This document shows, piece after piece, positions 1 to 64,000 of a DNA stretch of 64,000 nucleotides. How positions within the stretch are numbered: the stretch's first letter is position 1; every line of letters starts with the position of its first letter. Source of the stretch: Methanobacteriota archaeon (GTDB taxonomy: Archaea; Thermoplasmatota; Thermoplasmata; SG8-5; JAGLSY01); the NCBI GenBank assembly GCA_020697715.1, contig JAEHCO010000002.1, forward strand, positions 224,001 through 288,000. Direction: 5' to 3'. A program made the position numbers and the translations under genes. The notes below the pieces were generated by a model, which was not told the DNA's origin, searched no databases, and worked only from the letters and a program-made list of their open reading frames with translations.

Positions 1-3000
1 ATAACTGTTCCTCTGGGTCAGGATATCGGAAATGTGGTGAATTTGGCAGTTCTTAATGACACGATGTTATTCAGCATTGATAATCCCAAGCATGGTGACA
101 TAGTTACCATATCCGCCGTGATCAGGAATACTGGATTGGATTATTCCTGGGTGGATGTATACTTCTACGACGGGAATATGTCAACCGCCCCTATCGGACA
201 TAATGAGATATTGATCTCCGGTGTTGATTCACAAACTGCTTTCATAGACTGGAGAGCGGCCCCTGGAGGTATACATCAGATATATGTGGAAGCTGTTGTA
301 AGAGCACCAAAGGAAGATTTCGATCCAACTGATAATTTCAATTGGACCAAGCTATCTGTTCTACCTACTATATTGTTAGTGGATGATGATAATCATGACA
401 ATGACAGGTCGGATGCAGATACTGTAAGTTTCATGCGTTCATCCCTTGAATCAGGTTCATTCCAGTATGATTATCTGAAAGTGGGCCAGAACCTGAATGG
501 ACCCGGTTATAATTATGGAAGTTACAGATTGCAGAATTATGACATCGTGATATGGATGACCGGGTATGAAAGCACAAGCACACTTACAATGGATGACCAG
601 GCCAATCTAAAGAGATACCTGACCGATACATCCAATGATAGGAACAATACTGGAAGTCTTTGGCTCATTGGGAATAACTGGTTGGAGGATCCCAACCTTG
701 ATGAGGCCTTCTCCAATTCAACATTCTTAAGGGATTATCTTCACATTGATTCTTCGGCTGCCATTGTATCGCCTGGCAATACAATGGCAGGCCTGAATTC
801 TCATATCATATCCAAAGAATGGACAACTACTGGCTCCAGTAAGCCTTTTGATATCATTAAGAGAGATGGAGGCGATGACACTCTTTACAATATAACTCGT
901 GCTCCTGTCGCTACTGGCTATGTGGAGGATATGCTTGTGGTGGGCAATGATACCACTGCCATAAATTATGAGAACAATATCCTGGATGAAAGAATTGTGG
1001 TGTTCCCTTGGGAATTCTCCAGAATAGATGATCCTTCGATACAGACACAGATGGCCTTCAAGGTCATTAGATGGCTGGGTGGTATCGATGAGACCCTTGG
1101 GAAGGATCTTGCCATATCCAGCCAGAAAATGTCTCTATCATATATCTTCTATCAACAAGAGGTCATGATAAGTGCCACGGTACGAAATAATGGCGAGGAG
1201 GCTCTTACCGGTGTCAAAGTTTTGATGTTCGTTGATGGTGAGGCACAACCAGACAGTGAGCGTATAATCTCACTTGAAGGAGATGGTGGAAGTCGTAGGG
1301 TATTTTTCAATTGGACTGCAAATGTTGTAGGACCACACACGATCAAATGGAAGGTTGACCCACTCGACATAATTCATGAGACCAATGAGAACAATAATGA
1401 GGTGTCGGATTATCTGACCACTGGCGAGCTTATCGTGGAGTTCAGGATATTGGTGGTAGATGATGATGATAGCTCGAACAATGGAGGGGGAGAATACAAT
1501 GAGACCAAGGTCATAAAAAATATCATGGACGATCTTGGATATGTCTATGAGAATCATACTGTCACCAATACCGGTATCAATGGTCCTGGCGCGGAAACAC
1601 TGGATGATTACAGTGCGGTCATATGGGTCACAGGTAATGCCAGTACGGATACTTTGACATTGGTGGACGAGGTCAATATCAAAGACTATATGAGAAATCA
1701 TAATGGCAGGCTCTGGCTAGTAGGTGCGAATTGCCTAGGAGATAGTGTGACCCCTGGATTCGAAGATATTGTATTTGGTATAGATGGCATAAATGATAAT
1801 GAACAACTGCCAGAAATTCTGAATGGGGTGGAGGACGATCCGATCACTCATGGTATGGAAATACAGATATCTGATGGCGACGGAGCCGATGCGGACACCA
1901 TAACTACAGGAACTGGGGCAAATGGCTTCCTGGCAGATGGTAATGAGTATTATGGAATAAGGTACTATTCCAATGTTTCTTCTTCTTTCAGTGCTGTTAT
2001 GACCATGTCCTTTATGAACATCGCTGGAAATACCCCGGGTTACATCAGTGGCAGTAATGCCAGATCTGAATTATTGTACATGATATTCCACTGGTTCCAG
2101 AAACCAGATATGAGAACTGAATTGAGAATAACCAACACAGATCTTTCAGTATCTGATCAAAATCCTGTATTGGGGGATGCGTATATCCTCCAGGCTACAG
2201 TGCATAATGCAGGATACGTTGAAGGAAATGCACTTATTCGCTTCATGGATGGCAATACCCAGATAGGATCTGACTCCATCAGCATAAGCCCAGATGATAC
2301 TACGACTGCCGAGGTAATATGGAGACCACTCTTTGCAGGAAATAGGAACATAACCGTCATGGTAGACCCATTCATTCCAGTATCTGAAGTACCGGAGATC
2401 TTCGAGTGGTTCAATAATAATATCACCATGCCCATTTACGTATACTTCTTCTGGGATGATATGGAGGACACGGCCAGTAGCTTGAATAAATGGAACCATT
2501 ACTCCACTATTGTCAATATCAATGGAGAGAATCCTATAGACTACTTCACGACCACCACAAATATGGACACGGATGTCATTTCGAATTGGGATGCCACAGC
2601 CAGCTATGGTGTGGATGTAGTCACGGACGAGTTCCATACTTACGACACTTCTTTCTTCATGGAGGAACCCACAGGGGCCTTTGGAGAGAAGGCGGATGTG
2701 CTGGTGGGTATAGTCATAGATAATTCACCTTCCATGGTTAACAGATTTTGTCCAGATGGCTCTGGCAGAACCTATCTCAGGGTGGCTATGGATGCTGCTA
2801 TCGGTATGGTCAATGAATTCACGGATGAATCCGCTGTAGGTGTTTACATATTCAAAGGTGCGAATGAAGAACAGCTTATCCAAATAACAGATCTAGCAGG
2901 AAATGGCAGGCAAACTGTCATAGATAAAATTAATACGATAAAGACCGAACAGGGAAACACCAATACAGCTATCTGGGATGCAATCGGATTCCAGTATGAT

Positions 3001-4566
3001 GAGGTGTGGCTGGCCAAGGCTCTGCCTAAATATGAAAAACATTATGCAGCTGTAGTATCATTGGGAGATGGAGCAGATTACCAGGCTTCTGATGATTCTG
3101 CCTACAAATTGCAGAGTATTGAATCTGGAAGCGATGTATGGGCTCCGTGGGGAGATATGGATGCCGAAGGTGGTTATCCAACCCAGAATTATCCAAATCA
3201 TCAAGGAAAATACTGGTTCTTTGAAGACGAACTACCTGGCATCTGGGAGACTGCTGGCAGTGGAGCATACAAACCAAACAGGAAAGGATTAATCAACTCA
3301 AATGTTCCGATCTACACCATAGGTCTTGCTTTGGAACACTATGATACACCTTATGAGAGTGCCCTGCCAGCATTCCCTGGTGACGGAACACAGGATACAA
3401 ATACCCATGTATTCGATACTGATTTTACAGAATCTGGTACAGTCGAGTACAATTTCTGGCGCATAGCCAATACCTCAGAGGCCGAGTACTTCTACTCGGA
3501 GGACGGCTCGGATCTCGAAGATATCTTCACCCAGATTGGCCAGATTATCGGAGCAACTGGTTTCAATCAAACAAGAGCTGTCGATGATGAGAATATAGAC
3601 AAGAGAGCGGTCACCGAGACCTTTAGCTTGACAGATATGGAGAGCGCGCAACTCAGTTTCTGGCATAAATACAACCTGATCCAGGGCGGTAATGGAGGTT
3701 TCCTCGAGGTCGCCTACAAGGACGACGCTGTGGATGGCAATGGCGACGGTGATCCTACCAATGACTGGGATTTCAAATACGTGGTCCCACCAGGCCAGTA
3801 TTCTGGTGGTTTGTATTACAATTACAATGTATCTGATGATTTCAACACCACGATAAAATGGTGCTGGAATGGTATCAGCGGAGGCGGGGCATTTACGTGG
3901 GATTACGTAAATGTTGATATATTATCTTACATCCCTGTTGGTTACAGGGACGAGGTCAGAATAGTCTTCAATTACACCCAATGGGGTGGCGGAATGGGTG
4001 AGGGATGGTGGATAGACGATGTCCAACTGAAGGTATCCCGATCGGATTCCGTATCCCCGATAGACCACAAAGATGTATGGGATCTTGTGAATATGACAGC
4101 TATGGGCAATACATCCCATAGTGGCGACTTCTGCTGGAGCAATATGGATCCCACAACTGGCTTTATGATGTCTGGTATTGACAATTCACTTCAGACCATG
4201 CCAATTGACCTTACTGGTGCCAAGAGTGCTTATCTTTCTGCCTATGTCAAGTTCAATATCAATACAGATGATGGCTACCCACCAGATGGCTTCAGGGTGG
4301 AGATCTCCAATAATGGAGGCATGACCTGGGATGCTATCAATCAAGGATACAGGACAGCCAGTGGAACAATGGATTGGACCTCGATAGGTGATCTTACCGA
4401 GATAAATGTTGACCTGACCAGTTGGCGTGGCTACCAGATAGTGATAAGGTTCAGAGTGTGTACGAATACCGATCCAGGATATGCTCACTATGCTGATGCC
4501 AGTTCTGATGGTGGATTCTATGTGGATGATGTCCAGGTCAAGGGCGAGTCCATTCATGGTGGCTGA
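1..4566 (+). CDS. Large extracellular/surface protein, 5'-truncated by the window edge: CARDB (Ig-like) repeats alternating with ILLVDDD-type alpha/beta domains, a VWA domain, and C-terminal jelly-roll (MAM/immune inhibitor A-like) domains
   Basis: The frame is open from base 1 (ITVPLGQDIGNVVN...). CARDB motifs 'ATVRNNG...VDPLDIIHETNENNN'; two ILLVDDD...YxxVIWxTG modules; VWA-like 'IVIDNSPSM...TAIWDAI...LGDGAD'; 'GWWIDDVQL' and 'GFYVDDVQV' ends. Confidence 0.75.
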   Translation: MTVPLGQDIGNVVNLAVLNDTMLFSIDNPKHGDIVTISAVIRNTGLDYSWVDVYFYDGNMSTAPIGHNEILISGVDSQTAFIDWRAAPGGIHQIYVEAVVRAPKEDFDPTDNFNWTKLSVLPTILLVDDDNHDNDRSDADTVSFMRSSLESGSFQYDYLKVGQNLNGPGYNYGSYRLQNYDIVIWMTGYESTSTLTMDDQANLKRYLTDTSNDRNNTGSLWLIGNNWLEDPNLDEAFSNSTFLRDYLHIDSSAAIVSPGNTMAGLNSHIISKEWTTTGSSKPFDIIKRDGGDDTLYNITRAPVATGYVEDMLVVGNDTTAINYENNILDERIVVFPWEFSRIDDPSIQTQMAFKVIRWLGGIDETLGKDLAISSQKMSLSYIFYQQEVMISATVRNNGEEALTGVKVLMFVDGEAQPDSERIISLEGDGGSRRVFFNWTANVVGPHTIKWKVDPLDIIHETNENNNEVSDYLTTGELIVEFRILVVDDDDSSNNGGGEYNETKVIKNIMDDLGYVYENHTVTNTGINGPGAETLDDYSAVIWVTGNASTDTLTLVDEVNIKDYMRNHNGRLWLVGANCLGDSVTPGFEDIVFGIDGINDNEQLPEILNGVEDDPITHGMEIQISDGDGADADTITTGTGANGFLADGNEYYGIRYYSNVSSSFSAVMTMSFMNIAGNTPGYISGSNARSELLYMIFHWFQKPDMRTELRITNTDLSVSDQNPVLGDAYILQATVHNAGYVEGNALIRFMDGNTQIGSDSISISPDDTTTAEVIWRPLFAGNRNITVMVDPFIPVSEVPEIFEWFNNNITMPIYVYFFWDDMEDTASSLNKWNHYSTIVNINGENPIDYFTTTTNMDTDVISNWDATASYGVDVVTDEFHTYDTSFFMEEPTGAFGEKADVLVGIVIDNSPSMVNRFCPDGSGRTYLRVAMDAAIGMVNEFTDESAVGVYIFKGANEEQLIQITDLAGNGRQTVIDKINTIKTEQGNTNTAIWDAIGFQYDEVWLAKALPKYEKHYAAVVSLGDGADYQASDDSAYKLQSIESGSDVWAPWGDMDAEGGYPTQNYPNHQGKYWFFEDELPGIWETAGSGAYKPNRKGLINSNVPIYTIGLALEHYDTPYESALPAFPGDGTQDTNTHVFDTDFTESGTVEYNFWRIANTSEAEYFYSEDGSDLEDIFTQIGQIIGATGFNQTRAVDDENIDKRAVTETFSLTDMESAQLSFWHKYNLIQGGNGGFLEVAYKDDAVDGNGDGDPTNDWDFKYVVPPGQYSGGLYYNYNVSDDFNTTIKWCWNGISGGGAFTWDYVNVDILSYIPVGYRDEVRIVFNYTQWGGGMGEGWWIDDVQLKVSRSDSVSPIDHKDVWDLVNMTAMGNTSHSGDFCWSNMDPTTGFMMSGIDNSLQTMPIDLTGAKSAYLSAYVKFNINTDDGYPPDGFRVEISNNGGMTWDAINQGYRTASGTMDWTSIGDLTEINVDLTSWRGYQIVIRFRVCTNTDPGYAHYADASSDGGFYVDDVQVKGESIHGG

Positions 4567-4581
4567 AAGGTTGGATAATGA

Positions 4582-7500
4582 ATGAAAAGGAATTATCATG
4601 TCCAGATAGTGATAGTAATACTGCTTCTATCCAGCCTGGGTACTGGTCTCTGGAATGGTCAGGGGACTGATGATGCCGGCCATGCTCCAGATACTTATCC
4701 GGATCAATTCCCCGAAGTAGAAAATGATGTGATATCCGATCCTGATAGCCTGGGGAAAGAAGGAACTAGACAGACCACTTTCAATTCCTATCATAATTAT
4801 AATGAGACTGTCAGTCTTCTTCAAGAGCTTGTAAATGAACATCGAAATATAGCAAGTCTGCATGATCTAGGAGATACATCTCAGGGCAGGGATATACTCG
4901 CTGTCAAGGTTTCGGATGATGTCGGAACAGATGATCCCAATGAGCCAGATATCCTTTACATGGGCGCACATCATGGCAATGAGCCCATTTCTGCCGAGGT
5001 TCCCCTGTATATTCTGGATTTCCTGCTTTCCAATTACCTGGACAATGGAACTGTCAGGAAGTGGATCGACACCAGGGAGATATGGTTCATACCCATGGTG
5101 AATCCCGACGGGATCGAGGCCGGAACCAGGAAGAATGCGAATCTTACTGGTGTGGACCTGAATAGAAATTATGGCTGGGAGTGGGGCACCCAGGGAGCAA
5201 GTGATGATCCTTATGATATCACATACCGTGGAGAGTATTCATTCTCCGAGTCTGAGACCAGGGCCATTCGTGATCTGGCCTTGGAAAAGCAATTTACACT
5301 TTCCATGTCCTTTCACAGCTATGGTCAGTTGGTCTATTACCCCTGGGGTAATTCCATAGATACCATATCTCCGCAAAGACGATTGCTGGAAAATATCAGT
5401 TCCGAGATCGGCGAGAGGAATGGCTATATGCCTGTGGAAGCGAACATGGATGGAACTTATATCACATCCGGAGATAGCGATGACTGGCTATATTCCGAAG
5501 GTGTTCTTCCCTTTACCATTGAACTTTCTACCGTGTATGAGCCTCCAGAACATGAGATACTTGGCATATGTGAGAATAATCTGGCATCATCTCTTTATCT
5601 TCTGGATATTGCGGATGATCCAAAAAGATCCCAGGAGGATGACTGGACCTTCATGGTCTACATGGCCGGAGACAATTCATTAAATTCGGAAGCTCTGGAT
5701 GATCTCAATGAGATGGAGGTCGGGGGGTCGACCCAGGATGTCAATATCATAGCACTCTTCGATGGTACGACCGGGGGAGATTCCAGGATATTTCAGATCA
5801 CCAAGGATCCTGGTGGTAATAATATCGGCATAGTCAGTCAGGTCATCGATGATCAGGGCGCGGTAATAGATCCTCTCACCAATGAGGTGGATATGAGCTC
5901 ATATTTGGTTTTGGATGACTTTGTTGATTGGACCATGGAAAACTATCCGGCTCAAAGAACCGCATTGATAATCTGGGATCATGGAAATGGTATCTTCGGA
6001 GGTCTGGCTCAGGATGGGATCAATCTGATGCCAACATGGGATATGAGGCAGGCACTAATTGGACATGACCTTGATATTGTGGGTATGGACCTATGCTGGC
6101 ATGGATGTGTGGAGACAGCCTATGAATTGGTAGGAATAGCGGATTTCTTTATCGGCTCCATAGCGGAGGAACCGTCAGATGGCTGGGACTACTCTGCCAT
6201 ATCCGAATTCCTGATAGGTGATCCGAATTCAGATGCCGAAGCACTATCTCGGGAGATCGTAGATAGCTATCGCATCTCTACATCCACGATACCCTGGGCA
6301 ACCTTGTCTGCGATGGATATGTATCTGTTCGAGAAGGACTTGATCCCCGATCTGAATGCTTTTTCAATAAGACTTCATGATCTGATGTACAATGAACAGG
6401 CCAGTATAAGGGCAGCACGGTCTCGATGCTCGGTCTTTGATATTAACAAACAATATTATGCAGATATAGGGGAATTCATCGATCAATTGTTGATAGAGAA
6501 TATTTCCACAAACCTGCAAGAATATGCTGTCAGTTTAAAATTCGATCTGGATAGAGCCACAATTGCTAGTTATTCAGGCCTCGCCTATCCGAACATAATG
6601 GGTCTGGGAATATACTTTCCAGAACAGAATTATAATAATTACTACAGCACGGAATTCCAGTTCTCGGATTCCGATTGGGTAGGTTTCCTTCCTGTGTTCA
6701 GGTCACCAGTTCAGACCCCGGTCTTGGAACATGATGGTATCTTGGATGTGGCGGAGATCGTTGGCACATTAATGTTCAATGTGACCATAATCGATGATAA
6801 CCTGGATACAGATGAACTATTCATCAATTATCGAACAGGAGGCAGTCTCTGGGAGAAGGAGGCCCTGGTAGGTTCTGGAAGCTCTTACTCGGCAAATATT
6901 ACCAGCTGGGGCATATACGGGATCGATTATTATTTCTCGGCCACTGACCTTACTGGAAATACGATCACCTATCCATATGGCATCAATCTCGGAAGCTCAG
7001 AATTCTTAACATATGAAATGACAGAAAGACCCACACTATCCATCAAGGCAATCGAGCATTCATCCAGCAATAGCACTTTGTCTGGAGATAATTTCACAAT
7101 ACGGGTGCAGATAGAGAATCAAGGAAGTACATTATTTACTGGAGTGAACGTGACACTTTTCATTCTGAATAATGGTAGCAGAAGATACCTGGATGATAGG
7201 ATATTGTCCATCCAGGCATGGGGGATGGCCAATGCCACCTTTGTCTGGGTTGCCGAATCCGGCGATCACACTCTACTAATGGATCTGTCCTTCCGCTTGG
7301 AAAGTCTTGATAATGTCACTCTCGATGTCCAAATCTCCGATCCCGTCATCACTGATGAGTTCATCACGGTGGAGGAGCTTGAGAATGAGCTGGATAGACT
7401 CTGGTTTGGAGTTATAATAGTGGTTGTCATGGCCATGATGATCTCTATGGGGACCCTGATGTGGGGCAAGCAGAATGTGAAAAAGAAGAAGAAGGTATTG

Positions 7501-7722
7501 GCTTTCAAGGCCATAGACAATGCCACGTATTATGTTAACAGCTTTGCTGATTTTGGAGCTGATATAAGCGATGCCTCCTGGAAGCTGGAAAAGGCCAGGG
7601 AGGCATTGTCTGAGAATAAATATGACAGTGCTTACAAACTGGCCCTGGAAGCAAAGAGATCTGTCGATCTTGATGAAATGAGAAATAAAGATGAGGTGCT
7701 GGGAGGGCTGGGTCATGAATGA
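4582..7722 (+). CDS. Membrane-anchored M14 zinc carboxypeptidase fused to a clostripain (C11) cysteine peptidase and Ig/CARDB domains
   Basis: N-terminal signal peptide. M14 motifs HHGNE, RKN, DLNRNY, FHSYG, TIEL; C11 motifs WTFMVYMAGDNSL, WDHGNG, DLC. C-terminal TM helix followed by KKKKK. Confidence 0.85.
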   Translation: MKRNYHVQIVIVILLLSSLGTGLWNGQGTDDAGHAPDTYPDQFPEVENDVISDPDSLGKEGTRQTTFNSYHNYNETVSLLQELVNEHRNIASLHDLGDTSQGRDILAVKVSDDVGTDDPNEPDILYMGAHHGNEPISAEVPLYILDFLLSNYLDNGTVRKWIDTREIWFIPMVNPDGIEAGTRKNANLTGVDLNRNYGWEWGTQGASDDPYDITYRGEYSFSESETRAIRDLALEKQFTLSMSFHSYGQLVYYPWGNSIDTISPQRRLLENISSEIGERNGYMPVEANMDGTYITSGDSDDWLYSEGVLPFTIELSTVYEPPEHEILGICENNLASSLYLLDIADDPKRSQEDDWTFMVYMAGDNSLNSEALDDLNEMEVGGSTQDVNIIALFDGTTGGDSRIFQITKDPGGNNIGIVSQVIDDQGAVIDPLTNEVDMSSYLVLDDFVDWTMENYPAQRTALIIWDHGNGIFGGLAQDGINLMPTWDMRQALIGHDLDIVGMDLCWHGCVETAYELVGIADFFIGSIAEEPSDGWDYSAISEFLIGDPNSDAEALSREIVDSYRISTSTIPWATLSAMDMYLFEKDLIPDLNAFSIRLHDLMYNEQASIRAARSRCSVFDINKQYYADIGEFIDQLLIENISTNLQEYAVSLKFDLDRATIASYSGLAYPNIMGLGIYFPEQNYNNYYSTEFQFSDSDWVGFLPVFRSPVQTPVLEHDGILDVAEIVGTLMFNVTIIDDNLDTDELFINYRTGGSLWEKEALVGSGSSYSANITSWGIYGIDYYFSATDLTGNTITYPYGINLGSSEFLTYEMTERPTLSIKAIEHSSSNSTLSGDNFTIRVQIENQGSTLFTGVNVTLFILNNGSRRYLDDRILSIQAWGMANATFVWVAESGDHTLLMDLSFRLESLDNVTLDVQISDPVITDEFITVEELENELDRLWFGVIIVVVMAMMISMGTLMWGKQNVKKKKKVLAFKAIDNATYYVNSFADFGADISDASWKLEKAREALSENKYDSAYKLALEAKRSVDLDEMRNKDEVLGGLGHE

Positions 7723-7890
7723 TGAACTTCCAACTCATTTTACAAATTATACAAATTACAACGATATTTTAGTTAATATGGGTAATATTACTAATAACAT
7801 ATATATACAATCAATGGTTACTATAAGTAATAACACACCAAACTTAAATTCTCTAATTATAGATTTAGAGAAAATACCAATCGGGGTGAC

Positions 7891-10800
7891 TTGATGAGAA
7901 GGGGAACACAGAATAGTGTGAATTTCGCAGGAAAATGTATGAGCATCATCATCGTGTGGTGCATGGTCTTGAGTGGTTTCATGGGCCTGTTCTTGGTCAA
8001 TGTGGGAACTGCCAGTGAGATCAATCCAAACACGATCAAGGAAGATCTGGTTGTTGACTCAGGTGACTTTGTCATAGAGAGTTTTCCCTGGGATCCACAA
8101 GGGAGCTGGATATATGATCTAGATGGCAGTGTAACTGTAACTGGAGCAAACTCATTGATATTGAAGAATTCTACATTGAACATACTTCAACTAGGCGCCT
8201 ACAGTCTGGATGTTTCAGCTGGTGGAACCATTAAAATGACAAATTCCACTATCACCACAGATTCTCTTGAATTCCTAAATGCCAGTTTTATTACAGGCTC
8301 AAATTTGATAATGGATGATAACTCGGCTCTTCTTTTCCCAGGAAACTTAACTTTTGATACCTCATCTGTTAATATAAAGGATTCTCAAATTATTAACCCG
8401 GTCATATATTTTGATACATGTACTGATGTGACCATTGCTGACTCTAAGATAGTGGTTCCAGGAAATGCTAATGGCTCATTCTATTTGGATAGCACAGAAA
8501 TGTCTATTATCAACACAGACATAAATTTTGATTATACTCTTGATAACAATACTAATTGCCAGATGAATCTAACTGCTGGCTCATATTTGTATGCCTATAA
8601 CATGACTGTTGGAGACCTTACAGAACCAATTTTTATCTTCGCTGATGCCGTCTCTGAAGTTTACTACTACAAATGGGCAGAGTTCTCAGTTGTTGACTCA
8701 AATAATAATCCAATATTCGGGGCTGGATTGAGTTGTGATTACCATCACACAGATGCCGCAGCCATCACCTATGTGGATAATATGAATAATCTGGCATTAG
8801 CTCCACATACAAATGCAGATGATCGGATGATAGATTATTTGAATAGAATATCACCAGACACCATCACCTCTGCAAACTATGATGTGACTAACAGTGATGG
8901 TATGGCTCTGATTCCTCTATTTACTACCCTTCATTCACAGGCTGAACAGGCAATAGATGTAGACGGACACCATTATGGAGAATATAATGTTGATGTCACT
9001 TATTCGGCAGAAACAGGCTACACCTATGTTGACTTTTCACCATATCCGGAAATTAAGTTGATAAATAATACTGTTGAGGCCCCGCCAGTTCAGATGACAG
9101 GTGTTACATTGACAAGGCCAGATCTCACACTCGTGCCAGGCGATATCACTTTCAATCCAGCTATGGATATCATGATCGGTGATTCTGTTGAGATCAATGT
9201 TACAATTAATAATGAAGAGATCACCAATGCACTGGATGTTTTCGTTCAGATATTTGATTATGATGATCTGTCTGGTATACCAACAGAGATATACAACACG
9301 ACCATAGCTTCAGTACCTGGTAATGATGATGTGTATTTTTTGATAGATTATATCTTCCTAGTGGGAGGCCTGCACGATATCATGGTGGTCATAGATTACA
9401 ATAATACAGTAATAGAAGAGAATGAGATGAATAACTCAGCTATTGCTTCTATCTATGTAACTCCAGACCTGCCCGAATTATCCATCGAGACCGCAAATAT
9501 TGGATTTTCACAGGAGAACGTCTCCTTTGATAATGAGATCACAATAACTGCCAGGGTTCGTAATAATGGAACATTGAATGGAACCAATGTGTTCGTATCT
9601 TTCTTTGATTCAGATCCAGACATGAATGGCGATGGAATCGTGGATAATAATGATGATGAACATTTCACTGTTATAGGCACAACTAATATTCCAAATATAA
9701 TGCCTGGTGAACTCATAACTACTTCGGTCAATTGGATACCTGAGATAGATGGAACATATACGATCTATGTTTGGGCGGATCCAAGCAATAGCTTCACCGA
9801 GTATTATGAGGATAATAACCTTGCATCCAGAGATATCATCATAACACCGAAACCAAACCCAACAATAACCAACTTCGCCTTTGATGATGATACTCCAATA
9901 ACTGGACAGACCGTTGAATTGTCATTGGATCTTATCAATATTGGAAACATCAATGCAACTGGAAATATCACAGTTGAATTCTATGATTATGATATGTACG
10001 GCAACCCTCTTGGACTGATCGGAACAGCACATATGAAAAGGGATCTGAACATGACCGAGACACACGTGATCTTGCAGGATTGGACACCAGTGAACATCGA
10101 TTATCATATGATACAGGTGATCGTGACCTCGGACAATGATGTTGATGAGGGAGACCTTACAGATAATGTATTCTACTTTGACATACTCGTATATGATGAT
10201 GGGTTCCAGGATCTTATAGTCAATAACACATTGCCTTTGTATTCTCCAATGGATCTTGAGATCATAGGAGACTACGGGCTGGATGGATATGCCCTTGTTG
10301 AAGAAAATGGCGTATTGACCATAGATTCCTCTACTTTCACCGTTAAGCAGGACTTTTCGTTCCAATTCAATATGATCGTCAAGGATAATGCGGTATTGAA
10401 TATTCTGGACACTTCGTTTTTGACAGCTGGTAGTTTCATGGAGCTTAATATCATGGATAATGCAGTTGTCAATATAGTTGGATCAAATCTGCCAACAACT
10501 CTCAATATCATCGCAGATGATTCTTCAACTGTGAATATCATTGGTTCAGTTATTGGTGGAATATTCAGCGCACCTGCTTCGGATGCGGATGTCACCCTCT
10601 ATGTGGAGAACTCCACCTTCTACAAACCTATGAATAATTTCGGTGGAACATCCACTGCACAACTTGTCGCATTGACAATGGCAATACCATCAATATTGGC
10701 ACAGGAATCCGCAAAGATAGAAATATACAGATGGCTGGATGTTCAGATATTGGACGCCAATGGATATCCATTGCCTGGAGCTGATGTTGATCTACATTAT

Positions 10801-13755
10801 CAGGTCGGAGACATATTCCAGGATACTCAGACAACTGATATGGATGGAAAAGTCCTGTTCATGGCTCTTAGTGATACTATCGTATATTCCGTACACCCAA
10901 GCGCGGCATCTACCAGTAATTACAGATTGACTTCTAGCTTCCTTACATATCAGGACCACATCAACATAACACTGCCTTACTATCCTGTCATGACATTGGC
11001 ATCAAATTACATTGTGAAGGATGCCAATGGTGTAGATCTATTGATCACCATGGATGGCGTCAGACCTGATCTTGATCCACCAATATATGTATCACCAAGT
11101 GAATTGGGTAGGAATGAGATATTGGAGATCTCGACAGTAATCAATAATCTTGGTAATGTCACAGCACACGATATCGTTGTAAGATTCTATGATGAGACCT
11201 TTGATGAGATCATCGCGGAAGTTCCAATGGAGCCATTGGCTGTCGGAGAGAGCCGAAGCGTCAATATCACTCACAGTTGGAGTAGCGAGATGTACCTGGG
11301 AGTACACAATATCTCGGTCACAGTGGATTGGGGTAACCTTGTCAAAGAACTGGATGAAACAAATAATCATGCATACACCAATGTGACTGTGGTCGGAAGA
11401 GCTGATCTCACCATTGGTGATTACGGCATTTCGATCGTTCAAGAAAGCGTTGTGAATCATCCGATCAGCATAGGTGTTATAGTGGATAATATTGGAGATA
11501 TTAACACAGCCGATGTCACTGTTAGTGCTTATTATGATGATGATGTTGACGGAACCTATAGTAATCTCACTGGAAGGAACATGACCTTCATTGGTGAGAC
11601 CACCATAGCTCTCATAATGCAGGGTAGCTCAGCTAGTATCGAGCCAATTGTATGGGTCCCGGACATGATCCAGACCTATAATATCACAATCATTGTTGAT
11701 GAAGGACTCGCCATCACCGAGGTCGATGAGGACAATAATATTGGTACTGACTCCATTACGGTAAATGATTACTCCGATATCTATGTTGGACAGGTACTCT
11801 TTATTGTTGATGGACAGGCTGTCACAGAGGTGAACAACAGAACCTTGGTCACAATAAGGGCTCTTGTTAACAATACTGGTGGGACTGCCAATACCGGTAT
11901 CGCCCGCTTCTATGACCATTATGACAATGAGATCGGTAATTACATATTGCCAGTCATCGGCACAGGTCCGGATGATGGTGTCATCGTCGATATGGATTGG
12001 TTCCCAATGGAAGACATGAATGGAAATTCGGTCACCAGGAATGTCGAGGTCAGGGTCACAGATATTGGAATGGGAGAGAACATGGGAGGACAGAGCAATA
12101 CCCTCACCGAATCTATAACCATCAATGATCCTCGCGCGGATCTTACCGCTGCAGTTGATGATCTCAATGTCATTACTGCGGATATCTTCGTATCTAGTGG
12201 ATTTGATGTTAATATCACTGTTTACAATAATGGTGATGACCCGGCTCAGAACTTCACTATTGAAGTGTTCTATGATGATATCATGGATGGGAACCGCATC
12301 GGAAGCATGATCGTGCAGACCCTTGCTGGAGATGCTAATGTCAGCGTGGACATGACCTGCATGGGAATACCAACCGATGGAGAACATTTCCTTTTGGTAT
12401 CAATTGACAGGGATGTTACAGATGATAACTTCACCGCGAATGGTATCAATTACAATATTACGGGTAATGTGGAAGAGTTCAATGAGATGAACAATGATCT
12501 GATCAATGTAACTATCGATGTTAGTATCCCTGAATATATCATCACTCTTGACTCACCTTCCCCTGATATCAGCTATGAATTGGGATCGGACATCAATAAT
12601 ACATTTGTGAGTGGACGGTTGGCAACAGCGACTGATGATGTTGGTGTTCCTGGAGTGACTATCACGATAACCCTTGGCACAAATACGGTGACAACGGAAA
12701 CAGATAATTATGGTAGCTTTGGAATCTCCATACCTCTGCCAACAGTTGTTGGACAGTACCAAGTGACAGCAAGTGCAGATAATTCCGAGGACACGACAAC
12801 ACAGATCAACATGGATGCAGAACCAGAAGATCCTATCTTGTTCTATATTATCATCATCATAATTGTTATTGTTGCAGTGATAGTGGGTATCACTCTATTC
12901 TACTTCAAGGGTCTTGGGAAGACCGTGGAGTGTGGAGAGTGTGGTGCTTTCATACCGGAATCAGCTTCCAAGTGTCCAAAGTGTAATGTCGAGTTCGAGA
13001 CAGACACAGCCAAGTGCAGTGTTTGCGGTGCATGGGTGGAAATGAATAGCAAAACATGTCCTGAATGTAGCTCGGAGTTCACCATTGGGGATGAGGAGAT
13101 CGATGATTACAAGGCCCAGATGAAGAAACAGTACAATGAAGTTGTCAATGGATTTAGAACAGAAGCTAAGAAAGAACTTGGCAGCTCATTCTCAGAAGAA
13201 GACTTCCAGGCCTGGTGGGCGACACAGGCCACCTTCATAACCTTCGATCAGTGGCTGAAGGAAGACGAGGAGATGAAACGCCTCGGATCCAAGCCATGTC
13301 CGAACTGTGCGACACCAAACAGCGTGACAGCAACCATCTGCCATAAGTGCGGAACTGTTATGGACGAGGAAAAGAAGAAGGCGGCACCAGCTGTTGCAGC
13401 AGCACCAGTGGCGGTTAAGAAGAAGGCAGAACCAGAAGTGGCAAAACCTGAAGCAAAACCAACACCTGCAGCTGAACCAGCAAAGGCAGCTGAAGAGGCA
13501 CCAGCCGAGGAAAAACCTGCTGAGGAACCAGCAGGGGATGAGAAGAAGAAATGTCCATCCTGTGGCATGGAACTCGGAGCCCATGAGAAGTCCTGTCCGA
13601 TATGCGCCTATGAATTCGACAAGGGTGATGAGAAACCTCCAGAAACTGGTGGCAGCCCGCCAGAAGGTGGAGCCGCACCAACCAAGAAGGTCGTTAGAAA
13701 ACCTGTCAAGAAGGTTGTAAGAAGGCCTGTACAAAAGACTGGTGGCGGCGAATAA
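7891..13755 (+). CDS. Large cell-surface protein with beta-helix and multiple CARDB domains, one TM helix and a cytoplasmic multi-zinc-ribbon tail
   Basis: Signal peptide; repeated 'PDL...N.G....V.F.D...E..E.NN' CARDB motifs; TM 'ILFYIIIIIIVIVAVIVGITLFYF'; four CxxC-x10-CxxC pairs; Ala/Pro/Glu linker; basic KKVVRKPVKKVVRRPV tail. ATG at 7894 is an alternative start. Confidence 0.8.
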   Translation: MMRRGTQNSVNFAGKCMSIIIVWCMVLSGFMGLFLVNVGTASEINPNTIKEDLVVDSGDFVIESFPWDPQGSWIYDLDGSVTVTGANSLILKNSTLNILQLGAYSLDVSAGGTIKMTNSTITTDSLEFLNASFITGSNLIMDDNSALLFPGNLTFDTSSVNIKDSQIINPVIYFDTCTDVTIADSKIVVPGNANGSFYLDSTEMSIINTDINFDYTLDNNTNCQMNLTAGSYLYAYNMTVGDLTEPIFIFADAVSEVYYYKWAEFSVVDSNNNPIFGAGLSCDYHHTDAAAITYVDNMNNLALAPHTNADDRMIDYLNRISPDTITSANYDVTNSDGMALIPLFTTLHSQAEQAIDVDGHHYGEYNVDVTYSAETGYTYVDFSPYPEIKLINNTVEAPPVQMTGVTLTRPDLTLVPGDITFNPAMDIMIGDSVEINVTINNEEITNALDVFVQIFDYDDLSGIPTEIYNTTIASVPGNDDVYFLIDYIFLVGGLHDIMVVIDYNNTVIEENEMNNSAIASIYVTPDLPELSIETANIGFSQENVSFDNEITITARVRNNGTLNGTNVFVSFFDSDPDMNGDGIVDNNDDEHFTVIGTTNIPNIMPGELITTSVNWIPEIDGTYTIYVWADPSNSFTEYYEDNNLASRDIIITPKPNPTITNFAFDDDTPITGQTVELSLDLINIGNINATGNITVEFYDYDMYGNPLGLIGTAHMKRDLNMTETHVILQDWTPVNIDYHMIQVIVTSDNDVDEGDLTDNVFYFDILVYDDGFQDLIVNNTLPLYSPMDLEIIGDYGLDGYALVEENGVLTIDSSTFTVKQDFSFQFNMIVKDNAVLNILDTSFLTAGSFMELNIMDNAVVNIVGSNLPTTLNIIADDSSTVNIIGSVIGGIFSAPASDADVTLYVENSTFYKPMNNFGGTSTAQLVALTMAIPSILAQESAKIEIYRWLDVQILDANGYPLPGADVDLHYQVGDIFQDTQTTDMDGKVLFMALSDTIVYSVHPSAASTSNYRLTSSFLTYQDHINITLPYYPVMTLASNYIVKDANGVDLLITMDGVRPDLDPPIYVSPSELGRNEILEISTVINNLGNVTAHDIVVRFYDETFDEIIAEVPMEPLAVGESRSVNITHSWSSEMYLGVHNISVTVDWGNLVKELDETNNHAYTNVTVVGRADLTIGDYGISIVQESVVNHPISIGVIVDNIGDINTADVTVSAYYDDDVDGTYSNLTGRNMTFIGETTIALIMQGSSASIEPIVWVPDMIQTYNITIIVDEGLAITEVDEDNNIGTDSITVNDYSDIYVGQVLFIVDGQAVTEVNNRTLVTIRALVNNTGGTANTGIARFYDHYDNEIGNYILPVIGTGPDDGVIVDMDWFPMEDMNGNSVTRNVEVRVTDIGMGENMGGQSNTLTESITINDPRADLTAAVDDLNVITADIFVSSGFDVNITVYNNGDDPAQNFTIEVFYDDIMDGNRIGSMIVQTLAGDANVSVDMTCMGIPTDGEHFLLVSIDRDVTDDNFTANGINYNITGNVEEFNEMNNDLINVTIDVSIPEYIITLDSPSPDISYELGSDINNTFVSGRLATATDDVGVPGVTITITLGTNTVTTETDNYGSFGISIPLPTVVGQYQVTASADNSEDTTTQINMDAEPEDPILFYIIIIIIVIVAVIVGITLFYFKGLGKTVECGECGAFIPESASKCPKCNVEFETDTAKCSVCGAWVEMNSKTCPECSSEFTIGDEEIDDYKAQMKKQYNEVVNGFRTEAKKELGSSFSEEDFQAWWATQATFITFDQWLKEDEEMKRLGSKPCPNCATPNSVTATICHKCGTVMDEEKKKAAPAVAAAPVAVKKKAEPEVAKPEAKPTPAAEPAKAAEEAPAEEKPAEEPAGDEKKKCPSCGMELGAHEKSCPICAYEFDKGDEKPPETGGSPPEGGAAPTKKVVRKPVKKVVRRPVQKTGGGE

Positions 13756-13768
13756 TCATCAAAATAAG

Positions 13769-13792
13769 GAGGGTCGGTGCAATACGACCCTC
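13769..13792 (+). terminator. Stem-loop followed by a pyrimidine tract (putative terminator)
   Basis: GAGGGTCG-gtgcaata-CGACCCTC followed by TTTCCTCTTT, 13 bp after the stop of the 1954-aa gene. Confidence 0.55.
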
Positions 13793-13847
13793 TTTCCTCT
13801 TTCATTAATATAGTTCATAACTCGGTGAATGTTCACACGGTGATACC

Positions 13848-14252
13848 ATGTCAGAAAGAAAGACGAGAATATTGATCGCAAAGCCTGGCTTAGATGGCCA
13901 TGATAGAGGCGCTAAGATAGTAGCCAGAGCTTTGAGGGATGCTGGTTTTGAGGTGATCTACACGGGTTTGCATCAAACACCTGAACAGATAGTGGAGACT
14001 GCCATACAGGAAGATGTGGATGCCATTGGCCTCAGTTGTTTGTCCGGAGCACACATGACCCTTTTTCCCAAGGTGACTCGATTATTGAAGGAAAGAGGTA
14101 TTGATGATATACTGGTGACAGGTGGCGGAATTGTTCCTGAGGAAGATATTCCCGCGCTCAAGGAAGCAGGTATCGACAAGGTCTTTGGACCCGGCACACC
14201 TTTGCAAGATATCATTGATTATCACAATGATAAATGTGGTACTGGGAAGTAA
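13848..14252 (+). CDS. Stand-alone cobalamin-binding subunit of methylmalonyl-CoA mutase family
   Basis: [12 protein letters not shown] (DxHxxG) and GLSCLSGAH motifs; adjacent to meaB. Confidence 0.92.
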
Positions 14253-14256
14253 TTAA

Positions 14257-15204
14257 ATGGATCTTGCAGAAAGAGTTCTGTCTGGTGACAAGAGGGGCGT
14301 TGCAAGACTTATAAGCCTCATCGAGTCAGAGGATGAGGACGCGTATGTTCAACTTGGAAAACTACATTCTCATACAGGCAATGCTCACATCATTGGTATA
14401 ACCGGGCCACCCGGATCTGGAAAGAGCACTATTGTTGACAAATTGGCAAAAGCATTCAGAGGTATGGACAAGACCGTGGGTATCATCGCGGTCGATCCAA
14501 CAAGTCCATTCACTGGAGGCGCGATCCTGGGAGATCGGATAAGAATGACCGACCTCACACTTGATCCTGGAATTTTCATAAGAAGCATGGGGACACGCGG
14601 ACATCTTGGCGGACTTTCCAGAGCCGCATCCGGAGCTGTCAGGGTGATGGATGCCTATGGCATGGATATTATAATTCTGGAAACTGTAGGGGCAGGTCAA
14701 TCCGAAGTCGAGATAGTCAGCCACGCCCACACCACGATCATCGTTGAAATGCCAGGTCTGGGGGATGAGATCCAGACCATCAAGGCCGGCATAATGGAGA
14801 TCGGAGATATTTTCATAATCAATAAATCCGATAGGGAAGGAGCGGACAAAACATCGATGGAGATACAAGCGATGTTGGGTCTGAACCCGAACAAACCCGA
14901 ATGGGTGCCACCAATAATCCAGACGATCGCCAGAAAAGGAAAGGGAGTGGATGCGGTTATTGAGAAAATAGAAGACCACTATCAATACCTGAAAGATAGT
15001 GGTATGTACGAGAAGATGATCGAGCAGGGAATAAGGGAAGAGCTGGACGTGCAGATAAAGAGCCAGCTCGGAAGGATCATCAAAAACATCATCAATGAGG
15101 AAAAGCTCGAAGACCTTGTAAAGGATATCGTGGACAAGAATATCGATCCTCACACTGCTGCAAGGCTTCTATTGAAAGATATTGAAGATAAGTTAAGTGA
15201 GTGA
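14257..15204 (+). CDS. meaB: Methylmalonyl-CoA mutase-associated GTPase MeaB (ArgK/LAO family)
   Basis: GITGPPGSGKST, AVDPTSPFTGGAILGDRIRM, ETVGAGQSE and NKSD motifs. Confidence 0.93.
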   Translation: MDLAERVLSGDKRGVARLISLIESEDEDAYVQLGKLHSHTGNAHIIGITGPPGSGKSTIVDKLAKAFRGMDKTVGIIAVDPTSPFTGGAILGDRIRMTDLTLDPGIFIRSMGTRGHLGGLSRAASGAVRVMDAYGMDIIILETVGAGQSEVEIVSHAHTTIIVEMPGLGDEIQTIKAGIMEIGDIFIINKSDREGADKTSMEIQAMLGLNPNKPEWVPPIIQTIARKGKGVDAVIEKIEDHYQYLKDSGMYEKMIEQGIREELDVQIKSQLGRIIKNIINEEKLEDLVKDIVDKNIDPHTAARLLLKDIEDKLSE

Positions 15205-15230
15205 AAATATATCACTCGCTCGGTTGCCAC

Positions 15231-15275
15231 TTATTTCTTGTACTTAGCACAGATCTTAATGAAATTCTTAAAAAT
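15231..15275 (-). repeat. 45-bp direct repeat of the guaAA 3' end
   Basis: ttatttcttgtacttagcacagatcttaatgaaattcttaaaaat occurs at 15231-15275 and 15386-15430. Confidence 0.97.
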
Positions 15276-15385
15276 CTCTTCCCCACCACTTTTTTCTTTA
15301 AACCTCGCTGTGCTGTATCGGGCTCCAAAGAAAAAAGACGGACAAAATAAGAAACTCGCCCGACCCTGCTCGCTCGGTATATGAT
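15231..15385 (-). mobile_element. 155-bp miniature element downstream of guaAA, ending in a duplicate of the guaAA 3' end (att-like)
   Basis: The 45-bp exact direct repeat 15231-15275 = 15386-15430 covers the last 14 codons and stop of guaAA. Internal 11-bp inverted repeat at 15289-15299/15327-15337. No credible ORF. Confidence 0.6.
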
Positions 15386-15958
15386 TTATTTCTTGTACTT
15401 AGCACAGATCTTAATGAAATTCTTAAAAATATCCTCGCCGTACTCAGTATGCTCGACCTCTGGGTGGAATTGCACACCATAGAATGGTTTTTCCTTGTGC
15501 GCGAAAGCCTGGTGCGCACAATCTTTTGAATGCGCGAAGTTCTTGAAAGTGTCCGGTAGAATTTTGACCTCATCATTATGCGATTCCCATACTTGGAAAG
15601 GGTTTGTCACACCTTCGAAGAGTTCATTCTCCTCTTCGATGATGACCGATGTCTTTCCGAACTCCGGAATGCTGGCAGGCCCGGCGGTTCCACCATAATA
15701 AAGGGCCATGAACTGTGCGCCGACACATATTCCCATGATCGGAAACTTCGCTTTGTCAAGATAGTCGCCGCTGTTTCCCAGCATAAGTGCTTCCTCACCT
15801 ATTCTTGGTGCTCCACCAGATAGGATAAGACCATCGACATCCAGGTCCTCGAAGGGTGTGGTATTTGGAATTATCTCTGTTTCCACATCCAGATATTTCA
15901 AAACCCTCCACTCTCTATGGGTCCACTGTCCGCCATTGTCTACAACGAAGATCTTCAT
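15386..15958 (-). CDS. guaAA: GMP synthase subunit A (glutamine amidotransferase)
   Basis: MKIFVVDNGGQWTH, LILSGG, GICVGAQ (catalytic Cys), ESHNDEV, GVQFHPEV. Start moved to M24 of the listed ORF. Confidence 0.93.
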   Translation of the reverse strand: MKIFVVDNGGQWTHREWRVLKYLDVETEIIPNTTPFEDLDVDGLILSGGAPRIGEEALMLGNSGDYLDKAKFPIMGICVGAQFMALYYGGTAGPASIPEFGKTSVIIEEENELFEGVTNPFQVWESHNDEVKILPDTFKNFAHSKDCAHQAFAHKEKPFYGVQFHPEVEHTEYGEDIFKNFIKICAKYKK

Positions 15959-16135
15959 TGACGGGTACATGATGAGATGGGATAAAATGGTTGTGGAAAT
16001 CACCTTATGTTCATTGATATTTTCCAAGTCTTGCTAGAGATATCTAAAATCTGGCAATTAACAATGTTTAGATGTGTTTGCCAGCACACAATCTGGATAG
16101 CTAACCAACAGTAACTATTAATAAGAAATAATTGT

Positions 16136-19100
16136 ATGCAGTTAATGAGGATTAAAATGAAGATAAAAGGTATTTCTATTATTCTTGTTATGATAATGAT
16201 CACTAGCACCATAGTGATAGGTGCGGATGTAGAGGATGATACTCTATATGTGCCCCACGGTGCTATAAGGATCAACAGTGATGGGGAATTCGCAATACAG
16301 GCTGGCATAAATGGATGGCCTGGTGATGGCTCCGAAGGTGCGCCTTATGTCATCTTCGATTACGAGATAACTGGGGTCGGGCCCGGCATCTATATTGGAA
16401 ATACATCTGTGCATTTTATCATTGACAGCAATTATATCCATAGCATAACAGGAACTTCTGGTATGGAGCTGTTCAATGTTGAGAATGGCATCGTTCTCAA
16501 CAACATCATTGATGGGGTCACAGCCCCAAATTCTGCTGTGCCAGGCGGGGATGGAGGCACAGCTTCTGGAATCTTTATCGATGCAGGTATTGGCCTGACC
16601 ATAGCCAATAATTCAATAGCAAACATAACAGGCGGCAATGGAGGTGACGGAAGCCATGGCTCAGGAGGGGCACCTCCTACCGATGGTAGTCCAGGAGGAG
16701 ACGGAGGTGGCTCTTTCGGTATTTATGTTTATGATTCTCCCTTTGGAACCATTGCCAACAATGACATCAGCCTCCTTCTTGCCGGAAACGGTGGCCTTGG
16801 TGGTAATGGAGGAGAAGGAGATTACGAGTCCGGATCTGATGGGGCGTTCGGAGGAGACGGCGGCATGGGAGGAGCTGCCGCCGGTATATTCTTAGCCACT
16901 TCAGAGCAAGAGGTCACAGGAAATCAAATTGCCCAATTGGCTGCAGCCGATGGTGGAAGCGGCGGCGCTGGCGGAACAGGCGCCGGTACTATGTTCGGCA
17001 CACCAGGTAATGGTGGCTTCGGAGGCTATGCAGGAGATGGAGGCTTAGCTGCTGGTATCCTGATATCCAATCAACCTTCAACCTTACAGAACAATTATCT
17101 AGATTTGAACACAATCAGCCAGATAAATGGCGGTGATGGCGGATGGGGTGGACCCGGCGGAGATGGTGGGACAAAAGATTTTGGAACTGGTGGCAATGGC
17201 GGTGATGGCGGCTGGGGCGGCAATGCCGGAGAGGCTGCTGGCTCCTACTGTGAAATTGCAACTGGCATAATTTATGATGATAATGATATTCATGATATAT
17301 TTGCAGGCAGCATTGGTTTTGCTGGTACCGGTGGCTTTGGGGGAGGAATGATCGCCGGACTTGACGGGTCCAATGGCCAGGATGGATGGCCTGCGATTCC
17401 GGCTGGCATCAAGATGGTGTCTGTAGGCAATACCGAGATAACCAGGAATCACATCCATGACATAGTTGGTTATTATGTCCATCTGGATACTGTTGACAAT
17501 TCCTTCATTTATTACAACTCATTCATTAACTGTGCGAATGGCGAATACGAGACTCATTTCAATCCATCAAACAACCAGTGGGACAATGGATATCCAAATG
17601 GAGGAAATTACTGGTTCGACTATGGTGGCGTGGACTTTTTCGAGGGTGTTAACCAAGATATACTTGGAGAGGATGGCTTTGGTGATACACCGAGAGCCAT
17701 CAATGAAGATTTCGCGGTGGCCCAGGACAGATATCCATTGATATGGGACCCTGCCGGTACAGCGAACATCGATGTGCTGGAAACGGTTCCAGCCGATGAG
17801 GAAGTTGGTGTTGTGGAGGACACGATGATCCAGGTCACATTCGACCCTAGGATTAATTCCATCCCCACTTTGACCCAAACATCAGGAACTCCTGTGACCT
17901 ACACATTCGCCGGATTAATAACGGTGTATCAGACAGATGACACTGCCACATGGACACATCCAGATTGGGTCAGTGGAGAGGATATCACCCTTGAGGTCAA
18001 CAATATCAGGAGTTATCCAGTTGCCGAATATGCCCTCCCATACTCATGGTCATTCACAGTTGGTGATACAAAGGCACCAACTGTTCTCTCGACAACACCA
18101 GCAGATGGATCAACAGGGGCCGGACTCACAGATAGTGTGGTCGCTGTCTTCAATGAGACACTGAACACATTGGTAACACCTGCATTGGCTCAGCTGGTAG
18201 GTGATGATCCAGGCTACACATTCACTGGCTTCAGCACCACGAATGTGCCTGATGACACGTTGACATGGACGCATCCAGCATGGACAGATGAGGATGCGGT
18301 AACACTTGAAATATCATTAACAGAAGACATGGCGGGCAATGCCATGACACCATATTCCTGGTCATTCGATACTGAGGATATCACCGACCCTAATGTGCTT
18401 TCGACCATTCCTGTTATAGCAGCAACATCAGTGCCCAAGGGCCAGAATGTGGTCGTAGTTTTCACAGAGACCATGGACACAGGAGCAATACCCTTCATAA
18501 CAATGGATGCTGGAACAAACCCCGGAGGCTGGACCTTCCTCGGATGGAGCACGACCAATGTGGCCGATGATACAGCCACATGGAGTCACAATGACTGGCT
18601 TGATGGAGAGATGATCAGCATGCGCGTTCAGAGCTATCGCGACCTAGAGATGAACTGGGGGCCGCCCGTGAACTGGGCCTTCTGGATAGAAGATACTGTC
18701 TCACCAGATGTGGACAATACCAGTCCTGCTGATGGAGCTACTGATGTCTTTGAGACCTTCAATAATGTGAACATTTACTTCAGTGAATCCATGAATGGTA
18801 GCATAACCCCGACCCTGACCCAGATCACTGGCGATGTAGTGGGCTACACCTTCCTAGGATGGTTCACGACCTATGTGGAAAATGACACGGCCGCTTGGAA
18901 TCATGCAGCACAGTGGAGCTCCAATGACCTTATTACATTGAATGTGACCGGGCAGAAGGATCTGGCCGGGAACACTGGCGCCCCCTACGAGTGGTCATTC
19001 ACGATACGCGATTACGATGACCCGTACATTCTTGAGACCACACCGCCGGACGGCGCAACAGGTGTGGCACTGGACACCACCATAGTGGTCGTGTTCTCAG

Positions 19101-22100
19101 AGCCAATGCTGTACGAAGGGAACCTTGTGGTCACCACTGGCTTTGAAGGAGAGGTCTACACCTTCCAGGGATTGACACAGACCTATGTCGAGAACGATAC
19201 CGCGACATGGACGCACACTGGCTGGAATGAAGGCCGGTTCAAACAGATCACACTTCAGAACTTCCAGGATATGAACAGCCATATCGTGACAGAATCATTC
19301 TCCTTCACGACCGTGGATCCAACTCCGCCCACGGTCGAATGGATCCAGCCGCAGGACGGCCAGTTCTTCATACCCTATGATAGGACCGTGATAGTTCGCT
19401 TCAATGAATCAATGAACACATCACAAATTCCAACACTCACACAAACACAAGGTGATGTTGTCGCCTATACCTTTGCAGGCTGGAGCACAACAGATGTTGC
19501 GGACGACACCGCATCATGGACACATCCGAACTGGAGCGATGGAGACCAAATAACTCTGAATATCTCTGATTACAAGGATCTTTCCGATAATACTGGAGAT
19601 CCTTATGACTGGACATTTACAATTACTGACACAATAGACCCCTGGATCACATCCACATCACCTGCAGATGGAGATATGATGGTGCCGACTGGAACCACAC
19701 CTATTGTGATCGATTTCTCAGAGGATATGAACACTGCCCTGACACCAGTCATAAACTACCTGCAGTATGATTTCACCAACCCTGCCATCACCTTCTCGCA
19801 TTGGCAGACCGACAGCTCGGTCGTCTTCGATGTTGCGGCGCCTTTCACTGAGCAGGACCATATCTGGCTTGAGGTGTCTGGCGGAATGGAGGACCTTTAT
19901 GGAAAGGCTGTTCCCTCTTATAACTGGCAGTTCCACATAGAGGATTACACCAACCCAGGAATTAGCCACACCATGCCCTTCGACGGCGATTTCGGAATTC
20001 TTCCGGATACCATGTTGGAGGTATATTTCACAGAAAGATTGAACCATTCTGTTGAGCCAACTCTCACACAGACCCTTGATGATCCAGGAGGCTGGGCATT
20101 CGGCGGATTCGGCACATGGGAGACTGGTGAGCAAACCTGCAGCATGGCCTACTGGACCCACAATAACTGGACAAGCGAGGAGGTAGAGCTTACGGTTTCC
20201 GGATACCAGGACTTCTCTGACAACTCAGGAGCCCCGTACAATTGGACATTCAGCATCTTTACCGAGCCTATTGGTATGCCCCACCCTCCAATAAGGATCA
20301 ACAGCAATGCGGATATGGACATGATGGCCACAGCCGAGGGCTGGGACGGAGATGGTAGTGCTGGCTGGCCTTATATTATCGAGAACTATGATATAGCTGG
20401 CGACAGCTGGCCTTATGAAGGCTGGTGTATCTACATCGGCAATACGACCTATCATTTCGAAATTGTGAACAATCTGCTTCATTATGTCTGGACCCCCACC
20501 CCTGTAGAGCCCTGGGTTCCTAACTCGGCCATCGTCCTGTATAATGTTATCAATGGAGTGATCGGTGAGAACCAAATAGAGGATGTGTACTCTGATTACG
20601 GCATATATCTGGATACTGTCCAAGACACGGCCATCTACGGTAATTTCATAAACAAGACATTCAACAATGGCATCTTCATGACCAACTGCAACTTCCTGTA
20701 TATAGAGAACAATACGATAGAGGGCGACCCTGAGAACATCATGGGCACCGGCATCTATGCATTGGATTCTCCATTCAATCAGATGGTGGACAATAAGATC
20801 TACTATATGTCCAATGGTATCTTGCTGGAGAATTCCGGTGATGGAGAACTGCACTGGAACGAGATATTCATGTGTGAGTGGGGTATCACTCTGGACCCCA
20901 GCAGCGACACGGATTCTGACAATATATTGATAGAGAACAATACCATGCTTGGTTGTGGTCTCTTTGTGTGGGGCTGGGAAATTAGACATTGGGACAGCCA
21001 TACCGTTGTGAACAATATGGTGAATGGCGGAGAACTGGTCTACCTAATGGGTGAGTTCATGTACGACCTGCCTCCAGAAACAAGGGCAGGGCAGATATTC
21101 ATTGTAGATTCGCAGTTCATAAACATAGATTATCAAGTCTTCCAGCAGGCCACTGTGGGAATTCAGGCATTTAGTTCATCTGATATTACAATTAATAACT
21201 GTACATTCGTAGATAATATGTGGGGCATATTCTTGGGAGCGACACAGGTACTGGCATATCACAATACTTTCATTGGAAATGACGTTCATGTCAATGACGA
21301 CTGGGGTGCTAGTGATTGGGATAATGGCTATCCGATAAGTGGGAACTTCTGGGATGATTATATCGGCGTGGACAACTTTTGGGGACCAGACCAGAACATA
21401 CCTGGCTTCAGTGATGGTGTTGGAGATACTCAGTATGACTTCTTTGATGGAGCTGGTGGTACCGACAATTATCCTCTGATGGATCCACTCAACTACACTA
21501 CCTTTGATATTCCTATGGACGAGGGATGGAATTTCATCTCACTTCCTCTATTGCCTGCAGACTTCCTTTACTACACCAACACAACAATAGACAATGTATT
21601 GGAATCTCTAAATTACAATTGGGATATGATAATGGTCTATGATCCAATGAGTCCTGGCAGCCCATGGAGAACATTCAATAGCGACATACCAGATCAATTG
21701 AACGACCTGTGGAACCTGACCCATATCCAGGGCATCTGGATAAATGTGACACAGACTGGCCAGACCCTGTCGATATCAGGATATATGTCAGCTTACATAG
21801 ATATAGATCTATATGCAGGCTGGAATCTTATTGGATATCCCGCGATAGATGATACTACCTACTCTATCGGTGATATGAAGCTTGATACTGGTGCGACCAT
21901 TGTGGAAGGCTTCAATGCCTCAGCACCCTATGATATCAGTGTGCTGGCTGATGCTTATATCATGAAGAAGGGTGAGGCCTACTGGGTCTATGTTCCTGCT
22001 GATACGACATGGACCGTGAACATATTGGGCCATGTGACACCTCCAGATGACCTTCTGAGTGAAAGAACTGAATATATTCGGGATCATCCAGATCAAATAT

Positions 22101-22258
22101 CAGACACTATGGGAAATGAGGATGGCATTCCTTTGGATGTAGGTAATGACTTGATATTAGTTACAAAGGCAATTACCATACCAGTTGCTCTGCTATCACT
22201 TATTGTGTTCATGTTTGTTCTTCTTACGAGAAGAAGAACAACTGGCCGTAAGCAATGA
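16136..22258 (+). CDS. Giant secreted/surface protein: NosD/CASH-like beta-helices with Gly-rich inserts, about 8 Big_5-like Ig repeats, a GWNLIGYP-type domain and a C-terminal TM anchor
   Basis: Signal peptide; two 'H..IRINS...GW.GDGS...PY.I..Y.I' modules; two 'WDNGYP..GN.W.DY.GVD...D..GDT' modules; repeated 'P.DG...V....V.FSE.M' units; TM plus RRR tail. The start may be 16157. Confidence 0.8.
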   Translation: MQLMRIKMKIKGISIILVMIMITSTIVIGADVEDDTLYVPHGAIRINSDGEFAIQAGINGWPGDGSEGAPYVIFDYEITGVGPGIYIGNTSVHFIIDSNYIHSITGTSGMELFNVENGIVLNNIIDGVTAPNSAVPGGDGGTASGIFIDAGIGLTIANNSIANITGGNGGDGSHGSGGAPPTDGSPGGDGGGSFGIYVYDSPFGTIANNDISLLLAGNGGLGGNGGEGDYESGSDGAFGGDGGMGGAAAGIFLATSEQEVTGNQIAQLAAADGGSGGAGGTGAGTMFGTPGNGGFGGYAGDGGLAAGILISNQPSTLQNNYLDLNTISQINGGDGGWGGPGGDGGTKDFGTGGNGGDGGWGGNAGEAAGSYCEIATGIIYDDNDIHDIFAGSIGFAGTGGFGGGMIAGLDGSNGQDGWPAIPAGIKMVSVGNTEITRNHIHDIVGYYVHLDTVDNSFIYYNSFINCANGEYETHFNPSNNQWDNGYPNGGNYWFDYGGVDFFEGVNQDILGEDGFGDTPRAINEDFAVAQDRYPLIWDPAGTANIDVLETVPADEEVGVVEDTMIQVTFDPRINSIPTLTQTSGTPVTYTFAGLITVYQTDDTATWTHPDWVSGEDITLEVNNIRSYPVAEYALPYSWSFTVGDTKAPTVLSTTPADGSTGAGLTDSVVAVFNETLNTLVTPALAQLVGDDPGYTFTGFSTTNVPDDTLTWTHPAWTDEDAVTLEISLTEDMAGNAMTPYSWSFDTEDITDPNVLSTIPVIAATSVPKGQNVVVVFTETMDTGAIPFITMDAGTNPGGWTFLGWSTTNVADDTATWSHNDWLDGEMISMRVQSYRDLEMNWGPPVNWAFWIEDTVSPDVDNTSPADGATDVFETFNNVNIYFSESMNGSITPTLTQITGDVVGYTFLGWFTTYVENDTAAWNHAAQWSSNDLITLNVTGQKDLAGNTGAPYEWSFTIRDYDDPYILETTPPDGATGVALDTTIVVVFSEPMLYEGNLVVTTGFEGEVYTFQGLTQTYVENDTATWTHTGWNEGRFKQITLQNFQDMNSHIVTESFSFTTVDPTPPTVEWIQPQDGQFFIPYDRTVIVRFNESMNTSQIPTLTQTQGDVVAYTFAGWSTTDVADDTASWTHPNWSDGDQITLNISDYKDLSDNTGDPYDWTFTITDTIDPWITSTSPADGDMMVPTGTTPIVIDFSEDMNTALTPVINYLQYDFTNPAITFSHWQTDSSVVFDVAAPFTEQDHIWLEVSGGMEDLYGKAVPSYNWQFHIEDYTNPGISHTMPFDGDFGILPDTMLEVYFTERLNHSVEPTLTQTLDDPGGWAFGGFGTWETGEQTCSMAYWTHNNWTSEEVELTVSGYQDFSDNSGAPYNWTFSIFTEPIGMPHPPIRINSNADMDMMATAEGWDGDGSAGWPYIIENYDIAGDSWPYEGWCIYIGNTTYHFEIVNNLLHYVWTPTPVEPWVPNSAIVLYNVINGVIGENQIEDVYSDYGIYLDTVQDTAIYGNFINKTFNNGIFMTNCNFLYIENNTIEGDPENIMGTGIYALDSPFNQMVDNKIYYMSNGILLENSGDGELHWNEIFMCEWGITLDPSSDTDSDNILIENNTMLGCGLFVWGWEIRHWDSHTVVNNMVNGGELVYLMGEFMYDLPPETRAGQIFIVDSQFINIDYQVFQQATVGIQAFSSSDITINNCTFVDNMWGIFLGATQVLAYHNTFIGNDVHVNDDWGASDWDNGYPISGNFWDDYIGVDNFWGPDQNIPGFSDGVGDTQYDFFDGAGGTDNYPLMDPLNYTTFDIPMDEGWNFISLPLLPADFLYYTNTTIDNVLESLNYNWDMIMVYDPMSPGSPWRTFNSDIPDQLNDLWNLTHIQGIWINVTQTGQTLSISGYMSAYIDIDLYAGWNLIGYPAIDDTTYSIGDMKLDTGATIVEGFNASAPYDISVLADAYIMKKGEAYWVYVPADTTWTVNILGHVTPPDDLLSERTEYIRDHPDQISDTMGNEDGIPLDVGNDLILVTKAITIPVALLSLIVFMFVLLTRRRTTGRKQ

Positions 22259-22442
22259 TCTGCCAGATGTCTGATATATAGCTCAAGTAAAGCACTGTGT
22301 CCAGCAATGTCCAATCAAGTCACATCTCAAGGCTCAGCAATGCACGTACCAAAATTATTTTAATGACCCTGGATTTTACCCTGAAAGAGCATTGTTTTAG
22401 AGTTTCCAGCTCCAAAAACCAGGAAACTATGGAGGTATATGC

Positions 22443-23141
22443 ATGGTTTCGGAAAAAGGAATTGAACATATTCAGGATGAGGAATACGCGACAGTTGATA
22501 ACATCCAGGCCAAGTCCGAAGAGTGGATGATCGAACTGGAAAGATATTGCAGGGCGAAGAAGAGATTCGCCCTGGATCCAGCCACCTCGGTCCTTCTAGT
22601 GATAGATTGCCAGTCCTTCTTTATGGATGAGAAAAGTCATGCCTTTGTTCCGACCTCTAAGGCAATTTTGCCTAATATCTCTCAACTCATCAGGACAGCC
22701 AGGCAGAACAACATACCGGTGATATACACCCGGCATGCTCTCGCGGATGATGACCATGCTGGCATAATGAGCCGCTGGTGGGGGGACGTGCTCAGGGACA
22801 CAGATCCGATGAGTCAGATACATCCCGACCTTAGGCCTTCCGATATCGAGATAGTTATCAGGAAGACAAGATACAGTGCCTTCAAAGTAACGGCGCTGGC
22901 ATCCGTGCTGGCCGGCATGGGTCTGGAGTCGATGATCGTTGCTGGTGTTCAGACCCATCTCTGTGTGGAGAGCACTGCCAGAGATGCCTTCATGCACAAT
23001 CTGGAAGTGTATGCGGTCATTGATGCGACCGCATCCGACACAGAGGAACTGCACTTGTCAGCTCTTCGAACAATGGCAGATGGCTTCGCTGTGCCAGTGA
23101 CAACGTCCGAGATCATAGGGAAGTTGGAGGGCGATGAATGA
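22443..23141 (+). CDS. Isochorismatase-family cysteine hydrolase
   Basis: Asp-Lys-Cys triad motifs LLVIDCQ, IRKTRYSAF, GVQTHLCVESTARDA. Confidence 0.88.
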   Translation: MVSEKGIEHIQDEEYATVDNIQAKSEEWMIELERYCRAKKRFALDPATSVLLVIDCQSFFMDEKSHAFVPTSKAILPNISQLIRTARQNNIPVIYTRHALADDDHAGIMSRWWGDVLRDTDPMSQIHPDLRPSDIEIVIRKTRYSAFKVTALASVLAGMGLESMIVAGVQTHLCVESTARDAFMHNLEVYAVIDATASDTEELHLSALRTMADGFAVPVTTSEIIGKLEGDE

Positions 23142-24028
23142 GCTCGGATGATAACGTATTAGACGCCATCATAGTTGGTGCTGGCCCGGCAGGAATATCT
23201 GCCGCGGTATATCTAAAACGCGCTGGTATTAACTTCAAGATATTCGAAAGAAAGCGAACAGGTGGACTTCTTCACAATGCCCACCTTGTCGAGAACTATC
23301 CAGGCTTTGATGGTCTGCCAGGCAAGAGATTGGTGGAAGAGATGGAAGGCCAGCTTGCCAAATGGGACATCCTGGTGGAACTGGCGGAGGTGACCAGCAT
23401 CGCATCCAGTGATCCTGGTTTTCGAATTAGTTTGCTGGATCCCGAACCTAAGGAGATGGAAGCTCGCACGGTCATTATTGCCACTGGCACAAGACCTATC
23501 AAATTAGACCTCGATGGCTCAGATATCATCGAGGGGAAGCATCTCTTCTATGAAATTACCGATATGCCTGATAATATTTCCAGAAAGGAAGTGGTGATCA
23601 TTGGAGGCGGTGACGCGGCCTTCGACTATGCTTTAAATATCTCGAAGAGGGGAGCCAGTGCTCGGATCGCGATGAGATCCGACAGGACTAGATGCCTGCC
23701 CTTGCTCTATGAAAGGGCAGAGAATGATCCACATATTCAGATATATCCAGATTGCAGCCCGGCCTCCTTCGAGATCCAAGGAGACCGTTTGGTGCTCGGA
23801 TGCCCTCACATGCAGATAAAAGCTGATATCATGCTGGTCGCCATTGGAAGGCGGCCATCGGATGAGCTTATCGTGCCCTTGCAGCGCGATACGGGCGCGA
23901 ACACACTCCCAGGTCTCTACATGGCAGGGGATGTACAACAGGGCAGTTATCGCCAAATGGGCATAGCTGTCGGGGATGGTATCAAGTCCGCGATGGGCGT
24001 CATTGAATTTCTGGAGGAAATTCAATGA
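23138..24028 (+). CDS. Thioredoxin-reductase-like NAD(P)/FAD oxidoreductase lacking the CxxC motif
   Basis: IVGAGPAGISAA, VENYPG, IIATG, IIGGGDAA and GLYMAGD motifs. Overlaps both neighbouring genes by ATGA. Confidence 0.85.
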   Translation: MSSDDNVLDAIIVGAGPAGISAAVYLKRAGINFKIFERKRTGGLLHNAHLVENYPGFDGLPGKRLVEEMEGQLAKWDILVELAEVTSIASSDPGFRISLLDPEPKEMEARTVIIATGTRPIKLDLDGSDIIEGKHLFYEITDMPDNISRKEVVIIGGGDAAFDYALNISKRGASARIAMRSDRTRCLPLLYERAENDPHIQIYPDCSPASFEIQGDRLVLGCPHMQIKADIMLVAIGRRPSDELIVPLQRDTGANTLPGLYMAGDVQQGSYRQMGIAVGDGIKSAMGVIEFLEEIQ

Positions 24029-24954
24029 AAATAATATCCGAGCACGGCAATGAGGAACTGGCCAAGGTGTATATTGCGAGATTCCGCGAGGACGAGGATA
24101 CCACGGGTTCAAATGTGAAGGACCCGTATCTTGTTGAATTCGCAGAGTCCATCCAGCCACCAGTTCCAAGGGAGGAGAAATGGGTGATAATAATTTCTTC
24201 GCTTTTCGGATGCCCTGTCAGATGCAGGATGTGCGACGCAGGTGGCAATTACAGCGGTAAACTGGAGGCGGAGGAAATGCTAGCCCAAATGGATTATCTC
24301 ATCAAAACACGATTTCCGGATGGTAAGGTTCCAGTTCCGAAGTTCAAAGTTCAATTTGCCCGAATGGGCGAGCCAGCACTGAATAATAATGTGCTCCAAA
24401 CCCTCAGAATGATGCCGGAGCGTTTGGAAGCTCCGGGACTTTTGCCATGTGTTTCCAGTGTGGCGCCTGCGGGTGCCTGGCCTTTCTTCGAAGAACTTCT
24501 CGAGATCAAGGACGAGCTTTATCCTGACGGAAAATTCCAACTACAATTCTCCATCCACACGACCGATGACGAGAAACGCGACGAGCTAATGCCGATAAAC
24601 AAGATGACCCTGGAACAGATATCGGACTTCGGGCAAAGGTTCTGCAAAGAGGGGGATCGCAAAGTGACACTTAACTTCGCGATGGCCAGAGGCTATCCCG
24701 TCAACCCGATGAAGTTGGCGGATATATTCCCGACAGACAAGTTCCTGATCAAGCTGACGCCCATCAACCCGACGAACAATTCCAAGGCCAATCAACTGAA
24801 AAGTCTGATAGATGAAGAATATCATTCTCAACAAGAAGATCTAAAGAAATTGATCGCAGACCTCGAATCATTGGGCTTCGAGGTTGTGCTGAGCATCGGA
24901 GAGGTCGAAGAAAATCAGATCAAAAGTAATTGTGGGATGTACATTTCGCATTGA
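24025..24954 (+). CDS. RlmN/Cfr-like radical SAM protein (atypical)
   Basis: ISSLFGCPVRCRMC (CxxxCxxC), RMGEP, LQFSIH...RDELMP, C-terminal SNCG. Confidence 0.8.
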   Translation: MKIISEHGNEELAKVYIARFREDEDTTGSNVKDPYLVEFAESIQPPVPREEKWVIIISSLFGCPVRCRMCDAGGNYSGKLEAEEMLAQMDYLIKTRFPDGKVPVPKFKVQFARMGEPALNNNVLQTLRMMPERLEAPGLLPCVSSVAPAGAWPFFEELLEIKDELYPDGKFQLQFSIHTTDDEKRDELMPINKMTLEQISDFGQRFCKEGDRKVTLNFAMARGYPVNPMKLADIFPTDKFLIKLTPINPTNNSKANQLKSLIDEEYHSQQEDLKKLIADLESLGFEVVLSIGEVEENQIKSNCGMYISH

Positions 24955-25018
24955 GTTGATAAGATCATATTTTGTATGGCTCATTAAAGAAAGTGTTCGG
25001 GTCGTGGGTAAATTATAA

Positions 25019-25801
25019 TTACAATTTGATGTCCCATTTCTTCCCACTGGCCTTGGCCTTCGCATCATTCTCCTTTATCTCATGCTGTATCTCTTCAGGC
25101 AATGACTTGGGAATGATGTTCGTATATACTTCGTAGTAAATTATCAATGTGATCGGAGTTGCCAGAAGTAGCGAATACCAAATAACATCATAATAGAACC
25201 AAGGGAACATCATCGCATTGAAGATCATATGCGGGGCCAGACCCCACAGGATACCTCTCATCCCCTCATTCTTGGCTGTGCTGACACCGAGCACCGCTCC
25301 CACCGATGCGTGTATCAATGCTGTATTTAGTGATAGTAATGCTAAAGAAGAAAGGATGGCCGCGCTTCCGGCTCCACCCTCAACAGTTAGCTGGATATAA
25401 CTGAAGCCAACTATCCAGGTTGCGGATATCCCCGCGCCCAATGACACACCATAGAATTGAGAATCTATCCTTCCCTGTATGCTGGGGAAGTTCAATATCA
25501 CAAACTTAGAAAGCGTGTGGACAAGTCCCAGTGCTACTACATAGAATATAAAGAACAAGGTCGGGCTAAAACCGATATCACCATTATCGCCAACTACCTT
25601 GAAGAGCGGGTAAACCAGCCTTTCCATCATGAGAAGGATGGTTCCAGCCACCATTCCCAGGGCAAGAAGGAAAAACACCCTGCGGTCATCAAAGCAGGTT
25701 CCTTTCACATAGGGGTGGTCGTACTTCCTGAGACTGAACCATACCACGCCAAGGGCCGGAGCGAATCCTATAATTGATACCAGAAACAATAGGCTGTCCA
25801 T
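25019..25801 (-). CDS. PrsW-like multi-pass membrane protein with degenerate catalytic motifs
   Basis: About 8 hydrophobic helices; 'IDSQFYGVSLGAG', 'LIHAS', 'PHMIFN' resemble PrsW, but the EExxK position reads HTLSK. Start taken at MDSLLF. Confidence 0.55.
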   Translation of the reverse strand: MDSLLFLVSIIGFAPALGVVWFSLRKYDHPYVKGTCFDDRRVFFLLALGMVAGTILLMMERLVYPLFKVVGDNGDIGFSPTLFFIFYVVALGLVHTLSKFVILNFPSIQGRIDSQFYGVSLGAGISATWIVGFSYIQLTVEGGAGSAAILSSLALLSLNTALIHASVGAVLGVSTAKNEGMRGILWGLAPHMIFNAMMFPWFYYDVIWYSLLLATPITLIIYYEVYTNIIPKSLPEEIQHEIKENDAKAKASGKKWDIKL

Positions 25802-25907
25802 CTGATCGGTTGTAGAATTGGTGGTATAAAAAGATATGTTCATTATGATATAGTCTAGCTTATAGCCTATACATGGGAATTTTCAGATCATTTAGGGACA
25901 GATAGTT

Positions 25908-28900
25908 CTAAACCAGAGATTCATCGCAGATCGGACATATGATATCAGAAGATCCGACTATGGCACCGCAAGCGGGACATTCCTTCTTTTCTTCTTCGAC
26001 AGTTCCAACCATTGCACCACACAGGAAACATTCTGTGGAATCAGCATCAAGACTTGCTCCACATTCGGAGCAATCCACATGTTCTTCCTCGGATGGCTCT
26101 TCCGTGACAACTGAATCCTCAATATCTATATCGGGTTCAGCCTCTATCATTGGAACTTCAACACCATTCTCTTGTGGTATGTCTGCCCCGTCGAATAATG
26201 TGTCACACACTGGACATTCTCCTGCATCCAAGTCCACGAATATACCGCATCCTGGACATTTCTTGTGATCTTCATGCTCGGTTGGAAGCTCGGCTCCAAG
26301 ATCATCCTCTTCTGGAATATCCGTATCTGGTGAAGCCAATTCCGGTTCTGCTATCTCTTCTGTATCTGGCTCGGCTTCTATTTGCGTATCAATGGGAGTA
26401 ATGACCTCTCCGCAAAGGAAACATTCTGTTGAACCCGCTTCGAGGGATGCACCACAGCTTCCACAATCGACATGTTCTTCTTCTACGGCCACAGCTGTGG
26501 TCTCCACGATGGTCTCGGCTTCCAGAGCTTCTGTTTCCACTGGTTCTTCGATCTCTGTCTCTATGGATTCAGGCTCTGCCTCCAAAGTCTCTGTTTCCAC
26601 AGGTTCTATTTCAGCATCGACCTCTTCTGCCTCAGGTTCGGTCTCTATCGGATCATCGGTCTCAAATGGAGCTGCCAGATCATCCTCGGTAAGAGCTTCT
26701 TCGATAGTAGCTGGAGTTTCTTCTTCCATCAGTGGTTCTTCAATAATTGGTTCAGTGCTGATAGCTTCTGCCTCGTCTAGATCATTCAAATTAAGATCAT
26801 CTTCAATTTCCTCTTCAGGTAATTCAAGCTCAGAAACCTCTTCAATTTCAGGTTCATCAAGAACAGGTTCATCCTCCACTTCCTCGGGTATGTCCAATCC
26901 TAGATCTTCCTCTATGACATCGAGATCATCTGCCTCTGATATCTCTAAATGTGTTTCCTCAAAGACTTCCTCTTCGAGAATTTCCTCCTCATCGACCTCA
27001 TCAGCAAGGATCTGTTCAGATAATGCCTCTATATCGGCATCTTCAGGCATGGCGGAATCATCGATCAACTCGTCTTCTTCTCCATACTCTTTCTCTTCTT
27101 CTTCAATAAGAGTTAGGTTGCAGTTTATACAGTTGGTCATATCTTCTGAGACCTCGACACTGCACTGAGGACATTCTATGAGTTCCTGGCCGATCCTGTA
27201 TGATATGAACCAGAATGCGAATCCAATCAATACCAATACCCATCCTGCAAGGCTGGCAACAACATCAAATGGCGGAGCACTTCCTCCTACTGACTGACTT
27301 TCCACGCTTATTCCTCTAAGCCATACTGAAAATGAAGTAAAGAATATTCCTATGAATATGGTAATGATACCTCTGTAGAACCATGTGTCCTCATTGACCT
27401 TTCTAGGTGTACGATCAAGCCCAATGACCTTCTCCCCACAACTGGGGCAGATATGTGCTGTTGGCTGTACAAGGGTTTCGAGCCCATCCCATTCTTTCTC
27501 TGGCTCTATCTCCTCGGCTATTTCAATGCCATACTCGACACCACATATTGGACAATGTTCTTCATCATCTGGACCAAAATGAGCTCCACAGACAAGACAT
27601 TCCTTGTCATCTTCGTCTTCCTGATCGAGAATGGACATTTCTTTTTCCAATTCTTCTGTGACTCCAGCATCATCTATATCTATGTCCATGAGAGCATCTA
27701 CCTCTGGTATGGCCTCATAACTCACTTCTTCCGTGGTCTCTTTTATAAGTTCGACCACTGCGAAACAATTTGGACATGTGTCTGTATCAACTGGCAGGGG
27801 GCAATCGCATGATCCACATTTAATATATAATGATAGGTCCGCCCAGCATTCGGTACATTTCTCAACGTCTCTCTTGATCGTGCTTGAACATGATGGGCAC
27901 TTCATCTCATCATCTGCGAGTTGCGGAACCTCTTCTTCTATTATGCCATCAACCACATCTTCCATCTCTTCACTAAGATCTTCTGGCGTGGATGTTTCAA
28001 GTGGAGGTAGATCATCATCTTCTGGAGTGAGAACCTCTATGGTCTCCTCTTCTGTGATGATGGTCTCTTCAATGACCTCAGTCTCGTCAGTGACACCCTC
28101 TAGTTCCTCTTCAGATATTGCATCTTCAATTGGCTGAGCTCCATCTGCAATGACCACTGTGCCACAAAGGAAACAATCCTTCGCATCAGCGTCAAGCGAG
28201 GCTCCACAGTCATGACATTCGATGTGAGCTTCCTCTGTTTGTTCTGCAATGGTCTCAGTTTCCATGACTTCGGCCTCTACAGGTTCTTCCACCTCTGCCT
28301 CTACTGGCTCTGCTTCCACAGTTTCTTCTACATCGGCCATTTCTTCTTCAATAGGAGATCCATCTGGTTCCATCTCGGGTTCAGCTTCTGGAACTTCCTC
28401 TTCAGAGATATCTGCATCAGGCGACATATCTTCGTCACCTGGCTCTTCCACGGTCTCTGTTATTTTCTCTGTTGAAATTGAAGCTGTTTTGATGATGGAA
28501 GCACCGCATAGGAAGCATTCATCAGAGCCATTATCTTGTAGAGCACCACATTCCGGGCACTCATTATGAACTTCTTGCTCTGCTTCAACCTCTTCTGATG
28601 GTTCTTCATCAATTGTATCTGGAGTAATTATTGGTATGGCCGCACCGCATAGGAAGCATTCATCACCACCATTCTCCTGTAGAGCACCACATTCTGGGCA
28701 CTCGCTGTGAGCTTCTTCTTCTATTTCGGGAGCAATATCTACTTTGAGATCAACTACTTCACCGCAAACAGGGCAGTTATCTGAATCAATTGCTATCTGT
28801 GCGCCACATTCTGGGCAGTCTGCTTCAGCCTCTGGTTCAATAACAGCTTGAGGTGCATTGAACTCTTCCTCTATCTGCGCACCACAGATCGAGCACGATG

Positions 28901-28964
28901 TGTCATGCTGGTCAACAAAAGCTCCGCATGCTGGACATACCTTTGATTCTATTTCTTCAGCCAT
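25908..28964 (-). CDS. Very acidic membrane protein with about 13 zinc ribbons around a 2-TM hairpin
   Basis: 13 CxxC-x10/11-CxxC pairs plus one lone CPSCG, Glu/Asp-rich linkers, two hydrophobic helices. Confidence 0.8.
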   Translation of the reverse strand: MAEEIESKVCPACGAFVDQHDTSCSICGAQIEEEFNAPQAVIEPEAEADCPECGAQIAIDSDNCPVCGEVVDLKVDIAPEIEEEAHSECPECGALQENGGDECFLCGAAIPIITPDTIDEEPSEEVEAEQEVHNECPECGALQDNGSDECFLCGASIIKTASISTEKITETVEEPGDEDMSPDADISEEEVPEAEPEMEPDGSPIEEEMADVEETVEAEPVEAEVEEPVEAEVMETETIAEQTEEAHIECHDCGASLDADAKDCFLCGTVVIADGAQPIEDAISEEELEGVTDETEVIEETIITEEETIEVLTPEDDDLPPLETSTPEDLSEEMEDVVDGIIEEEVPQLADDEMKCPSCSSTIKRDVEKCTECWADLSLYIKCGSCDCPLPVDTDTCPNCFAVVELIKETTEEVSYEAIPEVDALMDIDIDDAGVTEELEKEMSILDQEDEDDKECLVCGAHFGPDDEEHCPICGVEYGIEIAEEIEPEKEWDGLETLVQPTAHICPSCGEKVIGLDRTPRKVNEDTWFYRGIITIFIGIFFTSFSVWLRGISVESQSVGGSAPPFDVVASLAGWVLVLIGFAFWFISYRIGQELIECPQCSVEVSEDMTNCINCNLTLIEEEEKEYGEEDELIDDSAMPEDADIEALSEQILADEVDEEEILEEEVFEETHLEISEADDLDVIEEDLGLDIPEEVEDEPVLDEPEIEEVSELELPEEEIEDDLNLNDLDEAEAISTEPIIEEPLMEEETPATIEEALTEDDLAAPFETDDPIETEPEAEEVDAEIEPVETETLEAEPESIETEIEEPVETEALEAETIVETTAVAVEEEHVDCGSCGASLEAGSTECFLCGEVITPIDTQIEAEPDTEEIAEPELASPDTDIPEEDDLGAELPTEHEDHKKCPGCGIFVDLDAGECPVCDTLFDGADIPQENGVEVPMIEAEPDIDIEDSVVTEEPSEEEHVDCSECGASLDADSTECFLCGAMVGTVEEEKKECPACGAIVGSSDIICPICDESLV

Positions 28965-28968
28965 GCGA

Positions 28969-30309
28969 TCACTCTCCTCCTGCTATTGCATTACCGCATA
29001 CTGGACATTCTTTTGCACCATGATCTATAATTGAAGCACATTCTGGGCATTCGAATCCACTGTCTAAGTTGAGTTCATCTTCATCTTCCAATTCAAGTTC
29101 GGATTCCATTGCCTCGAGGACCTCAAGACTTTTTCCATTGAGCGGAGCTTCCATCTCCGCCTCTGGCTCGACATCTTTGAGCTCCAAACTATCAATGATA
29201 ATTTGATCTTCACTGAGTTCCTCTATCTCTATGACCTCTTCTTCTATTATTTCAGAGGTTTCCTCTCCTATGAACTCATCATCGATGATCTCCTCTTCGA
29301 ACTCTTCCGTGTCAAACAATGCTCCACAGTCACTGCATTCGATATCAAATATGGTAGTTGGAGATCCGCATTCTGGGCATTCGGCAACATCCTCTATCTC
29401 GCCCATCACATCAGACAATCTTATCTCTTCTTCAGGCTCGAACTCATCTTCGTCTGGCACAGGAAGAAGATCGCTCTCATTTATGTGAACACCACAGCTT
29501 GGGCAATCGACCTCTCTGTCTCTCTTGAAGGACCAGCCAAATAATACAAGTCCAACTATGAATATGACGACACCAACTCCTCCGAGCATGGAATCCATCC
29601 ATCCATATCCCAGATACATTTCGCCCAATGGCGACCACTGAACGACATTATGTAAATATGATGCTAAAGCAAATCCAAAGTCTCCCACAAGGATGAACAC
29701 AAGTCCAAGCCAGAACTTCCATTTCCAACTTGTATCTGGCCCATCTATTTTGATCTCATGGACATAAACATTACCGCAATTATCACATGATACTAGATCT
29801 CCTTGCTGGGATGTATGATCCATGCTACCACAGCTTGGACATCCCTCTGAAGATTCGTCAATACCTTCTCCACATTTCTCACAGGCTTTGTCATCTGGCC
29901 CCATTGATGCGCCACAGCCATTGCAGACCTGTTCATCGATATAATCGACAGGTAGTTCACCCAGATCATCTTCTGAGAACTCTGTGTCGTCTTCTGATAA
30001 TTCTGTGTCGTCTTCTGGTAATTGATCATCATCTTCTGGTATCTCGAGACTATCATCCATATCATCAACAGGGAGCTGTTCAATTTCGGATGTTTCCTCT
30101 ACAATAATCTCTTCTGATAATTCAGAGTCATCTTCAAGGTCGGCCAACTCATCATCTATTGCAGAAGCGTCTGCCTCAAAGTCATCCTCGCTTGATCCCT
30201 CAATGCTATCTCCTGTGTTACCATTTGTAGCGAAGCTCTCACCACAGCTGGCGCATTCTGTAGCGTCTCCACTGACACCTGCACCGCACACTGGACATGC
30301 ATATTCCAT
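28969..30309 (-). CDS. Acidic membrane protein with 5 zinc ribbons and a 2-TM hairpin
   Basis: Five CxxC...CxxC pairs plus one lone CPSCG; TM hairpin 'FWLGLVFILVG...GWMDSMLGGVGVVIFIVGLVLFGW'. Confidence 0.8.
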   Translation of the reverse strand: MEYACPVCGAGVSGDATECASCGESFATNGNTGDSIEGSSEDDFEADASAIDDELADLEDDSELSEEIIVEETSEIEQLPVDDMDDSLEIPEDDDQLPEDDTELSEDDTEFSEDDLGELPVDYIDEQVCNGCGASMGPDDKACEKCGEGIDESSEGCPSCGSMDHTSQQGDLVSCDNCGNVYVHEIKIDGPDTSWKWKFWLGLVFILVGDFGFALASYLHNVVQWSPLGEMYLGYGWMDSMLGGVGVVIFIVGLVLFGWSFKRDREVDCPSCGVHINESDLLPVPDEDEFEPEEEIRLSDVMGEIEDVAECPECGSPTTIFDIECSDCGALFDTEEFEEEIIDDEFIGEETSEIIEEEVIEIEELSEDQIIIDSLELKDVEPEAEMEAPLNGKSLEVLEAMESELELEDEDELNLDSGFECPECASIIDHGAKECPVCGNAIAGGE

Positions 30310-30345
30310 TTCACTCGTCTCGTCTTCTGGAATAATAACCTCTCC

Positions 30346-30804
30346 CTAGTTTCCTCCGTAGAGCTCTTGATCCTCTACGAAATCCTCAGGCCTCTCCCTG
30401 GATATAGATAATATCAGTAGTATAATACCAATCACTAATATAACTATTCCGACAGTGGCAACTGTTTTATTGACCCATCCAAAGGTTTCCCAGGCATCAT
30501 ACCCGGAAGGGAATGGGATCTTCAGAAGATCATGCAACCATGACCCGAATGATACTCCAGGGCCGCCTATTAGAACAAGTATCACGCCTAATAGGAATAA
30601 TTTCTTATTGCCTTTCTTCTTCTTTTCTGCATCAGGGTCTATTTGGAAGGCATCTGGAGAAAAAGGCTCTCCACATTCCGGGCATTCTATCGCATCTATA
30701 GATAGATCAGCTCCACACATGGGGCATAATGACTGATCGTCATCTGTTTCTATCTTCTCCGATAAAATTGCATTCTCTTCCTCTGATGAGATACTTACCA
30801 CCAA
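30346..30804 (-). CDS. Small zinc-ribbon membrane protein with a 2-TM hairpin
   Basis: CPMCG...CPECG; TM hairpin 'LFLLGVILVLIG...SWLH...GWVNKTVATVGIVILVIG' similar to the next gene. Confidence 0.75.
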   Translation of the reverse strand: MVVSISSEEENAILSEKIETDDDQSLCPMCGADLSIDAIECPECGEPFSPDAFQIDPDAEKKKKGNKKLFLLGVILVLIGGPGVSFGSWLHDLLKIPFPSGYDAWETFGWVNKTVATVGIVILVIGIILLILSISRERPEDFVEDQELYGGN

Positions 30805-30956
30805 TACTCAGTAATATACTACTCTATTATATTCTTTTCTAATGCGCGAGCAATGTTCCACACACCTTGCAGAAAGGTTTAAACATGGTATGACATTACG
30901 CACCCGTTCAGTAAGGTCCCCATAGGGGACAATCAATAAACCTGAAGGTATGTAAT

Positions 30957-32798
30957 ATGGTACAACTACACGATCAGACACTGAGGGATGCGCACCAATC
31001 TATTTTGGCAACGAGAATGAGAACAGAAGACATGCTTCCAATAGCACAGAAAATGGATGAGATAGGATTCTGGTCCATGGAAGTATGGGGCGGAGCAACA
31101 TATGATGTTCCGATAAGGTTCCTTAATGAGGATCCCTGGGAGCGCCTGAGAGCTCTCAGAGAAGCCATGCCAAATACAAAACTGCAGATGCTTGAAAGAG
31201 CCATGAACATCGTGGCATATTGGAATTTCCCTGATGAAGTTGTTCATAAATTCATAGGACTGGCCAAGAAGAACGGTTGTGATTATTTCCGTATCTTCGA
31301 CGCTCTTAATGATCTTAGGAACATGAAGACACCGATAGAGGCCACATTGGAGGCTGGAGGTCATGCACAGGGTTGTGTCAGTTACACTATCTCCCCGGTT
31401 CATACTGTGGAGAGATATGTTTCAGATCTTATTCAATTGGAAAAATGGGGTTGCCAGAGTGTTTGTATAAAGGACATGGCTGGAATGATCGCTCCACAGG
31501 TTGCATATGATATTATCAAGGGTTACAAGGACTCTGGAGCAAAGGCACCTATCGATCTGCACAGCCACTATACCAGTGGAATGACTGGCATGGCATACTG
31601 GGCAGCTTGTGAGGCTGGCGTTGATGTGCTCGACACGTCCATGTCACCTATATCTGGCGGTACTGGCGGAGTTCCAACAGAAAGTGTTGTGGCCGCATTA
31701 AAAGGCACAAAATACGATACTGGGTACGACATGCACCAGCTTATCGAGATCAGAAAATACTTCATGGAAGTATGGCACAAATACAGACATCTGATTCGTC
31801 AGGAAGCTATGAAGGTCGATCCATCTGTCATGGTTCATCAGATACCTGGTGGAATGCTTTCCAATCTGGTCAGCCAGCTGGAAATGCAGGGAGCTACTGA
31901 CAAATATTATGATGTTCTTGATGAGACAGCCCGCGTTCGTGAAGAAATGGGATACCCACCACTTGTTACTCCAACGAGTCAGGTTGTTGGAGTCCAGTCT
32001 GTTATGAATGTTCTTTTCGGCAGATATAAGAAAATACCCAAGGAGACAGTCGATTATTGTAAGGGTATGTATGGTAAATCACCAGCACCAATTAAGCCAG
32101 AGATCATGGAATTGGTTCTTGGACCTAACTGGAAGGATGAGGTCATCGACTGCAGGCCAGCAGACCTTGTGGAAAAGGATATGTGGGATGTCAGAAAGAA
32201 AGAACTGGCAGAGCTTGCTCCAAGTATCGATATGACCGATGAGAACATTATGACATACACTTTGTTCCCAGAGGTTGGACTCAAGTTCTTGAAGGGTGAG
32301 GCCATACCAGAATTCACATCCGATCAATTACCATTGAACAAGGACCATGACATGACAAGAGCCATGGTGAAGTCCTTCTTCCCCGAGCTGCCAGCTGTTT
32401 ATATCGAATCAGAGCCACCAGAGGCAAGGACAGTAGGCGGACCAGCACCAATACCAACTGAGTTCAATGTCGAGGTTGACGGAGACTTCTTTGAGGTGAA
32501 GGTGGAACCAACAGGTGGCTATGTTACATCTGCTGGTGGACCCGCTGGAGCACCATGTTCAACAGGCGGACCTGATCCAAGTGCACCCGGAATGCAGAAG
32601 ACTGGATGCCAGGGAAATCTTTGGAAGCTCACGGTCAAGGTCGGCGACAAGGTCAGCAAGGGCGATGTCGTCGCTATTCTCGAGGTCATGAAGATGGAAT
32701 CCAATATCGAATCAGACTTCGATGGCGAGGTCAAAGAGATCTACGCCAATGAGGGAGACATGGTCAAGACTGGCGATGTCATGATGAGGATCGAGTGA
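30957..32798 (+). CDS. pycB: Pyruvate carboxylase subunit B (carboxyltransferase plus biotin carrier; oxaloacetate decarboxylase alpha family)
   Basis: TLRDAHQS, IKDMAG, HSH, HQIPGGMLSN, PLVTPTSQ motifs; C-terminal biotinyl domain EVMKM. Confidence 0.88.
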   Translation: MVQLHDQTLRDAHQSILATRMRTEDMLPIAQKMDEIGFWSMEVWGGATYDVPIRFLNEDPWERLRALREAMPNTKLQMLERAMNIVAYWNFPDEVVHKFIGLAKKNGCDYFRIFDALNDLRNMKTPIEATLEAGGHAQGCVSYTISPVHTVERYVSDLIQLEKWGCQSVCIKDMAGMIAPQVAYDIIKGYKDSGAKAPIDLHSHYTSGMTGMAYWAACEAGVDVLDTSMSPISGGTGGVPTESVVAALKGTKYDTGYDMHQLIEIRKYFMEVWHKYRHLIRQEAMKVDPSVMVHQIPGGMLSNLVSQLEMQGATDKYYDVLDETARVREEMGYPPLVTPTSQVVGVQSVMNVLFGRYKKIPKETVDYCKGMYGKSPAPIKPEIMELVLGPNWKDEVIDCRPADLVEKDMWDVRKKELAELAPSIDMTDENIMTYTLFPEVGLKFLKGEAIPEFTSDQLPLNKDHDMTRAMVKSFFPELPAVYIESEPPEARTVGGPAPIPTEFNVEVDGDFFEVKVEPTGGYVTSAGGPAGAPCSTGGPDPSAPGMQKTGCQGNLWKLTVKVGDKVSKGDVVAILEVMKMESNIESDFDGEVKEIYANEGDMVKTGDVMMRIE

Positions 32799-32807
32799 GG
32801 GAGCCAC

Positions 32808-34253
32808 ATGCTCAGCAAAGTATTGATCGCGAACCGAGGAGAGATCGCGATAAGGATAATGAGGGCCTGCAAGGAATTGGGAATACCAACAGTTGCAGTT
32901 TACTCCGATGCGGACAAATCAGCGCTCTTCACAAGATACGCTGATGAGAAGGTTCACATAGGGCCTGCACCAGCAGCTCAGAGCTACCTTGTCAAGGATA
33001 AGATAATCCAGGCCGCACTCGACACAGGGGCGGATGGTATCCATCCAGGCTATGGTTTCATGGCCGAGGATTTTGAATTCGCCACCATGTGTGCGAAGAA
33101 CAATATCGAATTCATTGGACCACCAGTTCCATCCATGGAATTGATGTGCTCGAAGATAGATTCCAAAAAGAGCATGATCAAGGCTGGTGTCAGTGTGGTG
33201 GCAGGTGTCACCGAGGCCATATCCGATCATGAGAAGGCATTGAATATCGCTCATGAGATCGGATTCCCATTGATGCTCAAGGCAAGTGCTGGCGGCGGTG
33301 GGATAGGTATCGTAAGAGTTGATCGAGCAGAGGACATTGAAGAGGAATTGGCAAAGGTCAGAAGACTGGCAAAGAGCTCTTTCGGGGATGATTCCGTATT
33401 TATCGAGAAATATATTCACGAGCCTCATCATGTTGAATTCCAGGTCATTGGAGATAAACATGGCAATCTCATCCATGTCCTTGACAGGGAATGCAGTGTT
33501 CAGAGAAGGAACCAGAAGCTCATTGAGGAAACACCCAGCCAGGCGATCTCTGAGGAAATTCGTGAGGAAATGGGAAAGCAGGCGGTTCTGGCTGCCAAGA
33601 CCGCCGGATACTGGAATGCTGGAACTTGCGAGTTCATGTACAAGGATGGACAATTCTACTTCCTGGAAATGAACACAAGGCTTCAGGTCGAGCACCCAAT
33701 TACCGAAATGATAACAGGCGTGGACCTGGCCAGGGAACAGTTGCGAGTTGCATCTGGTCTGGAACTGGAATACGAGCAATCAGATATCGTATGCAAGGGT
33801 CATGCTATTGAATGCCGAATCAATGCTGAGGATCCGGCGAACGGATTCATGCCATCACCTGGCAAGATCGTCAGGTACGCAGAGCCATCTGGTCCAGGTG
33901 TAAGAGTGGACTCCGGTGTGTATCAGGGATTGGATTTCCCACCATACTACGATTCAATGGCAGCCAAGCTAATTGTTTGGGCAGAAGATCGCCCACGTGC
34001 TATCGAGAGGATGAAGCGCGCACTTTGGGAATACCAGATCGGTGGAATGAAGACCAATATACCATTCCACGAGGTCGTCATGAATGATCCTGTTTTCAAA
34101 GCCGGTATCTATAATACCAGCTATATCGAGAACAATGACATCATGGCCAAAGTGACCAAGTACATGGAAGAAAAGCGGGCACAAGGTGGCAATAAGAAAA
34201 CTGCCGCCGCAATGGCCGCTGTTCAGACTGTGATAGCTGCAAGCCAGGGATGA
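32808..34253 (+). CDS. pycA: Biotin carboxylase (pyruvate carboxylase subunit A)
   Basis: KVLIANRGEIA, IHPGYGF, KASAGGGGIG, RECSVQRRNQK, EMNTRLQVEH, RINAEDP, YYDSM motifs. Confidence 0.9.
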   Translation: MLSKVLIANRGEIAIRIMRACKELGIPTVAVYSDADKSALFTRYADEKVHIGPAPAAQSYLVKDKIIQAALDTGADGIHPGYGFMAEDFEFATMCAKNNIEFIGPPVPSMELMCSKIDSKKSMIKAGVSVVAGVTEAISDHEKALNIAHEIGFPLMLKASAGGGGIGIVRVDRAEDIEEELAKVRRLAKSSFGDDSVFIEKYIHEPHHVEFQVIGDKHGNLIHVLDRECSVQRRNQKLIEETPSQAISEEIREEMGKQAVLAAKTAGYWNAGTCEFMYKDGQFYFLEMNTRLQVEHPITEMITGVDLAREQLRVASGLELEYEQSDIVCKGHAIECRINAEDPANGFMPSPGKIVRYAEPSGPGVRVDSGVYQGLDFPPYYDSMAAKLIVWAEDRPRAIERMKRALWEYQIGGMKTNIPFHEVVMNDPVFKAGIYNTSYIENNDIMAKVTKYMEEKRAQGGNKKTAAAMAAVQTVIAASQG

Positions 34254-34287
34254 TCACCCTAAAAGAATATGGTATCCTAAAATAATG

Positions 34288-34314
34288 AAGGCCGAGTAAA
34301 TACCGCTCGGCCTT
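34288..34314 (+). terminator. Stem-loop with T-rich tail after pycA
   Basis: AAGGCCGAG-9 nt-CTCGGCCTT followed by taccatttactttttg. Confidence 0.55.
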
Positions 34315-34349
34315 TACCATTTACTTTTTGATCTTTGAAGGATGATAAA

Positions 34350-34460
34350 ATGAAATGTCTGAAATGTGGCCACACCTGGAAACGAAACAACTGGAAAGAG
34401 TTTGTATCTGGTATGGCTAAATGTCCCGAGTGCGGTTCCCGGGCACTGGCCAGGTATTAA
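34350..34460 (+). CDS. 36-aa CPxCG-type zinc-finger microprotein (below the ORF-track cutoff)
   Basis: Translates to MKCLKCGHTWKRNNWKEFVSGMAKCPECGSRALARY*; purine-rich GAAGGATGA upstream; fills an otherwise empty intergenic gap. Confidence 0.7.
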   Translation: MKCLKCGHTWKRNNWKEFVSGMAKCPECGSRALARY

Positions 34461-34579
34461 TTATATTTTTCTTAATAAATATTAGTAATTGTATATTATA
34501 AATTATATATTTATTTGCACATATCACATCTCAACATTTATATAATTCGGTATCCATATACATACAAGGTGAAGATTTT

Positions 34580-34942
34580 ATGGCAAAGACAGTACTTATG
34601 AAGAAAGGGGAATCATTGAAGGACGAGAAGAGAACAGGTGTGCTTTACAGGAATATCGTGATGCAGGAAAAGATGGAAGCCACTGTCACCCATATCCTTC
34701 CTCAATGTAAGACCCAGGGTTTTTCCCACAAAGGTAAAGAGATAAAGTTCATGGTAAAAGGGGAACTGGAATACCATGTTGGAGATGATATGTTCATCTT
34801 CCAGGAAGGGGACACGCTCTTCCATCATTCGGATGACACACATTGGGCTAGGAACAAAGGAACTGGAGAGGCGATCTTTATAACGGTCTCCACGCCCGGG
34901 ACATTCAATATCTTCAATAAAGAAGAGAAGAAAAAGAAGTAG
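34580..34942 (+). CDS. Cupin domain protein
   Basis: FSHKGKEIKFMVKGELEY...EGDTLFHHSDDTHWARN cupin motifs; AAGGTGA RBS. Confidence 0.8.
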   Translation: MAKTVLMKKGESLKDEKRTGVLYRNIVMQEKMEATVTHILPQCKTQGFSHKGKEIKFMVKGELEYHVGDDMFIFQEGDTLFHHSDDTHWARNKGTGEAIFITVSTPGTFNIFNKEEKKKK

Positions 34943-34967
34943 ACCCCATAATCAAAGGTGTTTATCC

Positions 34968-35717
34968 ATGACTGAGATCGGCAAGATAGTTGTGCGCCTG
35001 GAGGAGGTCGATTCGACAAATGAATATGCCAAGGAGCTGATAGGCCAGGGTGCGAAGGAAGGCACCCTGGTGATATCCGGCATCCAGACAGGTGGAAAAG
35101 GACGTCTGGATCGCATCTGGGAATCTCCCAAGGGCGGTCTGTGGATATCTGTTGCTCTGAAGCCAAAAGGCGGTCTTGTAGGCGATAAGCTGGGCATTCT
35201 TCCATTGATGGCCGGATGTGCGGTTGCCAAGGCCGTGAATGCGGTATCCGGCCTTGATACTCGACTAAAATGGCCCAATGATGTCATGATAAATGGCAAG
35301 AAGATGTCCGGAATACTGGCAGAGTCCATCATCCACGATGACGACCGCTGGGTGATCATCGGCATGGGTATCAATGTCAATAATAATGTCCAAGAAGGTT
35401 ATGATTTTAGTTCTGTATCCACATCCATCATAGAGGAAAAAGGAAGCCCGACGGAGATCGAGCAATTGGAGATCCAGCTCATCTGCGAGCTGGAGCGCTT
35501 ATACAATATGGCTGTCGAAGGCCAGGATAAAGAGATCCTGAATGAATGGAGAAGTACGGCCGACACCCTGGGCAGAAAGGTCCTCATCCTGAGACAGAAG
35601 GATGAGTTGGCTGGCATTGCGAAGGACATTGATGATAAAGGCGCGCTTATTCTGGAACTTGAAGATGGTTCTACTGAGATCGTTCTTGCTGGGGACTGCC
35701 AGCATATTGATGTTTGA
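34968..35717 (+). CDS. birA: Biotin--protein ligase (monofunctional, no HTH)
   Basis: DSTNEYA, QTGGKGRLDRIWESPKGGLWIS, LKWPNDV, KKMSGILAE, GINVN motifs. Confidence 0.92.
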   Translation: MTEIGKIVVRLEEVDSTNEYAKELIGQGAKEGTLVISGIQTGGKGRLDRIWESPKGGLWISVALKPKGGLVGDKLGILPLMAGCAVAKAVNAVSGLDTRLKWPNDVMINGKKMSGILAESIIHDDDRWVIIGMGINVNNNVQEGYDFSSVSTSIIEEKGSPTEIEQLEIQLICELERLYNMAVEGQDKEILNEWRSTADTLGRKVLILRQKDELAGIAKDIDDKGALILELEDGSTEIVLAGDCQHIDV

Positions 35718-35738
35718 GCTATATCTTCATCGCTAGCA

Positions 35739-38700
35739 TTACCAGTCCACGTCCCACTGCACCATCACTGTCGAATACACCCAGTACGCGTTCCCACTTG
35801 ACATTGTGACAGATGATAAGGGTAATTCTTGGATAGAATATGCCTGTGCATCATTGTAGAAAGCGATCTTCGTGACCTCGCCAGGCAGTGTTAGATCTGC
35901 CTGTCTTGTGGTGGCGGATGGATATCCAATGAGGTTCCATCCAGCTTCCAGAATTATGCTGGATGTTGCTGGTTGGCTGCCCGTTCCGATGGATAATAGC
36001 TCATCTCCTGAATTGGAAGCTATGTGTATCCAGAATCCATTATCATTGTCTACCGAGAGTAGATCTTGCGGAATTCCAGCAGCTGCCTGTGCTTTGTCAT
36101 AGGATTTCCAGTGATCGACATCATTCGTATCATACCACATGATAGAGTCCCATGTGGTTCCGCCATCTCCGTGAAGTGCATCGTCGATTATCGTGACCGG
36201 GTTTCCAGTAGCGAATATTGGGAAGGATGCCATCACCCAGGTTCCATCGACCACTCCAGTCAGGTCGATGTCATATGTCATGCCGCCGCCTATGGGAGTG
36301 AGCGCGGCCTCTATGCCAGTCGGAGTTGTTTGATGGTCATAAGCGAATGTGAAGACAGGGACTGATTGGCCATAAGTGACCTTCACATTGTCAAACCCAA
36401 CTTCACGTTGTCCTTCACTCTTGGCAAGATTGGTATCTCTTAGACCAACTTTGAGATAATAAGTGGTGTCAGCATCAACTATTCCTGTAAGATCTATCTG
36501 GCCAGTCGAGACCCATGAGGTCACACTGGTTATCTGGCCACTGCTCCAGACCTGATTTCCTACAGTTGGTGCACCAGATATGGTATCGACAAAGGCATAG
36601 GCAATAAGATTGGCACTGCCACCATCGAACTCCGTGCAACTCCAATCAAGCTCAAGGTATGCGGAATCCGGGACCATGCCAGTGCTGAAAGTTTGTTCCC
36701 AGTATCCTGAATAGGTCTGCTCGGATGAACCGCCAGTATTTGCATCATCCAGCCTCACATTCACATATGATCCAGCCCAGGCTCCTGTGGAATCTCCGCC
36801 GCCAGTGTCCTCCCAATCATAATATGTCCAGCTATTGGCATTAGTGTCAAAGTCGGGGTTCAATGTCTCCCCTGTCTGTCCTGTGGCCCCTGTCGTGGCA
36901 TCCAGCCACAATTCTACATAGAACCTGTCGCCAGCTGGCAATGTGACACCGGATACCAAGTACTGCCACGTGAACTCATGATAGGCGCCTACAAAGCCAC
37001 TGACATCCTCATTGTCCAGCCCAGTCTCGAAAAGCATGGCATCATCACTGTATCTGAAGACCCTTGCGAAAAGATTGGCATTGGCCTTGTCATTGTTCAT
37101 CTGGCCCCATACATTGAAGTTCCAAGTGCCGTCCATGCTCTGGGCCTCGGTATAAACCTCAGATAGCCAGTGGTCATCAATTCCTCCGATCATATACTGG
37201 CCTGCCCCGGTGATATCCGGGCCAGTGATCGTCTGGATCGAAGTCTCAAAGGCATCATTGTTGAGATCGCGGAAGCCGGCCATCGGAGACTGGACCTGGA
37301 ACAATAATTGAATGGATGGAGTACCATCTATTGCCAGCATGTTCCAATCCTCCTGGCCGAGGGCGTCGCTCGCTCTCACGATGTAGAAATAGGTCTCCCC
37401 AACGATCACACTATTATCGCTATAGGAAAGAGCTGTGCCAGTCCATATGGGAGACGAAGCATTGACCTCCGCCTCGTTCGGTAAATTGTCAAATCTGTAT
37501 AGACTATAGATTATCGGCAAATTCGGATCATTTGCCGCATTCCAGTAAATGTCAAGTTGATCTCCAGTGCCGATATTGATGACATCATCCACACCTGTGA
37601 AATCTGGCAGGTGTGTGCTGCCGATATCGAATATCACATCCAACAGGTCATTTGGTGTATTGCCATCTGCACCATACTGGGTCTCTATGGAAACTCTGTA
37701 TGTGCCGCTCTGATCAAAATCATATTGCCAGCCCAATGTCTCTGTGAGCTGGGTGTCCAGTGGTGCGCTGGTGGTCTGGATGGTGGGGCCGAATACCACG
37801 GTCTCGCCAGGTATGAATGCGTCTATACTAATGTCATCGAAATAGAAACCCGCATCCCCATAATCCATATTGTCTGATGTGAATCTGTATCGAAGCAGGA
37901 ATTCTGAATAGCCAGTGAAATTGGTGAGATCATTCGTTCGCTCCCTCCATGTCATATCATCGCCTGTGTAGCGGTCGATAAAGCTCCATATATGGCCGCC
38001 ATCCACAGAGCCTTCTACCACACAGAAGTCCGCATCGTAACCATCGTTCACAAGCTCATGCCATGTCCAGTAGGTGAGGGTCGCGGTCTCCGCCTCCCTC
38101 AGATCTATAGGTTCTGCAATGGTGAGGAATTGATTTGAATATATCGTGTAATCGCTGGTACCAGGACCGCAGTGCATGCTGTTGGATGGAGAATTGCTAC
38201 GGGATGATACAGTATGCCAATAGTCGTTGGTAAGAGTCCCGTCCCAGTCCTCTGTCACCCACTGGGTCATACCACTTTCCATGTCATCCGAGAATAAGTT
38301 GTAATTTGTTCCACCGCCGAATCTGGATATCGTGCATGTGGTGTCAAAGGTCGGCACCTGGAACTCGCCATAATTCTTGACCGTGCCGTCTATTTGATAC
38401 TCGCCTCTCGGGTATGTTCCCATCTCCTCGAAAGGATATATCGAATCCACGCCAACATCATCGGAATAAGGTACGATGACGATTATCTGGCATGAGTCCG
38501 TGCAGGTTGAATTGGTATCCATGGACACATTGACCCAGATGGTGTATTCACCAGGTGCGGCTGCTCCGGGAACCGTTATGTCAAGACTTGATTGAACCGT
38601 CTGGTCCTTCAAGATATTGAGACTTGAAGGAGCCGCTATTATCGACCAGCCAGCTATCGAGCTGGTCGTTATTGTGTAGTCTCCATCTCCCTGGCCATTG

Positions 38701-39965
38701 TTAAGAAGATCAATTGTTGTGGAATCGCCTGTTCCCTTATCGATGACCATTTCCGTATCTATTGTTGATATCTCGATATGATCCATCACCTGGAATGGAT
38801 TATCAGCTATCTCGCATAATCTGATGATTGCTGGCAGATTATCCTGGCATACCGGCAAAACCTTATCCTCTCTTGGGTGGAAAAGGTCGTATGGCTCCTG
38901 TATGGCCGCGCTGCTCTCCGGACCGCCACCATCCCAATCATAGTATGGATAGGCCTCGATCGTGTAGGAAAGAATGCCCTGGTTACCGTACATCCAGTCA
39001 TCTGTTCCTCCAGAAGTGGGGTAAAGATCCGCACCCTGCTCTGGAACATAACCATCATGCGCGCTTCCAGCCAGATTGGTTATTCGCCCCTCAAGATCCC
39101 ATGCGACACTGACAAGAAGATCATGATCCTCTGTATCTTCGAATGTCCAGCCCCATGGATAAAGAATGAGCTGGCTGTAAGTGTGATAATTAACTGCAAA
39201 GACAAAATCATGTTCTATGCAAAGGTCGCGTATCGCGATGCTCTCAGGTTCCGAGAACGCTGTGGGCCCACCATATAGATAGTTCGTTGGATCGGATTGT
39301 TGGCCTGAAGATCCCCATAGCCAGTCATAGTTCCTATTGAGGTCCACACCATCGAAAGCCTCATCAAATACCTCATCGCCATTATTGTCCCTGGCATTTT
39401 TTCTCCACCCATATGGCTGGGCTGTGTGGTCTGTTGGGTCATCTCCTGGGCTGTCTATAACACGGCCATCTGGATTGACGACAGGTATTATCCAGATCTG
39501 TCGATTGTCCACGATATCGGTAACCGTGGCATTGGTTCCGTAATTATCTGTTAGAAAATGAATAGCATAGAGCGCGATCTCGATGGTCATCCACTCTCTG
39601 GCATGATGCAGAGAATTGAAGAATACCTCGGGCTCGTCCGGCTCTTCCACTGTAGGATTGTCGGATATCTTGAATGCCCATACATCTCTTCCCTCCCAGG
39701 TCTTGGTAAGGCTGGTAAGTTGTACGATGTCTGGATGGTCCAGGGCGATCTGCAGCATCTCGGCTTCTGCTTCATCCCATGAATGATAGATGGTCGTTCC
39801 TGTGAAGGTCGGCCATGGATCGAACAGAGCCGGTCCTGTCGGCTCTGGGTCGGTAGCTGGCACAATATTCTCGGCAGGCTGTAACCCACCTACAAAGGTC
39901 AATGATGATGATAATAATACGATTGAAATAACTAGCACGATAAGGTTGTTCAGTATTTTGGCCAT
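35739..39965 (-). CDS. Secreted M14 zinc carboxypeptidase with Ig/NEW3-like, MAM-like and Fn3-like domains and a C-terminal GWNLIGYP domain
   Basis: Signal peptide; HHAREW, WRKN, GVDLNRNY, NYHTYSQ, TIEA motifs; 'GFYFDDISI'; C-terminal AGWNLIGYPS...GNAYWV. Confidence 0.85.
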   Translation of the reverse strand: MAKILNNLIVLVISIVLLSSSLTFVGGLQPAENIVPATDPEPTGPALFDPWPTFTGTTIYHSWDEAEAEMLQIALDHPDIVQLTSLTKTWEGRDVWAFKISDNPTVEEPDEPEVFFNSLHHAREWMTIEIALYAIHFLTDNYGTNATVTDIVDNRQIWIIPVVNPDGRVIDSPGDDPTDHTAQPYGWRKNARDNNGDEVFDEAFDGVDLNRNYDWLWGSSGQQSDPTNYLYGGPTAFSEPESIAIRDLCIEHDFVFAVNYHTYSQLILYPWGWTFEDTEDHDLLVSVAWDLEGRITNLAGSAHDGYVPEQGADLYPTSGGTDDWMYGNQGILSYTIEAYPYYDWDGGGPESSAAIQEPYDLFHPREDKVLPVCQDNLPAIIRLCEIADNPFQVMDHIEISTIDTEMVIDKGTGDSTTIDLLNNGQGDGDYTITTSSIAGWSIIAAPSSLNILKDQTVQSSLDITVPGAAAPGEYTIWVNVSMDTNSTCTDSCQIIVIVPYSDDVGVDSIYPFEEMGTYPRGEYQIDGTVKNYGEFQVPTFDTTCTISRFGGGTNYNLFSDDMESGMTQWVTEDWDGTLTNDYWHTVSSRSNSPSNSMHCGPGTSDYTIYSNQFLTIAEPIDLREAETATLTYWTWHELVNDGYDADFCVVEGSVDGGHIWSFIDRYTGDDMTWRERTNDLTNFTGYSEFLLRYRFTSDNMDYGDAGFYFDDISIDAFIPGETVVFGPTIQTTSAPLDTQLTETLGWQYDFDQSGTYRVSIETQYGADGNTPNDLLDVIFDIGSTHLPDFTGVDDVINIGTGDQLDIYWNAANDPNLPIIYSLYRFDNLPNEAEVNASSPIWTGTALSYSDNSVIVGETYFYIVRASDALGQEDWNMLAIDGTPSIQLLFQVQSPMAGFRDLNNDAFETSIQTITGPDITGAGQYMIGGIDDHWLSEVYTEAQSMDGTWNFNVWGQMNNDKANANLFARVFRYSDDAMLFETGLDNEDVSGFVGAYHEFTWQYLVSGVTLPAGDRFYVELWLDATTGATGQTGETLNPDFDTNANSWTYYDWEDTGGGDSTGAWAGSYVNVRLDDANTGGSSEQTYSGYWEQTFSTGMVPDSAYLELDWSCTEFDGGSANLIAYAFVDTISGAPTVGNQVWSSGQITSVTSWVSTGQIDLTGIVDADTTYYLKVGLRDTNLAKSEGQREVGFDNVKVTYGQSVPVFTFAYDHQTTPTGIEAALTPIGGGMTYDIDLTGVVDGTWVMASFPIFATGNPVTIIDDALHGDGGTTWDSIMWYDTNDVDHWKSYDKAQAAAGIPQDLLSVDNDNGFWIHIASNSGDELLSIGTGSQPATSSIILEAGWNLIGYPSATTRQADLTLPGEVTKIAFYNDAQAYSIQELPLSSVTMSSGNAYWVYSTVMVQWDVDW

Positions 39966-40097
39966 TTAAGTCCATCCCTGGATTAACTATAGTATAGTAA
40001 TCAAGAGAGAATAGATAAGTGTTTTGTTGGTGATCTCATGGATTATCATCTCCAAAGCTTTTATTATGGACATTGTGTTCTCGATAAAATTACCAAA

Positions 40098-40172
40098 GGG
40101 CGCGTAGCCTAGCCAGGATATGGCGCTAGCCTTCTAAGCTAGAAGCCAGGGGTTCGAATCCCCTCGCGTCCG
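40098..40172 (+). tRNA. tRNA-Arg(TCT)
   Basis: Acceptor GGGCGCG/CGCGTCC+G; anticodon arm CTAGC-cttctaa-GCTAG; T arm AGGGG-TTCGAAT-CCCCT; 75 nt; CCA not encoded. Confidence 0.95.
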
Positions 40173-40309
40173 TTTTTTATTTTTATATAATTAGAGGGCG
40201 CTAGGTGGATTCGAACAGGGTTCGATGAGATTTTTCTGAATGAAATGGAGAAAAAGCGAGCAAGACCGGGATGCTGGAGGCGGACAGGTCGTTGATCCCC
40301 TCGCGTCCG
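40173..40309 (+). mobile_element. 137-bp structured miniature element ending in a duplicate of the tRNA-Arg 3' end
   Basis: ATCCCCTCGCGTCCG at 40158-40172 is repeated at 40295-40309. GGATTCGAAC-agg-GTTCGA-t-GAGA at 40207-40230 matches the start of unit 1 at tRNA-Leu. Confidence 0.65.
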
Positions 40310-40326
40310 CTCTTTTTTTAAAATGC

Positions 40327-41115
40327 TCATATCATTAGTAGGCTCAATGCCATGATGAACATTCCCACCATCACACCACCCAGCACGACATGGCTCTTGC
40401 CATAGCTATGGGCTGTGGGTAATATCTCATCAAGGGATATGTAGACCATTATCCCAGCCACAAAGGCCAATAAACCTGCCAGAAGGGCATCGGACATGAA
40501 ATTATAGAGCACGATAAAGCTGAATATACCGCCAATTGGCTCGGCGATACCGGAAAGGAAGGCGTATTTGAAGGCCTTGATCTTATCGCCTGTGGCTGCA
40601 TATATGGGTGCGGCCACAGATATTCCTTCAGGTATATTGTGCAGGGCTATTGCGATGGCAATGACCATACCGAGTCTGATATCTGTCAGGCTCGCACTAA
40701 AAGTTGCGATCCCCTCTGGAAAGTTATGGATCGTGATGGCAATTGCTGTGAAGGTGCCCACTCTCATCAGGCGGCATTCGGCCTCACTTCTCTTTTTCTT
40801 TTCACATTTTTTGCCGCCAGTAACTCTACTAAAATGATGTGGATTGAGTTGTTTTGGTAGAAGAAAATCTATCAGGGCGATGAATATTATTCCGGTAAAG
40901 AAGGTTAATATGCCAGCTATTTCTCCTATACCTTCTATCGCATCGGGTAGAAGTTCCATGAAAGAAACATATACCATGACCCCGGCTGAAAGTCCCAGAG
41001 AAAAGGTGAGCAGGGTTTTATTTGGCTTTTTCTGTAGCAGTACGACTGCTCCTCCAACTCCTGTGGAAAGACCCGCTATGGTGGTCAGTAGCAATGCGAA
41101 TGTCACACTTTCCAA
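40327..41115 (-). CDS. zupT: ZIP-family zinc transporter
   Basis: LSAGVMVYVSF, HNFPEG, HNIPEG, SGIAEPIG and AGIMVYISLDEILP motifs. Confidence 0.9.
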   Translation of the reverse strand: MESVTFALLLTTIAGLSTGVGGAVVLLQKKPNKTLLTFSLGLSAGVMVYVSFMELLPDAIEGIGEIAGILTFFTGIIFIALIDFLLPKQLNPHHFSRVTGGKKCEKKKRSEAECRLMRVGTFTAIAITIHNFPEGIATFSASLTDIRLGMVIAIAIALHNIPEGISVAAPIYAATGDKIKAFKYAFLSGIAEPIGGIFSFIVLYNFMSDALLAGLLAFVAGIMVYISLDEILPTAHSYGKSHVVLGGVMVGMFIMALSLLMI

Positions 41116-41214
41116 ATTCTCACCTACAAATGACTTAATGGTGATAGTGTATATAAAAATTTCGGCTTACCGAAAACTATTGCGTTTACCGAAATCGAGT
41201 GCTATTTAGTCTGA

Positions 41215-41787
41215 TCAAACATTCCCAGATCTGATTATCATGCCAAGTGATCCCATGAGCAAAGCCGATAATACAAGCACCGTCCAGTCTCCTGTGAAAC
41301 CTACAATTCCCATGAGAGAGATGAATAGCATGAAGGTGGACATTAGGAAAATGATACCGATGACTATCAGTATCTTACTTCCCGAGTACCTGATGAAGCG
41401 TCGTGTACTGCCATTTACATCATCGAGCCTCACATAAGGTGCGGTACGGATCGCCAGAGAGCTAAGGTCATAATAGGCGATCAATATTACCATGAAACCG
41501 AACATGGAGATTATATCCGTGGCCTTTGCAAAGGTCAAGAAATGGAGACCTCCCACCATGATACAGGAGATACCTATTATCGACTGGCGGTTTCTCTCAA
41601 GTTTATTTGCCAGATAATCTCTTAATTCTCCTTTTCCCGGAACTCTTATGAAAAGACCGGTCACACCAAGGGCAATGCTCAGTGCCAGTATGCTGATATG
41701 ATCCGTCGTATTTGCCCCAGTATCATAAGTTTGCAGAAGATGCCATAATGATAGGCAGATAAGGATGATGAAGGAAATAATGGCCAT
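41215..41787 (-). CDS. Hypothetical multi-pass membrane protein (last gene of the MoxR operon)
   Basis: About 6 hydrophobic segments; co-oriented with the DUF58 and MoxR genes. Confidence 0.65.
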   Translation of the reverse strand: MAIISFIILICLSLWHLLQTYDTGANTTDHISILALSIALGVTGLFIRVPGKGELRDYLANKLERNRQSIIGISCIMVGGLHFLTFAKATDIISMFGFMVILIAYYDLSSLAIRTAPYVRLDDVNGSTRRFIRYSGSKILIVIGIIFLMSTFMLFISLMGIVGFTGDWTVLVLSALLMGSLGMIIRSGNV

Positions 41788-41882
41788 CAGATTGACACCT
41801 GGCTTGTCATGTTCATTTTCACTTATTCCCAGAGTGGAGTATCCATTTACAGAGATCTCATTTCCGTCGTTTGCCTGCTCCT

Positions 41883-43154
41883 CTAAAATCTGGCTCTTAA
41901 CCTTTCCACCCCCTTCAATGCTTTTGCCAGTGGCTCAGATGGATCCCAATCCACAACCCTGGCATAACGATATAATTCTGATATTAGATTATCTCTTTCC
42001 AATCTCTTCAGGTTCTTGGCCATCTCCAGCTCATCGGAATCTTCAATTATATGCCCTTCCACTCTGATAGGGGATGGAGAAATAACAACAACATCAAAAC
42101 CTCTGGCACAGAGGTCTGCAATGCTCTGCACGATCTTGTAGTCCACAAGTGGGGTTATGACGATGATCTGAGATTCAAGTGGAAAATGCCTGGTCACCAT
42201 CCAGCGTGCGTCATCGAAGGGCATGCTCCCTCCTGGCTGGACATCCATTAATTTTTCAGATATGCGATAATACTGCCTCTTTCCAAAGGCAGGATAGACC
42301 TCATCGATTATGTCCCTGAGCACAATTAGACCAACACGATTTTTGTCCATGAGTATGTGGGAGGCTATCGTGGAGGCCGCTCTCACCCCATGCTCTACCG
42401 TGTTCTCATCTGTGTTCCCTACATTCGTCTCGGTCCTGGCATCCAGCATGATGGTCACATCACCACTGCATTCACTCTCAAATTCATTTGTCATAAGCTG
42501 ATCACGTCTGGCCGATGCCTTCCAATTGATCTTTCTGAGCTCATCACCTGCTACATATTCTCGAATTCCAAAGAATTCCGTGCCCACGCCCACCCGGCGC
42601 GCCTTGATCATGCCTATCCAGTTCCTCGTCTTTCTTGGAGCGATCTTGAGTCCCTTGGAGGACTCTATCTCGGATGTGACAGATATTGGTGTTATCAGTT
42701 TGATCTCTGTTTGCTGTGTGTAGAAATCCATAAAATCCTTTGCTCTTATCCACACACCTTTGAATTCGAATCTGCCTCTATATGGGCAGATTATCTGGTA
42801 TTCAAGGTCGTATTCCTCGGCTTCCTTCAATGTGAGGATGGCTTTATTGCTACCCTCAGATACATTTACATAAGGTGGTATCAGATCTTCAATTTCAAGA
42901 CACTGGATAGCCGGCCCTGTATTCTTTATGCGAAGCTTAACATGGATATTATCTCCTGTTGTCACTCTGTTCTCATCTATCGAACGGCTGATGTCAAGAG
43001 AATAGCTGGGATCCTTGAACATGGTGATGGATACCACCAGGTATATTATCAGAGGTAGGGATATTGCGATAAGGCTACCACTACGAAGCCATACACCCAT
43101 GACGATGCAGGCTATGGCGGAAGCCACTATCCAGAATCCTTTTCTCGATCTCAT
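41883..43154 (-). CDS. DUF58 family protein (MoxR-associated)
   Basis: EFFGIREYVAGDELRKINWKASAR motif, N-terminal TM segments, located downstream of moxR. Confidence 0.88.
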   Translation of the reverse strand: MRSRKGFWIVASAIACIVMGVWLRSGSLIAISLPLIIYLVVSITMFKDPSYSLDISRSIDENRVTTGDNIHVKLRIKNTGPAIQCLEIEDLIPPYVNVSEGSNKAILTLKEAEEYDLEYQIICPYRGRFEFKGVWIRAKDFMDFYTQQTEIKLITPISVTSEIESSKGLKIAPRKTRNWIGMIKARRVGVGTEFFGIREYVAGDELRKINWKASARRDQLMTNEFESECSGDVTIMLDARTETNVGNTDENTVEHGVRAASTIASHILMDKNRVGLIVLRDIIDEVYPAFGKRQYYRISEKLMDVQPGGSMPFDDARWMVTRHFPLESQIIVITPLVDYKIVQSIADLCARGFDVVVISPSPIRVEGHIIEDSDELEMAKNLKRLERDNLISELYRYARVVDWDPSEPLAKALKGVERLRARF

Positions 43155-43182
43155 TTGCTCTCACTCATTTTTTTAATTAGCC

Positions 43183-44133
43183 TTATTTCACCTTTGGAAC
43201 CGGAATATCCAATACGACCTTGTCGACGATAACTTCTGTCTTGATGCCCTTGATCCATGGATCTGGTTTGAGTATTATCCTGTGTGCCAAAGCAGGCACG
43301 CACATCTCTTTTATGTCATCTGGAAGAACATAGTCCCTCGCTTGCATGGCCGCACGTGCCATCGATAAACGCATGAGAGCCAGTGATCCTCTTGGACTGG
43401 CACCGACCTCGACATGACCATGCTTTCTTGTATTCTGCACTATCTGCGCGATATATTCTTCAATATCAGATTCCACATGCACTTCCTCAATAGCTGCCTG
43501 CATTGCGATGATCTCTGCTGGAGAACTGACCACCGATATGTCAACATCCTCTTTCTTCCTGGTTCGTCTTCTTCGAAGGATCTCTGCCTCTCCTTTGAGG
43601 GTTGGATAGCCTATGTCCAATCGCATTATGAACCGATCGATCTGCGCCTCTGGGAGTGGATAAGTCCCTTCATACTCGATGGGATTTTGTGTAGCGATGA
43701 CTATGAAAGGAGCTGGAAGTTTGTGCGTATCACCTTCCAATGTTGTCTGGCGTTCCTGCATTGCTTCAAGCAATGCAGATTGTGTTTTTGGCGGAGCCCT
43801 GTTTATCTCGTCTGCCAGTAGTATATTCGTGAACACAGGTCCTTTCCTCAGTTCGAACTCATTGGTCTGCCTGTTCAGGATATATGATCCCGTAATATCT
43901 GCTGGAAGTAGATCGGGTGTGAATTGAACCCTTCTGAAATCGCACCCGAGAGCTCGGGCGAATGTATTCGCCATCAGGGTCTTTGCCAATCCAGGAAAAT
44001 CCTCGAATAGGACATGTCCATTTGCCAGAGTGGCCAGCATCATATTATCTATGACATCGTCCTTCTCAACGATGGCCTTGGCCACCTCATTCTTAATTAC
44101 ATTACATTTTTCAGACAATTCCTTTATGTTCAT
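43183..44133 (-). CDS. moxR: MoxR family AAA+ ATPase
   Basis: GHVLFEDFPGLAKT, RVQFTPDLLPADITG, LLADEINRAPPKTQSALLEAM, ATQNPIEYEGTYPLPEAQIDRF. Confidence 0.95.
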   Translation of the reverse strand: MNIKELSEKCNVIKNEVAKAIVEKDDVIDNMMLATLANGHVLFEDFPGLAKTLMANTFARALGCDFRRVQFTPDLLPADITGSYILNRQTNEFELRKGPVFTNILLADEINRAPPKTQSALLEAMQERQTTLEGDTHKLPAPFIVIATQNPIEYEGTYPLPEAQIDRFIMRLDIGYPTLKGEAEILRRRRTRKKEDVDISVVSSPAEIIAMQAAIEEVHVESDIEEYIAQIVQNTRKHGHVEVGASPRGSLALMRLSMARAAMQARDYVLPDDIKEMCVPALAHRIILKPDPWIKGIKTEVIVDKVVLDIPVPKVK

Positions 44134-44236
44134 TCCGAACCCCTCATTTTATTCGGGCTTTTGAATGTTCGAATAATGTTCAAACATTCAACACCTCTCA
44201 CATGCTCATTCTCACTTTCAGTATGTTCATTAATTC

Positions 44237-44932
44237 TCATTCCCACACCTCTACTTTATCCAATATCTCTTTGATCTCTAACATGAACTTACGACCACTT
44301 TCCTTCTTTTCCCTGTCGTTCTTCTTTCTCGCTATCCTGTCACTCCACCCCTCTGCCTTCTTCTGATTGGCCAGTATGAATGTTGCTAGATCATCATTAT
44401 CTACTATCTCTCTGAACCTATCTGGATCTTCAAGGGCCTTTTCTATCTCCCTTGTGGTCATACCTCTTCCCAGCCTGATCTTGTCGATGATGGCTTCTGT
44501 CATCATCTCTTTCATAAGTTGCTGGCTGTAACTGTATCCGCCAGCTCCCCTTGTGATTATATCATTCACACGCGAAAGCTCACCTGAGAAGTATTTCTTT
44601 TCCAATATCGTTCTTTTCCAGATCTTTTTCTGGATACCTATGTTCATAATGTAGATAGTGTACAGGCCAATGGCCGCGGTGGTCAGCACGACCATTATCC
44701 ACCGCATCCCTCCGCTTACAAAGGAAATTGAGATAAATGGGATTGAAAGTAGAATAAGATAGAACACAAGTACCAGTGTATTTATGAGCATTTCCCTCAT
44801 GCCAGATGGGCCAAGCAATCTCTCTGCTGCCAGCACTTCTTCCACATGTTCAGGCGTATCGGATGGTGTGATCTCTACATGAGTTATAACATATGAAGAT
44901 CTATCAAGTGTGTCTTTGATATTATTTGCCAT
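44237..44932 (-). CDS. Hypothetical membrane protein (MoxR operon)
   Basis: Two TM helices; start at MANNIK preceded by GGGGGTG; overlaps the stop of the upstream gene. Confidence 0.65.
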   Translation of the reverse strand: MANNIKDTLDRSSYVITHVEITPSDTPEHVEEVLAAERLLGPSGMREMLINTLVLVFYLILLSIPFISISFVSGGMRWIMVVLTTAAIGLYTIYIMNIGIQKKIWKRTILEKKYFSGELSRVNDIITRGAGGYSYSQQLMKEMMTEAIIDKIRLGRGMTTREIEKALEDPDRFREIVDNDDLATFILANQKKAEGWSDRIARKKNDREKKESGRKFMLEIKEILDKVEVWE

Positions 44933-45899
44933 CCTTGGCACCCCCTTCATCAATATCGCCATCTTCTGCTATGTTCTCATCCACTTCCTCGATAATGAGA
45001 TCATCTTTTATGCTACCGAGAGCAAGCATGGCCTTATTGCGCATTTCTTCTGATAGGTCGTGGTCACTGTATCTGGCTTCCTCGAATATCATTATAAGAT
45101 CATGTAATTTATCATCTGCAACTGGTAGTTTGGAGCCGATCATTGATTCAAATTCACGGGGAGTCATATGCTCCTCATCTGATATTCCATGCTTGGATGC
45201 CAGCTTGCACATATCAATGTAACATCTCATGATGGACGATCTTACATCTGTTCCACTTGTCATGTCGTCCATCGCTTTCTGGATGGTCTGGCCTACTTCT
45301 TCGGTCATTGCCTCGATATCTATGTCTGATAGGGATTCACTTCTTAGATTAGTTATCTGGCTAATGGCAAATATGCCCAGGGCTATAATCGCAACAGCTC
45401 CTACCACGAACATGATCGATATGGCCATATCCATGCCTTCTGGCTTCACATTCGATGGCTCTGTGTAATCCGCTGAACCCGTTCCATCTGATACTGTATA
45501 ACCGCTCTCCAGGAGCTCATTATGTGTATATTCACTTTTCTCGGCATCTGTATAAGCGAATACTCCAACGAAAAAGAGGATGGCCAGTCCGCCACCGATC
45601 ATAGGATATATTAATGATTTCAAAAAGGCCTTGTCCTTACTAAGCGCTCCCCAGATGATCCCTCCTATGGTGATGATCAGACCTATGGCCGTGAGTCCTA
45701 TCATCATATATCTGACTGTCTCAGCCACTGTACTACTGGAGGCCAGATATGATCCTCCTTCTTCTTGCTCGGGGGTATCCAGTGTGATCTCTTCACCAAT
45801 GTTCAGCCTCTCGACATTGAAGATAAGATTACCTATGCTGAAAACGATCACCATCAACATTAATATGGTGAATAATTTTTTTTTGGAGCCTGAAACCAA
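44922..45899 (-). CDS. DUF4129-domain membrane protein
   Basis: C-terminal 'IMRCY..M......G......MTPREF...L..IFEEARYSDH' motif; 4 TM helices; MoxR operon context. Confidence 0.8.
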   Translation of the reverse strand: MVSGSKKKLFTILMLMVIVFSIGNLIFNVERLNIGEEITLDTPEQEEGGSYLASSSTVAETVRYMMIGLTAIGLIITIGGIIWGALSKDKAFLKSLIYPMIGGGLAILFFVGVFAYTDAEKSEYTHNELLESGYTVSDGTGSADYTEPSNVKPEGMDMAISIMFVVGAVAIIALGIFAISQITNLRSESLSDIDIEAMTEEVGQTIQKAMDDMTSGTDVRSSIMRCYIDMCKLASKHGISDEEHMTPREFESMIGSKLPVADDKLHDLIMIFEEARYSDHDLSEEMRNKAMLALGSIKDDLIIEEVDENIAEDGDIDEGGAKDGK

Positions 45900-46071
45900 T
45901 ACGCGACCTCATAATGGGAATATAAAAGGAGTATTTATGCAATCGGTAGATTGCAATATAGATCGAAAATTTATCCAATCTCTATTATCGTGGACCATGG
46001 ACGAAAACTTTAAATAGGGTAATGTCAATAGTTGTCTGACAAACGTCAGACGGCGTTAGGATGGGATAAAC

Positions 46072-46404
46072 ATGGATGCAAAATCATTAATGAATGGTAT
46101 AACAGAGAAAGCCAGTGCGGTAGGAATGACCTTTTCAGATTACATAAAAACAAATTATGATCCACAAGACTTGGACAATACCCAGGCAGTTGTGGATATT
46201 GATCTGTCTGACAACAAAGGTAAAAATGATAAGCTCAGGCAGAACAATAACATAAAAAGGAGCAATATGGGCTTTTCAGGGATGGATACTCATTTCCAGG
46301 ACCCTATGCATACGAATGCCAATGCAAAGTTGGAACATATCAAAGCAGATTATACAGCTATGCATGTTGGCCAGCCAATGAGCAGAGAAGCTGTTCTGGT
46401 TTGA
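46072..46404 (+). CDS. Hypothetical protein
   Basis: 110-aa ORF with ATG start, upstream TTTAAATA (46009-46016 region) and a downstream hairpin; no recognisable motif. Confidence 0.5.
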   Translation: MDAKSLMNGITEKASAVGMTFSDYIKTNYDPQDLDNTQAVVDIDLSDNKGKNDKLRQNNNIKRSNMGFSGMDTHFQDPMHTNANAKLEHIKADYTAMHVGQPMSREAVLV

Positions 46405-46438
46405 GCCAATTGAATAAGCCCCCCTCTAAAATTAGAAG

Positions 46439-46468
46439 CAGCAAATGCGTGATCATCCGCATTTGCTG
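46439..46468 (+). terminator. 11-bp stem-loop after the 46072-46404 ORF
   Basis: CAGCAAATGCG-tgatcatc-CGCATTTGCTG. Confidence 0.5.
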
Positions 46469-46593
46469 AGCTCTATAATTTATTTAATTCATCATTCAAT
46501 TTTAGTTAATTTTTAGTTAATTATAGATAAATGTAATTGATGATAATATTTATACATAAACAGATATTTACCACGTCAGTAGGGGACAATACC

Positions 46594-47280
46594 ATGGAAC
46601 GTTTGAAAACTTATATAAAGGGACTTGACGAGCAATTGAATGGTGGAATACCAAAGGGTCATGTGGTCTTACTGGCAGGTAAGCCAGGAACAATGAAATC
46701 ATCCATTGGCTACAATATACTTTATCAAAATGCCTTGAAGGAAGGCAAGAAAGGGATATACATGTCCCTGGAGCAAGGTAGGGACAGTCTACTCGAGCAC
46801 ATGGGCGAACTTGGAATGGATCATGCAGCAGTTGATAGTATGGTCAATATAGTGGATATGGGATATTTGAAATCAAATGTCGATACTTCCGAGGAAGGAC
46901 AGAGCTGGATGAGGATATTCAAGATGTATGCGGAGAATATTCAGGCCAGCATGGATTATGAGATATTGGTTGCAGATTCATTGCCTGCCATTGAAGTAAT
47001 GGCAGACGTCAAGAACAAGCGTGCGGAATTATTCAGATTCTTTGGCTGGCTCAGAGAACTTGGAGTCACTGTTTTTGTGATATCCGAGGATGCCAGGGAG
47101 GGAACTCTCAACAGGGACGAGGACTTCCTTAGTGATGGAATAATTCATCTGGATCTCAAGAGGGATGACAATAATGTCAATCTATTCCTCGGTGTTGCGA
47201 AGATGAGAAAATCCAACCATGCCAGGGGATACTTCCCACTGATATTCGATCAGGATGGATTTGAGGTCATTCAGGAATAG
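46594..47280 (+). CDS. KaiC/RAD55-family RecA-superfamily ATPase (single domain)
   Basis: MERLKTYIKGLDEQLNGGIPKG, Walker A GKPGTMKS, SLEQ, LVADS, DGIIHL, KMR. Start moved to the ATG at 46594. Confidence 0.85.
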   Translation: MERLKTYIKGLDEQLNGGIPKGHVVLLAGKPGTMKSSIGYNILYQNALKEGKKGIYMSLEQGRDSLLEHMGELGMDHAAVDSMVNIVDMGYLKSNVDTSEEGQSWMRIFKMYAENIQASMDYEILVADSLPAIEVMADVKNKRAELFRFFGWLRELGVTVFVISEDAREGTLNRDEDFLSDGIIHLDLKRDDNNVNLFLGVAKMRKSNHARGYFPLIFDQDGFEVIQE

Positions 47281-47291
47281 TGGCGTTCCTG

Positions 47292-47570
47292 CTAAAAAGA
47301 TACTTTCATGTCACCAGTGAAAGTTATGGCATCGTAAGGGCATGCCTCAATGCACTGGCCGCATAATGTGCACATGTCATGGTCCACGATGACAGTTACA
47401 TTTCGAATTATTGCTTCAACTGGACATACTTCGGCGCACCCCATGCATTTGCCATCCCCTCCTTCGGTATCGCAGTCACAATGACATACTCCATCGTTTA
47501 TATCGCCACAGCTCCCATTCATCCATCCGCATATATCTGGATTGATGAAAACCTTATTATCTCCTTTCAT
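47292..47570 (-). CDS. 4Fe-4S ferredoxin with a Cys-rich insertion
   Basis: CMGCAEVCP and CTLCGQCIEACP motifs; 12 Cys in total. Confidence 0.82.
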   Translation of the reverse strand: MKGDNKVFINPDICGWMNGSCGDINDGVCHCDCDTEGGDGKCMGCAEVCPVEAIIRNVTVIVDHDMCTLCGQCIEACPYDAITFTGDMKVSF

Positions 47571-47721
47571 AACAGGAGCATTGCTTTTTCTCTATTTAAA
47601 CAATTGTAAATATCGACCTAGCTGATACTATTTAGTGGAAGGATGCATAATTTTAATAATGCAATATCTATTTAATTAAAAATATATTTATATAATTATA
47701 AAATATTGGAATAATAAATTG

Positions 47722-47746
47722 AGCCAGCCGCTTACAACGGCTGGCT
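47722..47746. terminator. Stem-loop at the end of the riboflavin operon
   Basis: AGCCAGCCG-cttacaa-CGGCTGGCT, 9 bp from the ribH stop, flanked by A/T tracts. Confidence 0.55.
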
Positions 47747-47755
47747 TTTTCAACC

Positions 47756-48157
47756 CTATTTCAATGCTTTATGCATCTTGACAATGGATTCAACAGCTGA
47801 CTTCGCTCTCTCTATCCTTGCCTCTGCCTGAAGCCTTGACATTCCTGGTCCGGTAATTCCCAGACCAACCGGCTTATTAAATTCCAATGATAGATCAGTT
47901 AATTTCCTGCTGGCTTGATTGATCACGACATCATCATGATCTGTCTCGCCCTCTATCACGGCTCCGAGAGCGGCCACACCATCTATGTCCTTCTTTGCAA
48001 GCAATCTCTTGACCGCCAGGGGCATATCATAGACCCCTGGGACGTGGATGATCTCTCCTACCTTCGCGCCAAGGAAGTCCGCATGGGCCTTGGCCCTTTC
48101 CAGCATACTCATGGTTATGTCGTAATTGAATTCCGATACCACAATTCCTATTTTCAT
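47756..48157 (-). CDS. ribH: 6,7-dimethyl-8-ribityllumazine synthase
   Basis: IGIVVSEFNYDIT, VPGVYDMPL, LGAVIEGETDHD, KPVGLGITGPG. Confidence 0.92.
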   Translation of the reverse strand: MKIGIVVSEFNYDITMSMLERAKAHADFLGAKVGEIIHVPGVYDMPLAVKRLLAKKDIDGVAALGAVIEGETDHDDVVINQASRKLTDLSLEFNKPVGLGITGPGMSRLQAEARIERAKSAVESIVKMHKALK

Positions 48158-48265
48158 TTTTTACTCCTCCTTTACTTTTTATTATTCTTTGAATTTAATA
48201 TTATTGATTTAATAATCATATTATAATATTTTAAATTATATTTATTATATTATATATTGGCTGCA

Positions 48266-49208
<943 letters not shown>

Positions 49209-49221
<13 letters not shown>

Positions 49222-49928
49222 ATTTTCCATTCCTCAATTATCTGTTTGCCGTCCAGATAGATGAAGCCCCTGTCTTTGGCATATTTCATCGCATCCGGGC
49301 GCTGAAGGGCATTCCCATCATTCCCCATCATCTCACAGATGGTGGCAGATGGTGATATTCCTCCCATCTGGCAAAGAGCTGTGGCCAATTCCGTGTGGCC
49401 TTTTCTATTGTCCAGTAGGCCTTTGGCCGCCCTCAGCAGATGCAAGTGGCCAGGAGTTCTGAACCTGCTGGTGAACTCCTCCACACCACTTCCTGTAACA
49501 AAACCATCATCGTCTATAAGCTTTACTAGTTTTCCAAATTCGGATGCGGTCATAGACCTGTCCTTGTCGGTTATGCCAGTGTAGTTATCTTTATGATTGA
49601 TAGTTAATGAAAAAGCTGATTTCGTATCATAGGGAAGATGATCTGGTATCATTTTTTCCAGAAGTGGCATCTCGGCCTTTGCTCCTCTGAGAACATCTAC
49701 CATGAATGGAAGTCCCATCTTGTCTGCAATTTCATCTGTAACTGTGGAGCATATCAGTCCTCCGCCGTCCTTTCTCAGCAGCATGATGTCATCTGGTTTC
49801 ATAAATTCAGATACCATGACGATGTCGGTCTCTTCCTCTCGGCCATCTGCATCGTAGATGAAGACTGGCTTACCCTTCTTCAGGTCTTCGATCGCCAATA
49901 CTATATCATTATCCTTGATTGATGTCAT
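49209..49928 (-). CDS. ribB: 3,4-dihydroxy-2-butanone-4-phosphate synthase
   Basis: YDADGREEETD, GGGLIC, TGITDKDR, FRTPGH, RKGHTE, ICEM motifs. Confidence 0.92.
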
Positions 49929-50083
49929 TGATGGTGACCAGACACAAATATATATTAAGCTATTTGTATATACTAATTTTTTGGTAAGTAATAGAATATT
50001 GGTGTTGCATCATGTCAAGATCTCAACCAATAAACCTTTATATTGCTTGATTATTTTTGAATTCAAGAGATAGAGGAAGGTAT

Positions 50084-50767
50084 ATGGGATTATTTGACTT
50101 CATGATGGATACTATTCTGGAGCTTGCCCAGAAGCAGTTCCGACCATTTTTATTGTTCTTATCTATGATATCATTGCTCAGTCTGCCATTTATGGCCTGT
50201 ATTATTGCACCTTCTTCGATCACACATGATCATGATCTGATCGATCAAGAATATGGGAAATTCATGGAGATCGATGATATATTTCTCAAGCCCATCTCTA
50301 TAACAGAGAATTCAAGTTATCAGATCATCCATTTTTCCAATGATACAACAGATGTATTTGAGAATCATACGCGTGCTCAAATATACGATCTGGTGATGTC
50401 CGATCAAGGCATCAGTTTCTCCATGATAACTCGTGAATTGAAGATGGCCAATGGTGTTGTACAGTATCATTTGCAGACCCTGGAGAGACTTGGCCTGATA
50501 AAGTCAGTACGCGTGGGAAAATTCACAAGATATTATCTATCTGGCACGGAAGATAATGGGCTTACATTGACCCAAGAAAAGATACTCAGCGAAATACAGA
50601 ATAATGGTGAGATCACACAATCCGAGATCGGCTCCAATCTAGGTATCAGTCGCCAGGTCGTTAATTATAATGTCAAACAACTGCTCGATTCAAATATCAT
50701 TCAGAAGAATGAAAATGATCCCACTTCCAATCGTTGCACTTATCTTGTCTCTTATAATTACAGATAA
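50084..50767 (+). CDS. Double winged-helix transcriptional regulator with an N-terminal hydrophobic segment
   Basis: 'NHTRAQIYDLV...GISFS..REL..ANGVVQYHL..LE' and 'ITQSEIGSNLGISRQVVNYNVKQL' wHTH repeats. Confidence 0.78.
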   Translation: MGLFDFMMDTILELAQKQFRPFLLFLSMISLLSLPFMACIIAPSSITHDHDLIDQEYGKFMEIDDIFLKPISITENSSYQIIHFSNDTTDVFENHTRAQIYDLVMSDQGISFSMITRELKMANGVVQYHLQTLERLGLIKSVRVGKFTRYYLSGTEDNGLTLTQEKILSEIQNNGEITQSEIGSNLGISRQVVNYNVKQLLDSNIIQKNENDPTSNRCTYLVSYNYR

Positions 50768-50883
50768 TGGCCATTGGCTATATCAATTTGATAGCGGTCT
50801 AGATAATTATCCTGGTATCAATAATGGTCTGTAAAACTTCAAACCAAACAGTATTTGTATATTCATCCGCATTATGATATCAC

Positions 50884-51576
50884 ATGGTGGATCTCTTCCT
50901 GTGGCCAACACTTCTGTGCCTTCTGATACCTATTGGCTATTCATTTCTTAATGACAAAAAGTGTATCAAAGAGATACTCCTGATATCCTTTATCCTTCTT
51001 GTCATCGTCATACTATATTGGCCCTTCATGGTATTTTTTGAGAATATTCCATATGTCGGTTACCTGTTGGGTAAATTATTATTGTTTGTGATATTTCCAT
51101 TTATTATGTTTTATTTGTATATTAAATATATAAATAAAAAAATAAATATTGGCCAGACTCTGAGCGAGTTTGGTGTGCAGAGAGCAGGAATCAAAGATAG
51201 CATGCAATATTTTCTAATTCTCCTCCCCATCATGCTCTTCGCAAACTTCATTGTCGGAATGGGTCCAGATTCCCCAGTTCAATCATGGTACTCAGGCATG
51301 ATGTTCATGGAGTCCTTCACAGAAGAATTCTTTTTCAGAGGAATTCTTTTTCTGTACCTCTGGAAATTACTGGACATAAGAATAGCCTATGCGACTTCCA
51401 TCATAGGCTTTGTATTGCTCCATCCACAATATTTCTTCGAGATCGGCATGCTGGCAGGCCTGGTCCAGGGAGTATTGACATGTATAATATCACACAAGTC
51501 AAAGAACATAGTAGGTGCATGGTTCCTGCATGGAGCCAATAGAGTGTTCTCGCTAAGCATAATGCCATTGTTTTAG
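50884..51576 (+). CDS. CPBP (CAAX/Abi) family intramembrane metalloprotease
   Basis: TEEFFFRG, F..LH and H..N motifs; multiple TM helices. Confidence 0.85.
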   Translation: MVDLFLWPTLLCLLIPIGYSFLNDKKCIKEILLISFILLVIVILYWPFMVFFENIPYVGYLLGKLLLFVIFPFIMFYLYIKYINKKINIGQTLSEFGVQRAGIKDSMQYFLILLPIMLFANFIVGMGPDSPVQSWYSGMMFMESFTEEFFFRGILFLYLWKLLDIRIAYATSIIGFVLLHPQYFFEIGMLAGLVQGVLTCIISHKSKNIVGAWFLHGANRVFSLSIMPLF

Positions 51577-51628
51577 GGTTTGACAATTAGTCAGAAGCCT
51601 TAAATAATCCCGCCTTGTATTGTATATC

Positions 51629-52156
51629 ATGGACTGGCTCAGTCACTATATGTTAGGTTTTCTACTTGGTAGAAGGCTTTCATTGGACAATGACAGTATG
51701 CAGGCCTTGACACTTGGGGCTTTGATGCTTGACATGGACATTGTGAAATACCTCGTTCCTGATTCTTCATTGCCAGTTCATGGAACTCTAAGTCATACAT
51801 TATTGGGCGCAATTATCTTCACCATTGCTGCGTCCATTGTCTTCCTGGTGATGAAAAAGAAGTTTATGGGACACTGGGTGGCCATTGGGATCTTGATGCA
51901 CCTGGGTCTTGATATGGTCAATACAATATCAATTTATGACAGTGGAAAGGAATTGCTATATCCGGTACGAGATACCACTTACACACTGGAGCCATATTTT
52001 CCTTATCCTGTCATTTCCTGGGCAATAATGGCTGCGTCCATATTCGCCTTCAGCTTCACGATGTTCATTAAATACGCGAAGGAAGGAGATGCACCATGGC
52101 GTGTTTGGTTCGATGATAGGCCTATAAGAAAGAAAATAAGAGAATCCAGGCAATGA
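51629..52156 (+). CDS. Membrane-bound metal-dependent hydrolase (YdjM-like)
   Basis: MDWLSH, GALMLDMD, HGTLSHTL, HLGLD and G..LLYP motifs. Confidence 0.78.
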   Translation: MDWLSHYMLGFLLGRRLSLDNDSMQALTLGALMLDMDIVKYLVPDSSLPVHGTLSHTLLGAIIFTIAASIVFLVMKKKFMGHWVAIGILMHLGLDMVNTISIYDSGKELLYPVRDTTYTLEPYFPYPVISWAIMAASIFAFSFTMFIKYAKEGDAPWRVWFDDRPIRKKIRESRQ

Positions 52157-52157
52157 T

Positions 52158-53051
52158 TCAATCTTGATCATGATCACAATCATCATCACTATCATGGTCA
52201 TCAACAGGATCATTGTCATCTTCATCATCTTTGATATCATTCATTATCTTCTTCCAGGCCTCTTTTTGCCTTTCGGAGATGTGCTTCGATTCCTCCACTA
52301 TATTGTTTAGGATATTCTCAAGTATATTCGGGTCCTTGAGTGATATAGCGATGTTCTCTCCGATCTTCCTGTCTTTTGATGCGATCTCCTTCCAGTGTTT
52401 ATATCCAACACTGTTCTCGATATCGCCAATCTCTAGGAAACTTCCATGTTCAAAGAATTCACCCTTTCTGAGCCTGATGGAAGCTATTGTTCCCACAATG
52501 GAGCCCGCCAGTGTATCGAAGAGGAGATCCACCATGGTATCCTGTAGACCATGCTGAAGGCTCGTTCCCAGGAAAATATCTGTACCCCACTCAAGGAACT
52601 CCCAGACCACCCCCATGCTCATTGTGAAAAATATGGCTACCAATCCGAAGCCCAGTGGTGGTAATGAGATCAACTTGGTATGAAAGTTCATGATGTACAG
52701 AGTTGTGACCGCGATCAGGGAGATGGTAGCTGACGATATGAAATGTGTGACATGATCATAACCACCTATGTAGGTGTAAAAATCAACATATCCTCCGATG
52801 ACGTGAAGGGATATGGACGCCGTGATAGCCAGGTCGAATATCAATGGCAGTGTCACATCGTAATCTCTTTTCATAATGGTGGGTAAGGAGGTGATGTAGA
52901 TGGAGAATAGAGTTCCGATGAACCATGTGAACTCTCCCCTAAAGAAAGTAAAAATGGCCATCACTACAAGTAGGCCTTTTAAGCCATAGCTAAGGTAGAA
53001 TTCGAAATTGTATTCTCTGCTGATCTTTATTTTATTGGCCAGTGAACTCAC
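52158..53051 (-). CDS. Membrane protein (DUF2238/YjdF-like) with an Asp/His-rich tail
   Basis: 'LHVIG...Y.....YDHVTHF...WEFLEW...DTMVDL' motif series; about 6 TM helices. Confidence 0.65.
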   Translation of the reverse strand: MSSLANKIKISREYNFEFYLSYGLKGLLVVMAIFTFFRGEFTWFIGTLFSIYITSLPTIMKRDYDVTLPLIFDLAITASISLHVIGGYVDFYTYIGGYDHVTHFISSATISLIAVTTLYIMNFHTKLISLPPLGFGLVAIFFTMSMGVVWEFLEWGTDIFLGTSLQHGLQDTMVDLLFDTLAGSIVGTIASIRLRKGEFFEHGSFLEIGDIENSVGYKHWKEIASKDRKIGENIAISLKDPNILENILNNIVEESKHISERQKEAWKKIMNDIKDDEDDNDPVDDHDSDDDCDHDQD

Positions 53052-53101
53052 CTAATATATGATATGACCTCTATGAATAAAATACTTCTGAGAAGATATC
53101 A

Positions 53102-53464
53102 CTAGTTCTCAATGGCCTTTAAAAGTTCGTCCCTTGTTGGTATGCCCTCCAGCTTATGCTTCCCTATCTTCACTGTGGGAATGGTCTTGACATTATCAAG
53201 CAGGGCGTTGATAGCTGGCTTGTTCTGCATTATGTCCAGTATCCTTATTTCGATGTCTTCGATATGGGCATTTGCTTCTGCCAGTTCTTTGATGAGCTGG
53301 ATAACCTTACCGCTTCTCTTGTCAAAATCATTTGTGTATAATAAGAACCCATCCTCCGCGGCCCACATCCCGCCATGGCAGGCATATCTTTCCCATTTCC
53401 CCCTGCGCTCCATCTTCCTGCCTGTATAGACCTTTATCCTTTTTGCATATATCTTTATCAACAT
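53102..53464 (-). CDS. Hypothetical protein with a thioredoxin-like C-terminal half
   Basis: 'VKTIPTVKIG...LEGIPTRDELLKAI' resembles a Trx/glutaredoxin C-terminus; no CxxC. Confidence 0.55.
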   Translation of the reverse strand: MLIKIYAKRIKVYTGRKMERRGKWERYACHGGMWAAEDGFLLYTNDFDKRSGKVIQLIKELAEANAHIEDIEIRILDIMQNKPAINALLDNVKTIPTVKIGKHKLEGIPTRDELLKAIEN

Positions 53465-53595
53465 GAACTAGTCTCCCACAACTATAAATGAATATATTGT
53501 AAATTCAATTATATAAGGAAATTGGTACAGTGTTTTGTAATAGCGAATTCTCAGTATACGATCGAGCGAGCAGGCTAATTTGATTTTTACGAGAA

Positions 53596-54639
53596 TCAAA
53601 TATGATCGTAGATATTCGCATTGGCCCCACCATGGCCAATGTCTGTTTCTATCTGCTTTAATAACAATATTCTTTTGAATGTAGATGGGTGGGTGGACAT
53701 GAACTCCATCCTGGCGCGCCCACTCTTTGCTTGTTCTTCCATGGCCTTCTGAAGTTCCCTGTCATCCAGAACTCCATCACCATCCAGATCATACTTGTTC
53801 TTGTTCTGCATGATACTGGCGATCTCTCTTTTCGCACTGACCGGATCTCCGATATAAAAGGCTCTGGCGGCTCCTGGTTTTTCATTTGACAATGAAAGTC
53901 CGAAAGTTATCTTGGCAAGTGCCGAGCTGAGGCTGTGCGGGTCGCCCGTGGCTACCGCGGAATAGGAATCCGCGTAGAACTCTCTCTGCCTTGAAAGTTT
54001 CAAAATAAGTAGCTGTGATATGAAATATACCGCATAGCTGATGATCGCGATAATGATGATCGCTCCAGCATCCCTGTTGCGCCTTCCTCCCCAGAGGAAG
54101 CTTCTGGCCAGCATCCAGGCCAGCATGGGTATCGCACTGACGACCGTCATGACAACGACGTCATTGTGTCTAAGATGGCCGATCTCATGCGCGAGCACAC
54201 CCTTGACCTCTCTCTGGTTCAGCTTTTCCAGAAGCCCGGTGTGAACTGCCAGAGTTGAACTCTTCCTTGACCTTCCGAACACGAAAGCATTGGGTGTTGG
54301 ATCATTGGAAATAGCTAGTTTCGGCATTGGAATGTCCGCTTGCTTTGCCAATTGACTAACTTCTTGCTCAAGCCAGGGATTTTCACCGGGTTTTAGATAC
54401 TGAAGACGCGATCCCCATCGTATTATACCCGGGGATATCGCCCATTGTATGAGCATGAATATGCCGACAAAGAAGAATATCAAAATAAGCTGGCCGATAA
54501 TATTGACGGTTCCATTGTAATACCACATGATGAATTCGAATATCAGCATGATGAACACGAACAGAAGTCCGAATATCATGATGAGGGTGAGAGCCATGCT
54601 CCTTTTGAGTGCGCCAAGTGAGGCCATTGTGTCCGGCAT
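53596..54639 (-). CDS. htpX: Zinc metalloprotease HtpX (M48) with an EF-hand-like insertion
   Basis: PNAF, HTGLL, GVLAHEIGH (HExxH), SRQREFYAD and STHP motifs; DLDGDGVLDDRE loop. Confidence 0.9.
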   Translation of the reverse strand: MPDTMASLGALKRSMALTLIMIFGLLFVFIMLIFEFIMWYYNGTVNIIGQLILIFFFVGIFMLIQWAISPGIIRWGSRLQYLKPGENPWLEQEVSQLAKQADIPMPKLAISNDPTPNAFVFGRSRKSSTLAVHTGLLEKLNQREVKGVLAHEIGHLRHNDVVVMTVVSAIPMLAWMLARSFLWGGRRNRDAGAIIIIAIISYAVYFISQLLILKLSRQREFYADSYSAVATGDPHSLSSALAKITFGLSLSNEKPGAARAFYIGDPVSAKREIASIMQNKNKYDLDGDGVLDDRELQKAMEEQAKSGRARMEFMSTHPSTFKRILLLKQIETDIGHGGANANIYDHI

Positions 54640-54740
54640 GATAATTTCAAGATATAAGGATATCGGCGGAAAATATACACAATCCAATCAAACATTATAT
54701 AAACATCTTGATTTTACAGGGTTTACCCAAAGAACACCAT

Positions 54741-54824
54741 GCGGGGATAGCCAAGCCTGGTCAACGGCGCTAGATTCAGGGTCTAGTTCTTAGTGATTCG
54801 CCGGTTCGAATCCGGTTCCCCGCA
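54741..54824 (+). tRNA. tRNA-Leu(CAG)
   Basis: Acceptor GCGGGGA/TCCCCGC+A; anticodon arm CTAGA-ttcaggg-TCTAG; long variable arm; T arm GCCGG-TTCGAAT-CCGGT; 84 nt. Confidence 0.95.
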
Positions 54825-54924
54825 TTTTTCATTATAGGATTCGAACGAAGTTCGATCGAGAATTTATTCATAAATTCGAGAGAGCACCGCAACGAAGTGT
54901 AGGTGCGAAATCCGGTTCCCCGCA
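54825..54924 (+). mobile_element. tRNA-Leu array unit 1 (100 bp, same type as the tRNA-Arg element)
   Basis: Core starts ATAGGATTCGAAC-gaa-GTTCGA; hairpins GAATTTAT/ATAAATTC and GCACC/GGTGC; ends with AATCCGGTTCCCCGCA (= 54809-54824). Confidence 0.65.
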
Positions 54925-55082
54925 CCTTGTTTTATAGGATTCGATAGTAGTAGTCGGTTGCCGTAAACCCACCATTTTCATTCAGCTAAACTCGAAGCCA
55001 GACGTATGCTTCGAGAATTTGGGTTTATGGCCTACGATGGGAACATCATGCCAGGGGCATATCGTTCACACGGTTCCCCGCA
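54925..55082 (+). mobile_element. tRNA-Leu array unit 2 (158 bp, structured)
   Basis: Core starts ATAGGATTCGA at 54934; ends CGGTTCCCCGCA at 55071-55082; homologous to unit 3. Confidence 0.65.
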
Positions 55083-55310
55083 TTTTTCATTTTTAGATGC
55101 GACTTCACCCATAGAACCCACGCATCTATTTTATCAAACTCATTTATGTGTTTGATTCGATAGGATTCGAAAGTAGTAAACGGTTGCCGTATGCTCATCG
55201 AAAAATATTCATCTGAACTCGAAGCAAGACGTAAGCTTCGAGATTTTGAGCATATGGTCTACGGATGTGAACATCATGCCAAAGGCATATCGTTCACACG
55301 GTTCCCCGCA
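55083..55310 (+). mobile_element. tRNA-Leu array unit 3 (228 bp; core 55160-55310 homologous to unit 2)
   Basis: Core starts ATAGGATTCGA at 55160; ends CGGTTCCCCGCA at 55299-55310, followed by CCA; two extra hairpins in 55093-55157. Confidence 0.65.
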
Positions 55311-55413
55311 CCATTTTCTCTATTTTCTAACATCATAGAGGCGGAGAGTTTAGACGAAAGTGATATAAGCAATACTTTCGATTTACTTAGGCAAGCGGAG
55401 GAGTGGCTGAATA

Positions 55414-55857
55414 ATGGATAAAAAAGGTAAGACGGTTCTATTTGCCAGTATCTTACTAATTATCATAATTATCATTGCTGTTTTTATTTCGATTACTGTT
55501 TATCAAGACACAGATGATATATTATTAACAGTATCAAAAACTTCTGCGGGGACACATTCTGTAGATCTAACGGTTTCAGGCATCAGACCAAATGGTACAG
55601 ACTCGGTATCATTAGATGATGTTGTAGCCTGGCTCTATTATAATGAATCTCAAACAATGATAAAATTGAATGAGGTTTCCCATTTTAAAGACGATTATGT
55701 CAACTTCACCTACATCGATATTAATGATAGCCAGACTATTGATGTTGGAGATGTATTCTCTATAGAATATCTCAAAGCAGGAGAATTAGGTGTTGATATT
55801 GTAAAAGAAGACATTGCTATCCTTACCTTTATAGAGTATTATTCAACCACTCCGTAG
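55414..55857 (+). CDS. Small membrane-anchored exported protein (possibly pilin-like)
   Basis: MDKKG followed by a long hydrophobic helix; beta-rich body with DINDSQTIDVGD; GGAGGAGTG upstream. Confidence 0.6.
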   Translation: MDKKGKTVLFASILLIIIIIIAVFISITVYQDTDDILLTVSKTSAGTHSVDLTVSGIRPNGTDSVSLDDVVAWLYYNESQTMIKLNEVSHFKDDYVNFTYIDINDSQTIDVGDVFSIEYLKAGELGVDIVKEDIAILTFIEYYSTTP

Positions 55858-55920
55858 CGTTGTCTTTCTGAGGAGTGAGAACGCTTTTCGACGAGTAATA
55901 AAAATAGGCTCCTGCCAGAG

Positions 55921-56850
55921 TTAATTAAAGATCTTCTTGATCATCCACTGAGCGTCGAACTTTTCCAGGTCATCATATTCCTGTCCAGTTCCTACAAAGA
56001 TAATGGGCTTTCCAACTGCATGTGCAATTGACAATGCGGCTCCGCCCTTTGCATCTGCATCGATCTTGGTAAGTATGGCCGCATCCAATCCAATGGCATC
56101 TTCGAACTTCTTGGCTTGCTCCACTGCATCATTTCCTGCAAGCGAGTCACCAACGAATATCACCATGTCTGGATTAACAACTCTGTTAATTTTCTTCATC
56201 TCATCCATCAAGTTGGAGTTCGTCTGCATCCTGCCAGCAGTGTCTATGAGAACAACATCCTTGAATCTCGCTCTGGCATGCTCCACTGCATCGAATGCCA
56301 CCGCGGCCGGGTCTCCGCCCGCCTGGTGTTTTATTATCTTGAATCCGAGGTTCTCGGAATGAATTGTCAATTGTTCTATGGCTCCAGCTCTGAATGTGTC
56401 GCCCGCTGCCAATACGCAGGACTTGCCCTGCTTCTTCAATCGATGGCCTATCCTCGCAATAGAAGTTGTCTTGCCAGTCCCGTTCACTCCAACGAACATC
56501 AGTGTAACTGGTTTTTCATGGCTGTTGATGAACTCATCAAAATCAATGGCCTCTGTGTCCAGTATCTTGGTAAGCGAGACCTTCAGGCTTTCATTGATAG
56601 ACTTTTCAAAATCAGATCCTCTCTTCACTCGCTTATTGATGAGATCTGCCTTTAAATTCTCCTTGAGCTCTTCTATGACCTCGATCGCGACATCTGATTC
56701 TAGAAGTCCCACTTCTAGATCCCATAAAATGTCATCCAGCTTGCTTTCTTTTATGCGCTTTCCGTCATCTTCCGATATAGCTTCTGCTGAGAATTCTTCC
56801 TTGGTCTGCTTTTTGAACCCATCCAGCTTGTCTTTGAGGAATTTGAACAT
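55921..56850 (-). CDS. ftsY: Signal recognition particle receptor FtsY
   Basis: GVNGTGKTT, DTFRAGAIEQL, DTAGR, TKIDADAKGG and GTGQ motifs. Confidence 0.95.
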   Translation of the reverse strand: MFKFLKDKLDGFKKQTKEEFSAEAISEDDGKRIKESKLDDILWDLEVGLLESDVAIEVIEELKENLKADLINKRVKRGSDFEKSINESLKVSLTKILDTEAIDFDEFINSHEKPVTLMFVGVNGTGKTTSIARIGHRLKKQGKSCVLAAGDTFRAGAIEQLTIHSENLGFKIIKHQAGGDPAAVAFDAVEHARARFKDVVLIDTAGRMQTNSNLMDEMKKINRVVNPDMVIFVGDSLAGNDAVEQAKKFEDAIGLDAAILTKIDADAKGGAALSIAHAVGKPIIFVGTGQEYDDLEKFDAQWMIKKIFN

Positions 56851-56864
56851 GGCAAATACCGGGC

Positions 56865-57284
56865 TTACTGTATATTGCCCTTGGCATACTCTTCTTGAAG
56901 CTTATTGGTAAGCTCCGTGGACTTTGCATCAAGGTTCTGCATTGACTGGGCCATCTTGGTTCCTGCATCACTGAGCTCGGCGATCCTCTTGTCCAGTCTC
57001 TCGACTGCTTTTTCCGTGCTCTCCTCTGCGGCCAGGTTCATTCCCAGGCTGCCTATGGCTTTATCTGGCTTATCCACCTTGGCGAAGATAAAATAATTGC
57101 CGCCAATTGGAACCAGTATCTCGTCATCCGGTGACCTTTTTGAGAGGTCCAAAAGTGTATCCCTGGCTCTCATGTACTCGTCATTCAGGTTCTTCAGGAG
57201 CTCGTTCTGTTGTTTCATCTGCTCCATCTGACCCCTGTAGGCTTCTAGCTGAGCACTGGCCTGCTGGATCTCTTCTTCGTTCAT
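56865..57284 (-). CDS. pfdA: Prefoldin subunit alpha
   Basis: Coiled coil - 'EILVPIGG..F..A....DK....LG' hairpin - coiled coil; sits between rpl18a and ftsY as is typical in archaea. Confidence 0.9.
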   Translation of the reverse strand: MNEEEIQQASAQLEAYRGQMEQMKQQNELLKNLNDEYMRARDTLLDLSKRSPDDEILVPIGGNYFIFAKVDKPDKAIGSLGMNLAAEESTEKAVERLDKRIAELSDAGTKMAQSMQNLDAKSTELTNKLQEEYAKGNIQ

Positions 57285-57517
57285 TGTTCACCCTTGCTTG
57301 TCTTGTAAGCGATCACGGAATCCGTGATATCTTCCTGCTTCAGGGGCGTGATATTGTCGATAGTGATCCTGAATCTCTTCACACCATGCTTGCTTCCTAT
57401 GATGGAATATACCTGTTGTTCTGCGTCTTCCTTATCTTTGGCAGCTATCTCTTTGCTGAATGGTTGATCTGCATTTCTGCCCATTTGGAAGGTTCCAGTT
57501 GCTTTGAACGCTTTCAT
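57281..57517 (-). CDS. rpl18a: 50S ribosomal protein L18Ae (LX)
   Basis: MKAFKATG.F......FSKEI.A......EQVYS.IGSKH.VKR..I.I motif; gene context. Confidence 0.9.
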   Translation of the reverse strand: MKAFKATGTFQMGRNADQPFSKEIAAKDKEDAEQQVYSIIGSKHGVKRFRITIDNITPLKQEDITDSVIAYKTSKGEQ

Positions 57518-57695
57518 GTTCTCACCTTTAAATTGTTATGTCTGCCAATTAATCTCGATAATGGAGGAGATCACTTGACCCTCAGTATGAAGGGTTGAAA
57601 CACAAATGATAGATAAATGTATCTACTTAATATATACATTTTAGACATGCAATGATACTGGCGGATAGGGATGGGGATGGTTATGATGTATGCGG

Positions 57696-58772
57696 CTAAC
57701 TCTGAAAAGTATCAAGGAACCTGATATAATTGCCCATGACATTCTCGATCGAGGAAATAGACACCCACTCATCCGGGCTGTGCCAACTCTCCCCTACTGG
57801 CCCATGGACTATCGTGGGGCACATGGTGGCAAATATATTGTAATCGCCTACTGACTTCCCGTAGGCGATATCACCTTTGACCGTGTCCTGGAATTGGCTT
57901 ACCAGATTATTATCTGATGTTATGTAAGGCTCCAGGAAAGGTGTAGGTCTTTCCTGGCTCAATGCCACATCGAATGCCGCCTGGCTTCCTATCTTTCCAG
58001 CCAGGTCGCGTATGTCCTGCATCACGCTTTCCTTTGTCTCGCCAGGAACAACATGCCTGTCGATCACAATGCGGCATTCTTCAGGGACTGACAATGTGGT
58101 GGTTCCACCATCTACGCTGAGCGGGCACACAGAACCCTTTCCAAGAACATCATGGTCTATGAGAGGCAGTTCATCCAGCCTGGAGAGCAAGCGGCCAGCT
58201 TCTGTGATCGCATTGACCCCTTTTTCAGGCACAGCTCCGTGAGCGCTCCTTCCGCTCACGTTCACATCCATCACGTATCTGCCGCGGCAACCCAGCATTA
58301 TCTTCTCATTGCTGGGTTCTGTTATCAGGCACAGATCTGCTTTCAATCCCAGATCCTTGATCGCGAAGCCACCTGCTGAATCTCCTTCCTCGTCAATGGT
58401 TCCTACAAATATCGCATTGATGCCTTTTTTGACAGCTTCTTGAAATGCCAGCATGGCGATCGCCACCCCGCCTTTCATGTCCGCGGTTCCCAGGCCGTAC
58501 ATCCTATCGCCCTCGATCACTGGCTTGAAGGGATCCTTTGTCCATCCATTGCACACTTCGACGGTATCCAGATGCCCATTGAAGATAATGGTAGGCTTCT
58601 GATCATTCACAATAGAACGGGCAAGCACGTTCCTGCCCTTGCCCGGGACCTCGATGAACTCCACATCCACAAGGGGAGCCAACTGGCCGGCTACAAAGTT
58701 CTCGATATCCGTGGTCTTTCCCAGAGTGCTTGGAATGGAAATAAGCTCTCTGGCCAGGTCAACTGCGTTCAT
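57696..58772 (-). CDS. M20 family metallo-hydrolase (ArgE/DapE-like)
   Basis: NGHLDTV, YGLGTADMKGG, DEE, TEP, GRSAHG and HSPDE motifs. Confidence 0.88.
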   Translation of the reverse strand: MNAVDLARELISIPSTLGKTTDIENFVAGQLAPLVDVEFIEVPGKGRNVLARSIVNDQKPTIIFNGHLDTVEVCNGWTKDPFKPVIEGDRMYGLGTADMKGGVAIAMLAFQEAVKKGINAIFVGTIDEEGDSAGGFAIKDLGLKADLCLITEPSNEKIMLGCRGRYVMDVNVSGRSAHGAVPEKGVNAITEAGRLLSRLDELPLIDHDVLGKGSVCPLSVDGGTTTLSVPEECRIVIDRHVVPGETKESVMQDIRDLAGKIGSQAAFDVALSQERPTPFLEPYITSDNNLVSQFQDTVKGDIAYGKSVGDYNIFATMCPTIVHGPVGESWHSPDEWVSISSIENVMGNYIRFLDTFQS

Positions 58773-58820
58773 GCTACTGAATAGTGCTCGAATATAGAAT
58801 TATTTTGGGTGATGGTATGG

Positions 58821-59339
58821 TCATTCCCATTCCATAATGAACTCGCAATGGTCTGCATCTTTTAGCTGGCACTGCTTTTCTATCACAGTGCCAGTTGTGT
58901 TCGTCATCTCCAGTGCGCCGATAAAACATCCTTTCCAGGCCAGGCAGGAATATTCGCTTATCGCAGTATCCTTCATTGTTATCAGTGCGCTACTGTCCCT
59001 TATGTCCACCTTGAGGGAGCCACTGCCTCTGAAAGCATCCCTGTGGCTTTCTGGTGCGCGACCTATTATCTTCTTCACATTGGCGAACCTGACAATGTAG
59101 GAAAGGAAACCCAGGTCCTTCACGGTATATGTGCCGCAGCTGACAACCGCCTCTTCGCCTTTGTTCTTGTATATCCATTCCAGAATATTTTCACTGTATC
59201 GGATATCAAACCATATGGCTTCCTTCACCTTGTCGAGATCCAGGCCAACAGCTTTAGCACATTCATCTTGGCCAAGCTGACCCCATGTTTTCTTTATGTA
59301 CTTGAAATAGCCCAAAATAACAGATCCACGACATTCCAT
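58821..59339 (-). CDS. V4R/heme-NO-binding-like small protein
   Basis: C-terminal 'C..WKG.F.GALE......V.EKQC....DHCEF' motif; GGAGG RBS before MECRGSV. Confidence 0.6.
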   Translation of the reverse strand: MECRGSVILGYFKYIKKTWGQLGQDECAKAVGLDLDKVKEAIWFDIRYSENILEWIYKNKGEEAVVSCGTYTVKDLGFLSYIVRFANVKKIIGRAPESHRDAFRGSGSLKVDIRDSSALITMKDTAISEYSCLAWKGCFIGALEMTNTTGTVIEKQCQLKDADHCEFIMEWE

Positions 59340-59499
59340 AATAATCCTCCATACTCTATTCATCATCCAGATAGATATAGGTTATTATGCGAAATGCGAT
59401 TGTGTTTGATTTTACATGATGATTATTACATTATGTCATTGTTTTTTATGAGCCAGTGCATTAACTATAATGAATTATAAATATAGAGTGGTGGCTTAG

Positions 59500-60018
59500 C
59501 TATTCATCAAGCCAGTGTTTATTATGATTTGCAATGGTATTATTGTGTAAAATATATCTCAATGCCTGATTTTGCCTTTGAATACCCATATTTGAATATT
59601 TACCGACCATGTAGACAGACCAGCTGTAGCTCAAAAACATGACAATTGAATATATGAAAAAAAACATATATAACCGAACACTAGGTAAAGTTAGCATTAG
59701 CCACGAAGGGGGAATAAGACATAATAAAAATGCAATTATTGCCATTCGCTTACCATTTTTTTCAAATTCGCCACTGCTATTACAACTATATCTTAAATGA
59801 ACATGGTCATCTTTCTCATAGATATTAACTGAGCCTTTTGCTTCAACCAGAAACTCATCGATCTCCCACTGAAAGATCATTGGCCATCGATGGCCTTCTA
59901 AGATAAAATTGGCACGATCTTTATTGTTCGTGTCTATTATTATCAAGCGACCTCCTTTTTGGATGCCCTCTAAGTATTTCTCGAAATTAAAATCGCTGGT
60001 CTTTGCAATTGCAACCAT
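59500..60018 (-). CDS. Hypothetical membrane protein
   Basis: 172-aa AT-rich ORF with two C-terminal hydrophobic helices. Confidence 0.5.
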   Translation of the reverse strand: MVAIAKTSDFNFEKYLEGIQKGGRLIIIDTNNKDRANFILEGHRWPMIFQWEIDEFLVEAKGSVNIYEKDDHVHLRYSCNSSGEFEKNGKRMAIIAFLLCLIPPSWLMLTLPSVRLYMFFFIYSIVMFLSYSWSVYMVGKYSNMGIQRQNQALRYILHNNTIANHNKHWLDE

Positions 60019-60172
60019 TTGTTTCCCTGCCTACTCTTCCATCTATTATTGTATCTTAATCGCAATCCCTACTTAAATGGCTTGCGGTGGAATACCCATT
60101 TTCCCAGTATATCATACCAGGGCAATTAACTATATATTGGATATTTCCATCACCCCTCATCGAGGTTTTGCC

Positions 60173-61474
60173 ATGACGAACGTGATAGGAATAAGAAGAG
60201 AGGACAAGAACGAATGGGAGCGCAGAGTTCCACTAATACCTGAACAAGTTGCGGAACTAGTTCAGCAAGGCGTGGAGATAATTGTCCAGCCATCTGATAT
60301 AAGGATATTCAAGAATGAGGAATACACGGAGGCAGGAGCCACTGTTCAGGAGGATCTTTCTGGATGCGATTTCGTGCTGGGCGTGAAGGAATTCCCCATA
60401 CCTGCCTTGATCGACAACCAGGCTTATATCTTCTTCTCCCACACGATCAAGGGGCAGAGCTACAATATGGCCATGCTCCAGAAGATACTGGATTCCAATG
60501 GCACTCTTCTTGATTATGAAAGGGTGACCAATGATAAGAATCAAAGACTGGTATTCTTCGGCAATTATGCGGGATTGGCTGGTATGATCGAGACCTTGCA
60601 CACCTATGGAAAGCGTATGCTGTGGGAGGGCGTTAAGACTCCGCTCATCGACCTCAAGAGACCATTGGATTACAGTAGCCTGGATGAGGCGAAGGAAGCC
60701 CTGATAAATGTGGGTGAACAGATAAGAACAGAAGGCTATCCTGAATCTATTGGCCCATTGGTCGTTGGCTTCGCGGGCTATGGAAATGTGTCCAGAGGGG
60801 CGCAGGAGATGTTGGACCTCTTGCCAACCGAGGAGATCCAACCAGGTGAATTGGCAGCCTTTATCGAATCTGGCAATTATTCTAATAAGGTGGTCTATAA
60901 AGTGGTCTTCTACGAGAAGGATATGTTCGAGCCCATAGACCAGGCTCATCAATTCGAGCTTCATGATTATTTCAATAACCCGGGAAAGTACAAGGGAGTG
61001 TTCAATCAATATATGGACAATCTAAGTATGCTGGTCAATTGCATTTACTGGACTCCTGATTATCCAATTCTTGTCACAAAGGATTGGATAAAGGACAATT
61101 GGACAATGGATTCCAAGATGAAGGTCTTCGGAGATATCACATGCGATGTCGAGGGATCTGTCGAATGCACATTGGAAGCAACCGAGCCAGGAACTCCATG
61201 CTATGTCTATCTGCCAGAGACCGATGAGATGATATATGGCTGTGAAGGCGAAGGGCCAGTGGTCATGTCCGTCGATACCTTACCATCCGAGCTTCCCAGG
61301 GAATCATCCACATTTTTCGGAGGCCAGATGATGCCTTTCATGAAAGCCATCGTCGCTACGGATTTCAAGAAGGATTTTGCTTCACTGAACTTGCCACCGG
61401 AGTTGAAAAGAGCCACTATCACACACCAGGGCAAGTTGACACCGGATTATGAATACATCCAGGAATTCTTATGA
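60173..61474 (+). CDS. Lysine-2-oxoglutarate reductase (LKR domain; AlaDH/PNT fold)
   Basis: IGIRREDKNEWERRVPLIP, LGVKE, FFSHTIKGQSYNM, LLDYE, FFGNYAGLAG, GYGNVSRGA, DITCD motifs. Start moved to the ATG at 60173. Confidence 0.85.
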   Translation: MTNVIGIRREDKNEWERRVPLIPEQVAELVQQGVEIIVQPSDIRIFKNEEYTEAGATVQEDLSGCDFVLGVKEFPIPALIDNQAYIFFSHTIKGQSYNMAMLQKILDSNGTLLDYERVTNDKNQRLVFFGNYAGLAGMIETLHTYGKRMLWEGVKTPLIDLKRPLDYSSLDEAKEALINVGEQIRTEGYPESIGPLVVGFAGYGNVSRGAQEMLDLLPTEEIQPGELAAFIESGNYSNKVVYKVVFYEKDMFEPIDQAHQFELHDYFNNPGKYKGVFNQYMDNLSMLVNCIYWTPDYPILVTKDWIKDNWTMDSKMKVFGDITCDVEGSVECTLEATEPGTPCYVYLPETDEMIYGCEGEGPVVMSVDTLPSELPRESSTFFGGQMMPFMKAIVATDFKKDFASLNLPPELKRATITHQGKLTPDYEYIQEFL

Positions 61475-62016
61475 GTATAGAATTCCGCAAGCTGGCAAGA
61501 AATGAGATATCGCTCCTGAGACAGATAGACAGGAGCGAGACCATAGACGGAATTTATTATCACAAGGACGGTCAGCTCGTTCTGGAAAAGGAACATCATG
61601 ATGTGTCCAATGAATGGTGGCAGAGCCAGAGGATAGAGCCAGTCATAATTCCCGAGCTAGAGCGATTGCTCGATTCCGGCGGGGTGGCCTTCGGTGCCTT
61701 TGATGGCAAGGGCTTTGCAGGTATCGTGGCATTGGGCGCGGACCAGATCGGAAAAGAAAAAGATACTCTCATCATGCATTTTCTTCACATAAGCCAATCG
61801 TATCGGGGTCGTGGCATAGGTAGCACCCTGGTCAGCATGGTGAAGAAGACCGCTTTGGAGAGGGGCGCAAAGCGTTTGTACATATCCTCGATACCATCCA
61901 AGAACTCGGTATCCTTCTACCTTAATCAAGGAGCCCGGGTGGCCGAGACCGACGAGGTCGAGCCAAACCTTTTCGAATTGGAGCCTGAGGACATCCACAT
62001 GATATTGCCTCTTTAG
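61471..62016 (+). CDS. GNAT family N-acetyltransferase
   Basis: LHISQSYRGRGIGSTL (motif A) and NSVSFY..G. Confidence 0.85.
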   Translation: MSIEFRKLARNEISLLRQIDRSETIDGIYYHKDGQLVLEKEHHDVSNEWWQSQRIEPVIIPELERLLDSGGVAFGAFDGKGFAGIVALGADQIGKEKDTLIMHFLHISQSYRGRGIGSTLVSMVKKTALERGAKRLYISSIPSKNSVSFYLNQGARVAETDEVEPNLFELEPEDIHMILPL

Positions 62017-62059
62017 TGCAATAGGACGATAACCTCTTAACTTCGAAACATTAATTTAA

Positions 62060-62503
62060 TTGAATATCAATAATGTTGTAATGAGTTATCCCACCAAGCA
62101 GTTTCTGGAAATTGAGCAAAGTTATTTCCAGGAGATAGCCAGCCTCGCCTTCAATGACCTCAAGGAAGAGCTGGAGAGGCATGATAAATTGATCATCATA
62201 GATATCTCGGATAGCCAGGCATCCATTTCCATATCATCCAATGAGAACAAGCTCGAGTTGAAATACGAGCTTGTCATATCTCCAAATAATACTCTATATT
62301 CGATAAGCCAATATATCAGAAATGATGATCTGGTAACTAAGAAGAAGGAACTCAAGAAGGTCGACCAGATCCTGACGGTCTCCGAGATCCTTGCCGAGGA
62401 CATCATAAATGACCTGCTGGACAATTACAGGTCTTCAGATCCCTTCGCAAAGTTGGTCATGTCCTCATATAATGAATATTATGACAATATTGTATCATTA
62501 TGA
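62060..62503 (+). CDS. Hypothetical protein
   Basis: 147-aa ORF (probable start at the ATG at 62081); no recognisable motif. Confidence 0.45.
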   Translation: MNINNVVMSYPTKQFLEIEQSYFQEIASLAFNDLKEELERHDKLIIIDISDSQASISISSNENKLELKYELVISPNNTLYSISQYIRNDDLVTKKKELKKVDQILTVSEILAEDIINDLLDNYRSSDPFAKLVMSSYNEYYDNIVSL

Positions 62504-62626
62504 CCTGTAATATAGCAGTTTTATCCCCGATATTTCACTACTATATAGATACATATTTGTAGCCTGAATCTATCCCCCTTTCTCAATACGGTTCTCTTTG
62601 ATGAGAGCCGAGAATGAGGTGAATAA

Positions 62627-63943
62627 ATGGCATCTGTATTGGTATTGGGAGCAGGCTCCGTGGCCCCGCCCCTTGTAAGGTATTTATTGGATCAAGAGAA
62701 TGTTACGGTCACTGTCGCAAGCAGGACCGTGAGCAAGGCCGAGAAGATCATAGCGGGACATCCAGACGGAACCCCCATGGCTCTCACTGCTGATCAGGAC
62801 GAGCTGCTGGAAGAGCAGGTTGCGAAGCACGATGTCTCCGTAAGCCTTCTTCCGTATGTCTTCCATGTCAAGGTCGCCAAGCTGTGCATCAAACACAAGA
62901 AGCACATGGTCACCACATCTTATGTTAGTGCGGAGATGAAGGCACTGGATGCAGAAGCAAAAGCAGCTGGCGTCGTAATTCTCAATGAGATCGGACTGGA
63001 TCCTGGTATCGATCACATGTCCGCGATGAAGATAATCAATGAGGTGCAGGAGAATGGCGGAAAGATATTGTCCTTCAGATCCACAACTGGCGCACTTCAG
63101 GCCTTCGAGGCCAACAATAACCCATTTGGATACAAGTTCTCATGGGCACCCCGTGGAGTTTTACTTGCATCTAAGAATGCCTCCCAGTGGCTGGAAAATG
63201 GCCAGGTCAGGAAGTATCCTGGCGAGCAACTGTTCGAGAATTATGATATCATCGATGTTCCTGGCGTAGGGGCTTTCGAGAACTACCCCAACAGAGATTC
63301 CGTACCCTACAAGGAGATATACGGTCTCAAGGACGCGGAGACCGTTTACAGGGGCACATTCCGTATGACTGGATGGTGCGAGACCATGCGCAATGTCATG
63401 GCACTTGGCTGGCTTGGAGAGGATGAACTGACAGGCCTCAATGGTACGACATACGCTGACGTGACCCGACACTTGATCGGTTCAACAGATGCAGATGTAG
63501 AGGCCGCAACCACCAAATTCCTGGGTCTGACACCATATGCCACAGCCATAAAGAGAATGAAATGGCTTGGTCTTTTCAGTGACAGGCCATTGCCAAATGG
63601 ACCTAATACACCGATCGATCATCTCAATGTCATATCACTCGATAGGATGGAGCTTGGAGATGGGGAGAGGGACATGATCGTCATGTTCCATGAATTCCTC
63701 ACCGTGAAGGCAGACGGTGTTAAACAGAGGATAACTTCCACCTTCCTTGACTTTGGTATTCCCGATGGGGACACATCTATTGCGAGGACTGTTGGGCTTC
63801 CAGCGGCCATTGGCGTGAAGATGATCTTAAATGGCAAGATAACAGAACCCGGTGTTCATGTTCCTGTCACGAAGAACATCTACGAGCCTTGCATGGATGA
63901 ACTCGAGACCATCGGCATCAAGTTCATCGAGAGATATGAATAG
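62627..63943 (+). CDS. Saccharopine dehydrogenase (glutamate-forming, Lys9/SDH type)
   Basis: VLVLGAGSVA, SLLPY..H, TTSYVS, NEIGLDPGIDHM, NPFGYKFSWAPRGVL, YPNRDS, RGTFR and ARTVGLPAAI motifs; GAGGTGA RBS. Confidence 0.92.
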   Translation: MASVLVLGAGSVAPPLVRYLLDQENVTVTVASRTVSKAEKIIAGHPDGTPMALTADQDELLEEQVAKHDVSVSLLPYVFHVKVAKLCIKHKKHMVTTSYVSAEMKALDAEAKAAGVVILNEIGLDPGIDHMSAMKIINEVQENGGKILSFRSTTGALQAFEANNNPFGYKFSWAPRGVLLASKNASQWLENGQVRKYPGEQLFENYDIIDVPGVGAFENYPNRDSVPYKEIYGLKDAETVYRGTFRMTGWCETMRNVMALGWLGEDELTGLNGTTYADVTRHLIGSTDADVEAATTKFLGLTPYATAIKRMKWLGLFSDRPLPNGPNTPIDHLNVISLDRMELGDGERDMIVMFHEFLTVKADGVKQRITSTFLDFGIPDGDTSIARTVGLPAAIGVKMILNGKITEPGVHVPVTKNIYEPCMDELETIGIKFIERYE

Positions 63944-64000
63944 ATATGAATAGATATACATATCTCCACAAATAGAATTACTGTCGGGCCTTCAAAGCCC

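Follow-up and report, generated by a model that had tools for sequence, protein, structure and literature searches.

Gene-less structured inserts bounded by tRNA 3'-end copies behind tRNA-Arg(TCT) and other tRNA genes of a Thermoplasmatota archaeon

tRNA genes are classic landing sites for viruses, plasmids and genomic islands, and in the accepted picture the incoming element is large, brings its own integrase and prefers one tRNA. The stretch of DNA analysed here (the window) comprises 64,000 nucleotides of a Thermoplasmatota genome and holds only two tRNA genes, tRNA-Arg(TCT) at 40098-40172 and tRNA-Leu(CAG) at 54740-54825, on which ARAGORN and Rfam agree. Both are occupied, as the first-pass annotation had noted. 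One unit follows tRNA-Arg and three follow tRNA-Leu. The genome under study (G000; 93.8% complete) was compared with four other genomes of its family, G001-G004, of which G002 and G003 are congeners and G002 and G004 are 74-83% complete. At the Arg(TCT) locus the following features are found:

40098..40172, + strand: intact tRNA-Arg(TCT) (ARAGORN; Rfam tRNA, 65.7 bits), whose last 15 nt (40158-40172) are the proximal repeat copy
40173..40195, + strand: insert-borne T-rich trailer TTTTTTATTTTTATATAATTAGA (from sequence), a terminator-like run for the rebuilt tRNA-Arg(TCT), containing a TATA-like TTTATATA
40196..40210, + strand: antisense arm X' GGGCGCTAGGTGGAT, which pairs with the distal copy to give P1 (RNAfold minimum-free-energy structure of the unit)
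40211..40225, + strand: P2 hairpin TCGAAC-agg-GTTCGA, with the T-loop in antisense and then its 5' half in sense
40226..40261, + strand: P3 hairpin with YGAG/CGAG tandem-GA closure and a CUGA...UGGAGA cap (consensus fold and covariation)
40262..40294, + strand: P4 hairpin AAGACCGG...CAGGTC and linker GTTG (covariation, both-side changes in 9/10 pairs)
40295..40309, + strand: distal copy of the tRNA-Arg 3' end, ATCCCCTCGCGTCCG, beginning at T-loop position 59, with the native T-rich trailer (40310-40320) after it

The repeat ATCCCCTCGCGTCCG is exact over 15 nt (40158-40172 and 40295-40309, spacing 137), and the repeat search also found an inverted pair of 10 nt, GTTCGAATCC / GGATTCGAAC, at 40152-40161 and 40207-40216. 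The insert consists of 122 non-coding nucleotides between the copies, or 137 including the distal copy (40173-40309), and, as no open reading frame of at least 80 aa overlaps 40173-40294, it encodes no integrase. The sequence strings first quoted for this locus are all present, namely GGATTCGAAC-agg-GTTCGA-t-GAG, an ATTTTTC...GAAAAAG hairpin, a GACCGG...CAGGTC hairpin and GTTG-ATCC followed by the Arg 3' end, and the observation of the unit is thus confirmed. Runs of T6 and T5 stand directly after the complete tRNA, ahead of the insert body; this insert-borne trailer is unlike the native trailer CTCTTTTTTT, which now stands after the distal copy and resembles the trailer at the corresponding site of G002. 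A search of close relatives for an empty orthologous tRNA-Arg site, which had been suggested as a check, was successful in this congener: the same tRNA-Arg(TCT) and the same downstream gene are separated by the native trailer only. This precise empty site marks the Arg(TCT) unit as inserted DNA, the native-type trailer (CTCTTTTT...) having ended up behind the distal copy in G000, with a different, insert-borne sequence behind the proximal one. Copies of 15 nt of a tRNA end are not a matter of chance. We estimate that roughly 1e-6 exact copies per tRNA would be expected over a distance of some hundred bases, yet a tRNA-end copy follows 13 of the 40 tRNA calls in G000, as well as two tRNA genes listed by neither program. 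Altogether, about 15 of roughly 42 tRNA genes in this genome, or around one third, carry some such unit.

Clear homologues of the Arg(TCT) unit, here termed type A, lie behind tRNA-Lys(CTT), tRNA-Arg(CCT) and tRNA-Gly(TCC), and more distant ones behind tRNA-Arg(CCG) and tRNA-Glu(CTC). A covariance model of the Arg-type unit (R1) gave eight matches in G000 at E<=1, four of which had been used for training, and all eight lie directly behind tRNA genes. Across 61 genomes, R1 matched in two, G000 and G003 (six matches in the latter), so that the type A family occurs in only one of the 60 relatives, a congener. A body-only model (R2), with the T-loop-derived helices taken out, matches 40226-40294 at 79 bits, the Arg(TCT) sequence itself being in the training set, and still matches the units at Arg(CCG) (30.4 bits), Glu(CTC) (27.2 bits) and Gly(TCC) of G003 (41.7 bits). 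The initial claim that a homologous gene-less element is present at several tRNAs, and that every copy closes with the 3' end of the tRNA it occupies, is supported. The bodies also exchange parts between loci: in G003, P4 of the Lys unit resembles P4 of Arg(CCT), and in G000, P4 of the Lys unit resembles those of Arg(TCT) and Arg(CCT), despite the clearly orthologous 5' halves of the two Lys units. The unit diverges about as fast as its flanks, with an identity of 86% between the two genomes, compared with 85-89% for neighbouring genes and 95% for the tRNA. Rfam 15 recognised only tRNA at the gathering threshold in the window, and only tRNAs and chance-level matches at E<=1 in 11 unit loci; in the literature searched, within the scope of the wording chosen, we found no description of inserts of this kind.

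The second occupied tRNA carries a more complex array, in which three units end in the tRNA-Leu 3' end at +100, +258 and +486:

54740..54825, + strand: tRNA-Leu(CAG) (ARAGORN, Rfam)
54826..54924, + strand: Leu unit 1, type-A-like layout (full model 32.5 bits; body only 8.3 bits), found only in G000 and G003
54925..55082, + strand: Leu unit 2, type B three-way junction (repeat search, covariation), found behind tRNA-Leu(CAG) in two genera
55088..55161, + strand: double-hairpin 'D' module, a dispersed repeat inserted between Leu units 2 and 3
55162..55310, + strand: Leu unit 3, a second type B copy (repeat search, covariation)

Apart from the D module, a repeat of about 250 nt with no match in Rfam is dispersed in these genomes. 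The Arg unit and Leu unit 1 had been described as sharing the same scaffold. This holds for a CGAG-hairpin-CGAG motif and the general layout, which are all that the two have in common beyond the T-loop-derived hairpin, but not for the GGATTCGAAC...GTTCGA part, in which the T-loop of the tRNA at hand simply occurs in antisense and again in sense; at tRNA-Glu, the counterpart hairpin is built from the different T-loop of that tRNA (GGATTTGGATC-gta-GATTCA). Genome-wide, the P2 motif has six matches, five of them directly behind tRNAs. With the body-only model, from which the T-loop-derived hairpin is excluded, the homology of Leu unit 1 to the Arg unit is weak (8.3 bits, E 0.064 in 2 kb). The likeness between units extends beyond the T-loop 10-mer at Arg(CCG), Glu(CTC) and the congener's Gly(TCC), but only weakly in Leu unit 1.

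Folded together with the distal copy, the 122-nt stretch at Arg(TCT) gives a predicted four-way junction (RNAfold). P1 joins 40196-40210 to 40295-40308, interrupted by a single mismatch and a single bulge. Its 7-bp acceptor-like helix stacks on a T-stem-like helix of 5 bp, so that P1 mimics the acceptor and T stems with an unpaired discriminator. The same geometry, with P1 starting exactly opposite position 72 and the discriminator free, is found in the Lys, Arg(CCG), Ala and Cys units. Over type A, 95.1% of 386 cells are paired and 21 of the 30 pairs show compensatory change (both-side changes in 8/9 pairs of P3); none of 500 shuffles reaches these values and slid controls pair at only 29-48%. 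G·U or U·G occurs in 25 cells and A·C or C·A in one, which identifies the tRNA-sense strand as the folding strand. The tandem-GA motif is accompanied by the CUGA...UGGAGA cap, which we take to resemble a K-loop, in 8 of 14 type A units. Among 17 units tested, nine have a 5' arm that is antisense to the acceptor/T-stem 3' strand of the unit's own tRNA and fits it best or near-best among tRNA ends, whereas about half lack this acceptor-antisense arm. For Arg(TCT), the duplex of X' with its own core has -19.9 kcal/mol, compared with a mean of -16.2 for the 15 other tRNA ends, one of which is equally good.

Type B shows compensatory changes in 17 of 37 pairs (seven sequences) and is kept behind tRNA-Leu(CAG) in five genomes of two genera, where a change in the acceptor of the tRNA (CCCCGCA versus CCCTGCA) is mirrored in its terminal copy. 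Given this constancy of host across two genera and the matching acceptor, type B has the look of a functional RNA under conservation more than that of a parasite. The units in general might likewise be resident small-RNA genes that mimic a tRNA end, as acceptor/T-stem minihelices with three extra helices where the T-loop would be, to which L7Ae may bind. Such RNAs would arise by read-through or from a promoter of their own, undergo trimming by the enzymes of tRNA processing, be tied in function to the cognate tRNA and spread rarely, by duplication. We regard this as unlikely. The strand-specific fold, the heavy covariation in both types, the tandem-GA motif with its cap, the position of P1 with its free discriminator, the T-run that follows every unit and the history of type B all speak for it. 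However, type A occurs in 2/61 genomes only and varies in presence between congeners at three tRNAs, about half of the units have no acceptor-antisense arm, and none of the 11 unit loci scanned finds an Rfam match even at E<=1. In archaea, transcription starts about 22 nt downstream of the TATA box; TATA-like boxes lie just 0-12 nt upstream of the units, too near to place a start site upstream of the fold, so that transcripts would begin inside it. As modelled, P1 of the Arg unit resembles tRNA minihelices and tRNA-like structures in its acceptor and T stems and free discriminator (in part after the available text of PMC11392972), but in those no three helices replace the T-loop, and about half of the units here have no acceptor strand.

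A T-loop intron with a duplicated 3' exon, with read-through spliced at 59/60 and the tRNA made with or without splicing, would also place a structured body in this position. Archaeal non-canonical tRNA introns do occur in the T-loop (59/60), and split tRNA genes exist; as in these, a structured insert here sits at T-loop 58-60 of a separately encoded tRNA 3' half. The body lies exactly at 58/59-59/60 of the second 3'-half copy, and register 59/60 gives 8, 7 and 7 of the 10 motif pairs in Arg(CCT), Lys and Arg(TCT), respectively. Unlike in such introns, no bulge-helix-bulge is formed: no register in 13 units gives the full motif, the best reaching 8/10 with three of the pairs just those of the T stem, and in Arg(TCT) 7/10 pairs include only 2/4 of the central helix. 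A complete tRNA followed by T6/T5 runs precedes the putative intron, and no tRNA interrupted by a type A match lacks an intact copy upstream (14 matches, two genomes). On the bulge-helix-bulge result, the intron reading was rejected, and we consider it very improbable.

According to the first-pass annotation, the machinery would duplicate 12-16 bp of the target by copying the local 3' end. A duplication of fixed length is not supported: exact repeats measure 11, 12, 15, 16, 19, 20, 21, 29 or 34 nt, and about 62 nt with 4 mismatches (hand count) at Arg(CCG), often extending into the T-rich trailer. Machinery that recognises the T-arm, also put forward there, may be involved, and the interpretation as a whole is partly supported. 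Antisense arms matched to the host tRNA are not the product of a staggered cut. In contrast, the recent insertion at Arg(TCG) of G003 has a perfect core and a mismatched acceptor part of the arm, which fits a host-derived duplication better than a pre-adapted element.

The mechanism first suggested would make the units miniature casposons, solo terminal repeats or the products of another staggered-cut transposon. Methanosarcina casposons are archaeal elements found at tRNA-Leu 3' ends, where they duplicate about 14-15 bp, insert in tandem and leave relics without genes (PMC4779613, available part), features shared with the units. The same text reports 14-bp duplications in tRNA-Leu genes and solo repeats left behind, several repeats here measure 15-16 nt, and the mismatched arm at Arg(TCG) of G003 points the same way. 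In contrast to casposons, the units have folded single-strand structures, no terminal inverted repeats (repeat search of unit ends) and repeats from 11 to 34 nt and more that run into trailers, 9/17 carry tRNA-specific antisense arms, and no Cas1 was matched in G000 or in G001-G004. With no Cas1 match in these five genomes and no terminal inverted repeats, the casposon reading was rejected, and we find it barely credible.

Units come and go, as comparison of the genomes supports. At tRNA-Leu(CAG), type A stands between the tRNA and the older type B in G000 and G003, whereas type A is absent and B follows the tRNA directly in G001, G002 and G004. At Arg(TCG), type A is present in G003, ahead of a small unit that G000 has alone. 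With Arg(TCT), presence or absence thus differs between congeners at three tRNAs. Att sites in tRNA genes are classified by sublocation, and one class is that of the T-loop. Like the T-loop-class sites of tyrosine integrases, of which the tRNA-Ala site of mycobacteriophage Ms6 is an example (PMC1762012, as far as its available part goes), the units are bracketed by copies of the tRNA from T-loop to 3' end, with identity blocks that begin in the T-loop or T-stem, the tRNA is rebuilt by the insert and intact at one side, a close relative has a precise empty site, arrays build at one tRNA, and a change of core retargets to other tRNA T-loops. Unlike them, the units are 0.1-0.17 kb long and without a gene, compared with kilobases and an integrase; one scaffold serves eight tRNAs in one genome, with an antisense arm and a covarying strand-specific fold; and no cognate integrase was found in G000.

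The units could be taken for worn attL/attR scars of kilobase-sized proviruses or plasmids formerly in these tRNA genes. The scar that such elements normally leave is a direct repeat of the tRNA 3' end (PMC6563490, available part), relatives in the order carry many integrases, with one at tRNA-Glu(TTC) in G003, and the unit arrays frequently end in truncated 5' unit parts. Random deletion, however, would leave neither closed four-way junctions with pairing ends and compensatory change in 21/30 pairs, nor the same body at eight different tRNAs. The smallest integrated element in the thaumarchaeal survey, in its available part, has 2.6 kb and carries an integrase (PMC6563490), and neither the 61 genomes nor the viral contigs yielded a parent element; in the viral contigs, the pattern GGATTCGAACNNNGTTCGA gave 27 loci, none of them a type A unit (best model score 17.4 bits). 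Such scars are, in our view, quite improbable.

In our best reading, the units form an undescribed structured mini-element aimed at the segment from T-loop to 3' end. That 40173-40309 is one copy of a genus-restricted set of gene-less, non-autonomous type A insertion modules (about 100-160 bp), which enter tRNA genes by recombination, seems to us about equally likely to be right or wrong. A type A module would recombine inside the segment between T-loop position 58/59 and the tRNA 3' end, rather than enter at a staggered cut, and bring its own copy of this segment, a new T-rich trailer and its structured body; because it carries the tRNA segment, the tRNA would remain intact, and the original 3' end and native trailer would be displaced 137 bp downstream. 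Newer modules would enter beside the live tRNA and push older ones outward, giving arrays such as that of tRNA-Leu. The tRNA-sense strand, as RNA or single-stranded DNA, would fold into the four-way junction, in which P1 and P2 together would form a double-stranded replica of the tRNA gene from T-loop to 3' end and the variable hairpins P3 and P4 would emerge exactly at 58/59. The mover would be supplied in trans. Recombination demands that each module carry the right tRNA end and, in 9/17 units, a matching antisense arm; the retargeting of both is left unexplained and counts against the model, as do the lack of a cognate recombinase in G000 and of any free or circular form or parent element, the integrase of G003 at tRNA-Glu(TTC) with its flank unlike a unit, the mismatched arm at Arg(TCG) of G003 and the constancy of type B. 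In its favour are the insertion polymorphism, the confinement of type A matches to sites behind tRNAs, the covarying strand-specific fold, the exchange of P4 between loci, the starts of the identity blocks in the T-loop or T-stem and the flank-like rate of change.

A bolder proposal, clearly unlikely in our judgement and drawn by analogy, is that the units belong to an unrecognised class of gene-less mobile elements, whose active form, a single strand, would fold so as to recreate its target as a double-stranded replica and be inserted by a host enzyme. In integron attC sites and the attP of CTX phage, a folded strand rebuilds a double-stranded recombination site from an inverted repeat, its structure rather than its sequence is conserved, and a host or trans-acting tyrosine recombinase acts on it. 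The likeness is one of analogy only: the replica here would be made from antisense arm and sense copy, with cargo hairpins leaving at 58/59, is known as a predicted fold, and copies a tRNA gene segment rather than a dif or attI partner. Candidate enzymes would be a Xer-like recombinase or the order-wide, single-copy Y1 HUH protein described below.

What the units mean depends on which of these readings is right. The smallest published element with an integrase that we found (2.6 kb; PMC6563490, in its available part) is about 20 times as large as these inserts. One gene-less scaffold is fitted to eight or more tRNAs, and the copied tRNA end is used as a structural strand. If mobile, they would be minimal tRNA-targeting elements, raising the questions of how the target copy is retargeted and which host enzyme is hijacked; if RNAs, they would be an unrecognised family that mimics tRNA ends. 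In both cases, tRNA genes have their 3' flanks, terminators and local order changed by the units, which also offer spare tRNA-end copies as possible docking sites.

The search for a mover in G000 yielded no dedicated integrase cognate to the units. The only PF00589 gene is an order-wide conserved orthologue; PF16795 (SSV-type integrase) was not matched in this 93.8% complete genome, nor was reverse transcriptase. The zinc-ribbon domain of TnpB gave only an 18-bit sub-threshold match, and the IS110 DEDD domain only a 67-residue fragment at a contig end. Elsewhere, the integrase at tRNA-Glu(TTC) of G003, the sole classical one seen at a tRNA in the genus, has no unit-like flank, and that of G005 beside tRNA-Trp no unit-like sequence. 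G000 does encode a Y1 HUH transposase (C1:16359-16709, E 4.6e-29), and the units might belong with IS200/IS605-PATE or REP/REPIN as hairpin elements of single-stranded DNA, moved by this homologue through recognition of T-arm-like hairpins, which we hold to be improbable. Members of the IS200/IS605 and REP/REPIN families insert without target duplication and are dispersed; in contrast, the target is duplicated here, and type A, with tRNA-end copies on its flanks, is never found away from tRNAs (8/8 matches). The genome has one copy only of the hairpin beside the Y1 gene, so there is no REP-like dispersal, TnpB is missing from G000, and Y1 gave no match in G002 and G004, though these are only 74-83% complete. 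As in REP/REPIN with RAYT and the IS200/IS605 miniatures, however, the units are small, non-coding top-strand hairpins with a strand-specific fold that tolerates G·T, and other hairpin repeats (the D module and the 250-nt repeat) are dispersed in these genomes. Y1_Tnp is found in 16 of 23 genomes of the order, with one to three matches each (one in 10/16), and is conserved across the order as a single-copy gene. Its locus is syntenic between G000 and G003, and in G000, G003 and G001 the Y1 gene adjoins odd tRNA-like genes of 87-90 nt.

Behind tRNA-Arg(TCT), one of two tRNA genes in the window, lies a gene-less, folded insert (hereafter, a unit) that ends in a copy of the host tRNA 3′ end. The 3′-terminal 15 nt of the tRNA, ATCCCCTCGCGTCCG, are repeated exactly at 40295-40309, 137 nt further on, and its T-loop, GTTCGAATCC, recurs in perfect inverted form at 40207-40216.

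Features of the tRNA-Arg(TCT) unit and the two tRNA genes of the window
40098-40172: tRNA-Arg(TCT)
40173-40195: T-rich trailer, the first part between the two copies of the tRNA-Arg end
40196-40210: antisense arm GGGCGCTAGGTGGAT, complementary to the 3′ strands of the tRNA-Arg acceptor stem and T-stem
3′ of the antisense arm, between the copies: hairpin TCGAAC-agg-GTTCGA
After that hairpin: hairpin with TGAG and CGAG brackets
Last part before the distal copy: second hairpin, then GTTG
54740-54825: tRNA-Leu(CAG), the other tRNA gene

No ORF of at least 80 aa overlaps the tRNA-Arg insert, and all sequence strings quoted for it in the first-pass annotation were found in the window. tRNA-Leu(CAG) is followed by three units, each terminating in that tRNA's own 3′ end. 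Occupancy, which the first-pass annotation had proposed to tabulate, was determined across the source genome (G000; 2.12 Mb in 34 contigs, numbered C, 93.8% complete), of which the window is C22:224001-288000: 13 of 40 tRNA calls (Infernal and ARAGORN) are followed by a copy of their own 3′ end. To be counted, the copy had to measure at least 10 nt, lie no more than 700 nt downstream, be in register and begin in the T-loop or T-stem. Left out of this count are Ser(GCT), whose match is the tRNA-Ser next to it, and Met(CAT), with only a partial T-arm copy; two more tRNA genes with an own-end copy, C11:45930 and C11:45561, are absent from both programs' lists. The units measure 80-175 nt and belong to several structural types, including Arg(TCT)-like four-way junctions (type A), three-way junctions behind tRNA-Leu(CAG) (type B) and a further type C.

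Trained on four units (Arg TCT, Lys CTT, Arg CCT and Gly TCC), a full covariance model matches eight places in G000 at E<=1, each directly behind a tRNA gene; beyond the training set these are Glu CTC, Leu TAG, Leu CAG and Arg CCG. This model includes the T-loop of the respective host tRNA, in antisense and then in sense, and the T-loop hairpin of the tRNA-Glu unit is made from Glu's own, different T-loop. Since the full model thus partly consists of host T-loop sequence, a body-only model was built too, which still matches Arg CCG (30.4 bits), Glu CTC (27.2 bits) and Gly TCC of the congener G003 (41.7 bits). The earlier claim that homologous elements sit at different tRNAs therefore holds, in that a single family occupies many tRNAs, but the better examples lie elsewhere: Leu unit 1, presented as the homologue of the Arg unit, reaches 8.3 bits with the body-only model (E 0.064 in 2 kb, filters off). 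Among 60 relatives searched with the full model, the type A family was found only in G003, with six matches (Arg TCT, Arg TCG, Arg CCT, Lys CTT, Gly TCC and Leu CAG); the same model did not find it in two other congeners, whose genomes are 74-78% complete.

Comparison with congeners indicates how the units arrived. An empty tRNA-Arg(TCT) site, which the first-pass annotation had suggested seeking in close relatives, was found in the congener G002, where the tRNA runs directly into a T-rich trailer, CTTCTTTTT..., ahead of the same downstream gene, without a unit. In G000 the G002-like trailer, CTCTTTTTTT, sits after the distal tRNA-Arg copy, and other sequence follows the proximal copy. Directly behind tRNA-Leu(CAG), G001 (a congener), G002 and G004 (another genus) carry the type B unit; in G000 and G003 a type A unit lies between the tRNA and type B. 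At tRNA-Arg(TCG), type A precedes a small unit in G003, and the small unit stands alone in G000. The tRNA-Arg(TCT) unit is inserted DNA, and these three comparisons imply that newcomers enter beside the live tRNA and older units are displaced outward. The Arg(TCT) units of G000 and G003 are 86% identical, the neighbouring genes 85-89% and the tRNA 95%.

Parts of units also move between loci of one genome. The Lys units of G000 and G003 have an odd 5′ half in common and are clearly orthologous, yet in P4, one of the two body hairpins (P3 and P4), the G003 Lys unit resembles G003 Arg CCT and the G000 Lys unit resembles G000 Arg TCT and Arg CCT. Array ends often consist of the 5′ part only, that is, trailer, antisense arm and first hairpin (loci G002 L094 ~420-520, minus strand; G000 L004 296-345 and L003 383-420; G001 L079 472-520). 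Two of these truncated units end immediately past TTCGACGAG, suggesting that breakage recurs where P3 begins. Short tRNA-bearing segments, with or without a unit, are also inverted relative to flanking genes between congeners, namely the Arg(TCT) segment in G003 (C46:58650-59060 versus window 40050-40320) and the Leu(CAG) segment in G001 (C427) and G002 (C162) versus window 54200-54830. They recall the inversions at Thermococcus tRNA genes, which an integrase drives (PMC5495485).

The first-pass annotation had explained the repeated ends as a 12-16 bp target duplication. Exact repeats are 11, 12, 15, 16, 19, 20, 21, 29 and 34 nt long, the Arg CCG repeat spans ~62 nt with 4 mismatches by our count, and the repeat frequently extends into the trailer. 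Moreover, in nine of 17 units (Ala, Lys, Arg CCT, Arg TCT, Arg CCG and Cys, and in G003 Arg TCT, Arg TCG and Arg CCT) the 5′ part pairs better, or nearly better, with its own tRNA end than with those of other tRNAs; pairing in the remaining eight is limited to a GGAT/ATCC foot. Combined, P1 (antisense arm plus distal copy) and P2 (the T-loop hairpin) replicate the tRNA gene in double-stranded form from T-loop to 3′ end, and the unit body departs from the sense strand between tRNA positions 58 and 59. An antisense arm cannot originate by a staggered cut and repeat length varies, so we do not accept a 12-16 bp target duplication. The recently inserted G003 Arg(TCG) unit, however, cuts the other way, as its terminal copy is perfect and the acceptor part of its arm is mismatched.

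In how it works, the layout comes closest to the T-loop class of tRNA attachment sites used by tyrosine integrases, but the units have no integrase and are ~20 times smaller than the smallest published element found, a 2.6-kb, integrase-carrying one in a thaumarchaeal survey (PMC6563490). That the units are a resident RNA gene is a serious rival, sustained by the fold, its strand bias and the way type B is conserved. In 14 type A units from G000 and G003, 95.1% of 386 cells are paired and both sides have changed in 21 of 30 pairs; aligning to the covariance model flatters the structure, but the margin over controls is large, as none of 500 shuffles attains the observed values and sliding the partners by 1-3 columns lowers pairing to 29-48%. 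Type A helices contain 25 G·U or U·G cells versus one A·C or C·A; selection for the fold therefore acts on the tRNA-sense strand, be it RNA or single-stranded top-strand DNA. A YGAG/CGAG strand pair, able to form tandem G·A pairs, closes P3, and the P3 cap in eight of the 14 units, UC-UGA-N6-UGA-AGA, resembles an archaeal K-loop. Type B shows compensatory changes in 17 of 37 pairs (seven sequences, five genomes), and its terminal copy tracks the acceptor change of tRNA-Leu(CAG), CCCCGCA versus CCCTGCA. The attachment-site and RNA-gene readings are not exclusive.

Other readings were tested. As introns, the units lack a full bulge-helix-bulge at any splice register in 13 units (8 pairs out of 10 at best), and T-runs lie behind the complete tRNA. 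Casposons make 14-bp duplications at tRNA-Leu and leave solo repeats (PMC4779613); no Cas1 was found in G000 or in the four other genomes searched from its taxonomic family, and the units have no terminal inverted repeats. The closed, covarying fold and the common body speak against remnants of large elements. Neither Rfam nor viral contigs gave a unit match, and the literature searched contains no description of such inserts.

Candidate movers were sought as well. The single tyrosine recombinase of G000 is probably a chromosomal Xer-type enzyme, judging from its orthologue found across the order (E ~1e-46 to 1e-48); SSV-type integrase, Cas1, reverse transcriptase and TnpB were not found in this genome. 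In G003, a classical integrase lies next to tRNA-Glu(TTC); its flank is free of unit-like sequence. Of 23 genomes of the order, 16 contain a Y1 HUH transposase homologue, with 1-3 matches each (single in 10 of the 16); the gene is syntenic between G000 and G003 and adjoins odd 87-90-nt tRNA-like genes. The hairpin next to the Y1 gene is single-copy, and no link between this gene and the units was found. At the loci of the single-copy Y1 gene (G000 C1:16359-17340, L102; G003 L105; G001 L101), ARAGORN calls the tRNA-like genes Phe GAA or Leu CAG with a long extra arm; G003 has two of them in tandem, and a long palindrome is adjacent.

Further repeats were noted. Upstream of tRNA-Lys(CTT), in both congeners (G000 C11 ~391620-391765, L012; G003 L019), lie two extra tandem copies of a ~47-nt block (leader ACAATACAATAT with tRNA nucleotides 1-12 and a short hairpin), which is a 5′-side mirror of the 3′-side units. 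A double-hairpin module of ~70-85 nt (A[GA]ATGCGAC...CGCAT[CT]T, then ATCAAAC...GTTTGAT) is inserted at T-runs at window 55088-55161 and G000 C11:472622, C11:637476, C11:672692, C12:253 and C22:214169; it occurs after tRNA-Phe, between Leu units, within two type C units and within the G003 Arg(TCT) unit. A structured ~250-nt repeat, GGTCGAGAAC...GATGAATCGAC ... GCCGTA-hairpin-TATGGC ... TATGGCCTGGTAGTTTAC, whose middle hairpin is the core of type B units, is dispersed away from tRNAs in G000 (C22:45137, C11:49764, C28:124576 and C33:14769) and has no Rfam match; G004 gave ~10 matches, and of 10 regions examined there nine show the module (L084-L087, L089-L093), L088 being without it. tRNA-Arg(CCT) spans ~100 nt in G000 (C11:413150-413249), with an insert after the anticodon, and an uninterrupted 76 nt in G003 (L017:1396-1471), hence an intron in one congener that is absent from the other. 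At G000 C11:388760-388880, 49-nt tandem repeats, each with a T-arm-like hairpin, GGGAGTTCAAATCTCCC, abut an opposite-strand tRNA fragment. Finally, the very short G000 contigs C7 (432, 667) and C24 (237) carry a repeat, spaced ~235 nt, with GGATCCCCTCGCGTCAA, 12 nt in common with the tRNA-Arg(TCT) end.

Follow-up and report, generated by a model that had tools for sequence, protein, structure and literature searches.

Hairpin units capped by copies of the local tRNA 3′ end behind tRNA genes of an uncultured archaeal order

The window, a stretch of 64,000 nucleotides of a metagenome-assembled archaeal genome (termed G000), carries an intact tRNA-Leu(CAG) gene at positions 54741–54824 of the plus strand, which was delimited as 54740–54825 by ARAGORN and as 54741–54824 by the Rfam model RF00005 (49.6 bits). 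The last 16 nt of this gene (54809–54824), which reach from the 3′ part of the T-loop to the discriminator, are repeated downstream. The terminal 12-mer (54813–54824) recurs exactly at 54913–54924, 55071–55082 and 55299–55310, and at the first recurrence the identity extends to 16 nt (54909–54924). The recurrences are spaced by 100, 158 and 228 nt, and each spaced segment ends with a tail of the tRNA's last 12–16 nt. As a given 12-mer is expected about 3 × 10−5 times per 500 nt, the three recurrences behind tRNA-Leu are not attributable to chance. Near the opposite ends of the units an 11-mer is positioned at 54834, 54934 and 55160, which includes the exact reverse complement of the tRNA T-arm (54804–54813 versus 54837–54846, 10 of 10 positions) and pairs with the unit tail in the predicted folds. 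The positions and spacings of the 12-mer and the 11-mer hold as given in the original prediction, which had interpreted them as repeated, independent insertions of a miniature non-autonomous element or structured RNA family into a polar array mobilised in trans, and which had noticed neither the inverted tRNA copy at the left end of each unit nor the extension of the pattern to other tRNA genes of the order.

The array is, however, composed of three module families and not of three copies of one unit. Unit u1 (54825–54924, plus strand) comprises a T-rich lead-in (54825–54833), a 5′ arm (54834–54846) harbouring the reverse complement of the T-arm, a body of three hairpins and a tail (54909–54924) corresponding to the last 16 nt of tRNA-Leu. 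Unit u2 (54925–55082, plus strand) is likewise built of a lead-in, a 5′ arm (54934–54944), cargo and a tail (55071–55082), its cargo, unrelated to the body of u1, consisting of the helices P1 (54960–54971/55020–55031) and P2 (54991–54998/55008–55015) and of a 3′ hairpin (ca. 55039–55069). The third segment is a composite of u3a (55083–55159, plus strand), a separate two-hairpin module with its own repeat family, and of u3b behind it (55160–55310, plus strand, tail 55299–55310), a second copy of the u2 type with 83% identity to u2 and compensatory changes in P1 and the 3′ hairpin. The ORFs overlapping the array are all short (49–76 aa), and the longest (55191–55421) has no match in Pfam. The array neighbours are housekeeping genes, with neither an integrase nor a reverse transcriptase within about 4 kb, and Rfam scans attained significance for the tRNA alone in the array (E up to 10) and matched only tRNAs at seven other unit-bearing loci (E up to 0.5). 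The predicted non-coding and structured character of the units, the absence of an integrase or reverse transcriptase nearby and the lack of a match to a described RNA family are thus borne out. A second host in the same window is tRNA-Arg(TCT) (40098–40172, plus strand). It is followed by a three-hairpin unit of the same cargo family as u1 (40191–40309, plus strand), whose 5′ arm repeats tRNA positions ~53–72 imperfectly and in inverted orientation and whose tail corresponds to the last 15 nt of tRNA-Arg.

The occurrence of such repeats was surveyed in G000, in a congener (G003), in genomes of a second (G013) and a third family (G005 and G008) of the order and, as the sole out-group examined, in a complete genome from another family of the same class (G033). 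A tRNA was counted if a direct copy of at least 10 nt of its own 3′ end was present within 300 nt downstream, tRNAs with less than 150 nt of downstream sequence being excluded in G000, G003 and G013. Downstream copies accompany 13 of 35 tRNAs in G000, 11 of 31 in G003, 6 of 26 in G013, 12 of 29 in G005 and G008 together, and 0 of 31 in G033; the corresponding upstream controls over 300 nt amount to 0/35, 0/31, 1/26, 0/29 and 1/31. Inverted copies of at least 10 nt were found in G000 downstream of 7 of 35 tRNAs versus 0 of 35 upstream. The direct repeats range from 11 to 34 nt, some perfect ones extending 13–18 nt past the tRNA into the trailer, and the unit tails match the local tRNA across the loci examined. 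Units capped by a tRNA end reside behind about one third of the tRNA genes in at least three families of one uncultured archaeal order.

As foreseen, homologues of the units are present at other loci, namely at the second tRNA-Leu locus, at no fewer than ten further tRNA genes and in other genomes. The main cargo family, to which u1 belongs as the representative at tRNA-Leu, is known in its spread over the order from genomes inspected by hand, and its hosts are Leu, Arg (three species), Lys, Gly, Glu, Ser and Ala tRNAs, each with its local ends. A homologue of u1 with 92% identity is located at tRNA-Leu(TAG) of the same genome and others in G003 and G013; in the latter the main-family cargo sits at tRNA-Ser(GCT). 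An nhmmer search with seven seed units against the 2.1-Mb genome retrieved eight copies linked to tRNAs, a truncated one in tandem, and no main-family copy away from tRNAs. The cargo of u2 and u3b belongs to a repeat family with four helices that is spread over the genome, the remaining copies being found away from tRNAs and without a tRNA end. Among them is an isolated 3′ hairpin module at 25858–25911 of the window (plus strand, contig position 249858–249911, nhmmer E = 1.3e-5). A riboswitch or 5′ UTR element was considered for the u2 family and rejected on account of copies that run antisense to both flanking genes or lie where two genes converge. Elsewhere the u3a family is found behind tRNA-Phe and 72 nt ahead of the 5S rRNA gene, and two further contigs carry it as tandem pairs; in G003, modules of the u3a type separate the unit from its tRNA at tRNA-Arg(TCT) and tRNA-Leu(TAG).

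Comparison of the congeners reveals filled and empty sites. In G000 tRNA-Cys is followed by an insert of 125 nt plus a 12-nt duplicate, placed exactly after the discriminator and splitting off the gene-encoded CCA, whereas in G003 the tRNA directly adjoins the flank found after the tail in G000. Behind tRNA-Ala(CGC), conversely, G003 has a unit and G000 an empty site, and the full unit at tRNA-Gly(GCC) in G000 corresponds to a remnant of ca. 40 nt in G003. Relative to the empty sites of the sister species the cassettes are DNA insertions, at which the tRNA itself is intact and its end duplicated. Cargo modules are exchanged between cassettes, and cassettes stack or disappear by recombination: orthologous units have exchanged hairpin 3, and the single u2 of G003 is a mosaic of u2 and u3b of G000, which points to recombination within the array. 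Tail and tRNA show concerted evolution. At Glu-CTC and Leu-TAG, the two orthologous tRNAs with different 3′ ends in G000 and G003, the tails carry the local variant. The phylogenetically oldest unit is u1, which is common to another family of the order and also nearest to the tRNA; the postulated polar accumulation is not supported. As to the postulated independent insertions, presence and absence between congeners with duplication of the tRNA end agree with insertion, while the three module families do not conform to a single miniature element.

On this basis we give an even chance to the interpretation that the units are non-autonomous, small, non-coding insertion cassettes of an undescribed, lineage-specific type, positioned immediately 3′ of tRNA genes, three of which are stacked in the array. 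From 5′ to 3′, such a cassette begins with a T-rich spacer, followed by the 3′ part of the tRNA in inverted orientation (about positions 53–72, often degenerate), by one to three hairpins as cargo and, repeated directly, by the final 11–22 nt of the tRNA; in the youngest-looking cases the direct repeat extends through up to 18 nt of the trailer. Because the two ends represent inverted and direct copies of the tRNA, they can pair and thereby close the cargo, commonly two or three hairpins, and in the paired form they may imitate the stack of acceptor and T-stem. Insertion would take place in trans, through a machinery with a general recognition of the T-arm and 3′ end of tRNA genes, which would copy the local target instead of carrying a ready-made attachment site. 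Copying of the local target would explain why one cargo family is found at eight or more tRNA species.

The search for a suitable machinery provided one candidate. Reverse transcriptases were detected in none of the four genomes of the genus and, as a single copy, only in G004; SSV-type integrases (PF16795) are absent from all four genomes of the genus, and G000 contains neither a match to Cas1 (PF01867) nor TnpB (PF07282). Its tyrosine recombinases are limited to one Xer-like PF00589 match on another contig. An IS110 system with bridge RNA was discarded, as G000 has only a fragment of it, on a contig of 502 bp, and the other three genomes of the genus have nothing, and an omega-RNA of TnpB/IscB or another guide RNA was likewise discarded for G000 in view of the missing TnpB and of the missing Rfam match. 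IS200-type TnpA, by comparison, is encoded once each in G000, G001, G003, G013 and G006, and matched three times in G005 (two strong, one weak), with no match in G033 or in the incomplete genomes G002, G004 and G021. The protein scores as IS200-type (NCBIfam, 116 bits) and not as RAYT (23.8 bits versus a cut-off of 80). This HUH transposase, the only mobile-DNA enzyme to turn up in the majority of the order's genomes searched, is possibly the enzyme involved and is regarded here as a candidate only. IS200-type HUH transposases act on DNA hairpins, and the IS200/IS605 family reportedly selects targets through base pairing with the DNA of the element. The idea that the units derive from the ends of the IS200-like element was abandoned, given that the flanks of tnpA are not repeated in the genome and that an alignment of four tnpA loci displays no clear ends. 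The genomes are metagenome-assembled, and plasmids or viruses bearing the enzyme may therefore be missing from them.

Several observations run counter to insertion cassettes. No enzyme is tied to the units, and transposition of IS200/IS605 elements proceeds without target duplication. The 11–34 nt range of the repeats is unlike the product of a fixed staggered cut, and known insertion chemistry does not account for the left-end inverted copy of the tRNA. Each pair of filled and empty sites is, in addition, explicable by loss via repeat recombination instead of gain. Tails that track the tRNA require an extra process, be it gene conversion, re-insertion or selection. Finally, u1 predates the divergence of two families in the order, its structure is kept and its conservation exceeds that of sampled coding DNA; age and conservation of u1 fit a selected function as well as mobility. 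A more far-reaching proposal takes both possibilities into account: an undescribed, order-specific system may install the cassettes by copying the local tRNA 3′ end directly and inverted, so that each cassette would obtain a tailored pseudo-acceptor/T-stem helix, and may act either as a new class of tRNA-guided mobile element, which finds its target by base pairing and possibly employs the HUH transposase, or as a source of small RNAs processed via a tRNA mimic, the copies being kept in step with the tRNA. We consider this proposal tentative, at rather less than even chances.

The structural data, which show the fold to be under constraint and count in favour of the cassettes, also bear on an alternative that we rate as unlikely, although it is compatible with an insertion origin: the units might be small structured RNA genes, in which the copied acceptor/T-stem would act as processing handle for RNase P and tRNase Z. 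The RNAs would be cut from a read-through transcript or from one with its own promoter, and the cargo hairpins would be functional, possibly within ribonucleoproteins. In independent minimum-free-energy folds of 10 units at 8 tRNAs, a predicted stem between 5′ arm and tail closes the hairpins in 10 of 10, with z ≤ −2.7 in 8 of 10; an alignment of 10 main-family units with MAFFT and RNAalifold recovered hairpin 1 only, so that the common fold rests on the single-sequence folds and on an alignment of four u1 sequences. In this alignment u1 is predicted to form a closed four-way junction, in which 5 of 25 pairs exhibit compensatory change, and in the u1 homologue of another family of the order all three hairpins are kept through compensatory changes. 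For the u2 family, 18 of 29 pairs show double-sided changes and 90.5% of the cells are paired, compared to 32–44% when partners are slid. The identity of u1 and u2 between species is 91% versus 78–85% for coding DNA sampled elsewhere. This long-term conservation, together with the closed fold common to the ten units, argues for RNA genes. The same is suggested by closing helices of 13–14 bp that end one base before the copy of the discriminator (Arg-TCT, Lys and Arg-CCG), by alternation of A and G opposite U in the 5′ arms between species, which an RNA helix tolerates, by an oligo-T run after every unit and by the tail at Glu-CTC, which tracks the tRNA change even though its acceptor portion finds nothing to pair with in the unit. 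The loop of hairpin 2, moreover, contains a D′-like/C′-like box pair. An acceptor-like helix with an unpaired 3′ discriminator is, however, predicted only for the units at Arg-TCT, Lys, Arg-CCG and Arg-CCT. At Leu, Gly-TCC and Glu the 5′ strand of the acceptor is missing from the unit, which makes such a stem impossible and leaves only the inner 4–8 bp to pair in the predicted folds. The units are also dispensable in the short term, being present or absent, truncated (G001 and G002) or mutated in the tail among sister species, and perfect repeats that reach 13–18 nt into the non-functional trailer speak for duplication of DNA and not for selection on RNA. Related processing elements with tRNA-like structure are the t-elements of plant mitochondria and an element upstream of the 5S rRNA of Haloferax; in Haloferax, a tRNA-like element cut by tRNase Z is said to mature 5S rRNA. 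An acceptor/T-arm-like helix beside another RNA, as predicted for some units, could direct cleavage by RNase P and tRNase Z in a similar manner. In contrast to t-elements, the mimic in the units is an exact copy of the 3′ strand of the neighbouring tRNA, arrayed and variable between species, and often without the 5′ strand of the acceptor helix.

Compared with the insertion cassettes favoured here, an origin as attL/attR scars of kilobase-sized viruses or plasmids, integrated by an integrase and later almost wholly deleted, appears improbable. The identity spans the segment from T-loop to tRNA 3′ end, which is said to be the classical mark of tyrosine-integrase integration at tRNA genes. As in such elements, the tRNA remains intact, tandem stacking occurs, the restored tRNA gains a T-rich flank and the original end, at tRNA-Cys with its CCA, is displaced distally. 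A genuine integrase island even exists in the congener G003, at tRNA-Glu(TTC). This island is, however, devoid of unit modules, and two unit patterns found no match in IMG/VR. A 13-mer scan for distant tRNA-end copies, which would mark kilobase islands, yielded only local copies and noise from shared T-loops. Tyrosine-integrase elements use one cognate tRNA carried as attP, with one target per integrase family, while the units share one cargo family among at least eight tRNA species with local ends at each. They also differ in being only 60–230 bp in size and gene-less, in bearing an inverted tRNA segment at the left end, which scars do not explain, and in residing in a genome whose sole integrase-like gene is Xer-like and located on another contig. 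No unit contains an integrase fragment or other coding remnant, and the hairpins are maintained by compensatory change. On genome contigs, the main unit pattern was found in four stretches of Thermoplasmata/Methanobacteriota MAG records plus three bacterial MAG records, read as chance; with up to two mismatches among 301 genomes of the class, it was found in all four genomes of the genus and in four others (read as chance).

Slightly less probable still, in our judgement, is a history without any dedicated mobility, in which tandem duplication, template-switching at the T-arm palindrome and gene conversion in a polyploid archaeon would build and homogenise the hairpins. These would be retained as terminators or insulators, and the likeness of cargo between loci would arise by ectopic conversion. 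The mosaic unit and the swapped modules are in line with such processes, as are tandem partial repeats at Arg-CCG and at Ser-GCT of G013, the long perfect repeats adjoining an old, diverged 5′ arm at Arg-CCT and the inverted copy standing alone at some tRNAs (Thr-GGT in G000, Gln-CTG in G003). The first arrival of the same cargo at the 3′ end of an unrelated tRNA is left unexplained, though, and the units are missing in the out-group genome. Hairpins are, moreover, not known to be required for termination in archaea. That the array arose by misassembly has a practically negligible probability: the genomes are metagenome bins, but the architecture was assembled independently in five further genomes with conserved orthologous flanks.

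The tRNA-end-capped hairpin cassettes fit no described mobile element or RNA family, and a published description of such units was not found in the open-access full text searched, including passages of PMC3184786 and PMC2996986. The cassettes resemble REP/REPIN sequences mobilised by RAYT and PATE elements in being short, hairpin-based, non-coding, intergenic, multi-copy and modular, in having hairpins near both ends and in showing compensatory change, and here too a single gene for a Y1 HUH transposase per genome is the only candidate for the enzyme. The resemblance ends with the TnpA, which is of the IS200 type and not RAYT and whose flanks are not repeated. Moreover, IS200/IS605 elements insert without duplication, whereas the tRNA-linked units are flanked by duplications and carry target-derived sequence at both ends. 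MITEs have common terminal inverted repeats and a target duplication of fixed length, both of which the units lack, their end sequences differing from tRNA to tRNA because they are derived from the target. An autonomous relative with the same ends, as expected of a MITE, did not emerge from the nhmmer scan of the genome, which retrieved tRNA-linked copies only; the sole IS110 trace is the above-mentioned fragment. Some casposons sit at the 3′ ends of tRNA genes, and Cas1 makes the duplication of target or repeat. Casposons and CRISPR arrays thereby share with the units a target duplication of tens of bases at a tRNA 3′ end and the growth of an array by a duplicated boundary. Unlike them, the genome of the units is without Cas1, the units include neither a polymerase nor other cargo genes, their repeats are not fixed in length, and terminal inverted repeats of the casposon type are absent. 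Integron arrays, finally, are comparable as a row of small cassettes at one anchor, each bounded by a hairpin that resembles a recombination site and is conserved in structure more than in sequence, but in the units the anchor is a tRNA gene, an integron integrase is absent and the cassettes possess no ORFs.

Insertion next to a tRNA gene with duplication of its end normally marks large, gene-carrying viruses, plasmids or casposons, any one of them bound to a single tRNA. In the present case this mark is borne by gene-less units of about 100 nt, one cargo family being distributed over many tRNAs with both ends tailored locally. Mobile units would point to a mechanism of insertion for which any tRNA gene is a target to be read and copied, which bears on the origin of att sites, of casposon targets and of CRISPR-like arrays. 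If expressed, they constitute a new family of small RNAs capped by tRNA mimics. On the practical side, repeats of 16–34 nt beside tRNA genes can mislead assemblers and programs that search for prophages or genomic islands.

Behind tRNA-Leu(CAG) (54741-54824) in G000, the 2.12-Mb genome bin (94% complete) from which the window originates, the last 12 nt of the tRNA recur exactly at 54913, 55071 and 55299, the match of the first of these tails growing to 16 nt. The tandem repeats of the tRNA-Leu 3′ end described in the original prediction are borne out, since all 12-nt copies and the 11-mer singled out there (54834, 54934 and 55160) were re-found, and the array indeed carries no credible ORF. 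It is surrounded by genes for an M48 peptidase, FtsY, prefoldin and other housekeeping functions. The notion of three units of one array holds for the tandem arrangement but not for their likeness: u1 (54825-54924) has its own body distinct from the other units, u2 (54925-55082) and u3b (55160-55310) are related with 83% identity, and the intervening u3a (55083-55159) is a separate repeat with copies elsewhere.

The copying of tRNA ends downstream of tRNA genes is a general pattern. The last 22 nt of each ARAGORN tRNA were sought in the 300 nt downstream, a copy being a match of 10 nt or more and tRNAs with less than 150 nt of downstream sequence being excluded. Copies follow 13 of 35 tRNAs in G000, 11 of 31 in G003 of the same genus, 6 of 26 in G013 from a second family of the order and 12 of 29 in G005 and G008 from a third, with upstream controls of 0/35, 0/31, 1/26 and 0/29, respectively; the complete genome G033 of another family of the class gave 0/31 downstream and 1/31 upstream. 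Twelve of the G000 cases were checked by eye, all but the one at a tRNA-Met for which an intron is predicted. The second case in the window is the unit at 40191-40309 behind tRNA-Arg(TCT) (locus 40098-40309), whose left end holds the tRNA 3′ part inverted and nearly complete, and whose tail measures 15 nt.

The units are insertions. At tRNA-Cys, the flank directly after the tRNA in G003 equals the flank after the tail in G000, where the insert (125 nt plus a 12-nt duplicate) lies exactly after the discriminator and before the gene-encoded CCA. Conversely, tRNA-Ala(CGC) has a unit in G003 and an empty site in G000. A full unit behind tRNA-Gly(GCC) in G000 corresponds to a short remnant in G003, third hairpins are swapped between orthologous units, and tail-less truncated units occur in the congeneric genomes G001 and G002. 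These observations reveal small, non-coding cassettes as a class of insertions at tRNA gene 3′ ends, in which the local tRNA end is duplicated and is also present inverted at the opposite end, the structured cargo is exchangeable, and units stack and are lost. No prior description of such units was found in those parts of the full-text literature that were searched. We favour, with roughly even confidence, a non-autonomous insertion by a putative machinery that would recognise tRNA genes generically and would copy the local target.

The direct copies start in the T-loop at positions 57-60 (52/53 in the third family of the order) and end at the discriminator; three of them match for a further 13-18 nt of T-rich trailer, so that the perfect repeats measure 28, 29 and 34 nt. 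The 60-200 nt that separate the tRNA from its copy contain one to three hairpins. At its left end, a unit repeats about positions 53-72 of the local tRNA in inverted form, this copy being near-complete at Arg-TCT, Lys and Arg-CCG and reduced to its inner part, to which the 11-mer corresponds, at Leu, Gly-TCC and Glu. Inverted copies of at least 10 nt were found downstream of 7/35 and upstream of 0/35 tRNAs in G000. In single-sequence folds, this 5′ arm pairs with the tail and closes the hairpins into a junction in all ten units examined at eight tRNAs; fold z-scores range from −2.7 to −7.5 for eight units and are weaker for u1 (−1.67) and Arg-TCT (−1.51). The units might alternatively be small RNAs processed via the tRNA-like closing helix, a role compatible with an origin by insertion, which we rank second and regard as possible but rather unlikely.

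Behind tRNA-Thr(GGT) of G000 (C28:143933-144270, L087), a 16-nt inverted copy of its own T-arm/acceptor region is present and a good direct copy is absent; comparison of G000 with G003 shows two inverted copies of this kind to have swapped places, spacers included. About 7 kb upstream on the same strand (C28, about 136920), 13 nt match the 3′ end of this tRNA, which could be an island boundary or chance.

A profile of seven units located the main cargo family in G000 at Leu (two genes), Arg-TCT, Arg-CCT, Arg-CCG, Lys, Gly-TCC and Glu, and nowhere in that genome away from these tRNAs. Members seen in other genomes follow Ser-GCT (G013) and Arg-TCG and Ala-CGC (G003). The tRNA-Arg(CCT) gene has an intron in G000 (L065:51-150) and none in the sister species G003 (L095:1501-1576). 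At tRNA-Leu(TAG), on another G000 contig, a u1 (92% identical), a u2 and a stump from a third unit are present; the two tRNA-Leu bodies diverge more than their units. In G003, tRNA-Leu(CAG) carries u1 and a single u2, a mosaic of u2 and u3b of G000, and tRNA-Leu(TAG) carries u3a-type modules and u2 without u1. The u1 homologue at tRNA-Leu(TAG) of G013, in another family of the order, retains all three hairpins via compensatory changes.

u2 and u3b are members of a genome-wide repeat family, for which a profile built from nine copies found 17 places at E < 1e-8 and 26 at E up to 1; Rfam returned no match. Only copies behind the two tRNA-Leu genes have a tRNA tail. Because the copies are intergenic and oriented every way relative to neighbouring genes, a reading as leader elements was rejected. 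An alignment of 16 copies supports four helices, with changes on both sides in 18 of 29 pairs, 90.5% paired cells versus 32-44% with the 3′ partners slid, and a covariation score matched by none of 500 shuffles. One copy between two genes is absent from the corresponding site in G003. Some family copies (rows C28_68744, C34_23491 and C11_314732; L011) have a different small hairpin module in place of the usual 5′ start, and one family member holds both types; these alternative starts are further evidence of a family built from exchangeable modules. A relative of the two-hairpin module u3a, oriented like the 5S rRNA gene, lies 72 nt upstream of that gene (L005:1308-1429; G000 C22:214142-214205) and may be a promoter-proximal or processing element; at two G003 loci the tRNA is separated from its unit by u3a-type modules. 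Modular structured repeats are plentiful in the genus. An abundant intergenic hairpin repeat of about 250 nt (L055:18660-18900; G000 C11, about 68310-68550) is missing at the counterpart site in G003, which has more than 20 partial copies elsewhere.

Tested for membership, the units fell outside integrase scars, MITEs, IS200-derived elements, casposons and guide RNAs. They were compared with tRNA-gene integration as reportedly described by Williams (2002), with work on casposons, with the target choice by base pairing reported by Guynet et al. (2009) and with the tRNase Z-cut tRNA-like element reported from Haloferax by Hölzle et al. (2008). That the units are plain att scars ranks after the small-RNA role and appears improbable. 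An SSV-type integrase was not found in the genus, nor were TnpB, Cas1 or RT in G000, whose one tyrosine recombinase, on a different contig from the array, is taken to be a putative Xer homologue; an IS110 fragment lies on a 502-bp contig. Where a G003 contig ends, an ordinary integrase island (L109:1500-2247) immediately follows tRNA-Glu(TTC) and contains no unit modules. A second, slightly different tRNA-Glu(TTC) of G003 on a 573-bp contig (L110) has a unit with yet another cargo type.

An IS200-type HUH transposase gene is single in G000, G001, G003, G013 and G006, gives three matches in G005, and was not found in three incomplete bins or the complete out-group G033. Its flanks are not repeated elsewhere in the genome and so do not tie it directly to the units. 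In G000 the gene (L159:1447-1941, contig C1) adjoins a tRNA gene of the long-arm type; its G001 and G003 counterparts stand beside the same conserved tRNA upstream segment in opposite relative orientation.

Two orthologous tRNAs, Glu-CTC and Leu-TAG, have 3′ ends in G000 unlike those in G003, and for both tRNAs the tails carry the local variant, despite the clear orthology of the Glu units. The repeat at Arg-CCT in G000 is perfect over 29 nt, while about a quarter of the 5′ arm of this old unit has diverged. Some process holds tRNA ends and tails in step, be it conversion, repeated re-insertion or selection. Purely local duplication with conversion as the source of the units likewise ranks after the small-RNA role and is the least probable of these readings. 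Tails also decay, with two mismatches in the Lys tail of G003, one in the Leu-TAG u2 tail of G000, and a T-stem part in the u1 tail of G013 that no longer matches the tRNA.

Follow-up and report, generated by a model that had tools for sequence, protein, structure and literature searches.

A tRNA-Leu(CAG) gene, called by ARAGORN and by the Rfam tRNA model (49.6 bits), lies on the forward strand at positions 54741–54824 of the window, which is the whole stretch of 64,000 nucleotides of archaeal DNA that was analysed. Its T-loop/T-stem and its 3′ end are the sequences that are complemented or copied within three units that follow it on the same strand. With the bounds reset from the end of the Rfam tRNA match, these units run from 54825 to 54924 (unit 1), from 54925 to 55082 (unit 2) and from 55083 to 55310 (unit 3). 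Unit 1 is a distinct small unit which stands outside the repeat family described below. Repeat search revealed in its leader a 10-nt perfect complement to the T-loop region (54837–54846) and in its tail a 16-nt copy of the tRNA 3′ end (54909–54924). It is present in two copies genome-wide, the second of which lies behind tRNA-Leu(TAG) with 93% identity. Unit 2 consists of a leader with a T-loop complement at 54937–54944, a short-form element, probably PATE-like as argued below, and a 12-nt copy of the tRNA 3′ end (55071–55082). Unit 3 opens with an insert of about 79 nt (55083–55161), a second, unrelated small dispersed repeat which has a hairpin of its own (about 55094–55129) and partial copies at five other contig places in the genome (blastn-short); a module related to it sits behind tRNA-Leu(CAA) of the relative G003. 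Unit 3 proper (55162–55310) is again composed of a leader (T-loop complement at 55163–55171), the short-form element and a 12-nt tRNA 3′-end copy (55299–55310). Open reading frames over units 2 and 3 are mechanical frames of 49–76 aa only, and when positions 54000–56000 were searched against Rfam 15 at E ≤ 10 the tRNA was the sole match, the rest being noise far below the gathering scores.

Three helices can form on the + strand of each of units 2 and 3, and all of them, as placed by the preliminary description, were confirmed both by reading and by an independent repeat search. Helix 1 pairs 54960–54971 with 55020–55031 in unit 2 (12 nt, 92% complementary in the repeat search) and 55186–55197 with 55247–55258 in unit 3, where the repeat search returned the pair 55187–55197/55247–55257 (11 nt, 91% complementary). 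It encloses helix 2, an 8-bp helix at 54991–54998/55008–55015 in unit 2 and at 55218–55225/55235–55242 in unit 3. Helix 3 of unit 2 (55041–55052/55056–55067) is homologous, by family alignment, to the right-end subterminal hairpin of the IS200-type element together with the lower stem formed by guide and cleavage motif, and that of unit 3 (55266–55280/55284–55298), seen in the repeat search, is a right-end-type hairpin. Three pairs of helix 1 were said to have changed on both sides between the two units, and this is indeed so: for each of the 5′-arm changes (A to T, A to G and C to T) the 3′ arm carries the compensating base. The sole non-Watson-Crick position of helix 1 is a G-T pair which is identical in units 2 and 3. 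Against dinucleotide shuffles, DNA folding gave z = −4.3 for unit 2 and −5.2 for unit 3, with none of 200 shuffles as good, and RNA folding gave z = −2.8 and −4.7, respectively. The minus strands of both units fold about equally well, thus folding energy alone cannot name the strand.

Units 2 and 3 turned out not to be peculiar to the tRNA-Leu transcript: they are two members of a dispersed repeat family, of which this genome has at least 15 copies and one relative as many as 70 or more. The covariance model R1 gave 15 matches at E ≤ 5e-10 in this genome, which include unit 2 (116.6 bits; contig 278945–279077, window 54945–55077) and unit 3 (123 bits; contig 279171–279305, window 55171–55305). 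Matches were present in 16 of the 41 genomes searched (15 of 40 relatives and this genome), with 2 to 76 copies each; among the relatives they occur in 4/4 genomes of family f1, in 11/13 of f4 and in none of 23 from the other 17 families, so that the repeat is confined to two families of one archaeal order. The relative G002 carries 70 copies in a 1.8-Mb draft. McrA was absent in a search of this genome. A blastn search of a full-length copy against plasmids and phages gave no match, a 14-base pattern scan of genomes and viral contigs returned only random matches in unrelated bacteria and viruses, and a family-level search added no genome to the five already seen. A literature search on a repeat of this kind in Thermoplasmata, or on rtT repeats, found nothing relevant. 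Full-length copies are about 205 nt long (183–271 nt) and consist of a left-end domain (closing helix, second helix and hairpin), an internal two-helix module, which corresponds to helices 1 and 2, and a right-end hairpin, which corresponds to helix 3; short forms measure about 125–135 nt. Median pairwise identity of the copies is 0.58–0.82. Judged from their sequences, the copies would be old and heterogeneous, and a recent burst is rejected because no pair reaches 95% identity.

The larger alignments of homologues bear out the covariation that had been proposed from units 2 and 3 alone. It is strong over dozens of unlinked copies, and none of 500 shuffles matched the observed level either in the G002 set or in the 16-genome set. 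Among 13 copies of this genome (aligned by MAFFT) both-sided changes occur at 18 of the 29 predicted pairs. In 34 copies from G002, 93.5% of cells are paired as against 80.9% after shuffling and 32–46% when the arms are slid, with both-sided changes at 21/29 pairs, and in 35 copies from 16 genomes the paired share is 94.2% (77.2% shuffled), with both-sided changes at 27/29 pairs. These shares are to be read with an ascertainment bias in mind, as the covariance model finds only copies that retain the fold. Helices 1 and 2 covary as strongly as the element ends and are kept across two archaeal families. The helix 1 G-T pair, which can work on the + (tRNA-sense) strand only, is G-U in 12 of 13 copies of this genome and in 33/33 copies from G002, and across the 35 copies from 16 genomes the position reads A-U in 17, G-U in 16 and G-C in 2. 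The pattern thus held across the family alignments, which support a selected and strand-specific secondary structure.

What kind of element this is was indicated by two relatives, G010 and G020, in which a left end and a right end enclose an ORF of 158 aa that matches Pfam Y1_Tnp at 100 bits. The two Y1 ORFs are 85% identical, and full-length repeats, including the copy at C22:45051–45280 in this genome, can be aligned by their 5′ domain and helix 3 to the ends of both elements. Direct alignment of these IS ends to units 2 and 3 gave scores of 19–24, which is chance level, and the two units are tied to the IS ends solely by the family-level homology of helix 3. The left-end hairpin is missing from units 2 and 3 and from most copies of this genome, where its motif occurs at one real site. 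An alignment of 37 left ends, made with MAFFT and not fitted to the structure, has 91.7% of cells paired as compared to 79.2% after shuffling and 23–38% when slid. In these 37 rows the flank reads TTAC in 22, TTAG in 9 and TTAT in 3, with the element immediately 3′ of it, and the last flank base covaries with an internal guide base (C-G 21, G-C 6, U-A 3, G-U 2, other 5). The right end closes with a motif of the flank type, which is the target of a further tandem copy: at two junctions between tandem copies, the following copy uses this terminus of its predecessor as flank.

In 18 full-length copies terminal inverted repeats are absent (3.8 of 20 positions match inverted, about 5 being expected by chance), and the words shared by their flanks, 3.9 against 3.6 ± 0.2 with shuffled partners, indicate no target duplication. 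Orthologous sites, one occupied and its counterpart empty, were found for a short form (G003 against this genome) and, without duplication, for a full-length copy (G002 against this genome); with the spread of copy numbers among relatives they are indirect signs of mobility. While dispersed copies have no target duplication, the tRNA-linked units are flanked by 12–22-nt direct repeats of local sequence. A cognate Y1 transposase (at least 85% identical) was not found in this genome, which is 93.8% complete; of the 22 genomes that represent the order, only 2 gave one. The single Y1 gene resident here belongs to a distant clade (31–35% identity) and has different ends. Y1 genes are present in families f2 and f3, where the repeats are absent, and none turned up in G002, G004, G018 and G021, MAGs of high copy number that are 59–83% complete. 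The autonomous element lacks helices 1 and 2, as a model search of 17 transposase loci with filters off gave a best E of 0.12.

Our data indicate that units 2 and 3 are probably tandem short-form copies of a transposase-less, PATE-like derivative of IS200/IS605, the hairpins of which would act on top-strand ssDNA. In the parts of PMC10055086 that treat the mechanism, Y1/HUH transposases recognise top-strand DNA hairpins and pairings between guide and cleavage site; the guide pairings of IS200/IS605 ends covary, and their spacing is flexible and can capture flanking DNA. PATEs, as portrayed in the excerpted text of PMC3119063, lack both inverted repeats and target duplication; the palindromes near their termini are akin to IS605-type ends, and their copies are heterogeneous. 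By analogy, the conserved hairpins are most likely read as ssDNA in transposition rather than as a new RNA. If the established IS200/IS605 mechanism applies, the hairpins and the guide:motif helices would form on the top strand as ssDNA, and a transposase would read them at excision as an ssDNA circle and again at insertion into ssDNA. Recognition of ssDNA on the top strand would explain why pairs change in compensation and why the G-T pair is specific to one strand. As for helices 1 and 2, it could be possible that they make a compact fold joining the two ends or substitute for the left-end hairpin in the short form, which is our guess. Against the PATE-like reading count the link of units 2 and 3 to the IS ends through helix 3 only, the scarcity of the cognate transposase, the occurrence of Y1 genes apart from the repeats and the age of the copies, all given above. 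In addition, the known transposition mechanism needs no helices 1 and 2, yet these covary strongly, and the 12–22-nt repeats at the tRNA-linked units are not a product of IS200/IS605 insertion. The preliminary description had concluded that the units function as folded single-stranded RNA (or ssDNA) and not as decaying att remnants. Of this, it stands that the units are not randomly decaying, and ssDNA, given there as the alternative, fits better since the element ends match IS200-type ends; RNA is not favoured, and the denial of att remnants was too sharp, as the tail copies are junction repeats.

These tail copies mark the unit junctions of insertions at a tRNA-Leu hotspot. Copies of 12 nt of the tRNA 3′ end close 9/9 PATE-type units, 8 being identical to the local tRNA and one having one mismatch, and other unit types end in copies of 16–21 nt. 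Eight loci in 5 genomes share this minimal layout, which consists of leader, element and tail alone. A T-loop complement is carried by each unit, and at both loci (2/2) that have a variant T-loop the complement changes along with it. Content at the CAG locus varies: this genome has units 1–3, G003 has units 1 and 2, and a metagenome contig skips 259 nt that correspond to units 1 and 2. One explanation, which concerns the origin of the tails and of the array and not that of the hairpins, is that the array represents stacked remnants of site-specific (integrase-type, att × att) integrations, with the tails as att cores and the PATE-like copies as passengers or later insertions. Every unit ends in a direct repeat that comprises the local tRNA 3′ end and a few bases of local trailer; unrelated small units with 16–21-nt repeats also occur at the CAG, TAG and CAA tRNA-Leu loci, the start of the repeat is set by the unit type (12 nt in the 9 PATE-type units, 16–17 nt in others), and the differing unit content at the CAG locus fits recombination between repeats, all of which is in its favour. 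However, units of 100–230 bp are, on general knowledge, too small for an integrase or, plausibly, for recombination of a double-stranded circle, and the one tyrosine recombinase match (PF00589) in the genome is on another contig. The recurrence of the minimal layout is not expected from random decay of larger elements, and a complement that tracks the T-loop is predicted by guide-directed targeting but not by att recombination. This origin is possible but doubtful.

Guide-directed targeting might also account for the short form itself, and we tentatively raise, as a rather doubtful extension, that it is an IS200-type element which a long DNA guide has redirected to tRNA-Leu genes and which rebuilds the tRNA 3′ end at each insertion. 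The 8–10-nt complement of the T-loop/T-stem would act as the guide, and Y1 would cut the top strand of the tRNA gene right after the T-loop. The element would supply the last 12 nt of the tRNA and a terminator, so that the essential gene would be rebuilt at insertion and restored at excision, and new units would stack beside the tRNA. Helices 1 and 2 would then be the left-end hairpin or a synapsis fold. If true, the re-aimed short form would be an HUH transposon that behaves like an integrative element.

A different possibility is that the family, or at least helices 1 and 2, acts as RNA, either as a multicopy structured small RNA or in cis within a transcript, as stabiliser, terminator or processing signal. 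Such an RNA would hitch-hike on transposon ends or be exapted from them, and at the tRNA-Leu arrays read-through would produce it and cuts at the tRNA-like tails would set it free. This possibility gains from the conservation with covariation, in two families, of two helices that the autonomous element lacks, and from the fact that copies at a median identity of 58% still keep 93–94% of cells paired. The tRNA-linked copies are all in the tRNA sense (9/9), runs of at least five T follow 10 of 78 copies as compared to A runs at 3 of 78, and the alternation of G-U and A-U suits RNA too. On the other hand, the sole true RNA library covered the tRNA only and not the units; other sequencing runs over the locus cover the tRNA and scattered conserved pieces only, with at most one tenth of the sampled words in any run. 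No Rfam family matches the units, nor did six loci that carry full-length copies give a match at E ≤ 1; promoter distance is not fixed, gene context and orientation are not constant, and the T-run excess is small. Master-copy lineages under transposition constraint could yield equal covariation without selection on each copy, and the bias of the model towards fold-retaining copies further weakens the argument from pairing. An RNA function is therefore unlikely. Among particular RNA classes, a riboswitch or 5′-UTR element was rejected, as 14 copies of this genome neighbour unrelated genes in all orientations, with many between convergent genes. Independent sRNA genes were rejected as well, since upstream TATA-like boxes stand at no fixed distance and T runs follow so few copies, and H/ACA or K-turn motifs did not fit, by eye only.

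That the likeness of units 2 and 3, which are adjacent and 83% identical, reflects local tandem duplication with compensation by chance is refuted to near certainty, as the same three helices recur with different paired bases in dozens of unlinked copies from 16 genomes at a level of covariation that 0/500 shuffles reach.

What appeared as a new structured RNA behind a tRNA gene would thus belong to a recognisable class, the transposase-less IS200/IS605 derivatives, in an uncultured archaeal order. At the density seen in G002 the repeats are a visible share of intergenic DNA, and they probably help to fragment assemblies. As flank motif and guide covary, the family offers ready-made material on how guides direct the target choice of Y1 transposases. 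Two features go beyond the known biology of the transposon class, namely the conserved and covarying internal two-helix module, and the stacking behind three tRNA-Leu isoacceptor genes with 3′-end repeats and a T-loop complement. Either of them could reveal a new way in which ssDNA transposons fold or aim. For annotation, covariation alone should not make such copies small RNA genes.

Several known systems share a part of this picture. Integrative elements and casposons target the 3′ ends of archaeal tRNA genes, and their insertions are stacked behind the tRNA and separated by direct repeats of its 3′ end, as are the units here; these units, in contrast, are 100–230 nt long, with no evident integrase, Cas1 or polymerase within or beside them. 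The rtT repeats lie behind tyrT of Escherichia coli and are included in Rfam as the RtT family. They too are tandem units behind a tRNA gene, each of which ends in a copy of the tRNA 3′ end, but the units here have no Rfam match, are unrelated in sequence and domain of life, and would be transposon-derived and dispersed. REPs and REPINs of bacteria are short dispersed extragenic hairpins, which a single-copy Y1 transposase (RAYT) presumably mobilises in trans; REPs measure about 20–40 nt and RAYT genes are flanked by their own REPs. Dispersed hairpin repeats together with a single Y1 gene are found here as well, but the elements are 125–205 nt long with IS-like ends. The resident Y1 was rejected as a RAYT-like partner, since its flanks are without the repeat and Y1 presence does not track the repeats. 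A retroelement or SINE was likewise discarded, there being no reverse transcriptase in the genome.

In IS608 the guide lies 5′ of the hairpin, whereas the guide that pairs with the flank lies here 3′ of the left-end hairpin and forms the closing helix. Unlike in IS200/IS605, the repeats here are without associated TnpB or omega-RNA; a TnpB omega-RNA was rejected because PF07282 has no match in this genome and passes the cut-off in one of 22 genomes of the order, which lacks the repeats. As described in the portion of PMC10055086 that covers IS608 and ISGst with their Y1 (HUH) TnpA, these elements have top-strand subterminal hairpins, no target duplication and, if autonomous, an ORF between the ends, and their TAM and TEM are nearly alike and covary with paired internal DNA guides; all of this is matched here, as regards target duplication by the dispersed copies. 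The closest likeness described is to the PATEs of Haloquadratum walsbyi and to other non-autonomous IS200/IS605 derivatives, which, in the excerpts of PMC3119063 and PMC10055086 that deal with them, are too short to code, lack terminal inverted repeats as well as target duplication (as in the dispersed copies here), and carry near-terminal hairpins matching a transposase-bearing IS605-type element (as in the full-length copies here). In the same excerpts they insert beside a 4-nt flank motif, their copies are heterogeneous and far outnumber the autonomous elements, and the genome often lacks a cognate transposase, all as in the present family. The comparison is one of description and not of sequence, and the present family belongs to a different archaeal lineage, probably Thermoplasmatota. 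It differs from the PATEs, as those excerpts present them, in its deeply conserved and covarying internal two-helix module outside either IS end, in its short form without the left-end hairpin, and in the stacks of copies that follow tRNA-Leu genes and bear tRNA 3′-end repeats.

The tRNA-Leu(CAG) gene at 54741-54824 is followed by three units that close with a repeat of its own 3' end, of 16 nt in unit 1 (54825-54924) and of 12 nt in unit 2 (54925-55082) and unit 3 (55083-55310). The preliminary description placed three helices in units 2 and 3, and their coordinates were found to be correct by sequence reading and a repeat search. In helix 1, three pairs are changed on both sides between the two units and one G-T pair is retained. 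Both units fold much better than shuffled sequences, as DNA and as RNA. Past unit 3, an ORF of 147 aa with an N-terminal hydrophobic segment (55414-55857) starts about 100 nt downstream. The first 79 nt or so of unit 3 (55083-55161) belong to another small dispersed repeat, which forms a hairpin of its own. Incomplete copies of this piece occur elsewhere in the genome at five contig places, a related module is present behind tRNA-Leu(CAA) of the relative G003, and several metagenome contigs span the piece alone.

A DNA search of the genome itself (34 contigs, 93.8% complete) detected further copies of units 2 and 3 on other contigs, with the same three helices made of different paired bases. 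RNAalifold, the check proposed for the structure, gave a consensus of 29 pairs for 13 of these own copies, 18 of them changed on both sides, in a MAFFT alignment not fitted to any model. The 13-copy alignment was turned into a covariance model, R1, which matched 17 places in the genome at E < 0.01, 15 of them at E <= 5e-10, with 123 bits for unit 3 and 116.6 bits for unit 2. Among 41 genomes, the own one and 40 relatives that are all drafts (59-100% complete), 16 had matches, including 4/4 genomes of family f1 and 11/13 of family f4; none was found in 23 genomes from the class's remaining 17 families. Positive genomes had from 2 to 76 matches among the best 80 candidates scored, and the 1.8-Mb draft of relative G002 (74% complete) had 70 matches at E <= 1e-6. 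Variant copies of the own genome at contig positions C34:23400-23623, C28:68640-68861 and C11:314714-314843 have the 5' strand of helix 1 split by about 85 nt with another hairpin, and may be nested insertions or a three-way-junction variant.

The claim that the secondary structure is selected held in larger alignments. In 34 copies of G002, fitted to R1 and thus favouring structure, 93.5% of cells were paired as against 80.9% after shuffling and 32-46% with slid partners, and 21/29 pairs had changes on both sides. In 35 copies from the 16 genomes, fitted in the same way, the values were 94.2% against 77.2% shuffled, and 27/29 pairs. In neither set did any of 500 shuffles reach the observed value. 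The minus strands of units 2 and 3 fold about as well as the plus strands, so energy does not choose the strand. The retained G-T position does: it is G-U in 33/33 G002 copies, and A-U in 17, G-U in 16 and G-C in 2 across families, a pattern which assigns the fold to the plus, tRNA-sense strand, as had been proposed. The structure of units 2 and 3 is under selection, on one strand.

Rfam 15 has no family for the repeat, either at this site or at the other copies searched. A riboswitch-type leader is ruled out, because the neighbours of 14 own copies are unrelated genes in all orientations, often convergent pairs. No promoter was found at a fixed distance from the copies, and downstream T-runs were in weak excess (10/78 copies against 3-6/78 in controls).

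Inspection of flanks showed that many G002 copies reach about 70 nt further 5', into a conserved domain in which a closing helix is accompanied by another helix and a hairpin. A pattern for this domain matched 2 places in the own genome (one looks unrelated), 9 in G002, 4 in G004, 15 in G010 and 23 in G018, and none in a reversed control. In G010, one match precedes the genome's Y1 (HUH-class) transposase domain by about 175 nt. The locus is an autonomous element of IS200 type, with a left end carrying the 5' domain, an ORF of 158 aa (Pfam Y1_Tnp, 100 bits) and a right end that shares its hairpin and terminus with helix 3 of the repeats. A second autonomous copy in G020 has the same ends and a protein 85% identical. 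In local alignments both ends match the full-length repeats of G002 and the one full-length copy of the own genome (C22:45051-45280), and resemble units 2 and 3 themselves no better than chance. Full-length copies are mostly 183-230 nt long (one is 271 nt), and pairs of them are at most 0.93 identical, the median being 0.71-0.82. In one G010 copy (locus L404, contig C52, about 1483-1753), the left and right ends are the same, and a different hairpin-rich stretch of about 150 nt replaces helices 1 and 2; thus the ends can carry different cargo.

The cognate transposase was found neither in the own genome nor in 20 of the 22 genomes of the order, so a fossil state is possible for the copies here, as is mobilisation by the distant resident Y1 enzyme. 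The genome has one Y1 transposase and one tyrosine recombinase, and no TnpB or reverse transcriptase. It has no McrA either, and proteins resembling its FtsY are most frequent in Thermoplasmatota, a weak hint at its taxonomy. Its Y1 gene (C1:16300-17100, locus L359) has msrA/msrB on one side and a tRNA gene on the other. Many relatives have a single member of its clade each, bordered on both sides by a conserved motif, and the gene looks like a fixed or domesticated copy.

Units 2 and 3 and most own-genome copies are of a short form, which lacks the left-end hairpin and has a conserved 5' segment of 11-15 nt instead. Helices 1 and 2 were not found in the autonomous element, and are conserved and covarying across both families. 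From what is known of the transposition mechanism, they would not be needed for it; they may serve as a compact interior fold, as a substitute left-end hairpin in the short form, or as RNA. This internal module and the stacking behind tRNA-Leu are the parts deserving follow-up.

Units related to palindrome-associated transposable elements (PATEs), transposase-less derivatives of IS200/IS605, stand behind tRNA-Leu at 8 loci of 5 genomes (9 units, all in tRNA sense): behind CAG in G000 (the own genome), G001, G002, G003 and G004, behind TAG in G000 and G004, and behind CAA in G001. The last 12 nt of each unit repeat the 3' end of the local tRNA, identically in 8 units and with one mismatch in 1. 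These copies track three acceptor sequences and a T-stem difference, and where visible the repeat extends into about 10 nt of the local trailer (21-22 nt in total). Unit starts carry a complement of the T-loop/T-stem, of 8-10 nt in 8/9 units and imperfect in 1, and this complement is altered to match at the two loci where the T-loop has a variant base. In G002, the CAA locus has no insert and no complement, which indicates that the complement arrives with the insert. Unrelated small units with 16-21-nt repeats, unit 1 among them, also occur at these loci. A second array of the own genome, behind tRNA-Leu(TAG) (C28:52270-52620; locus L003, about 1300-1660), consists of a relative of unit 1 (93% identical), a PATE-type unit and a solitary leader-like piece, with that tRNA's own T-stem base in all tails. 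At C11:45850-46250, a hairpin-rich unit of another kind (about 200 nt), flanked by a direct repeat of 20-21 nt, stands behind tRNA-Leu(CAA), whose 5' half seems to contain an intron; in G003 an additional unit separates this one from the tRNA. One cold-seep DNA metagenome contig joins 54830 to 55090, omitting 259 nt of units 1 and 2, with 0 and 3 differences on sides of at least 80 nt; a near-identical strain therefore has a shorter array.

One possible origin of the tails is an element that had captured the tRNA 3' end and, directed by a guide, inserted immediately past the T-loop. The direct repeats speak against a plain IS200/IS605 insertion; the flexible spacing of such elements, as described in PMC10055086, makes the capture plausible. 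Integrase-type att recombination could also have produced the tails; the minimal layout of the units and their T-loop complement argue against plain att remnants. The preliminary description had taken the units as folded single-stranded RNA or DNA and not as att remnants. Its one-strand structure stands; a new tRNA-linked RNA is the less likely reading, as units 2 and 3 belong to a dispersed family with the marks of a mobile element.

The ends of that family are themselves structured. When 37 left ends, from 35 repeats and both autonomous elements, were aligned by MAFFT without fitting to structure, three nested helices were supported: 91.7% of cells were paired, as compared with 79.2% after shuffling and 23-38% with slid partners, and 13/19 pairs had changes on both sides. 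In the outermost helix, an internal segment pairs with 4 nt outside the element and with its first 2 nt. The flank is TTAC in 22, TTAG in 9 and TTAT in 3 of the 37 rows, and its variable last base pairs with the internal base as C-G in 21, G-C in 6, U-A in 3 and G-U in 2 (other, 5). The right-end terminus has a flank-like motif, with the six columns TTTACA in 17/34 and 17/35 copies, and in two tandem pairs the next copy begins immediately after it. Eighteen full-length copies have no terminal inverted repeat (3.8/20 matches) and share flank words no more than shuffled partners do. At orthologous sites empty in the own genome, G003 has a short form 1-2 nt past a stop codon, and G002 has a full-length copy without duplication. 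By the logic of IS200/IS605, the lower stem of helix 3 would be formed by the right-end guide and the end motif, the upper stem would be the subterminal hairpin, and a transposase would read both on top-strand ssDNA. Units 2 and 3 are best read as members of a new family within an established class of mobile elements, rather than as a new tRNA-linked RNA. The repeats show the defining properties of the Haloquadratum PATEs (PMC3119063) and the flank-motif and guide logic of IS200/IS605 elements (PMC10055086).
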